This document shows, in pieces, positions 1 through 25,914 of a stretch of 25,914 nucleotides of DNA (positions within the stretch are counted from its first letter, which is position 1; each line of letters starts with the position of its first letter). A model generated the notes under the pieces. The model did not search any database, had not been told where the DNA came from, and saw only the letters and a list, made by a program, of their open reading frames with translations. The position numbers and the translations under genes are program-made. The stretch lies in the IMG/VR virus record IMGVR_UViG_3300025469_000026; one strand, written 5' to 3'. Source of the stretch: a virus.

Positions 1-3000
1 TGGTATTCACGTTCCCAGGATTCCCTAAGAATGGACCGAAAGCTGTAAACCCTGTTACAGCATTTGTAAACGTCGTATCCGAACAAGCCATATCAGCACC
101 ACTGCCAGAAGCATTCGCATAATCCACCTGTCGAATCTGCGCTGGATTACCTCCAATACTCCCCGGCAAGAATCCATTGTACCCAGCGGTTGCAGTGGTT
201 GTGCAGTTGATGACAAGCGTTTTTTGTGATGTGGTTAAACTCGGACCGTAGGAGTATCCGTATCCACTGCCATTATTTGCAGCGAAAGTGTTCTTGGAAT
301 TTCCCGTACCTGAATAGTCGAGTACAATCATCGCTCCAGAGACAGAGCCGCTGAACGTGCATGTGAAAGTGTCGGAACCAGGATAATACTGTTTCTGAAT
401 CGTCCACGAAGGCCGAAGGTGCATCGTTCCGTAGTTATAATCATATTCTTGGTTCCATATGTTACCGAGCGAATCTGTCACTGTAGCAGAACCATCTGAA
501 CTAGTATTCTGGCAAGCGACGTACAGCAAGTCATTCGTCATCACATTTATTGCCGGACTGGTGATTGTCGTACCTGTCGTTCCCGCTGTTACGAACGTTG
601 ATTGCTTGAATACGGGCACACCGCCAGCTATCAAGTCCCACTCAGCCGCAGCGTTGTAGCCAGTGCAGCGATAAATGCCTGCGTTAGACGTGGACAAGAG
701 CCAAGTACCATTGATGTTTCCACTTGAACAGTAGCCCATATCTGCATCAATGGCACTTAGCTTAGCATATTGTCCAATGGCCAGCCCTCCGCCATTGTAG
801 GGCATCCATACGCGAGTGTAATAACCGCCGCTTACACCGTTCCCGTACCAGTTCGCATATCCTTCCCCTGTATTGTAGTTACCAAGAGCCAAGGTGCCGA
901 AAGTTTGCAGATAACTCCCAGTGAAAATAGGATTTTTTATGGGAGCACAATTTGCAGCAGAGTTACAATTGAATGACACGAACCCAGTCCCCGGCGCGGT
1001 AACAACTCCTGCCCATGCAGGAGGCATCTGCGCCACGTAAGTGGATGAGAAGGGATTTCCTGTTTCACCAAATGAGCCGGTATTCACTCCAGGCCAATCC
1101 CAATACTGTCCGATTGCTGCATTGCTAGTACTCTTTCCTTGCAGCACTAACCAAGCATTTACGGTGTTAACAGTTGGCTCAAATGTACCAAAACTACCGT
1201 TATACAGAGGAATAGTGTTTTGAATAACTACGGCACCAGCAGTGTGCGCCTGTGCCCAAAATGATTGGAAACACGCTTCGATTTGTGCTGCTGATAGCCC
1301 TTGCCCTACGTCATTGTTACCGGCAGACTCTTCAAGAAAATACAAAGGCTTACCAGTAACTGATGGCAACAAATCTCCAAACATCGCAGTGAAGTTGGTA
1401 GACTGATCGCAAATCATACCGGTAGTGCCGCCGTAAACATTCGTCAAATCCAACCCGTTGCGGAACTGCCACGAGTTAGCAGTTGCAAGAACTGATTTCA
1501 ACAAGTCGGACGTTCTTATCGAGATGAAGTACGTAGCATCCTCTATTGTTCCTCCAGAACCAGATGTCGCTACAAGGCAGTTGGTCTGGAACTCAAACTG
1601 CGTACTGCTCAAGCCTGTTGATAAAACTTGGAACACACGGTTTCCAGTGCCATAGTACGGCAAAGCACTGCAATTTGGGCCTCCATTAAAACCACTATTT
1701 AGTTGGAACCACTGACCGGCCACATAACCGTTAGACGCTGTGACTGTGCAATGACCTCCAGATGTACAACTCGACGCTGTGGCCGTAATTGTCGCACCTA
1801 GAGTATTTCCGCTGTCATCGAAACAACCAGAGTCACTGTTAAAAACTACATTCGCCCCGGTAAGAAATGAGGATGAGTACTGCGGCACGTTCAGCGTGCC
1901 AGACACAACTGTAGCAGGACCATAGGTGCCTGTCGTGGTCAGCCCAGTGATGAAGGGCGAGCCTCCAGGTGTTGTTGCCGTATAGCAAGGGTTTGGAGTG
2001 CTCGCTGTGGTTAGGGTCACTGCCTCTCCATCAGTAGGAGTATAGCCAGTGCAGAACGGTACGCCGTCAAGGCCAATTACCGTTTGCGATGAAATGGTTC
2101 CTGAAAGATCGCCGCCTGCTGTGAACGAGCCACCACTGCTAGGTGTTGTATAACTACCAGCGCCATTCAAAAAAGTAGTATTTGATCCTCCTGTGGTCAG
2201 AGTTACACCATTGATGCTGGCACCCGTGATCGTTGGCGAGTTTTTCAGCACCGCGCCGCCTGTACCCGTCGCATCCGCAAACTGTGGCGTATTTACCCAA
2301 TGAGCAGGAACAGTTGTCACAGGTCCAGTCTTTGCCGCCACTGTCACAGTATTAAATACAGGCGAACCGGTATTGTAGCAGGTTCCAGCCAGTTTGCCTG
2401 CTTGGTTATAACTGCTCGACATATTCACGATGGAGAAAGAAACTGTGCCAAGAGAGCTTGTGGGAGCCGTAAGATACAAGTAGTTGGCGTCAACAGGCGC
2501 ACCACCCTCCGAGTAGGCGTATTGTTTCAGTACCATTGTTCCATTGGTATCGCCGCTCAAAAACCAGTGAGACATTTCGTAACTACCCTGATTGCTGGTC
2601 AGTGTCAAATCGCACGCAAGATGACTCGTTGGCGGCGTGCTGCCCGTTGTGATTGTCACAACCTGTGAATTGTCACCGCTAGCCGCATCTACTCCCCATA
2701 TAACATTGAAACTGCTCGATACAGTTATAGTTGGAATAACTCCCTCAGCGCCTAGTGTAGGTGCAACGTAAGCCAACGTGGAAGCCGTAGACACAGGAAT
2801 AATACCACCTGCCATCTGCACAACCACTGAAGACGAATTTAATGCGTTGATGTTCTGAATTTCGAGATTGGCATTTCCAGTGATAGAGACGCGCTGCGCC
2901 ACGTCCATATCTGTCGCCGAAGAGCAAATCAGATTATAGTGATCGCTAGCCGTGCCAGTATCAGAATTATTCGTGTACCCGTCATGGCCTGATGCCACCG

Positions 3001-5215
3001 TCGCAGTGAACCCTGTTGCCGTTGCGGTCAGCGGATAGACACCTGTACCATTCAACCATGATTCTCCTGTCCCCGCAAAAACATAGTTATTTCCTACCAA
3101 TATTGTTGAGATATTCGTTGTCGTACCTATAAAAGTAGCTGTGGTTCCAATCACTGAAACCGATGTAATGGTAAATATCGGAGTAGCGCATGTCGTAGCA
3201 CCAGCATTCAATGTTCCTGTTGTGCCAGTAACCGTCACGGGTTTTACGCTATAATTACCTGTAGACCAGTCTGTACCTGGCGCAAGAATCATCCCAGCAT
3301 AAAGCGTAGTACCAGAAGGCAATGCAGCGAATGCGTAATCAGAACTGTTCAGAAGATTTGACTGAACGCCATACTGGTAGACCTGCATCAAATTCAAATC
3401 GCCTATTATCTGGCTTATTTCGGAAGAGTTACTGTTAGTTCCACTACTATGATTGGAATTTCCTACCGCCATCAAAGGCGTATTACCCGTACCTATAAAA
3501 ATAGAATTGCGAGAAACACTAGGTATACCCACAAATGGGACTGTGGTATTTGATTCTATTCCAGATTGAAATTGCGTATTTGTCGTAGTAAGTTGTACCG
3601 ACTTACTGTTCGCGGGAATTACCGCTACGCTTGTAAAATTGAATCCCGCTGTTGTTGTTGTTCCGGGAGCAATCCAGTCTGTATCCATATTGATGAAAAA
3701 CTGTGGTGGGTTTGTGTAGGTAGGACAGCTATAAGCGGTAACTACGCCCTCACCTGACTGAATAGACGTATTCACTTCTACTTTCACATCGTGCATGTTA
3801 AGCCAAATCTGTCCACATCCAGACTGACTGTCCAGTACAATAGCAGGCCCAGAATATGAAGCCGTGGATCGATTATCTACTGTTCCCGTCCCTACTTCAA
3901 AACTATCCGAACGACCACGCCAGTAAATGCCTCCTAATTGCGCACCATCTGAACGCCATCCTCCGTTAAATTTAACATTGATACCACCAGTAGGAAAGTA
4001 GTAGGAGTACATCTGCGCCCCTGCTACCCACACGTTCTCGATATTTGTTCCAGTATCAATACGACTACCAAAATAGTATCCAACATCAAAAGGATTACCA
4101 GAATTTCCTATGGCGATGCTTTTAATTTCTTGCATATATCTCGCATTGCCGTCTGTCGCAAATACCACATTCTTTGAGGTTGCTGTACAGGAATCTGTAT
4201 ATGTTCCTGTCAACCATAGGTCATCTGCTCCAACTGCGGTAAACGTACTGCCTGTCGAAGACGTAACTTGCAACAAAATACGATTGAGATAAGGATAAAC
4301 CGTACAACCTTCAATGTCTACCCATGTCCCTGCTGCAAAACTGTTTGTGGATGTAAAATTAACAACCATGGGTGCGCGACGATTCTGAGTTCCTACGCCT
4401 CCAGTAGTTTCTGGAAATGCAGGTGAATAAGTACATCCCGATCCGCCCGTCGTGCAGTTATTACTTACAGTGAAACCGGTTATTGACGCAATAACCCCTG
4501 TCGTTGGAAGATAAGGAAGGATGGTAGGTGGTGTGCCAGCCTGTGAAGCACTCGCAATCGTGCCAACTATCTGACAACCATCGTAGGCATTGATCGTCGC
4601 AGTTGTTTTATATGTATAAGGCCCAGGAAACTCAACTACTCCACCAATTCCTGCATTTGCTTGGTTATAACACGCTGTAAAAGCTGCCTGAATCGCGTCC
4701 GTATCGTCTGTTGTTCCATTACCTACTGCACCGTATGCCCGAACATTAAATGTTGCACCATTGATTCCTAGATTTGCTTGCGCCCCTGGAAGTGTAGGTG
4801 ATCCTGTTCCACCTTCCGGTATCGTGCATGGCGAGCTACTTCCGCATCCCGTTCCTCCTCCACCTCCTACGTTTACACCTGTTATTGTTACCGGAGTACT
4901 ATAAACGTTAGGATAAATACCGCCACTTAACTTTACATCATATCCTCCTGTAGCTACATATATTGGCGGTATAGAACCATCTGAATTAGCTTGCAATGGA
5001 GTCTGTGGTGTAGACGTTGCAATCGTTGTTGTACCTGTCAAATAAACAGTAACAGTACAATAAGGGATTATTCCCTCTAAATAGTTGCTAGATTTCGATC
5101 CTGACGTGACCGCCTGTACACCGTTTTGAACGCAATTATATACAGGGATAGCTGCTGTCTGACCATAAGCCAGAGTAGCGAAAAATAACGTTCCTAATGC
5201 TAAAATCTTCTTCAT
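1..5215 (-). CDS. Large tailspike / tail-fibre-like protein (>=1738 aa, truncated by the left window edge): N-terminal Sec-type signal peptide, pectin-lyase-like beta-helix region, Thr/Gly-rich linkers, SGNH-like domain
   Basis: Not in the ORF track. ATG at 5215 follows GGAGGTAAGTAAC. Manual translation: MKKILALGTLFFATLAYGQTAAIPVYNC... and FNVRAYGAVGNGTTDDTDAIQAAFTAC (about 4755-4675, a classic tailspike/pectate-lyase-3 start motif). Spot checks at about 4080, 3540, 2280, 1800, 1260, 900, 720 and 2-200 were all open in the same frame. Absence from the track fits an ORF with no stop inside the window. Confidence 0.85.
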   Translation of the reverse strand, partial: MKKILALGTLFFATLAYGQTAAIPVYNCVQNGVQAVTSGSKSSNYLEGIIPYCTVTVYLTGTTTIATSTPQTPLQANSDGSIPPIYVATGGYDVKLSGGIYPNVYSTPVTITGVNVGGGGGTGCGSSSPCTIPEGGTGSPTLPGAQANLGINGATFNVRAYGAVGNGTTDDTDAIQAAFTACYNQANAGIGGVVEFPGPYTYKTTATINAYDGCQIVGTIASASQAGTPPTILPYLPTTGVIASITGFTVSNNCTTGGSGCTYSPAFPETTGGVGTQNRRAPMVVNFTSTNSFAAGTWVDIEGCTVYPYLNRILLQVTSSTGSTFTAVGADDLWLTGTYTDSCTATSKNVVFATDGNARYMQEIKSIAIGNSGNPFDVGYYFGSRIDTGTNIENVWVAGAQMYSYYFPTGGINVKFNGGWRSDGAQLGGIYWRGRSDSFEVGTGTVDNRSTASYSGPAIVLDSQSGCGQIWLNMHDVKVEVNTSIQSGEGVVTAYSCPTYTNPPQFFINMDTDWIAPGTTTTAGFNFTSVAVIPANSKSVQLTTTNTQFQSGIESNTTVPFVGIPSVSRNSIFIGTGNTPLMAVGNSNHSSGTNSNSSEISQIIGDLNLMQVYQYGVQSNLLNSSDYAFAALPSGTTLYAGMILAPGTDWSTGNYSVKPVTVTGTTGTLNAGATTCATPIFTITSVSVIGTTATFIGTTTNISTILVGNNYVFAGTGESWLNGTGVYPLTATATGFTATVASGHDGYTNNSDTGTASDHYNLICSSATDMDVAQRVSITGNANLEIQNINALNSSSVVVQMAGGIIPVSTASTLAYVAPTLGAEGVIPTITVSSSFNVIWGVDAASGDNSQVVTITTGSTPPTSHLACDLTLTSNQGSYEMSHWFLSGDTNGTMVLKQYAYSEGGAPVDANYLYLTAPTSSLGTVSFSIVNMSSSYNQAGKLAGTCYNTGSPVFNTVTVAAKTGPVTTVPAHWVNTPQFADATGTGGAVLKNSPTITGASINGVTLTTGGSNTTFLNGAGSYTTPSSGGSFTAGGDLSGTISSQTVIGLDGVPFCTGYTPTDGEAVTLTTASTPNPCYTATTPGGSPFITGLTTTGTYGPATVVSGTLNVPQYSSSFLTGANVVFNSDSGCFDDSGNTLGATITATASSCTSGGHCTVTASNGYVAGQWFQLNSGFNGGPNCSALPYYGTGNRVFQVLSTGLSSTQFEFQTNCLVATSGSGGTIEDATYFISIRTSDLLKSVLATANSWQFRNGLDLTNVYGGTTGMICDQSTNFTAMFGDLLPSVTGKPLYFLEESAGNNDVGQGLSAAQIEACFQSFWAQAHTAGAVVIQNTIPLYNGSFGTFEPTVNTVNAWLVLQGKSTSNAAIGQYWDWPGVNTGSFGETGNPFSSTYVAQMPPAWAGVVTAPGTGFVSFNCNSAANCAPIKNPIFTGSYLQTFGTLALGNYNTGEGYANWYGNGVSGGYYTRVWMPYNGGGLAIGQYAKLSAIDADMGYCSSGNINGTWLLSTSNAGIYRCTGYNAAAEWDLIAGGVPVFKQSTFVTAGTTGTTITSPAINVMTNDLLYVACQNTSSDGSATVTDSLGNIWNQEYDYNYGTMHLRPSWTIQKQYYPGSDTFTCTFSGSVSGAMIVLDYSGTGNSKNTFAANNGSGYGYSYGPSLTTSQKTLVINCTTTATAGYNGFLPGSIGGNPAQIRQVDYANASGSGADMACSDTTFTNAVTGFTAFGPFLGNPGNVNT

Positions 5216-5216
5216 G

Positions 5217-5426
5217 TTACTTACCTCCCGATTGAGCCACTGTTAAAACTGTCAAACTGTCTTTCTCTACCAATAAATCAACCCCAAAATAAGGGCATGA
5301 TTTGTTAGAGCATGACACCATGAAAAACTTACTTGCTGTCCAAGGAAGTTGATTCGGATTCGCTGTCCCACAACTAGGACAACTCAATAGCGCGGGAGTT
5401 GTCCACTGGTATCCTGGAGTAATCAT
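5217..5426 (-). CDS. Small hypothetical protein with a CxxC...CxxxxC zinc-ribbon-like motif
   Basis: ORF track 69 aa with CPSC and CSNKSC; tightly packed in the operon with an AGG-type RBS upstream. Confidence 0.7.
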   Translation of the reverse strand: MITPGYQWTTPALLSCPSCGTANPNQLPWTASKFFMVSCSNKSCPYFGVDLLVEKDSLTVLTVAQSGGK

Positions 5427-5437
5427 AAAAAAACCTC

Positions 5438-5845
5438 TTACTTCGTTGCTTGCAGCGTTACTGAAACAGGATTAGCCAACGTTTTCAGATATGCCGCAAT
5501 AAACTTAGGCCAGATATTGCTTGCCATGTCGTAACGATACGTGTACGATCCTGTTGAAACCCCAACTTGACTAGCTTGCGTAATGCTCCCTATTTTTACA
5601 AAACTCGTCGGTGTATCACTATTTGCTGCAAGAATGTCTACCTCAAAGTTTCCCGGATTTCCTGAAAACGTAAGCTCAAACGACAAACCCCAAGGATAAA
5701 TCACGTTGGGAACACGCTCTAGCTGGTACGCTACACTCAGAGAAACAGGATAAGTATCCACGGGAACCGTTTCTGTCTCCCACATATATACTTGACGATT
5801 TGCTGGTAACAATTGTGCAAGGCCACTTCCTGGATATGCTGGCAT
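5438..5845 (-). CDS. Putative virion structural protein (tail / head-closure region)
   Basis: 135 aa beta-rich ORF with AGGAGG RBS, located between the adaptor-like gene and the tailspike; function inferred from position only. Confidence 0.65.
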   Translation of the reverse strand: MPAYPGSGLAQLLPANRQVYMWETETVPVDTYPVSLSVAYQLERVPNVIYPWGLSFELTFSGNPGNFEVDILAANSDTPTSFVKIGSITQASQVGVSTGSYTYRYDMASNIWPKFIAAYLKTLANPVSVTLQATK

Positions 5846-5857
5846 TTTTATTTCCTC

Positions 5858-7102
5858 CTACCGCTCAAACCAACCGACATTGCCGGTCCTGTTATTGTTC
5901 ATTGATGAATCGCCGTTGTTTGGAATATTTCTACGCGCCTTTGTCAAATACAGATCAGAGATATTCCTATCTACAATCCTTATTCTCTTGAGACGATCCA
6001 CGTATTCTTCGTGGTATGCCTTTGCTAAAAACTGCCAATTTGCTCCCGACCCGCGTTCCATCTCGTCTCCGCGCTGCCCTTCTTTCCAGAGGGAGCACAT
6101 TTCGTAGGCTCTTTGTCTTACTAACTCTTCTGTAAGTGGAAAAGGAAGAGTATCAGTAGGCAAAGATAACTCAGGCCAGTTACACTCGCATTGAAATGTA
6201 TACGGAAGTTGGCTAGTTGGTCCAGGCCATAATTCAAAAAGTTGCTGACCATAAGTTGCACTACCCGGTCTAGTGTCTGGACCAAAAGGTACTACAAAGC
6301 TAGGTTGGCTAAATATCGTCCTTTGTGGGTCTTCGTTCGCTAAGTCCGCTTGCGACATACTCGTAAAATCCATAAATTGATTATTCGTGTAATCGCTAAT
6401 TTGCATCCATCTCCTAAAACCTAGAGGAGCAGGATAGTAAGCCTGATAAATTAAGTAGCTACCGTTCGTCTGAGACGGTTCCATCCACGGCCTATCAATC
6501 GTCAACGTAGCAATTAAAGTAACTGAGAACGTAGCTGGTGTTCCACCCTCAGACAAAGTAATGTACGGAGTTGTATAGTTACTTCCTGTCGTCAAAACTA
6601 CAGGGGGTAATGTCACGGTTCCGTTTGCATTCACAGTTATTGAAACTGTTCCCGCTGCACCTATAGACGGGTCTAAAACAGGTACAGTATATGTTCCTGG
6701 AGTCTGTCCTGACCCTGGAGTTAGTATCGTCACATAGGCAACCGTTCCGTTATTTCCTTGCGCGATAATGTTATACAATGAATATGTTGGAACACGAATT
6801 TGTTGTTGCGTCAAAAGAGGTGGAGACGTAACGCTATTCCACGCCGCAGTTGCTACTGCATCTCCAGTAATCGTGTTGGTAAATGGTGTTACTGAGATTG
6901 TTCCCGGACTAACTAACTGTGTTTGAGAATTAGGACCACCAAGAGCATTTGGAGTAAGCCATCCTCCAGTTTGTATCTGGAAGTTCCAGACGTTTTCATT
7001 TTGAATCGCCGTAAACGCCTCATTTATGCGTGTAGCCGCAAGCCCCCTGTTCATTTCAGAGAACGTACCCAACACATCTTGAATGAGGTTTTGAAACGCC
7101 AC
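5858..7102 (-). CDS. Putative head-to-tail adaptor / tail tubular protein with an inserted Gly/Thr-rich beta domain
   Basis: 414 aa, GTG start after a GGGAG RBS. Helical N-terminus and a C-terminal P..TDTLPFP...EL...AY pattern, as in adaptor-type proteins. Lies downstream of MCP. Confidence 0.55.
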   Translation of the reverse strand: MAFQNLIQDVLGTFSEMNRGLAATRINEAFTAIQNENVWNFQIQTGGWLTPNALGGPNSQTQLVSPGTISVTPFTNTITGDAVATAAWNSVTSPPLLTQQQIRVPTYSLYNIIAQGNNGTVAYVTILTPGSGQTPGTYTVPVLDPSIGAAGTVSITVNANGTVTLPPVVLTTGSNYTTPYITLSEGGTPATFSVTLIATLTIDRPWMEPSQTNGSYLIYQAYYPAPLGFRRWMQISDYTNNQFMDFTSMSQADLANEDPQRTIFSQPSFVVPFGPDTRPGSATYGQQLFELWPGPTSQLPYTFQCECNWPELSLPTDTLPFPLTEELVRQRAYEMCSLWKEGQRGDEMERGSGANWQFLAKAYHEEYVDRLKRIRIVDRNISDLYLTKARRNIPNNGDSSMNNNRTGNVGWFER

Positions 7103-7113
7103 AATTTAACTCC

Positions 7114-7362
7114 CTATTTTCCTGATACCCGTTTGCGAACAACTTTCTTCTTTGTCTGTGGCTTCTTTGCCACATTTCTTGTTTTTGTTACCGTTGCCAC
7201 AATCTTTTTACCCCCAACCGTACTCATGCCCTCTTTGTGGACTTTACCCTTAGCTTTACGAGACTTCTTTGCACGATGATGTTTATACGCAGGATTACCG
7301 TCAAAATGCGCGTCATCCCCGTCTTCCATCCACAACTTTGTCTTCGTCTTTTTTGTTGCCAT
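7114..7362 (-). CDS. Highly basic Lys/Arg-rich small protein (possible DNA-condensing or core protein)
   Basis: 82 aa MATKKTKTKL...KKKVVRKRVSGK; AGGAAAGGGA RBS; lies in the structural operon. Confidence 0.7.
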   Translation of the reverse strand: MATKKTKTKLWMEDGDDAHFDGNPAYKHHRAKKSRKAKGKVHKEGMSTVGGKKIVATVTKTRNVAKKPQTKKKVVRKRVSGK

Positions 7363-7383
7363 CGAAATCCCTTTCCTGTTAAA

Positions 7384-7424
7384 ACGCCCTCCATAGTCAA
7401 CCCTTCCGGGGCTACAGAGGGCGT
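7384..7424 (-). terminator. Intergenic stem-loop (weak terminator or processing site)
   Basis: Minus strand ACGCCCTCTGTAG/CTATGGAGGGCGT stem (G-U pairs on the minus strand), inner CCC-GGAA-GGG tetraloop, followed by TTT. Confidence 0.5.
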
Positions 7425-7477
7425 AAGTTGTCTGTCCACCGGGAGAGGTTTAGATCAGACCTTGTGAAAAATCTTTA

Positions 7478-7807
7478 CTACTGTGGTGCTCCAATCACAC
7501 CCATCTGAATTTGCTCTGCGGAAAGATTTTGACCGGTAACTGCTACCCATGCAGGGAATGTATACCATTTCAACGTCCATCCTTCAGCACTTCCGATTCC
7601 TATCGGCTCAGGAACCGCCGCATAATTTCCACTCAGCGTCACCACTAAACCAGCTAACGGAGCATCAATGTTAAAGGGATTCTCTGTTGAAAGAATGTCC
7701 CCCGTGGTCGAATTGTACGACGCAGGTCCATATCCACTTCCGACGTAAATCTGTCGGTTGCCTACCATTGTCGGATAATCCACATCGTTAATCGATGAAA
7801 GAATCAT
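7478..7807 (-). CDS. Putative virion structural protein
   Basis: 109 aa ORF with AAGGTG RBS in the head module. Confidence 0.65.
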   Translation of the reverse strand: MILSSINDVDYPTMVGNRQIYVGSGYGPASYNSTTGDILSTENPFNIDAPLAGLVVTLSGNYAAVPEPIGIGSAEGWTLKWYTFPAWVAVTGQNLSAEQIQMGVIGAPQ

Positions 7808-7820
7808 TTTTTCACCTTGT

Positions 7821-7844
7821 AGGGGCGGATATTAAACCGCCCCT
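7821..7844. promoter_or_regulatory. GC-rich intergenic inverted repeat
   Basis: Perfect 8-bp stem AGGGGCGG-N8-CCGCCCCT, with no U-tract on the coding strand. Confidence 0.5.
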
Positions 7845-7855
7845 TTCCCTAATCG

Positions 7856-8680
7856 TTAGTCTTGGATACATGGTCCGTCAAGAAGAATCTTAAACGGAGT
7901 ATTTGCAAGAGGTGTAGCGATAGGATCAACAACAGAACCGATTGCGTAAGGACCAAAAGTTGCACTCGATGCAGTCATTGTTCCATCTGCCAAAGAACTC
8001 TTAACAATTGCAAACTGGTTAGCAGCCTGAGTTTGCGAAGCCGTTGCAAGTACCGTGGCAAGTCCTAGCTCTTGAACAAATCCGTAGTTACCCGGAGTAA
8101 TCGAATTCAAGAACACCACAGGACGTACAAAGTTTGTCGCAACATCCGCACTCGTAACAATGTTAGGAGTCGAGTTCAACTGCGCCACCACTGTTCCAGG
8201 AGTTCCACCTGTTACCAATGTGAACGTAGGTACTGACGTGTACCCATATCCACCATTAAGAACAGTAACAGTAATCGCCGTGGCACTCGTTACAACAACT
8301 TGAATAAGGGCACCTGTTCCGCCACCACCTGTAGCTGCAACTCGGTAGGTTCCTACCGTCTGACCAGTTCCTTCAGTCAGAACAACAACACTGGCCACAG
8401 ACGTTCCTTGACGCATAAAGCCAACTGTTCCAGTTTTTACATTTGCAGCAGTTGCTCCTGAATCAACAAGAACCCAGCGATAACGACCGTTGTACAAAAT
8501 CCCTGTAGCCGTATCGGAAGCATCCAATGCCTCTTTGTTTGTTAGGTCCGCATAGATTCCAGGATACAATCCCTCACCGTACCACGGCTGTCCTGTCATG
8601 TTATCGGTTTGACCCGATAACGAAGTGGAATTCTGCGAATTGATGTTTTTCCAAGATGGAAATCCGCGTACTAATGGCAT
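7856..8680 (-). CDS. Putative capsid decoration / cement protein with an inserted Gly/Thr-rich domain
   Basis: 274 aa, first gene after MCP, AAGGAG RBS, beta-strand-rich composition. Confidence 0.55.
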   Translation of the reverse strand: MPLVRGFPSWKNINSQNSTSLSGQTDNMTGQPWYGEGLYPGIYADLTNKEALDASDTATGILYNGRYRWVLVDSGATAANVKTGTVGFMRQGTSVASVVVLTEGTGQTVGTYRVAATGGGGTGALIQVVVTSATAITVTVLNGGYGYTSVPTFTLVTGGTPGTVVAQLNSTPNIVTSADVATNFVRPVVFLNSITPGNYGFVQELGLATVLATASQTQAANQFAIVKSSLADGTMTASSATFGPYAIGSVVDPIATPLANTPFKILLDGPCIQD

Positions 8681-8729
8681 TTTGAATCTCCTTTACTGCA
8701 AAACTGATTCCTTTGTTTAGTTCCACTTA

Positions 8730-8908
8730 GTGAACTACCCCCATGTCTAAATCCGGGGGCTTCCGGTTTCAACGGCATCTGCGTAGGTTGAGGACTTGCG
8801 TCCCAACTTACGTCTTACGTTGCCTCCACCGGCTGTAGCGCCAATCCCTGACGCCAGTATCCGTAGACCTTCGTCTCGGATATTCCTTGCCGCATTTATA
8901 TCGCGGTC
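8730..8908 (-). mobile_element. tnpB: IS200/IS605 remnant: tnpB 3' end (53 codons) plus right end / omegaRNA region, with no left end
   Basis: Translates as DRDINAARNIRDEGLRILASGIGATAGGGNVRRKLGRKSSTYADAVETGSPRI*; DRDxNAAxNI is the conserved TnpB C-terminal RuvC motif. It is followed by GAAG, an imperfect hairpin CCCCCGG..ATGGGGG and the terminal GTAGTTCAC. GAAG/TCAC obeys the IS608-type guide/cleavage pairing rule. Confidence 0.85.
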
Positions 8909-10174
8909 TTAAGCATGGAACCCGAACGCATAAGCATTCTTGTTAGGCTGGCAGCAATACAGATTCGTAGCCAACTTCAAAAATACTGCATTCATGCTAG
9001 GATTGTCGTACTGCTGCGTTTTACGAGTACCAAAGTTCCAATCTGGATTATTCGTTGTGCGCAGTTTGAATGTCGATGGGTCAAGGAAGTAAATTGCTTC
9101 CGATGGCTGAATAATCGCATTCGATGGCAAATTCGAGTTCGTTGGAGAGAAATTGATTGCCGCTCCAGTGCTGTCATAGAACTGTGGAGTCTGATATGCG
9201 ATTGTTGCAGTGTTCGATCCAATACCATCCTTCAACTGCGTATTGCCTGTCGATCCTGCTGATCCATTGATCGGAATGTAATACTGAGCTACTGCTGAAG
9301 GTGCCAACGGGTCTTTGAAAATCTCTGTTCCGTTGAAGTTAATGGAACTCCAGCTTAGATTGTGGTCACTATGCTGCGTATCGCGGTAATAGGCCATAAG
9401 AGACTTCGCAATCGCCTTGAAACCAAAGACGTTTGTGATTCCCAACTTCGGCTTACCACCCCACATTTCGCACTGAGAACTCAATTGAATCAATGTATCA
9501 AAATCAATCTGCCCAGGCCCGCTAGTTGCAGGAGAAGACGAACTGCTACTGTAGTTTCCTTGACCACAATAGACCGGAGTCACGTTAATCGCCTTGCCAA
9601 TCGCACCATTGCGTAACTGTTCGCCATAGGAAAGATAACGGTTCCCATAAAGCGATGTGTCGATAGCGTTGTTCAGCGCTTCATCAAGGCCGTTTGATGC
9701 CTTATGACGGTCATCACTTACCGTCGAAGATGAATTCTGTCCGTGACGGAAAGCATCCATCGCAAGCATCGTATTGATGTTTTGCATCATAGCACTCATG
9801 AAGATTGAATAGAGATTAAAGATTCTCGACGGACCAGAGTTGATAACTCCGCCGTCCGGTCCCATCTCCCAATCACTATACGGGAAGTTTGATTGGTATC
9901 CCTTCTCGTAGAACTTCAGTTTGTCTGTGATCTGCTGGCGCATCAACGTAACTGTCTGCGCAGGATCGATTGCAGAACCGTTAGGAGTTCCATACAAAAT
10001 CGGCTCTGTCATGCCAGCACCGCCAAGATACGGTTCTGCTACTCCAGCATGGCGAAGTTCGTCAAGAAACGGAGTCCCAACGAAAAACTCGTTCCACACA
10101 ACTTCATCACGAACAGACTCTAGGTTCGCGCTGTCAACTTCAGAAAAAGTTGGATCATTCTGCACGTATGGCAT
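8909..10174 (-). CDS. Major capsid protein (probable HK97 fold)
   Basis: 421 aa, directly after the scaffold-like gene, AAAGGA RBS. Patterns GG...EPILYG, NSG...IFNL, NGL..AL and final NLYC.QP match MCP-type sequences as I recall them. Confidence 0.75.
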   Translation of the reverse strand: MPYVQNDPTFSEVDSANLESVRDEVVWNEFFVGTPFLDELRHAGVAEPYLGGAGMTEPILYGTPNGSAIDPAQTVTLMRQQITDKLKFYEKGYQSNFPYSDWEMGPDGGVINSGPSRIFNLYSIFMSAMMQNINTMLAMDAFRHGQNSSSTVSDDRHKASNGLDEALNNAIDTSLYGNRYLSYGEQLRNGAIGKAINVTPVYCGQGNYSSSSSSPATSGPGQIDFDTLIQLSSQCEMWGGKPKLGITNVFGFKAIAKSLMAYYRDTQHSDHNLSWSSINFNGTEIFKDPLAPSAVAQYYIPINGSAGSTGNTQLKDGIGSNTATIAYQTPQFYDSTGAAINFSPTNSNLPSNAIIQPSEAIYFLDPSTFKLRTTNNPDWNFGTRKTQQYDNPSMNAVFLKLATNLYCCQPNKNAYAFGFHA

Positions 10175-10216
10175 GTTGTTTCCTTTCAGCTACTTAAGCT
10201 GCTTTCCTGATTTTAA

Positions 10217-11212
10217 TTACGCCGCTACTGTTTGGCGTTGTTCCTCAAAGCGTTTGATTACATTTTGTTGCGTCAATTTCAACCGAGCTTCTGGAGTCAT
10301 CTTCGTCGGGTCTGGACGTTCTCCCGCAGAAACGGCTCTCTTGATTTCTGCTACCCTTGCCGATCCTGGCGGTAAGTGCATATCAGGATGAGAACTAATC
10401 TGCTCGGCCATCTTGCGTTCCTTGGCAGAAAATTCAGCAGCTTGGGCATCCATCTTTGCCTTCCACTCAGATTCCTTTTCGGCTGCGGTTTTTGCAGCAA
10501 TCTCATCATCGTGCTTCTTTGCTTCAGCCGCACGATGCTCCGCTTCCTTCTCCGCAAACTTAAATGTCCTAGCCGCATATTCCATCGGGCTAAGTTTTAG
10601 ACGATCTGCCTCAGATACAAGTTGGCTAGGAGAAATAGGAATCGGAGTTCCATAAAGTTGCTGATACTTCCAGCCAATGTCCTGAATCGTGTGTACTCCC
10701 TGATCCAAACGCTTCATAATCGCATCTTCTGAAAACGTAGGCGTTCCGGGAGTTTTGTTTTGGTCTACCACTGGAGCAGGGGGAGGGGTAAATACTGGAG
10801 CATTTGATGGATCGATTCCTAGTGTCCCAAGGTAACTTTCTCTCTGAGCCTTATAGTAAGCAGCCTCAGCTTTTGCATCTGCCGCTTCTTTGGCCAGTCT
10901 TGCTTTTTCTGCTTCCGCTTCCGCATTCGCAGCAGGATAAACATTTGCCCAAAAATCTTGTGCTTGCCTTACGTTCAGTTCCGCAGCTTCCTGTGCTGCT
11001 ACTGCTGCTGCTGTTGCGGCTTCCTGCGCTTTCCTATCCTCCTCAGCCTTTTGTGCTGCCGCTAATGCCGCTTGTTCCTTTTGCTCTGCTGTCTGATAAA
11101 TGTTTGTAACGTAACTATTGAGACCCGTGCGGGCCTGCGCATCAAGAGCATCAATCTGATCTTGCGTCCAACCGGATTGCTTCAAAACTTCTGCTAATGT
11201 CGGTACTGGCAT
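10217..11212 (-). CDS. Capsid scaffolding protein
   Basis: 331 aa with Ala/Glu/Lys/Gln-rich coiled coils and a basic C-terminal helix, immediately upstream of MCP. Confidence 0.65.
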   Translation of the reverse strand: MPVPTLAEVLKQSGWTQDQIDALDAQARTGLNSYVTNIYQTAEQKEQAALAAAQKAEEDRKAQEAATAAAVAAQEAAELNVRQAQDFWANVYPAANAEAEAEKARLAKEAADAKAEAAYYKAQRESYLGTLGIDPSNAPVFTPPPAPVVDQNKTPGTPTFSEDAIMKRLDQGVHTIQDIGWKYQQLYGTPIPISPSQLVSEADRLKLSPMEYAARTFKFAEKEAEHRAAEAKKHDDEIAAKTAAEKESEWKAKMDAQAAEFSAKERKMAEQISSHPDMHLPPGSARVAEIKRAVSAGERPDPTKMTPEARLKLTQQNVIKRFEEQRQTVAA

Positions 11213-11239
11213 AATTCACTATTCTCCCGGATTTCCTTG

Positions 11240-11530
11240 TTAAGAGTACGATGGCTGTTGACTTGTAGGCGTTGGTTGAGGCGGTGCAATCAATTTTGTC
11301 TGTGCCTCTCCTATTGCCTGCACGATCTTGTTCAATTCAGCAGCTATTTGAGGATACGCTTGCGCTATTTCCTGCGCTGCTTGACTCCACTTACCTAACA
11401 ATTGTTGGATTTGATTTGCTGGACCCTGAGACGGTGGGCCTTGCTTCCCTCCACCATCAGGAGGCGGAGGAGGAGGACCACCCTGCGGTGATCCCCCCTG
11501 ATCTGGCATTGGCATTGCATTCGTAGCCAT
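11240..11530 (-). CDS. Pro/Gln/Gly-rich small protein of the head module
   Basis: 96 aa, GGAG RBS, disordered N-terminus followed by a helical hairpin. Confidence 0.7.
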   Translation of the reverse strand: MATNAMPMPDQGGSPQGGPPPPPPDGGGKQGPPSQGPANQIQQLLGKWSQAAQEIAQAYPQIAAELNKIVQAIGEAQTKLIAPPQPTPTSQQPSYS

Positions 11531-11551
11531 GATTTCTCCGTTAGGGGTTGG

Positions 11552-11653
11552 TTACAGCTTTACGGCTGTCTTCTTGCTGGTGCGCTTGTGGCCACGGCCT
11601 TTTTGTGTGGCCTTCTTCAAATGACTCTTTTTTCCACTTATGCGATGCTTCAT
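11552..11653 (-). CDS. 33-aa highly basic peptide MKHRISGKKSHLKKATQKGRGHKRTSKKTAVKL
   Basis: Manually translated (below the ORF-track cutoff). Strong AAAGGAG RBS; first ORF after the promoter at 11773-11801. Confidence 0.7.
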   Translation of the reverse strand: MKHRISGKKSHLKKATQKGRGHKRTSKKTAVKL

Positions 11654-11687
11654 GGTGTTTCTCCTTTGGGTTTGAGGTTTTTTATCC

Positions 11688-11726
11688 AACAAAAATGGCT
11701 TGAGCCATTTTGATGGTCTCAAGCCA
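11688..11726 (-). terminator. Intrinsic terminator in the leader of the head operon
   Basis: Minus strand TGGCTTGAG-A-CCAT-CAAA-ATGG-CTCAAGCCA (13 bp) followed by TTTTTGTT. Confidence 0.7.
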
Positions 11727-11772
11727 CGCTGGTTCCCAAAGGGAGGGCGGTCGCCCGATTGATTCTTTTTAG

Positions 11773-11801
11773 ATCATTCCACTTTTTTGCTGTCTTGTCA
11801 A
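11773..11801 (-). promoter_or_regulatory. Sigma70-type promoter for the head genes
   Basis: TTGACA (11801-11796), 17-nt spacer, AATGAT (11778-11773) with an extended -10 TGn. Confidence 0.65.
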
Positions 11802-11819
11802 GAGGTAAAATGACAAAAT

Positions 11820-12059
11820 TTAGATTATTTTGTCTTCTATCCCTAATTCCTTCTTAAATTTCGCTGCCAAAACCTCTGAGACTCTGGTTTTTTGTTCAAC
11901 AGTTACTCCCTGCACTCCGCCTCCACAATATACAACAGACATTTTTCCATCTGTCTTTCCTGCGCGTACTTCATCGTGAGCCTCTCCTACATCTGTAGGG
12001 AGATCGAAGCTGGATTCTGTAACCAAGTATACCTTTTGCGCCTTAATTCTGAGTGCCAT
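11820..12059 (-). CDS. Hypothetical protein
   Basis: 79 aa, AGGAGAG RBS, downstream of the portal. Confidence 0.7.
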   Translation of the reverse strand: MALRIKAQKVYLVTESSFDLPTDVGEAHDEVRAGKTDGKMSVVYCGGGVQGVTVEQKTRVSEVLAAKFKKELGIEDKII

Positions 12060-12091
12060 CTTTCTCTCCTATGGTGTTTGATTTGTACTAC

Positions 12092-14200
12092 TTAGCTCTC
12101 TTTCACAATTGTTCTCGGAGTTCCACCTGCTCCACCTTTTTGTGCAAGACGAGGTTGTTTTTTACCACTTGGATCACGTCCCCCCGCGTGCTGCCCTGCC
12201 GGTCCTTTTCCTCCCTTGCCACCTTGAGGCTGTCCTCCTCCTTCCAATACAGATGGATCAATCCCCATTTCCTTCAACTTCATGAAAGCCTTGGCCTTGG
12301 CAATAATTGCCATGACCTGCAATTCTGTTTCCTCGTTGAAAAACTTTTCTTTTTCCGTCGCGCCCGAAGAATCTCCCCAGTTCGCTATGTCTATTGTTTT
12401 CATCACTGTAGACCAGCTTAACGGGGCACCGGTGCGCTTCAGTTGCAACATCATCATCTGACGCTGCATAGCCGTAATCCTTAGCAGCGTATTCGGCACA
12501 GAAACAAGCCTCAACTTCTTTACAAAATACTTTGCCCGCGTCAGACGATCATACATTGATGGTGTAGTGGGAAATTGACCACCGAATAATTCATCTGGCA
12601 AGTGGCTAGGAACCATATCGTCAGGATTGAAGTCAAACATTTCCTTTGCTATATTGTCTGGCCCTACATACTCAATAAGCCTTCCTGCGTCAAACCATTG
12701 AGGAATAAGAACTTTCATCCTTTCTCCTACGCGCTTGTTGGCTTTTTCTATCCTCATCGCTATCCCCTTAGCGATAGGACCGATAGACTCCAGCATTTTA
12801 TCTGCTGTATCGTTTGCAATGTTCATCTTCATGTTGGCTAGGTTTCCAACATCGTTCAATCCTAGTTGAGCAAGTTCTTTCTCGCCTAGATATTTTAGGT
12901 ATCCTGTATTTTCTCCGGTTACTCGAACTTCTTCTGGAAGAAGAGATTGTAATGTCTTCCTTGGTTCACTCCCACCAAACAATCCTAGCCTTTGATCTGG
13001 TGCAAACATATCCCATGTTTCAATGCTCTTTCCTCCGTTTTCATCTGCGTTATATCCCAACGGAGGGTCCATTTGCGCAGAAAGAACCTGATCCATAAGC
13101 CTTTCATGCTTGCGAATCGTTGATTCAATTGAAGATACATCTCCTACTAACGATCTTCCTAGCGCCTCCCATGCCCAATCATCTACTGTGTACTGAATAA
13201 CAGGTATTTTAGAGTCCCAATCGTAGGAAGTACCGTCATACATCGGCTTGTCGAGTCCTGATGACGTGATGATGAGCCGTAGGTTAGGGTAGATTCGGCA
13301 ATCTTCCACCATTGCAGGACGCATGTATGGTTTACCATCTCTCATCCCTCCAAATATCGGTTGGCCCAAAGACGGAACTTTATAAAACCAAGACGTTCCC
13401 GGCTCGCCGCATTGCATCTCTTTTCCAGAAGTATTGATGCGTATGTCCCTTATAAATGTGTATCTTATCTCCGTATAAAGATTTCCAAAACTGCGACTCT
13501 GTGACTCTCCTACGCTTCCATAACGATACATCGCAGCAAAATCCTGCCGCTGTGCTTGTATCAGTGTCTTGTAATTATTCCGTCCGACTGTTTGTAATTG
13601 TCCTTGGAATAGAGGAAAGTTCGCACACGCCTCGGCAATCGGCATATAATCGTAAATTGTTACAGCGTAAGCATCTTGAACGTCATTTGACTTTGAAGGA
13701 ATCTGGACTGGAACTACATCTAATAGTCCTAGAGCATCAAATTTCATCTCTCTTGGTCCAAAATGATACTCGGACGCAACTACTTTAGGCCATAGGTATC
13801 CAATACCCATGACCGTCGCATACTGCAAAACTTTCAAGATTTGGTAGGGAAAATCAGACTCTAAATAAACACATTTGCTTACCTTTGTAAGCATCTCCGC
13901 CATTGCTTTATAGGCAGGAACATCTGAGCTAAATCCAGCAATTTCACGTACTTCCGCTAAAGTTGTACAAAATTTATTGATATTATATTTTAACTGATTG
14001 GTTACTAACGAACTTCTAGTCTTGTCTTTGAATATACCATCAAAGACACGAAGATTTTTCTCAAGATTTCGGTAGCAGGCTTGACCAGAAAGGAATCCCT
14101 CACCCTCTTTGATTTGTTCCTCAACCCAAGCGATTTTTTCCGCGTTGGATGCTTCAAAATTCGGAACTCGCCATTTTACGGTTTCAAGTTCAGCAGGCAC
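12092..14200 (-). CDS. Portal protein (probable)
   Basis: 702 aa, GTG start after GGGAGG. Size, position between terminase and scaffold/MCP, helical core and a Gln/Gly/Lys-rich C-terminal tail. Confidence 0.7.
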   Translation of the reverse strand: MPAELETVKWRVPNFEASNAEKIAWVEEQIKEGEGFLSGQACYRNLEKNLRVFDGIFKDKTRSSLVTNQLKYNINKFCTTLAEVREIAGFSSDVPAYKAMAEMLTKVSKCVYLESDFPYQILKVLQYATVMGIGYLWPKVVASEYHFGPREMKFDALGLLDVVPVQIPSKSNDVQDAYAVTIYDYMPIAEACANFPLFQGQLQTVGRNNYKTLIQAQRQDFAAMYRYGSVGESQSRSFGNLYTEIRYTFIRDIRINTSGKEMQCGEPGTSWFYKVPSLGQPIFGGMRDGKPYMRPAMVEDCRIYPNLRLIITSSGLDKPMYDGTSYDWDSKIPVIQYTVDDWAWEALGRSLVGDVSSIESTIRKHERLMDQVLSAQMDPPLGYNADENGGKSIETWDMFAPDQRLGLFGGSEPRKTLQSLLPEEVRVTGENTGYLKYLGEKELAQLGLNDVGNLANMKMNIANDTADKMLESIGPIAKGIAMRIEKANKRVGERMKVLIPQWFDAGRLIEYVGPDNIAKEMFDFNPDDMVPSHLPDELFGGQFPTTPSMYDRLTRAKYFVKKLRLVSVPNTLLRITAMQRQMMMLQLKRTGAPLSWSTVMKTIDIANWGDSSGATEKEKFFNEETELQVMAIIAKAKAFMKLKEMGIDPSVLEGGGQPQGGKGGKGPAGQHAGGRDPSGKKQPRLAQKGGAGGTPRTIVKES

Positions 14201-14266
14201 ATATACTCACAATCCTCCCGGTACACTGTTTTGTCCTGGCTCCCAAGCCAGAACATGACTAAACGC

Positions 14267-14295
14267 ATGATAAACTATTTTTTGTCAAGTGTCTA
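14267..14295 (-). promoter_or_regulatory. Sigma70-type promoter upstream of the portal
   Basis: TAGACA (14295-14290), 17-nt spacer, TATCAT (14272-14267). Confidence 0.55.
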
Positions 14296-14305
14296 CAAAA
14301 ATTTT

Positions 14306-15112
14306 CTATCGTCCGTTCTCATAACCCTCGCTGTGTAGAAATGACTCCCTTTGACGTTCCCAAGATTTCGGTTTCTTGCTAGACCACTCTTCCGCCGAAC
14401 GAAGAAAATCACGATTCATATTATTCCTTGCGTTTTCCATCAGTGTTCGCCTATGACGACGAATCTCATCCAATCTCGGTTCTTCAATTGCCCGTCTCCT
14501 CTCGTTCTCAATCCTGAGTTCACGACTTTCCTGCTGGCGTTGGAGTTCCGAATACTTCTCTGCCTCAAATACATTATTGCAAACGATCTTTTGTACATTT
14601 TTCGGAGCAGGACGATCTTCGGGAAGTCCGAGACTCAATCTTCCGTTCCTATCCTTATAGTACACAATCTTCTTGTCAAGTTGTGCTGCCCCTCGAATCC
14701 AAGACTTCGGCCTCAGATCGTATGCCATATCCGATGCGCCTTGGGTAAAACGCTTCCATATATATAGGATAGCGTTCTTGATTCCTGGTCCGCGCATAGG
14801 AAAATCGGTCGTTACCATCCAATCCGTTGCACACCAATGAGTCACATCACTGATTACATCCTTGTTCTCTAGGAAATACGTCCCATTGTAGACAAACCAA
14901 TTCCCGTCATGAAACCAGCAGCACTCCATCCTGCCGTCATGCCATGCAATTACTTTTTGAGAATCCTTAGCGGGTACTCGTTTCTTGACACTCACCCACT
15001 TTTTAGACTCTTTCAATGCACGTGCTTGTTCCTTGCTCTCTTGCTTCAGCGCAGCAAGTTCCGCCTTGAGTTTCGATTCCCGTTGTTCGATCATTCCTTG
15101 CGCGTTAGGCAT
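14306..15112 (-). CDS. Hypothetical protein with a DUF551-like N-terminal domain fused to a coiled-coil phage domain
   Basis: KWVSVKKRVP...VIAW...W...VTHW pattern resembles DUF551; the C-terminus is R/E/Q-rich. Confidence 0.6.
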   Translation of the reverse strand: MPNAQGMIEQRESKLKAELAALKQESKEQARALKESKKWVSVKKRVPAKDSQKVIAWHDGRMECCWFHDGNWFVYNGTYFLENKDVISDVTHWCATDWMVTTDFPMRGPGIKNAILYIWKRFTQGASDMAYDLRPKSWIRGAAQLDKKIVYYKDRNGRLSLGLPEDRPAPKNVQKIVCNNVFEAEKYSELQRQQESRELRIENERRRAIEEPRLDEIRRHRRTLMENARNNMNRDFLRSAEEWSSKKPKSWERQRESFLHSEGYENGR

Positions 15113-15794
15113 TTTTCTTATCCTCGAAATTAGTATAATACCCTACATACGATTGCGTTGCCGCCCTCACCCATACTGTAGGATACTTCCCTCCTCCAGA
15201 CGCGGTCAAATCGCCGCTAAGTGCAATGGAGTTAATTTTATACCATCCATTTCTCACGGATTCTATGAACCGTTCCATCGTCATCGGATAACTAAACTTT
15301 GTCGTATACCAACCAGACTTCTCTAAAAATTCTTTTCTTGATTGATAAAACCTAGTAAACCCCATCCTCTTTAATTGGTGCTGCGTAGTATCTCCAGGAG
15401 CCGACACTTGCTCAATTACAAGCAATGGTCCTCTCGGATCAATACATTCCTCTCCGTAATACCTAGCAATTTGTGCAACGATTGGAACTAACTCTACTGG
15501 ACTCTGCTCGTGCGAAACATATTCCGCTACCTGTACGCAAGGTTCATCTATTTTTCCTACGCGCATCACAGAAATCACGGATGGGTCTACTCCAAGTCCA
15601 TGCCCTGTTTCAACCCCTATACTATAATCGTATCCTTCGCGTGGTTCCTCGTAAATCGTCAAACCGTCTATTTCAAGTTTTCCTATCGCAATAGGAGAAT
15701 ACTCTTTAGGTGTTATCTCCGCAAATATGTTCGGCGCAACCGCTGCAGTAGCCGCTCCGATACCTAAAAACTTAAAGAATGTTCGTCTGTTCAT
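15105..15794 (-). CDS. Stand-alone paralog of the terminase RNase-H-like nuclease domain carrying a twin-arginine (Tat) signal peptide; probably catalytically degenerate
   Basis: Likely start ATG 15794 (AAAGGT RBS): MNRRTFFKFLGIGAATAAVAPNIFA|E. Aligns by eye with the C-terminal third of the adjacent TerL (YDYSIGVETGHGL vs FDYACGVDTADGL; IEQVSAPGDTTQHQLKRMGF vs IEQVRGPGDTCQNQLKIMGF; GWY, GWY; VRAATQSY vs VRAAAQSY). Confidence 0.8.
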   Translation of the reverse strand: MNRRTFFKFLGIGAATAAVAPNIFAEITPKEYSPIAIGKLEIDGLTIYEEPREGYDYSIGVETGHGLGVDPSVISVMRVGKIDEPCVQVAEYVSHEQSPVELVPIVAQIARYYGEECIDPRGPLLVIEQVSAPGDTTQHQLKRMGFTRFYQSRKEFLEKSGWYTTKFSYPMTMERFIESVRNGWYKINSIALSGDLTASGGGKYPTVWVRAATQSYVGYYTNFEDKKNA

Positions 15795-15874
15795 TATTTC
15801 TGCTACCTTTCTAGTGTGCAAAAGTGAGCACACTGGTTAGTTCCTGCTTCTTCCAAACCGCTTGCCCCATCCCC

Positions 15875-18052
15875 CTACTTCCAGCTTCCTATCGACACCA
15901 TGTTTGACCTACAGACTCCCTCGTTGGGGTCTACTGTCTCTCTCTTAGGTACATAATACCTCTTTTGGCTACGAGATGCAAAGTCATCCAAATCATGCGT
16001 AGTAAAATAACTTTGCGCAGCTGCCCTTACTCGATCATCAAACTGTCCTTCTCTATGTTCCATCTTTGATTTGCTTCCTGTTATGTGACGCTCAAGAGTC
16101 TTGCATTCCTCAATCAACCACTTTGATTTTGGAATATACCATCCTCCGTTAATAGCGTCTACAAAACTCGTCATAAGCATTGGTACGCTCCACGAGTTTG
16201 AGTACCATCCCTGTTTAGTTTTAGATTCATCTTTAATCTTTTTTGAATCATACCTCTTGGGAGCATGATGATAATTAAAACCCATGATCTTTAACTGGTT
16301 TTGGCAAGTATCACCCGGTCCTCTAACTTGTTCAATGGCAAACTTTACCCCTCGATGATCCTTTGTTCTTTTCCCATACCATGTAGCCATACAAGCCACA
16401 AATGGAACCATCTGCGCAGGATTCATCCTCTTGCTCGTTAATTCACAAGCCTGCTCGTCACATCCATCTCCTTTCCCTACTTTAGAAATAGACGCACAAG
16501 CTCTCTCTTCATCTTCTTTATCAAGACCATCTGCCGTATCTACTCCACAAGCATAATCAAATCCTTCTTTTGGTCCCTCATAAACCAATAATTTATCCAT
16601 CGTATCTTTCTCATTGTATTCATTGACTGGAAGCAGTGGAATCATATTCCACTTATATTTCTCTCCTCTTCTTGAAGTCCATTCTACTTCTATAACAGAC
16701 TTATCTTTATCTATTTCTGATTCGTCTGGGTAAAATGTTTCTTCAATTGAGTGTCCAGTAATCGCATAGGCTTGCATCGGTTCACTACGAACCATCTTAT
16801 GTCCTCTTCCGTCTCCTATTACCTCATATACATTATTCTCAACCGCCGCTATAACGTCTGGGTCAAATACTGTGTCATGTACTCCTGTCAATGCTTCATA
16901 GTCATCCGCCGCCATCTGAGCAAGCCAAATCTTTTGCGTGTGATTCTTACACGCTTGGTCATAATTAAATTGCCAAAACCACTGCTGTTCAACTGGCATA
17001 CGCCAATCTTTACCGACTACTCTTGATAAATATGGCGTATTACGAACATAAGACTCACATCGTGTTACGTGCTTTCGCGTTACATCCGAAATTACTCTAT
17101 TCCAATCTCCCGGTACAGGAAACTTACGAACCCAATCATCCTCTGGATAAAGATCAGGAACCATCACCCACGGAATAAAGATAGGACATAATCTGGATTT
17201 TCCTAAAGGCCAATCCTCTTTTGAGCTTTTCCATGTATCAGCAAGCCATCCAGTATTTCCACCTCCCGTTCCCTCAAGGACCATAAACAGATTCCTAGAT
17301 GAGTGCGTTGCTCTTAACAATCCTTCCTCAATCGTCTTCTTCGCATCCTTAAAATCCGCCAACTCTGAGACGTGAATATTTGTAGGCGTCCATCCTTGCG
17401 CTAGACCCGTCGCCTGTGATCCTGATTGAATAGAAAGAATCGACTTGTTTTCATACTCTCTAATATACTGAGAGTCTTTTATCGTGCTAGGAACCAACCA
17501 AAAAGGGCAGTTATCGTGAGCGGTATCAATAATTCTTCCAATCAACTCTGACTTCTTAGATTCTACAGAAGCCATAATTGATTGCGTGTGTGGAATGAAT
17601 AACATACGATTGATAAATTTAAGAGCCGTCTTGGTCGTGATGCCAACCTGGCGAGCCTTCAAGATAATCAGTTCTATAGATACTTGATCTTCGTCGAATT
17701 TTTCAATTACTGAGTCAAATATCTGCTGTGATAGCCTATTTTGAAATTTATATATCTCTCCCTTCTCGTTGCACACGTATGCGTAGCGGCTCTCCCAATA
17801 ATTTGAATCTAAACGACATAACACCTTTTCGTTTTGGATAAATCTCTGTACTTCTTGTATCCTTTTCTCTGTTAATCCAGATTTTACTCTAATATACGTG
17901 TTTTTTGAGTTACTTGAATCATCTTTATATGTGATCTTTTTCATGTATTCTATGAAGTCTTGAACCTCTGCTAGTGAATGATAAACAGGTTCCCAACCTT
18001 CACTAGCAGAGAAGTAGTTTAAGTGCTTATCTATTGTCTTTCTTGAATACAT
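15875..18052 (-). CDS. terL: Terminase large subunit
   Basis: Walker A-like ILKARQVGITT, Walker B-like IHVSE, coupling motif LEGTG, nuclease motifs GVDTADG, IEQ and DDRVRA. Confidence 0.9.
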   Translation of the reverse strand: MYSRKTIDKHLNYFSASEGWEPVYHSLAEVQDFIEYMKKITYKDDSSNSKNTYIRVKSGLTEKRIQEVQRFIQNEKVLCRLDSNYWESRYAYVCNEKGEIYKFQNRLSQQIFDSVIEKFDEDQVSIELIILKARQVGITTKTALKFINRMLFIPHTQSIMASVESKKSELIGRIIDTAHDNCPFWLVPSTIKDSQYIREYENKSILSIQSGSQATGLAQGWTPTNIHVSELADFKDAKKTIEEGLLRATHSSRNLFMVLEGTGGGNTGWLADTWKSSKEDWPLGKSRLCPIFIPWVMVPDLYPEDDWVRKFPVPGDWNRVISDVTRKHVTRCESYVRNTPYLSRVVGKDWRMPVEQQWFWQFNYDQACKNHTQKIWLAQMAADDYEALTGVHDTVFDPDVIAAVENNVYEVIGDGRGHKMVRSEPMQAYAITGHSIEETFYPDESEIDKDKSVIEVEWTSRRGEKYKWNMIPLLPVNEYNEKDTMDKLLVYEGPKEGFDYACGVDTADGLDKEDEERACASISKVGKGDGCDEQACELTSKRMNPAQMVPFVACMATWYGKRTKDHRGVKFAIEQVRGPGDTCQNQLKIMGFNYHHAPKRYDSKKIKDESKTKQGWYSNSWSVPMLMTSFVDAINGGWYIPKSKWLIEECKTLERHITGSKSKMEHREGQFDDRVRAAAQSYFTTHDLDDFASRSQKRYYVPKRETVDPNEGVCRSNMVSIGSWK

Positions 18053-18053
18053 C

Positions 18054-18299
18054 CTACTTCACCAAACTCCTAGTTCTTTTGGGAACCCACGGCGGGAGTA
18101 AACTCAGTATCCGTCGCGTATACACCGCATCGTTATCATCTAAACAGTCTTTCAAGTCCTCTATCGAGTCAAAAACAACTCGACTATCAAACGACACGAA
18201 ACTAGCTTGCAGCGTATCATAGAAACAAAATTCCCGCGCCCATTCAGGGTCGTCGGGATCACTTGCTATCTGCTTGCCAAGGTCAATAAATCGAATCAA
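18054..18299 (-). CDS. Hypothetical protein
   Basis: 81 aa, tightly packed between flanking genes. Confidence 0.65.
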   Translation of the reverse strand: MIRFIDLGKQIASDPDDPEWAREFCFYDTLQASFVSFDSRVVFDSIEDLKDCLDDNDAVYTRRILSLLPPWVPKRTRSLVK

Positions 18300-18944
18300 T
18301 CATCCCTCCAGCAACCGTTGTTTGATTTTAATAATCTTTCCGTCCAAGATGTCGTCTCCACCAAACAATCTTTCCTCTACATCGTCTCCTTGGTAAACAG
18401 ACTGACTATTTACTACATCTTCCCCATCCTTACTTTTTCCTCCTGGAAACGTTGCTACCTGTTGGTTGATATTTACCGTTGCACCCCTCGGCGATTGCAA
18501 AAATCCATTGACTATATCAAGTGCTTCCCTGTCCTTTACGCCTCCAGCCATCTTTGCAAACTTGATTCTATTCTTTGTAATCTCAGGATGACTAGATACT
18601 GCTAGAAACCTACTCTTGTTCCAACTGTACGTCTGCACCGCCATCTGAATAGCCCCAAGTAAGTATATCGGATTCACTTTGGCTTTTATCATTATAGCTT
18701 CCCATGGCAATCTGTCCCTATCGCCAATAGGAATCTTGTCGTAAACCTTCAAGAAATCCGCTACTACTTCATCGTTCGTTGTAAAACGCATAGCCTCAAG
18801 AGCGGTTCTTAGTCCGCCTTTGAGACTTTTTTTCAACATTGGTGTTATCTGTGGCAACGATTGAAATGCTTCCGGCTTTACCTTCAACCTCTTCAACGCT
18901 TGCAGTGTCCTGCTCTCCAACGCTGACAGTTTCGGTACTGGCAT
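18300..18944 (-). CDS. Possible terminase small subunit (start uncertain; frame open back to 19196)
   Basis: Helical protein ending with ...GFLQSPRGATVNINQQ and an acidic tail, just upstream of terL; function inferred from position. Confidence 0.5.
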   Translation of the reverse strand: MPVPKLSALESRTLQALKRLKVKPEAFQSLPQITPMLKKSLKGGLRTALEAMRFTTNDEVVADFLKVYDKIPIGDRDRLPWEAIMIKAKVNPIYLLGAIQMAVQTYSWNKSRFLAVSSHPEITKNRIKFAKMAGGVKDREALDIVNGFLQSPRGATVNINQQVATFPGGKSKDGEDVVNSQSVYQGDDVEERLFGGDDILDGKIIKIKQRLLEG

Positions 18945-19266
18945 CAGAGACTTTGGTTTTCTTTCCTTCTTCGGGGTGAGTTCTTCTCCACTCTCTAACT
19001 CGTTCTCCAACGTATTCTTCTTCATCATCGTCGTCTGTTTGTCTAAGATTTGTGAGCCATTGCTCAATAGGGATGTTAATGTCTCCTCTGCGCTCTTTGG
19101 CTTTATCCTCTTCGGTTTGGACACGACTGATGATAACTTCTTTTTGCGGTCCTGGCTCTGGCCAGTATCGGGTTCCTGCTCTCTTAGCTGCTTCATTCAA
19201 ACCTTCCAAAGATTTCGCAATGGATTCAAAGGATACTACAATACGTTCAATTTGTTCTTTGGTCAT
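18796..19266 (-). CDS. Acidic/charged hypothetical protein overlapping the TerS candidate
   Basis: 156 aa, GGGAGG RBS, ATGA coupling to the upstream ORF. Confidence 0.65.
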   Translation of the reverse strand: MTKEQIERIVVSFESIAKSLEGLNEAAKRAGTRYWPEPGPQKEVIISRVQTEEDKAKERRGDINIPIEQWLTNLRQTDDDDEEEYVGERVREWRRTHPEEGKKTKVSDASTETVSVGEQDTASVEEVEGKAGSISIVATDNTNVEKKSQRRTKNRS

Positions 19267-19409
19267 ACATCCTCCCGATTGTAGTATTCCTTAACAACTT
19301 CTTGAAGTTTCAAGAACGATTCTCTCGCCATACGTTCAATTTCTTCGTTGCTTGTTCCTATTGAAATATAAGCATTTACCGAAAAAAATTGTCCAGGATT
19401 AACTCTCAT
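19263..19409 (-). CDS. 48-aa hypothetical protein MRVNPGQFFS...YNREDV
   Basis: Manually translated; ATGA overlaps at both ends. Confidence 0.6.
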   Translation of the reverse strand: MRVNPGQFFSVNAYISIGTSNEEIERMARESFLKLQEVVKEYYNREDV

Positions 19410-19585
19410 CGCCCATTCATAAGGGAGTAAAAGACATAATTCCCCTTTTTAATCGCAGCGCGTTGCTCTGGTGTTGTGTGGTCCATCTCCCAATCCTTCG
19501 TTGTTCGGTTATACACCATACGTGGTCCTTCTTCAACTTCTTTTGGAATCGAATCACTCGTTATAACAATCTGTTCATCTCTCAT
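19406..19585 (-). CDS. 59-aa hypothetical protein MRDEQIVITS...LMNGR
   Basis: Manually translated; AGGAGG RBS; ATGA overlap with the next ORF. Confidence 0.65.
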   Translation of the reverse strand: MRDEQIVITSDSIPKEVEEGPRMVYNRTTKDWEMDHTTPEQRAAIKKGNYVFYSLMNGR

Positions 19586-19593
19586 ACCGCCTC

Positions 19594-19797
19594 CTAGTCA
19601 AAATCAACCATATACTTCTGATCCACCGCATCAAGAAATTTTATCACATCTCCAAGAGTTCTAACCTGTGACCACTTAACGGGATACATCGTTCTTCTTC
19701 TTTCCTCATATCGTGATACCGCAACCGCATTCATCCACACCAGAACAGGAGCAGTAATCACGAGAATTCCTAGAAAGATATACGACATAATTATCAT
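19594..19797 (-). CDS. Small protein with one N-terminal transmembrane helix
   Basis: 67 aa with hydrophobic YIFLGILVITAPVLVWMNAVAV; AGGAG RBS; ATGA overlap. Confidence 0.6.
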   Translation of the reverse strand: MIIMSYIFLGILVITAPVLVWMNAVAVSRYEERRRTMYPVKWSQVRTLGDVIKFLDAVDQKYMVDFD

Positions 19798-20000
19798 TTC
19801 AGTTCTCCTGTTATCCTCTGCGACCGAACAATCTCAGGCACCATTGCGGCTAGGATTTCTGATAACTTCTTGTTATTGTCGTAGAACCTGTCCAAATAAT
19901 GCTCTACTGCCCAGTCTGCATCTATTTCAGGATACCGTTCCTTGACTGCCGCACGTACAGTGTCTTCCAACTCAATCATCTTTTCAAGTTTCGTTTTCAC
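19794..20000 (-). CDS. Hypothetical protein (about 68 aa)
   Basis: GTG at 20000 directly after the upstream stop; the longer start at 20141 in the track is unlikely. Confidence 0.55.
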   Translation of the reverse strand: MKTKLEKMIELEDTVRAAVKERYPEIDADWAVEHYLDRFYDNNKKLSEILAAMVPEIVRSQRITGELK

Positions 20001-20001
20001 A

Positions 20002-20325
20002 TTAAATCCCCGTGTAGTCGTTCTTACGCTTCGGCTTTTTCCACATATCCTCAAGAATAGGACACATCTCTGGCGCAGACGAATGGAGTCCTTGTTCCTT
20101 ACGTGAAGTCTCACTGTAGTATGGACCACAGATACGATCACACTCGGATTGTTTTTCTTGTTGCGTCATAGATTTTGTCGCATGAAACCCACTGTTTTAA
20201 CGGTGGGCTGAATGCGATTTTCCTTTCGTTTGACAAAGTAACGTAAAAGATTTTGGTTCAAGATTTCCTACCTCGTCACTGTCGTACAAAACAAGATACT
20301 TTGAGTTTGTGCTCAATTTTTCCAT
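20002..20325 (-). pseudogene. Small gene apparently interrupted by a 78-nt IS-left-end-derived insert
   Basis: ATG 20325 with AAGGAG RBS gives MEKLSTNSKY...LEPKS and then hits TAA at 20197-20199 inside the insert. Deleting 20170-20247 joins it in frame to MTQQEKQ...DYTGI* (81 codons). Confidence 0.5.
20160..20253 (+). repeat. 94-bp exact duplicate of 23137-23230 (10 nt of flank plus IS left end and truncated promoter)
   Basis: Base-by-base identity checked; the copies diverge exactly at the -10 box. Confidence 0.95.
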
Positions 20326-20346
20326 TTTCTCTCCTTTTCAATTCCT

Positions 20347-20381
20347 ATGCGCGTGCCGGGTTGGTTACCGGCTACGCGCAT
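20347..20381. promoter_or_regulatory. GC-rich intergenic hairpin
   Basis: ATGCGCGT-GCCGG-N8-CCGGC-T-ACGCGCAT, 13-bp stem. Confidence 0.55.
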
Positions 20382-20401
20382 CTCTCCTCGTAAGGTACTT
20401 G

Positions 20402-20875
20402 TTAAGCTACCTGCGTAAGTTGCAAAGCGAACACCTGCGGAGCCGACGTTACAGGAATGCTAATCGTCCCCGTAAGAGGATTTCCGTTAGGGTCTACCGT
20501 GGTTGCTGTGATGGTAACGCTGGTGGACGTGTCTCCTGCCGGTACATTGACGACAATCTGCTGTCCAAGAGGAACTGCACCATCAGAATCGTCCGCTGTA
20601 GCCGGGGTAAAGGTCACACTAGGATCGGATGCTGTCCATGTGAACGTGGGAGCGTAGGTAGACCCAACAGGAGGGTTGTACAGTACGCCATTCTCATATA
20701 CTTCCGCCTCAATCTGTCCTGTTGTACCAGCAACGATGTTTCCAATGCTCATTCTTATCTCCAGTGAAAAATGGTTGTGATGCGGTTGAAGTTGATGAAG
20801 GATTTCCCGCAAGAATTTCATGATCTCTCGCGTTAATCTTAGTATATCCTCCAGTAGTCTACTGTGTTTGAACAT
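20402..20875 (-). CDS. Protein with a short N-terminal helix and an Ig-like beta-sandwich
   Basis: ATG 20875 after GAGGA; FTWTASDPSVT and SVTITATTVDPNG resemble Big/Ig-like strands. Confidence 0.6.
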   Translation of the reverse strand: MFKHSRLLEDILRLTREIMKFLREILHQLQPHHNHFSLEIRMSIGNIVAGTTGQIEAEVYENGVLYNPPVGSTYAPTFTWTASDPSVTFTPATADDSDGAVPLGQQIVVNVPAGDTSTSVTITATTVDPNGNPLTGTISIPVTSAPQVFALQLTQVA

Positions 20876-20899
20876 TTCTTGAATCCTCAAATTCGGTTT

Positions 20900-21748
20900 T
20901 TACGCATTAAACAAATCTACTGCTCCCCCAAAAGGCTCTCCACCAATACGTTCTGCCGGTTGAATAACAGGATTTTGCCTCGGAACTGGACCACTATTTG
21001 CCAAATATAATGATTGGTCTATTTCCGGCATATCTTTCATTGGATTGTTAAATACTGGCTGTTGAGATTGTGCATAACCAAAATTCACAGAGCTTTGTGG
21101 TCCTGAAACGTGATTAAATCTATTAAATTCATCCGTTTCCACATGAGGATCAATCGTTCCTCCTAACGCCCTAATCGTCTGAATCAAACGAGGCATCTTC
21201 GCTGTTAATCGCGCCGCCATTTCATCATGAAAGGCTAATTCCTCTCTCGCTTCATCGTATTCCTTTTCCGCTACTGAAAGAGCTTTCCCGTAAATCTTGG
21301 ACACTGGCTTTTCTTTTGAAGCCCTCTTTCGTCCTTTTTCGGCAGGACTAGGACTATTATTTGTCCTAGTTGGTTGGGAAACTACGGGACCGGGATCGTA
21401 AGGATGTTCTATCGTTAAAAGAAGGTGCGTTCCTTCACCTTTTTCTATACTTTGTCCGTTTAAGCAAGCAGGGCAGTGCTTGGATTCCTGAGTAGATTCT
21501 GTTTCTCCAAAAGGCTCAGGATTTGGTTTTGGCTCTTCCTTGTATATAAACGGAACAGGAATAAGTGATGGCTCCGTTTTTTCTCCTGTTCCTTGATTTA
21601 CATAAGCATATTCTACTATAACTGGAGTCTCTTTTTTCTTTGCCCATCGTTTCGCAGATGCAATCTTGGCTATTGCACTACGCTGCTCTTTCGACAGCTT
21701 TTCCGCTCTGGCTTTTCCGCCATTCGTTCCTCGATTACTTTCACTCAT
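20900..21748 (-). CDS. Hypothetical protein with an N-terminal GGKARAEKL...R..IA..A...RW motif, a CPAC motif and a coiled coil
   Basis: 282 aa, GGGAG RBS; the N-terminal motif resembles the KGG / basic nucleic-acid-binding micro-domain. Confidence 0.7.
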   Translation of the reverse strand: MSESNRGTNGGKARAEKLSKEQRSAIAKIASAKRWAKKKETPVIVEYAYVNQGTGEKTEPSLIPVPFIYKEEPKPNPEPFGETESTQESKHCPACLNGQSIEKGEGTHLLLTIEHPYDPGPVVSQPTRTNNSPSPAEKGRKRASKEKPVSKIYGKALSVAEKEYDEAREELAFHDEMAARLTAKMPRLIQTIRALGGTIDPHVETDEFNRFNHVSGPQSSVNFGYAQSQQPVFNNPMKDMPEIDQSLYLANSGPVPRQNPVIQPAERIGGEPFGGAVDLFNA

Positions 21749-21778
21749 TCTTTCTCCCGGTAGTACAGTTCTTCAATT

Positions 21779-21892
21779 CCTGCCGCTTATCCGGTATCGT
21801 GTTTACTCGCAACGCATGGCTTTCAAGCAACGCCGGATTTCCACCTTTACGAAGCGGCAGGGAGTTTTCTGGTTGTCAGTGGACCAGAAACT
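21779..21892 (-). ncRNA. Candidate structured ncRNA or cis-regulatory RNA with a pseudoknot
   Basis: Perfect 10-bp stem 21779-88/21852-61, 6-bp stem 21789-94/21833-38, an inner helix that pairs only on the minus strand through G-U, a separate hairpin 21863-92, and loop CCACU complementary to bulge GGUGG. Confidence 0.5.
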
Positions 21893-22366
21893 TTATACTA
21901 CATCAACCGAACCGCCTACGGCAACATTTCCACCACTATCTTCCATGGTCGCTGCCATTGCGTCAATTATACTCCTGCGCGTATACTTGCGCTTGGTTCG
22001 AGTAGGAGTATTCGTTCCATCCTCTTCGCTAGGCTCCGGTGGAACTTCCATCTTGGCATCCTTAATACGTCCTCGTACTATATTAAGGTTTGGTTCCTCG
22101 TCAACCACTACACTTTCTTTGACCTCGACAGGATTCTCAACTACTTCCTTTGGCAATTCAACCTTGAGAGGAACTTCAATGTTCATGTCCAGCGAAACTA
22201 TACTTGAATCGTACAGTTTCAGGTGAATCTCTGCTGTCGCACTGTACGAACGATAACGATCTGAGTCTCGTAAATCACACGAATAATTCAGTTTACGAAG
22301 GATATGATCGAGTAAATCATCCTTGATTTCTGTTCCTGAAAGCCCTTGAACAATTTCATCCGCCAT
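21893..22366 (-). CDS. Hypothetical protein
   Basis: 157 aa, GGGAG RBS. Confidence 0.75.
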   Translation of the reverse strand: MADEIVQGLSGTEIKDDLLDHILRKLNYSCDLRDSDRYRSYSATAEIHLKLYDSSIVSLDMNIEVPLKVELPKEVVENPVEVKESVVVDEEPNLNIVRGRIKDAKMEVPPEPSEEDGTNTPTRTKRKYTRRSIIDAMAATMEDSGGNVAVGGSVDVV

Positions 22367-22409
22367 TGCATATCTCCCTTTGAATCAGTTGTTTGGATTG
22401 TTTATACTG

Positions 22410-22688
22410 CTAGAAACTGTACTCTTCCTCTTCGTCCTTGGGTTTCTGCTTGCGCTTTTTGCCCATCTCGTACTTCTTTTTTAGAGCCTCATACTTTTGT
22501 ATTGTACCCTCTTGCGGAATAATCGTACCCGTTTCAATGTTCTGAATAGTCCGTCTGCTTACCCCGCAAATTTCCGCTAAAAACGTTTGAGTCAATGCGT
22601 TATCGATCCTGAACTGCCGCCACGTCTGCGCGATTGACTCCATCTCGCCCTTGACTTCTTCATCCACTATACGCTTTGTTCTCGCCAT
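22410..22688 (-). CDS. XRE-family helix-turn-helix regulator (Cro/CI-like)
   Basis: RIDNALTQTFLAEICGVSRRTIQNIETG is a canonical HTH_3 pattern. Confidence 0.85.
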   Translation of the reverse strand: MARTKRIVDEEVKGEMESIAQTWRQFRIDNALTQTFLAEICGVSRRTIQNIETGTIIPQEGTIQKYEALKKKYEMGKKRKQKPKDEEEEYSF

Positions 22689-22735
22689 ACGCAAGCATCC
22701 TTTCTGTTTTTATACGCTTTGTTCTGGTTTGTCAA
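22668..22735 (-). promoter_or_regulatory. Putative promoter of the HTH gene with a 15-bp direct repeat (operator candidate)
   Basis: TTGACA at 22735-22730; AGAACAAAGCGTATA at 22725-22711 and at 22682-22668. Confidence 0.5.
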
Positions 22736-22738
22736 GCA

Positions 22739-23146
22739 TTATTTTCTCGTGATCCCCCTTCTTGCTCTCACTAGTGCCTCTGCTACCGCATCTAGACTGT
22801 CCTCATGAAGACTGCTCAACCATTTATCTTCATCCATAACTTTCATCACTTTTGGATGATCTCTCCACGTAACCTCTTTAGTGTGTAGAAGTTCATGAAC
22901 AATAACAACTTCCAACTCTCTTCTGAAATACTCTCTATCTGTGTTCGTCCTATCGTTAGGATGACGTAGAATAATCTTCTGTCTATGACGAATAGGGCAA
23001 ACCTTACAGTTTCCTAATTTATTTCCCATCTCTTCCGCATTACTTATCACAATATCAAAATCGATATGGTCTAATCGGAGTTGCGGTTGCCAATAGGATA
23101 GATACTCCTTGGCTTGCTGGAGTTCCTTGTCTTCTAGTTGCGTCAT
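22739..23146 (-). CDS. Putative zinc metallopeptidase-like protein (HExxH)
   Basis: VVIVHELLHTK motif, preceded by a W...L.L....I and G.C pattern typical of phage zincin-like proteins. Confidence 0.65.
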   Translation of the reverse strand: MTQLEDKELQQAKEYLSYWQPQLRLDHIDFDIVISNAEEMGNKLGNCKVCPIRHRQKIILRHPNDRTNTDREYFRRELEVVIVHELLHTKEVTWRDHPKVMKVMDEDKWLSSLHEDSLDAVAEALVRARRGITRK

Positions 23147-23361
23147 AGATTTTGTCGCATGAAACCCACTGTTTTAACGGTGGGCTGAATGCGATTTTCC
23201 TTTCGTTTGACAAAGTAACGTAAAAGATTTACGCTTAAAAGATACGGCGGGACACGTCGGACTTTAAGCGCGTGGAGCGGATATGAGACTTGCCAGATGT
23301 TTTGGAAAGCAATCCGCGATGAAACGTGAATCCCATGAATTTATTCGTGGGAGGATGTCAA
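23147..23361 (+). mobile_element. Complete non-autonomous IS200/IS605 miniature element (215 bp): left end, promoter, tnpB tail / omegaRNA and right end
   Basis: Left hairpin GAAA-CCCACTGT-TTTA-ACGGTGGG; right hairpin GAAT-CCCATGAA-TTTA-TTCGTGGG then AGGATGTCAA. Guide GAAA predicts target TCNT, and TCAT (23143-46) is the left junction. Guide GAAT predicts TCNA, and TCAA is the right end. The empty site restores an ATGA stop/start overlap. The internal KDTAGHVGL* resembles a TnpB C-terminus. Confidence 0.88.
23207..23235 (+). promoter_or_regulatory. Sigma70-type promoter inside the mini-element
   Basis: TTGACA (23207-12), 17-nt spacer, TACGCT (23230-35). Confidence 0.6.
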
Positions 23362-23381
23362 TTCTTTTCCTTTTCGATTTC
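23242..23381 (+). ncRNA. Predicted TnpB omega/reRNA: scaffold to 23361 plus an approximately 20-nt guide TTCTTTTCCTTTTCGATTTC
   Basis: TnpB guide RNAs derive from the tnpB 3' end, the right end and the adjacent flank. The ends given here are estimates. Confidence 0.5.
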
Positions 23382-23966
23382 CTCTTTCAATTGCTTCCAA
23401 AGAGTCTCCATGTCGATCCTCTCCTTACCCGGATACCAGCACGACGGTCCTTGCGCTTTAATAACCTTATTGAGTGCTTCTACAGCCTTCCATACTTCAT
23501 CAGATAGTTCTCCATCATCCGCAAGATCGTCACACCATTCATCTCCGTCAAGTTGATGCAAGTAGTGAGGCTCTGCAATAACCACGTGCATCTCCGGCTC
23601 CTCACCGCGCTTCGTCGCCTCTTCCAACTGCCAGTACATCTCATCTAACAGTTGATCTTTATCCCAAAAATACTTGTCCCGCGCATCATCAACTGTTGGC
23701 GTGTTGCCATCCCATTTAGCAACGGGAAGAGCGTAGTATTTATCGCAATCTATCTTTGCTTGACATGATCGGCATCGAGTTTCTCCTTGGCGCATCACTG
23801 ATCCGCAAGCGCACTTCTGATGAGTGCAACCTGACCACCTCGCCCCATGCTCACTGCTAGGATTGTCGCCGGGGTAAAATACTCCAGTACGAGACTTCCA
23901 GCCTATTTCAGAAACTTTCTTGGCAGCTTCATCGCTATTGTACATCACTACTTTTTCTTCTGACAT
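23358..23966 (-). CDS. Hypothetical protein with Cys motifs (CTHQKCACG, CRSC); its stop codon is now supplied by the IS right end
   Basis: Likely start MSEEKV at 23966 after GGGAGAGG; about 202 aa. Confidence 0.7.
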   Translation of the reverse strand: MSEEKVVMYNSDEAAKKVSEIGWKSRTGVFYPGDNPSSEHGARWSGCTHQKCACGSVMRQGETRCRSCQAKIDCDKYYALPVAKWDGNTPTVDDARDKYFWDKDQLLDEMYWQLEEATKRGEEPEMHVVIAEPHYLHQLDGDEWCDDLADDGELSDEVWKAVEALNKVIKAQGPSCWYPGKERIDMETLWKQLKEEIEKEKN

Positions 23967-23980
23967 CTGATCCTCTCCCA

Positions 23981-24379
23981 TTATCGCACTAACCGATACT
24001 CCCATGCGTTTGAGTCCACAATCCTGCGCTTCTCAATCACATGACACCCATACTCTGGCAAGCGTAAATCACGAATACGGCTCTTAACGCTGGAATCACA
24101 GACGAATACATTCTCTTTTTCTTTTATAAACGCCTGCAACCTCCACGGAATCCACCACTCATGATTCCTCATCAGTCGCAACACAATCCCATTTAACGTT
24201 TTCCTATCGGGATCAGCAGCCTTGAAATTATACATTTCCTTGGCTTTCTGTTCCGCGTTCTCGTATCCAAAATCAACTAAGAACTCATATCCTTTGCTCT
24301 CAAGAAAATCAGCCGCACGCTTCACTTGAGAGGACACCTTCACGTTGTTTTCCTTGCACCACTGATTCAATTCGCTCAT
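23981..24379 (-). CDS. Hypothetical protein with a C-terminal winged-HTH-like motif
   Basis: 132 aa; SRIRDLR...G..IEKRR.....WEYRL resembles a phage HTH motif; AGGAGAGG RBS. Confidence 0.7.
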   Translation of the reverse strand: MSELNQWCKENNVKVSSQVKRAADFLESKGYEFLVDFGYENAEQKAKEMYNFKAADPDRKTLNGIVLRLMRNHEWWIPWRLQAFIKEKENVFVCDSSVKSRIRDLRLPEYGCHVIEKRRIVDSNAWEYRLVR

Positions 24380-24614
24380 TTTTCCTCTCCTTCTCCCAGT
24401 GCCTTAGTTTCGCAGCACATGAGTTTGTACAACACCTGCGGATACCGTCTGGAATCCTATTCATTTCACGTAACTTCCACGTAAACAAATCCTTACACCA
24501 TTCACAGCGAAGATTCAAGGTTATCAGCGTGTATATATGCTTACTCTCTCCGCATTTACACATCGTCCTTCCGTCTAACCGGAACCTCTTACACTCTGTG
24601 CAGATAGCAGCCAT
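24309..24614 (-). CDS. Cys-rich (Zn-finger-like) hypothetical protein
   Basis: 101 aa with CTEC, CKC, CEWC and CCTNSC; GGAGGG RBS. Confidence 0.6.
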   Translation of the reverse strand: MAAICTECKRFRLDGRTMCKCGESKHIYTLITLNLRCEWCKDLFTWKLREMNRIPDGIRRCCTNSCAAKLRHWEKERKNERIESVVQGKQREGVLSSEACG

Positions 24615-24615
24615 T

Positions 24616-24822
24616 TCAATCCCTCCGCATCAAACTGAACTCTGACGGATTACCTTTAGGCCAATTCCAGTCACTTACATCACAGACACCTTTTTCTGTT
24701 AGACAAACATCACATCCACCTGTCCAGAAAGTTGCTACGTGTCCTGTCGGCCATAACGCTCCATTCTGTTCTGCGCAGTCATGACATATAGTGTAGACTC
24801 CTATCAACTTTTCTTTCTTCAA
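24616..24822 (-). CDS. Cys-rich small hypothetical protein
   Basis: 68 aa with CHDC and CDVC; packed in the operon. Confidence 0.6.
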   Translation of the reverse strand: MKKEKLIGVYTICHDCAEQNGALWPTGHVATFWTGGCDVCLTEKGVCDVSDWNWPKGNPSEFSLMRRD

Positions 24823-25052
24823 ACCTTTTCCTTGTCCTTCCAGTTACCCACTATTCGCTCAACACTGGCGGCGATAGGATACGTGCTAATAGTCTTTTTG
24901 TGAACTCGGCAGTTTGGGTCTAAAGACGTTACCATTATCCCTTGAAGATCGTAGGGTTCCCCACCGTTTCTGCACGAACACTTAGCCTCTGGAGACCACT
25001 TTGCAGTAGTCTCCAGTTCCTCTTCATCTTCGTTTTCGATCCAACGTCTCAT
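24819..25052 (-). CDS. Small hypothetical protein
   Basis: 77 aa; overlaps its neighbours by 4 nt; AAGGA RBS. Confidence 0.6.
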   Translation of the reverse strand: MRRWIENEDEEELETTAKWSPEAKCSCRNGGEPYDLQGIMVTSLDPNCRVHKKTISTYPIAASVERIVGNWKDKEKV

Positions 25053-25914
25053 AAATTGTCCTTATTAGAATTAAGATTCTCCTGTTCTAATTCATCACTA
25101 TAGTTATCGTCACTTTCTTCATTTGAGAATAATCCATAGTTTATACTGGTGGCGTGTTCTATGTTTTTACATCCTTGTTCCCAGTATGATGTTTTTAATT
25201 CGCTTCCGATAAACCGTCTTCCTAGTTGCATTGCAATAAATCCTGTTGATCCTACTCCTGAAAACGGATCGTATATAACATCTTTTGGATTAGACCAAAG
25301 ATGAACACATCTTTCGATTAAGTCTAACGCCATAGGACATATATGTCTTTCGTCTTGATTCTCTCTTGCGCATCTTCCGTTTAACGTGCGAGTAAAATCA
25401 ATATCCATCCACACTGGAGAAGCGTATCTCCTCCATCTCTCATGAGATAATACCCCGTTCTTTGGTGGGTTTTCTCCTGAAAACCATTCTAATCCTTTTT
25501 CATGAGCGATAGGTTCCGCATTCTCTCCCGGTATTCTGAATGCAAGGATGTATTGAGGAATACCAGCCCTCACCATAGATGAATCTTTGCAAAGTTGTTT
25601 ATGCATCAATCCTATTGCTTTGGTTCTTGTCGCTTCTAATAGTGGATCTTTCCACGCACAGTGTTCACTGTGGAATATAAATCCAGCATCTAAAAACTGC
25701 CGAATAATATCACCCCGAAAATCTTTTAATCCAATATATCCATCCCTGCTCTTCATTGCAGGGATATTCATGCAATCTATTGCTACTATTCTCCCTTTTT
25801 TTGTGATCCGAAACAACTCATCTATAAGCACACGAAAGTGTGTTTGAAACTCTTCATCAGTCCTACTGTTCCCCATATCCCTCTCGCTTCCAGAATAGCA
25901 ATATAAGTTCGAGT
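25049..25914 (-). CDS. Phage DNA methyltransferase (N4-C/N6-A, beta class), truncated at the right window edge
   Basis: HICP..L.LIERC..LWSNP.D.IYDPFSGVGSTG (SAM-binding motif I) and RRFIGSELK. The frame continues upstream as ...SNLYCYSGSERDMGNS to the edge; the SPP(F/Y) motif is expected just outside the window. Confidence 0.9.
   Translation of the reverse strand, partial: SNLYCYSGSERDMGNSRTDEEFQTHFRVLIDELFRITKKGRIVAIDCMNIPAMKSRDGYIGLKDFRGDIIRQFLDAGFIFHSEHCAWKDPLLEATRTKAIGLMHKQLCKDSSMVRAGIPQYILAFRIPGENAEPIAHEKGLEWFSGENPPKNGVLSHERWRRYASPVWMDIDFTRTLNGRCARENQDERHICPMALDLIERCVHLWSNPKDVIYDPFSGVGSTGFIAMQLGRRFIGSELKTSYWEQGCKNIEHATSINYGLFSNEESDDNYSDELEQENLNSNKDNL

Follow-up and report, generated by a model that had tools for sequence, protein, structure and literature searches.

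Why would a phage keep, directly behind an intact large-terminase gene, a second copy of the terminase nuclease domain with altered catalytic residues and a twin-arginine leader at its N terminus? The question is raised by a 229-aa gene in the metagenomic virus record IMGVR_UViG_3300025469_000026, which we analyzed over its whole length of 25,914 nucleotides (here called the window). To our knowledge, terminase nuclease domains have been described in no role other than that of the packaging motor's cutting half, and the routes by which we know phage proteins to leave the cytoplasm are Sec signals, lipoboxes, and membrane anchors. What is new at this locus is a terminase fold that appears to have lost catalysis, is joined to a twin-arginine signal, and is held under purifying selection in dozens of phages; in addition, the leader serves as a module that recurs on many cargos at a single locus. 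The reading that we favor, with about as much confidence as doubt, is that the gene encodes a precursor consisting of a Tat signal peptide, a linker, and a dead TerL-fold domain, and that it belongs, as one allele, to a polymorphic cassette for Tat export whose product would be delivered to the envelope. It provides a natural example of a core virion-assembly domain that has been duplicated, apparently inactivated, and redeployed.

The gene and its terminase-like domain

The gene occupies positions 15105 to 15794 of the minus strand (229 codons plus a stop) and lies directly downstream of terL, as the initial annotation had described, 80 nt from the terL stop codon (15875). The neighboring terL is intact (15875 to 18052, minus strand; 725 aa) and contains G-V-D505, I-E574-Q, and D672-D673. 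We considered and rejected a split TerL, since the window's TerL is complete and retains all catalytic motifs; at the related locus L002, the 449-aa gene that precedes the paralog copy is unrelated to TerL. The 80-nt spacer between the two genes (15795 to 15874, minus strand) holds an AGAAAGG ribosome-binding site (15806 to 15812), 11 nt 5' of the ATG that opens the paralog frame. We take this ATG at 15794 as the start because most homologs begin at MNRR, each with its own Shine-Dalgarno (SD) site, and an upstream GTG at 15833, which would give a 242-aa product, was rejected for the same reason. A scan for sigma-70-type sites and terminators found none above chance that would belong to the paralog itself, and a 7-bp hairpin in the spacer was no better than those in shuffled sequences (z of -0.69). 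At its 3' end the paralog overlaps the ATG of the next gene by 8 nt (15105 to 15112, minus strand; A-ATG-CC-TAA), and this downstream gene (14306 to 15112, minus strand; 268 aa) is followed by the portal gene (12092 to 14200, minus strand), placing the paralog in the late operon, after terL and before portal. The paralog would be transcribed together with these late packaging and head genes and translationally coupled to the 268-aa gene.

Residues 45 to 229 of the product (15108 to 15662, minus strand) make up a domain with the RNase H-like fold of TerL nucleases, as indicated by both BLASTP and Foldseek. Its nearest relative within the window is the nuclease domain of the adjacent TerL (about 15878 to 16609), with which the paralog shares 41% identity over 158 residues (TerL 482 to 639; E value of 1e-35 in BLASTP). 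An AlphaFold2 model of the paralog has a pLDDT of 83.9, low for residues 1 to 40 and high for residues 45 to 222, and its best Foldseek match is the nuclease domain of RB49/T4 gp17 (E value of 2e-9; TM of 0.74 to 0.78 by target), followed by G20c, P74-26, HCMV UL89, and SPP1 G2P (E values to 1e-3). Matches of the domain in BFVD and the ESM Atlas were TerL in every case. Searches of Pfam and PHROG yielded no match for the paralog, and the phage's own TerL likewise has no Pfam match and only weak PHROG matches. The ATPase domain and the TerL C-terminal tail are both absent from the paralog, and the homologs, at 204 to 251 aa, likewise stand alone, in agreement with the earlier description of a diverged duplicate of the nuclease domain only.

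The changes in the catalytic center that had been read from the window alone were borne out by the alignments. Glu62 (15609 to 15611, minus strand) stands at the site of the first catalytic Asp, which is D505 in the G-V-D motif of the window's TerL and aligns with the catalytic Asp of RB49 gp17, and across the paralog family this column is occupied by E, D, Y, V, F, Q, S, H, or G. The last acidic motif is gone as well: Thr206-Val207 (15174 to 15179, minus strand; P-T-V-W-V-R-A) replace the D672-D673 pair of TerL (F-D-D-R-V-R-A), the D-D pair is absent from the entire close paralog family, and the beta-hairpin that precedes this site in TerL (L-E-R-H...K-M-E-H) is deleted in the paralog. Glu128 (15411 to 15413, minus strand), in the I-E-Q motif that corresponds to I-E574-Q of TerL, is the sole catalytic-center carboxylate retained, in nearly all paralogs, and the motifs common to the paralog and its own TerL also include P-G-D-T-x-Q-x-Q-L-K, G-W-Y, and A-A-x-Q-S-Y. 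The same pattern holds at a larger scale. All 14 TerL domains compared have an invariant Asp in G-[VI]-D, second Asp, Glu, His, and D-D pair, and in 33 leader-bearing paralogs each of these residues is variable or deleted, with the exception of the I-E-Q Glu. Judged from its residues, the paralog is a catalytically dead or degenerate copy of the TerL nuclease domain, and the relaxation of the catalytic center throughout the family speaks against an active nuclease. Compared with large-terminase nucleases (T4/RB49 gp17, G20c, P74-26, and SPP1 G2P; Terminase_6C), it thus has the same fold but lacks the ATPase, C-terminal tail, D-D pair, His, and beta-hairpin, has an unconstrained first Asp site, and bears an N-terminal signal peptide. 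DNA binding is not evident for the window copy, given its acidic mature domain (pI of 5.3) and the missing hairpin.

The leader and its exchangeable cargos

The first 25 residues (15720 to 15794, minus strand) have the layout of a twin-arginine signal peptide: MNRRTFFK is followed by an uncharged, G/A/T-rich core of 13 residues (FLGIGAATAAVAP) and by N-I-F-A, so that the N terminus reads MNRRTFFKFLGIGAATAAVAPNIFA|E, with signal peptidase I predicted to cut after A25 (IFA|E). Residues 26 to 44 (15663 to 15719, minus strand) form a linker that is probably disordered or flexible, as suggested by low model confidence (pLDDT of 58 to 62, compared with 52 to 59 for the leader), and its length and sequence differ among homologs (alignment columns 35 to 95). 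The window leader scores 16.9 bits against PF10518 (cut-off, 22.7) and 15.0 bits against TIGR01409 (cut-off, 16.7), and it has N22 where relatives carry a Lys in the c-region; both the sub-threshold scores and the missing Lys count against a Tat reading. The consensus leader of the relatives, however, scores above the TIGR01409 cut-off (17.3 to 24.9 bits), and 20 of the 35 leader-bearing members match this model at an E value of 0.05 or lower. That consensus is MNRRSFFKFLGIGAATAAVAPKxLA, with N-R-R-S-F-F-K in most relatives where the window has N-R-R-T-F-F-K, P-K before x-L-A at 14 of 18 loci, small residues at position -1, and a variable residue after L-A (E, D, G, S, V, L, K, or N); in two homologs (P0012 and P0035) I-R replaces R-R. 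More distant subfamilies have diverged in sequence but still show the Tat features (RR-x-F/L, an uncharged core, and an A-x-A-like end), and in one member, P0097, the RR leader is followed by a lipobox (L-P-A-C), which points to export since a lipobox makes sense only in an exported protein. The twin-arginine leader noted in the initial annotation is thus of Tat type, with HMM scores that fall just short of the cut-offs.

The leader is also the most conserved part of the protein, with a mean pairwise identity of 76%, compared to 55% for the mature domain, 68% for TerL, and 72% for the portal. This conservation is that of a peptide: the leader is near-invariant in amino acids while synonymous change is free at its Arg, Ala, Gly, and Leu codons, and the DNA 5' of it is unrelated between loci except for the SD site. 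The leader is therefore selected as a peptide, and we rejected causes at the DNA level (a pac site, an RNA structure, or a recombination flank only). Such conservation is above what is usual for generic signal peptides, which could mean that the leader has a specific partner in place of TatBC or in addition to it. The N-R-R-x-F-F-K motif, uncharged core, mostly Pro-Lys c-region, and L-A end are the same as in bacterial Tat substrates (TIGR01409/PF10518), but here they occur in a phage late structural operon, on a leader that is far more conserved than its cargo and common to unrelated cargos. Tat substrates encoded by phages find no mention in a 2026 review of the pathway (PMC13673990).

The slot just upstream of the conserved gene that precedes the portal holds this leader in related phages as well, there joined to other cargos (loci L015, L016 with two in tandem, L018, L020, L025, L026, and L028). 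A search of proteins of 78 to 251 aa recovered 56 proteins of 84 to 249 aa that carry the leader and fall into about 10 to 14 cargo families, with at least 10 unrelated small families joined to it. A homolog of the gene at 14306 to 15112 comes next after the leader-cargo gene at nearly every related locus, whichever the cargo, and the stop/start junction with it (...AGAAATGNNTAR) closes most leader-cargo genes in the relatives. One cargo family is a copy of a segment of the portal (residues about 413 to 461), which maps to the clip end and the following stem helix, a placement that is tentative because the model is poor (pLDDT of 44.5). The cargo at L015 has a sub-threshold match to Podovirus_Gp16 (E value of 0.003), and otherwise Pfam and PHROG gave nothing solid for these other cargos and the ESM Atlas no matches. 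The leader and the 3' junction are thus fixed, and the cargo is exchangeable among a TerL-nuclease copy, a portal-segment copy, and small, mostly basic domains.

The occurrence of one leader on at least 10 unrelated cargos in one slot makes the locus resemble a general export cassette and not a device specific to TerL, and it suggests a previously undescribed phage system that would export folded proteins from the cytoplasm. The arrangement recalls polymorphic toxin loci (PMC3482391), in that an N-terminal export module and a 3' junction stay fixed while the C-terminal domains are exchanged, but no toxin domains were recognized among the cassette cargos. The downstream gene is unlikely to be a matched immunity gene, as it is the same whatever the cargo.

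Distribution, selection, and origin

The search for other phages with an RR-leader paralog that had been proposed at the outset recovered more than 40 stand-alone relatives in metagenomic phages. These searches yielded 27 stand-alone homologs of the paralog (127 to 251 aa) and at least 40 short Tat-like matches among the representatives, and the homologs keep the RR leader and the start. In some contigs the gene is located away from terL. For the mature part, the least saturated pair (dS of 0.62) gave a dN/dS of about 0.19, and other pairs gave 0.11 to 0.28, with 0.03 to 0.18 in the leader; population variants of the window's own protein are 99 to 100% identical and were of no use for this estimate. 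Together with 28 invariant columns in an alignment of 24 paralog sequences, these values indicate purifying selection. A second, divergent group of TerL-nuclease copies has different Tat-like leaders, one of them with a lipobox. Trees favor two origins of the fusion between a TerL nuclease and a Tat leader (SH-aLRT of 88 to 95), but an AU test did not reject a single clade (P = 0.29); the fusion may have arisen twice independently.

Among 50,697 records of cultured phages, only TerLs matched. The nearest cultured relative is Tunturiibacter phage Tunturi_1, whose TerL is 27% identical and whose gene between terL and portal is without a leader. No prophage copy was detected among 185,579 species genomes, where the one hit was an irrelevant Tat protein in a Flavobacteriales MAG; the presence of SD sites before most genes argues against a Bacteroidota host.

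A possible role in the envelope and the alternatives

If the leader works as its sequence implies, the nuclease-like domain would first fold in the cytoplasm and then be exported by the Tat translocase of the host, which is assumed to have one; the leader would be cut off after ...F/L-A, and the mature domain would act outside the cytoplasm as a nonenzymatic binding module. We infer both the Tat export of the precursor and its cleavage. As to what the module does there, our leading guess, held with well short of even confidence, is an envelope function directed against superinfecting phages or triggered by them, either exclusion or sensing, in which periplasmic binding of incoming DNA or of the ejection apparatus would bring about exclusion or alter lysis timing. 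HxsA, a periplasmic effector of the bacterial HXS defence, is reported to arrest phage DNA entry (PMC13128918), and in T4 the antiholin RI carries a signal peptide and is proposed to detect phage DNA in the periplasm (PMC8385771); with the mostly basic cargos, these two examples lend plausibility to an envelope role. HxsA is a precedent for the action only, a processed periplasmic effector proposed to engage incoming DNA, and it differs in being host encoded, matured by radical-SAM enzymes, and of unrelated fold, with no homology to the paralog found (PMC13128918). Among phage proteins, the paralog resembles T4 Imm/Sp, T5 Llp, Cor, TP-J34 Ltp, and T4 RI in being a predicted extracytoplasmic accessory protein from a variable locus, but those proteins depend on Sec signals, lipoboxes, or membrane anchors and do not have a terminase fold. 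Exclusion genes are normally expressed early or from a prophage, and most phage exclusion proteins are indeed early or lysogenic, whereas the paralog sits in a late operon without a sigma-70-type promoter signal of its own; this is unusual for an exclusion gene and counts against the envelope-exclusion role.

The broadest form of this proposal, that a lineage of uncultured soil- or peat-type phages uses polymorphic Tat export, with one strongly conserved leader at one slot of the late operon, to place interchangeable folded cargos in the periplasm, among them exapted dead copies of its own TerL nuclease domain and portal segment, and thereby controls the entry of rival genomes or lysis timing, is possible, though we lean against it; if true, it would be the first Tat effector system encoded by a phage, and the terminase fold would for the first time be seen at work outside the cytoplasm. 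Confirmation of export by itself would mean that phages exploit the export route for folded proteins, would open up a new class of phage accessory proteins acting at the envelope, to be screened for exclusion, lysis control, and counter-defence, and could turn the short conserved leader into a Tat export tool.

A quite different possibility, which builds on the main idea of the initial annotation, is that the dead nuclease domain (and the portal segment in relatives) is a decoy that mimics the proteins read by Avs1 to Avs4 or Upx and soaks up, tethers, or co-exports these sensors, which we consider unlikely. Avs1 to Avs3 sense TerL and Avs4 senses the portal, and it fits such mimicry that two cargo families copy parts of just these proteins, that fusions of the TerL nuclease with a Tat leader may have arisen twice, and that proteins exported by Tat are folded and can take bound partners with them, as was reportedly found by Rodrigue in 1999. 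Avs tetramers, however, are much larger than known Tat cargo, export would take the decoy out of the compartment where the sensors act, and most cargos with the leader are unrelated small proteins; PADLOC gave no match and no anti-defence family was recognized. The recognition data themselves cut both ways. SeAvs3 binds the native nuclease domain and nuclease domains alone can trigger KpAvs2 (PMC13601566), which supports mimicry, but a free nuclease domain could then trigger a sensor instead of blocking it. SeAvs3 is also reported to read the active-site residues of TerL, which are those lost in the paralog, and EcAvs2 and Upx to read the ATPase domain, which is missing from it (PMC13601566).

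Equally, we attach little weight to a role as a modulator of packaging or assembly, related to the dominant-negative modulator and the membrane anchor suggested in the initial annotation, in which the leader would tether a TerL- or portal-like piece at the inner membrane without full export, and the piece would compete with or organize TerL-portal contacts. In the late operon the gene does lie between terL and portal, parts of both proteins have been copied among the cargos, and the portal segment maps, tentatively given its poor model, to the terminase-docking region; T4 portal assembly, moreover, begins at the inner membrane. The leader itself argues otherwise, as RR and K on the N-terminal side of a 13-residue core would place the cargo outside by topology rules and a stable transmembrane helix needs a longer core. 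Nor does the paralog have the C-terminal tail of TerL; the other cargos are unconnected with packaging, and related phages lack the TerL-like cargo, which shows that it is not a core assembly factor.

The conservation of the leader over that of the cargo could instead mean that the leader is the functional part and the cargo a folded passenger: a Tat substrate made late and in large amounts would saturate or occupy the host translocase, and the envelope would be weakened, for instance because amidases are no longer exported, which would aid lysis or deprive rivals. DeLisa is said to have described saturation of Tat export in 2004, and a cargo that can be swapped among unrelated folds is what such a passenger would look like. 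We nevertheless think this improbable, because the TerL-like cargo has long been kept, with a dN/dS of about 0.19 and many invariant residues, which is more than foldability predicts, and because TerL-nuclease fusions recur with unrelated leaders.

We see only a slight chance that the leader is a capsid-targeting sequence, by which the cargos would enter the prohead, have the leader trimmed by the prohead protease, be injected with the DNA, and act early in the next host. The internal proteins of T4 (IPI, IPII, and IPIII) have this layout, with a short conserved capsid-targeting sequence, a hypervariable and mostly basic cargo, and a fixed place among the head genes; the cargos here are likewise mostly small and basic, and the leader is as conserved as TerL and the portal, as would be expected if it docked on a phage structure. 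The T4 sequence, however, is an amphipathic peptide, whereas the leader described here fits Tat signal models, and we know of no capsid-targeting sequence with a hydrophobic G/A-rich core like this one. The varied residue after L-A leaves no fixed protease site of the L/I-x-E type, the distant subfamilies hold to Tat features and not to sequence, and one member (P0097) has a lipobox. Finally, we rejected as extremely improbable that the gene is a functionless tandem duplicate of the 3' half of terL, in decay and with an RR start that arose by chance: the gene does directly follow terL, one tandem duplication that fused a leader gene to the nuclease half would suffice, and the paralog evolves faster than TerL (55% versus 68% mean identity), but intact stand-alone frames in dozens of diverged phages, some away from terL, the dN/dS of about 0.19, the 28 invariant columns, and the conservation of the leader as a peptide all contradict decay.

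The charge of the mature proteins varies between groups, with a median pI of 8.8 for the mature paralogs, 6.1 for TerL domains, and 8.1 to 10.0 for the other cargos. As a hint of DNA binding, basic charge is a trend across the family from which the acidic window copy departs.

A degenerate TerL nuclease fold behind a Tat-type leader

The gene under study (window 15105-15794, minus strand; 229 codons), here called the paralog, encodes a stand-alone, selected, catalytically degenerate protein of the TerL-nuclease fold behind a Tat-type leader. It lies 80 nt downstream of terL (15875-18052, minus strand; 725 aa), and 8 nt at its 3' end overlap the ATG of a 268-aa gene (14306-15112, minus strand) that is followed by the portal gene (12092-14200, minus strand). 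An AGAAAGG site lies 11 nt upstream of its ATG; a GTG start farther upstream (+13 residues) was rejected, as most homologs begin M-N-R-R behind their own Shine-Dalgarno (SD) site. It is the one leader ORF in the window, where G+C is 44.8% and SD sites precede most genes. Between terL and portal, signals for a sigma-70-like promoter or an intrinsic terminator did not rise above chance, and we therefore read the paralog as part of the late operon.

BLASTP aligned the paralog to the neighboring TerL over 158 residues (TerL 482-639; 41% identity; E 1e-35), and an AlphaFold2 model from a 50-row alignment (pLDDT 83.9) has a confident alpha/beta domain at residues 45-222, with low confidence at residues 1-40. 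The top Foldseek match was the RB49/T4 gp17 nuclease domain (E 2e-9; TM 0.74-0.78 by target), followed by G20c, P74-26, HCMV UL89, HSV pUL15, and SPP1 G2P, and matches in BFVD and the ESM Atlas were large terminases only. The initial annotation, which described a Tat leader on a diverged copy of the terL nuclease domain, was thus correct.

It had also reported loss of the first catalytic Asp and the last acidic motif, and we find these relaxed or lost across the family. In an alignment of 35 leader-bearing proteins and 15 TerL nuclease domains (33 paralogs and 14 TerL domains scored), all 14 TerL domains keep the G-[VI]-D Asp, the [IV]-E-Q Glu, a further Asp, a Glu, a His, and a D-D pair. The leader-bearing proteins have E, D, Y, V, F, Q, S, H, or G at the first Asp position and have lost the D-D pair, with the preceding beta-hairpin segment deleted in the close group; the I-E-Q Glu is the sole catalytic-center residue retained. 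The window paralog has Glu62, Glu128, and Thr206-Val207 at these positions. Profile comparison with RB49 gp17, a marginal match, sets G-V-D against the Asp in strand 1 of that enzyme and the D-D region against its H-D-D. Judged by these residues, the paralog is very unlikely to be an active nuclease.

The leader and its interchangeable cargos

The first 25 residues of the relatives follow the consensus M-N-R-R-S-F-F-K-F-L-G-I-G-A-A-T-A-A-V-A-P-K-x-L-A. The leaders use AGA, AGG, CGC, CGT, CGA, and CGG for Arg, all four Ala codons, and three each for Gly and Leu, and the DNA upstream of them has only the SD site in common, indicating that the leader is conserved as a peptide and not as DNA. Across seven phages the leader averages 76% pairwise identity, more than the portal (72%), TerL (68%), or the mature domain (55%), and leader dN/dS was 0.03-0.18. 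The window leader, which has no c-region Lys, falls just under the Tat-model cutoffs (TIGR01409, 15.0 versus 16.7; PF10518, 16.9 versus 22.7); those of relatives reach 17.3-24.9 on TIGR01409, which 20 of 35 members match at E<=0.05. Distant subfamilies have other leader sequences with Tat features kept (RR-x-F/L, an uncharged core, and an A-x-A-like end), and one of their members (P0097) has a lipobox, L-P-A-C, behind its RR leader. I-R replaces R-R in P0012 (M-N-I-R-S-F-F-K...) and P0035 (M-N-I-R-G-F-L-E...), which would be unusual for a functional Tat signal. Genuine Tat targeting by the leader is probable, and the positive charges on the N-side of its 13-residue core predict an extracytoplasmic location for the cargo. 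Full-text literature searches found neither a phage-encoded Tat substrate of such a kind nor an exported or inactivated terminase-nuclease paralog, and a 2026 Tat review (PMC13673990) brings up phages solely in other contexts.

The leader is a reusable module: in related contigs it occupies the same slot, directly upstream of a homolog of the 268-aa gene, fused to other cargos. These include a ~120-aa domain (L016, L020/L021, L025, and L026), a ~75-aa domain (L015), portal-like cargos of 60-80 aa (L018:13285-13554, L027:10988-11257, and a second gene at L016:4556-4879), and others in L028 and L029. The C-terminal 40-50 residues of the portal-like cargos copy portal residues ~413-461 (window 12818-12964, minus strand). 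In L018 and L027 they match every portal of these phages at 37-45% identity (E 1e-8 to 6e-12), and the likeness is weaker in the second L016 gene, which matches the portal of its own phage at E 1e-5. A portal model of poor quality shows the copied portal segment as a short strand and the long helix that follows the putative clip. The two L016 leader genes are in tandem (L016:4176-4879). Tandem leader-cargo genes also occur in the ENA contig of P0024/P0199 (9592-9984 and 10001-10615), and in one tandem contig a TerL-like copy with a truncated C-terminus comes immediately after a 130-aa cargo gene.

A region-restricted search with residues 1-40 among proteins of 78-251 aa recovered 56 leader-carrying proteins (84-249 aa), which with the leader removed sort into ~10-14 unrelated cargo groups. 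Most leader-cargo genes end in ...A-G-A-A-A-T-G-N-N-T-A-R, with the stop overlapping the next gene's start, and this conserved junction accounts for recurrent K-R-N-[AVG] C-termini. The slot occurs once in every phage contig examined, and the genomes measure roughly 80-134 kb. As read from these sequences, the locus is polymorphic between two fixed ends, a predicted export module on the 5' side and the junction on the 3' side, and the window gene is its largest and most widespread allele. A linker after the leader (...E-x-Y-P-E-S-N-G-G-x-I-T-L-K-M-L-Q-D...) common to TerL-like alleles P0011/P0014 and an unrelated ~120-aa cargo (L020:3925 and L025:1761) points to mosaic recombination inside the cassette. 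The 268-aa gene keeps its position after the cassette whatever the cargo; some relatives have only its C-terminal half (residues 143-266), and it weakly resembles the gene that Tunturiibacter phage Tunturi_1 has between terL and portal (27% across 51 aa; pairwise E 0.005).

Maintenance and origin of the family

A word-indexed search recovered, at 45-62% identity, 27 stand-alone relatives that span 127-251 aa, with 24 falling within 204-251 aa. An exhaustive search of representatives gave 317 matches, 88 of <=460 aa; ~40 of these 88 have a Tat-like N-terminus, the remainder being TerLs or TerL fragments. Nei-Gojobori dN/dS for the mature part was 0.19 in the least saturated pair (dS 0.62) and 0.11-0.28 in the remaining pairs, in which dS is saturated, and 28 columns are invariant in a 24-sequence alignment. 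The ratio of 0.19 and the number of relatives are at odds with a decaying duplicate lacking purifying selection, an outcome entertained in the initial annotation, and this conservation indicates that the paralogs form a maintained family and are not debris.

The order terL, paralog, conserved downstream gene, portal recurs in L004, L006-L014, and other contigs, sometimes with extra small genes intervening, and a few copies are located elsewhere. One TerL-like allele away from terL (L002:2912-3550) has an unrelated 449-aa gene before it, and genes for an endonuclease VII and a phage lysozyme (PF00959) belong to the same block; the cassette or its cargo thus shifts from one context to another. 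Maximum-likelihood trees separated 33 of 35 leader-bearing domains, as a single group, from every TerL domain (SH-aLRT 98), whereas P0034, P0151, and P0097, which have unrelated Tat-like leaders, clustered with the TerL of P0047 (SH-aLRT 88-95) and not with the main paralog clade; an AU test did not reject a single clade of all leader-bearing copies (p 0.29), so that repeated fusion of a TerL nuclease to a Tat leader is suggested only. Many TerLs of this group are at least 1000 aa (P0047, P0033, P0038, and other 1000-1350-aa matches; gene 4784-7789 in the ENA contig of P0022), and at least some carry inteins, as indicated by a weak Pfam Intein_splicing match and a Hint-like insert in P0047. 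Among cultured phages, the one with the closest TerL (27% identity) has an acidobacterial host and is without the leader gene, and no prophage copy of the paralog was found among the species-representative genomes searched.

Possible roles in the envelope

The paralog would be exported through Tat with cleavage of its leader, and the mature domain would act in the envelope by non-enzymatic binding. We tentatively favor a role in interfering with superinfecting phages or sensing them, since phage accessory proteins that are variable and exported typically serve as exclusion factors and since the cargos are mostly basic. Two further proteins lend themselves to this reading, a periplasmic effector arresting DNA entry recently described in bacteria (PMC13128918) and T4 RI, which has a signal peptide and is proposed to detect DNA in the periplasm (PMC8385771). 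Against a role in superinfection, possible at best, stand the late-operon position, the acidic window copy, and the lack of any known target.

The TerL and portal copies among the cargos would suit a decoy for Avs, the STAND defense proteins that sense TerL, but the sensed active-site residues are missing from the paralog and export would take a decoy out of the cytoplasm, making this unlikely. We give equally little credence to a membrane-tethered modulator of packaging and to a function residing in the leader, with the cargos as passengers. Slightly less probable still is a capsid-targeting leader like that of the T4 internal proteins, which fits the architecture of the locus but neither the leader chemistry nor the varying residue after L-A.

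A second late-operon protein with an exported look is a giant tailspike-like ORF of the virion module (window 2-5215, minus strand; >1738 aa), whose N-terminus, at 5215, is a Sec-type signal peptide (M-K-K, hydrophobic core, A-Y-G|Q) followed by a pectate-lyase-like G-D-G-x-T-D-D motif region. At the window edge, 25049-25876 (minus strand) encodes an N6/N4 DNA methylase (PF01555, E 1.6e-19).

Follow-up and report, generated by a model that had tools for sequence, protein, structure and literature searches.

The stretch 23147-23361 of the IMG/VR record IMGVR_UViG_3300025469_000026 is a 215-bp protein-free, non-autonomous element of the IS200/IS605 type (PATE), carried by a phage from peat soil. 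The record was analysed at its full length of 25,914 nt, and this whole stretch is called the window below. Elements of this kind have already been described; the present one is a clear example and nothing new in type, and by itself it leaves existing knowledge unchanged. Its two ends, its insertion site and its occurrence in more than one copy can be read directly from the DNA (Table 1). The window belongs to a tailed-phage genome and encodes a portal protein, a large terminase, a methylase and an HTH protein; all genes near the element lie on the minus strand. Among isolated phages those of Tunturiibacter (Acidobacteriota) come closest, with a TerL identity of only 27%, and at least 19 metagenome runs from peat or wetland contain the window's stretch. 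Outside the window, the phage's early region (L032:1562-2242) was also seen to encode a protein for which Pfam has a precomputed match to Acb3 (anti-CBASS).

Table 1. Coordinates of the element, of its flanking genes and of related copies (positions of the window unless a locus is given).
Feature	Coordinates	Strand	Remarks
Left cleavage/target tetranucleotide TCAT	23143..23146	+	Predicted TAM for the cognate TnpB; reverse complement of the ATG+A of the 135-aa ORF
PATE, 215 nt	23147..23361	+	Hairpin ends, guide rule, folds, homologous ends elsewhere
Left guide GAAA	23161-23164	+	Directly 5' of the left hairpin; 14 nt between TCAT and GAAA
Left imperfect palindrome CCCACTG-TTTTAA-CGGTGGG	23165-23184	+	Inside the longer stem GCATG...TGAATGC
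Promoter-like TTGACA (23207-12), 17-nt spacer, TACGCT (23230-35)	23207..23235	+	Faces the right end
tnpB 3' coding tail remnant KRVERI*	23265..23282	+	Frame continuous with a peat contig
Structured stretch	up to 23327	+	
Right guide GAAT	23328-23331	+	Directly 5' of the right hairpin
Right hairpin CCCATGAA-TTTA-TTCGTGGG	23332-23351	+	
10-nt tail AGGATGTCAA	ends at 23361	+	Last four bases (TCAA) are the right cleavage site
Predicted omegaRNA guide, 3' flank TTCTTTTCCTTTTCGATTTC	23362..23381	+	From established TnpB biology; single occurrence in the window
Upstream phage ORF, 215 aa, PHROG 11053	23358..24005	-	TGA stop (23360..23358) inside the element's TCAA
Downstream phage ORF, 135 aa, HExxH motif	22739..23146	-	ATG = 23146..23144, inside TCAT
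Second left-end copy	20155..20253	+	84 nt of left end (20170-20253) and 15 nt of outside flank
ORF Y, 56 aa, Cys-rich, uncalled, MTQQEKQSECDRICG...	20002..20169	-	ATG abuts the second left end
Ca. Ethanoperedens thermophilum PATEs	L001:5815-6260, L008:2310-2740, L009:5520-5960		TTAC/AAAG, TCAG/GAAC, TATATAAT box after the left hairpin

An earlier note on this DNA had described a minimal protein-free element of 215 bp, composed of a left end, a promoter and a right end with the tail of tnpB, and every feature that it listed is present in the sequence. Subterminal imperfect palindromes are found at both ends and resemble each other (CCCACTG..CGGTGGG and CCCATGAA..TTCGTGGG). Counted from the foot of the left hairpin, the left site TCAT stands 18 nt to the 5' side, and the 10 nt that follow the right hairpin end in the right site TCAA. 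In IS608, as has been reported (PMC3201880, PMC5934647), the left hairpin has AAAG at its foot, which reads the left site TTAC 19 nt further 5', and on the other side GAAT reads the right site TCAA, at a distance of 10 nt on the 3' side of the right hairpin. The guide-tetranucleotide rule holds at both ends of the phage element (TCAT with GAAA, TCAA with GAAT). By the last-base rule GAAA predicts TCA-T, and TCAT was found at the expected distance, for which the chance would otherwise be 1 in 256. The proposal that both cleavage sites follow from the guides is thus borne out by a geometry like that of IS608, and also by covariation in the relatives described below. When the element was folded (both strands, as RNA and as DNA), it was more stable than its shuffles (z = -2.9, -3.1). 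The ORFs lying wholly within it are all of 33 aa or less; none was called by the gene callers and none had a family match. The parts kept are the left end, a linker of about 35 nt and the last ~100 nt, which hold the tnpB stop region and the right end and probably correspond to the 3' part of an omegaRNA scaffold. Two other identities for 23147-23361 were considered and dropped: a REP/RAYT element, because the ends show IS608 geometry and the right end is linked to tnpB, and an intrinsic terminator, because none was predicted. It was also seen that the "-35" hexamer TTGACA (23207-23212) is perfectly complementary, in antiparallel sense, to TGTCAA, the six bases that close the element (23356-23361); the two could pair if an RNA began further upstream, and the match may be due to chance (~5%).

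The ends go well beyond what coincidence would produce; they have relatives elsewhere, and some of these lead to tnpB. The exact 23-mer of the right hairpin was found at 12 loci in GTDB genomes, ten in archaeal MAGs and two in bacterial MAGs (L004 and L011). At the ten archaeal loci the 23-mer runs on into AGGA(T/C)GTC(A/G)-N, beyond which the flanks are unrelated; at the two bacterial loci it stands without the right-end tail. Among the tail-bearing relatives the right guide and the right cleavage site covary (GAAT/TCAA here, and GAAC/TCAG, GAAG/TCAC, TAAG/TCAC and GGGC/TCAG), in that the last base of the former pairs with the last base of the latter. On a groundwater contig (L018), a tnpB frame with OrfB_IS605 and Cas12f1-like TNB domains (Pfam) is followed by a right end to which the last 34 nt of the phage element (23328-23361) are identical. 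In addition, a peat contig matches 23265-23340 exactly and has a different sequence upstream, and the joined reading ...HQHHHGELTPKRVERI* runs in one frame; for comparison, the tail of the tnpB in L005 has EFTPVE. From this single frame 23265-23282 is identified as the end of a tnpB-like ORF, so that about 97 nt of a relative's 3' end have been kept. Three gene-less copies of 380 nt in Ca. Ethanoperedens (L001, L008 and L009) share a homologous left end, GCAGAAAG-CCCAC...GTGGG-ATGAATGC, and their left pair is AAAG/TTAC, as in IS608.

Searches for wider relationships gave the following results. Folding of the last 135 nt of nine relatives produced no common scaffold beyond the terminal hairpin, the scaffolds being too diverse to align. 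The window had no match in Rfam, which is uninformative because genuine tnpB loci gave no Rfam match either. Neither the element nor the surrounding 3 kb had a blastn match among phages and plasmids. In IMG/VR no occurrence of the exact left-end and right-end patterns or of two loose-end sequences was found, and a degenerate right-hairpin pattern picked up two phage hairpins that were rejected as unrelated. No tnpA or tnpB was detected in the window plus 10 kb further upstream (36 kb of phage examined), and no cognate TnpB, TnpA or full-length parent was recovered. Three further observations concern similar structures. In a Thermoplasmata MAG (L007:6566-6700, minus strand) the same right hairpin and the tail ...GGATGTCAC adjoin the apparent 3' end of a tRNA gene, the left end being absent from the stretch in view. 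In a Haliscomenobacter MAG (L004:1533-1620) the hairpin CCCA(T/C)GAATTTATTCGTGGG occurs twice, 20 nt apart, without an IS605 tail, and looks more like a REP-type repeat. In the window itself, an orphan tnpB C-terminal tail (DRDINAARNI...) stands directly behind the capsid gene at 8710-8911 (minus strand), together with a right end of a different IS200/IS605 family, which has a GAAG guide, the hairpin CCCCCGGATTTAGACATGGGGG and TCAC and likewise obeys the last-base rule.

The insertion site could be reconstructed by joining the flanks. With the element in place, 211 non-coding bases separate the 215-aa ORF from the 135-aa ORF. Joined without it, the gene strand reads ...GAA AAG AAA TGA CGC AAC..., so that stop and start overlap as ATGA and an AAGGA box precedes them. 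When the element is present the upstream ORF ends in AAT TGA, the TGA coming from the reverse complement of TCAA, and the C-terminus of the upstream protein is changed from ...EKEKK* to ...EKEKN*, with no other change. The claim of the earlier note that insertion took place at a former ATGA overlap, for which the right end gives a replacement stop, is upheld by this reconstruction. At both known sites the element lies 3' of TCAT. In element-free IMG/VR relatives, which have 63-80% identity in the 215-aa protein and different downstream genes, the same junction is ATGA in L013, L014 and L017, like the reconstructed one, and GTGA in L015 and L016. ATGA overlaps are also common in this genome, as had been stated, since they make up 10 of the 38 called junctions in L032 (20 kb of the same phage). 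That both flanking ORFs were left intact holds for their reading frames and not for the expression signals of the second one. A GGAG-type box stands before nearly every phage gene and the 135-aa ORF is preceded instead by ggtttcatgcgacaaaatctATG; this gene has kept its frame and has lost its ribosome-binding site and translational coupling. We also noted that population variants (L019 and L023) carry the same element and that in their version of the 135-aa gene the similarity breaks off abruptly at about 95 nt from the left end (from 23050 leftwards), which marks a mosaic breakpoint close to the insertion.

The counterpart without the element was sought in several ways. More than 30 contigs contained no empty allele, and every contig reaching the junction carries the element at ~100% identity. 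Among the contigs obtained from four runs none connects the two flanks directly, and TCAT plus 14 nt of flank gave at least 120 low-complexity matches in IMG/VR, none related to the phage. In the 90% protein cluster of the upstream ORF, 12 of 12 members end in ...EKEKN and none in ...EKEKK. An omegaRNA consists of the right end and a guide from the 3' flank, and the TAM is the transposon's target (PMC8612924, PMC10055086). On the basis of this established biology a guide from the element would be expected to match the empty allele, as had been proposed; the allele itself was absent from the contigs just mentioned. At the junctions of the element-free relatives (amino acid identity of 80% or less) the predicted guide had no match.

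A direct repeat of 99 nt with one mismatch (20155-20253 and 23132-23230) revealed a second left end, which the earlier note had overlooked and at which no right end was found. This second left end (20170-20253) also lies at TCAT, in agreement with the junction motif assigned to the first site. The outside flank common to both left ends is TTCT[T/A]GTTGCGTCAT, identical at 14 of 15 positions. The homologue of ORF Y in L013, where there is no element, starts ATGACGCCTGAAGAA and has an ATGA overlap with the upstream open frame; the gene start ATGACGC...GAA is found in L013 as well, so that the two gene starts are natively similar. Since this similarity exists and a 15-nt flank is not predicted by TnpA transposition, we suspect that the shared flank derives from gene conversion between the copies or from segmental recombination. 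Near this second site, a strong imperfect hairpin (GCGCGTGCCGG...CCGGCTACGCGC) occupies 20349-20385 in a 148-nt gap behind a 162-aa gene, and it has no U-tract.

Additional copies were found outside the window. A single 2.4-kb assembly (L038; ENA ERZ27249778 k141_302501) has at 190-500 a full element before ORF Y; this copy differs at two bases close to its right end (GGGAGTATGTCAG), and the AT-rich sequence that flanks it on the right is unrelated. An AT-rich orphan gene follows this element in the same orientation, and searches in either length class gave no homologues of it. Because at least 18 other contigs show the window's arrangement, unlike L038, the latter may be an infrequent variant of the phage or may have been assembled chimerically at the repeat; in both cases its right half is a further copy. 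A wetland metatranscriptome contig (depth 3.6) runs from 23256 to 23353, then TGTCAA, and then into yet another flank. Together with L038 this contig indicates that the element is present in several contexts. The search proposed earlier for a parent and other sites was productive with respect to copies (the second left end, L038 and two metagenome contigs) and did not yield a parent TnpB. Branches in the assembly graph at 23132 and 23230 were considered as signs of a longer parent element; this was rejected, as the breaks are caused by the 99-nt repeat, that is, by the second left end. It may be added that the two left ends and the single right end (23361) bracket a 3.2-kb segment with five phage genes, and that this segment could in principle be excised by TnpA.

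We propose that the element, with its 215 bp, arose by deletion from an IS200/IS605 element that carried TnpB. It would have been mobilised in single-stranded form by a Y1 transposase (TnpA) of other origin, presumably the host's, and inserted on the 3' side of TCAT, which would be read by the left guide GAAA. In this compact phage the TCAT sites that spare ORFs are mostly reverse complements of ATG-A starts, many of them in ATGA overlaps, and surviving insertions would for this reason sit there. The TCA-N right end of the whole family would then happen to restore a TGA stop. The element is by now fixed in a phage lineage widespread in peat metagenomes, and it may have the capacity to provide a guide RNA against the element-free junction (TCAT + TTCTTTTCC...), for which rightward transcription and a compatible host TnpB would be needed. 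Mobilisation in trans and omegaRNA function are in this sense what we infer from the anatomy of the element. For the explanation as a whole we put the probability at about three in four. Several findings count against it: no tnpA or tnpB lies in the 36 kb of phage examined, only about 97 nt of scaffold identical to a parent have been kept, the shared 15-nt flank is unpredicted by simple TnpA transposition, and L038 is possibly chimeric.

The earlier note went further and saw a self-expressing guide-RNA transposon, adapted to hide at the ATGA junctions of phages and producing from its own sigma-70 promoter an omegaRNA against the empty allele. We regard this reading as unlikely. Both known sites were former ATGA overlaps and TCAA restores the stop, as adaptation would have it; the question is how often such sites would be hit anyway. 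In 19.4 kb of L032, with the element loci left out, there are 221 TAM tetranucleotides on both strands, 197 of them (134 + 63) inside ORFs. The ORF-sparing sites comprise 10 ATGA overlaps, 8 non-overlapping ATG-A starts and 6 intergenic sites; one of the 8 starts is that of locus 1 itself, and 23 ORF-sparing sites are counted overall. With the two occupied sites added back, about 12 of 25 permissive sites are overlaps, and to find two out of two at overlaps has p ~0.23. TCAT specificity and the loss of gene-breaking insertions are thus sufficient to explain the placement, roughly half of the ORF-sparing sites being ATGA overlaps already. Moreover, the TCA-N right end is common to the archaeal relatives and therefore ancestral to the family rather than a phage adaptation, and the restoring of a stop would be a by-product of the family's chemistry. 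The lost Shine-Dalgarno box of the downstream gene also argues against an adapted element, as does the L038 copy, which stands before a co-oriented gene with no overlap on its right side. As to self-expression, the phage genes run in the opposite direction, so that a rightward RNA would need an internal promoter. TTGACA-17-TACGCT matches the consensus at 9 of 12 positions (6/6 + 3/6), and a consensus promoter scan did not list it because the second hexamer reaches only 3/6. A 9/12 site arises in 15.5% of dinucleotide shuffles of the 215 nt and 45 such sites occur across the window; the match is statistically unremarkable and not beyond chance. In favour of a promoter stand the perfect -35 box at 17-nt spacing (1.4% of shuffles) and the archaeal PATE relatives, which have a TATA-like box in the corresponding position behind the left hairpin. 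The -35 box and the spacer fall within the duplicated left end and the -10 box just beyond it, where the second copy has TTGGTT. The sole hint of RNA is the low-depth metatranscriptome contig of a sibling copy, which lacks the left end and starts at 23256, about 14 nt downstream of the predicted start; contigs give neither strand nor start. The need for an internal promoter, the archaeal box and the start of this contig are weak hints of expression. Neither the "self-expressing" nor the "junction-targeting" part of the earlier reading was sustained.

Another explanation would make the element a phage weapon or homing device: a guide-only cassette that borrows the host's TnpB to cut element-free co-infecting phages, the element and its flanks then being copied by recombination. 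It would account for the presence of the element in all of the more than 30 contigs, with no empty allele on record, and for the abrupt divergence of the left flank in L019 and L023, as co-conversion would leave; a second IS605 right-end remnant in the same window also speaks for it. Drift and ordinary phage recombination predict fixation and mosaic flanks equally well, however, no TnpB partner was recovered, and the nearest element-free relatives mismatch the guide, so that we hold this explanation to be quite improbable. Least probable, and very much so, is a domesticated or incidental regulatory insert, whose hairpins and 211-nt spacer would uncouple the 135-aa gene, or from which a rightward transcript, antisense to the 215-aa gene at its 3' end, would arise. 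The loss of the Shine-Dalgarno box and of coupling, the strong structure on both strands and the retention of the left end alone before a second gene start are consistent with such a role. Against it, no terminator-like site was seen, there is no conservation signal (all copies being near-identical), and transposon origin accounts for every feature unaided. We therefore retain the non-autonomous transposon as the preferred reading. As such the element is a natural guide-only IS200/IS605 mini-element in a virus, in which both cleavage sites can be read from DNA guides, and an example of how an insertion with TCAT and TCA-N ends can fit into an ATGA stop/start overlap so that two open reading frames remain.

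Among known systems, IS608 of Helicobacter pylori agrees with the phage element in the order of its right-hand parts (GAAT guide, hairpin, 10 nt, TCAA) and has a left site at a like distance of 18-19 nt from the hairpin. It differs in carrying tnpA and tnpB and in targeting TTAC through AAAG, whereas the phage element is gene-less and uses TCAT with GAAA. For Geobacillus stearothermophilus, Meers et al. (2023) reported PATE-like elements, which "often encode omegaRNAs" and for which TnpB has to be provided in trans, with TTCAT and TTTAT used as TAMs, the TAM being the transposon's target (PMC10055086). These elements are, like the phage element, protein-free, with TnpB/IscB-like ends, and have an omegaRNA module and a dependence on TnpA and TnpB in trans, both predicted in our case; they reside in a bacterial chromosome, whereas here the carrier is a phage, the TAM would be TCAT and only about 97 nt of parent-identical scaffold are present. 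The Ca. Ethanoperedens PATEs are closer in their ends: they are gene-less, with a homologous left end (GCA.GAAA-CCCAC...GTGGG-.TGAATGC), an identical 23-nt right hairpin and a promoter-like box after the left hairpin. They are, however, archaeal and 380 nt long, use TTAC/AAAG and TCAG/GAAC, and have an unrelated interior. Protein-less IS200/IS605-type elements with palindromic ends were reportedly first described as the PATEs of Haloquadratum walsbyi, in a haloarchaeal chromosome, and their link to guide RNAs is said not to have been recognised at that time. The question raised is whether phages merely tolerate such elements or use host TnpB with them in phage-phage competition. Virus-borne mini-CRISPR arrays use host Cas proteins against related viruses and consist of CRISPR repeat-spacer units, not of transposon ends. 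If the reading with a borrowed TnpB were true, TCA-type ends would let the cassette ride in ATGA overlaps with the genes unbroken, and the phage element would be a transposon-derived analogue of these arrays.
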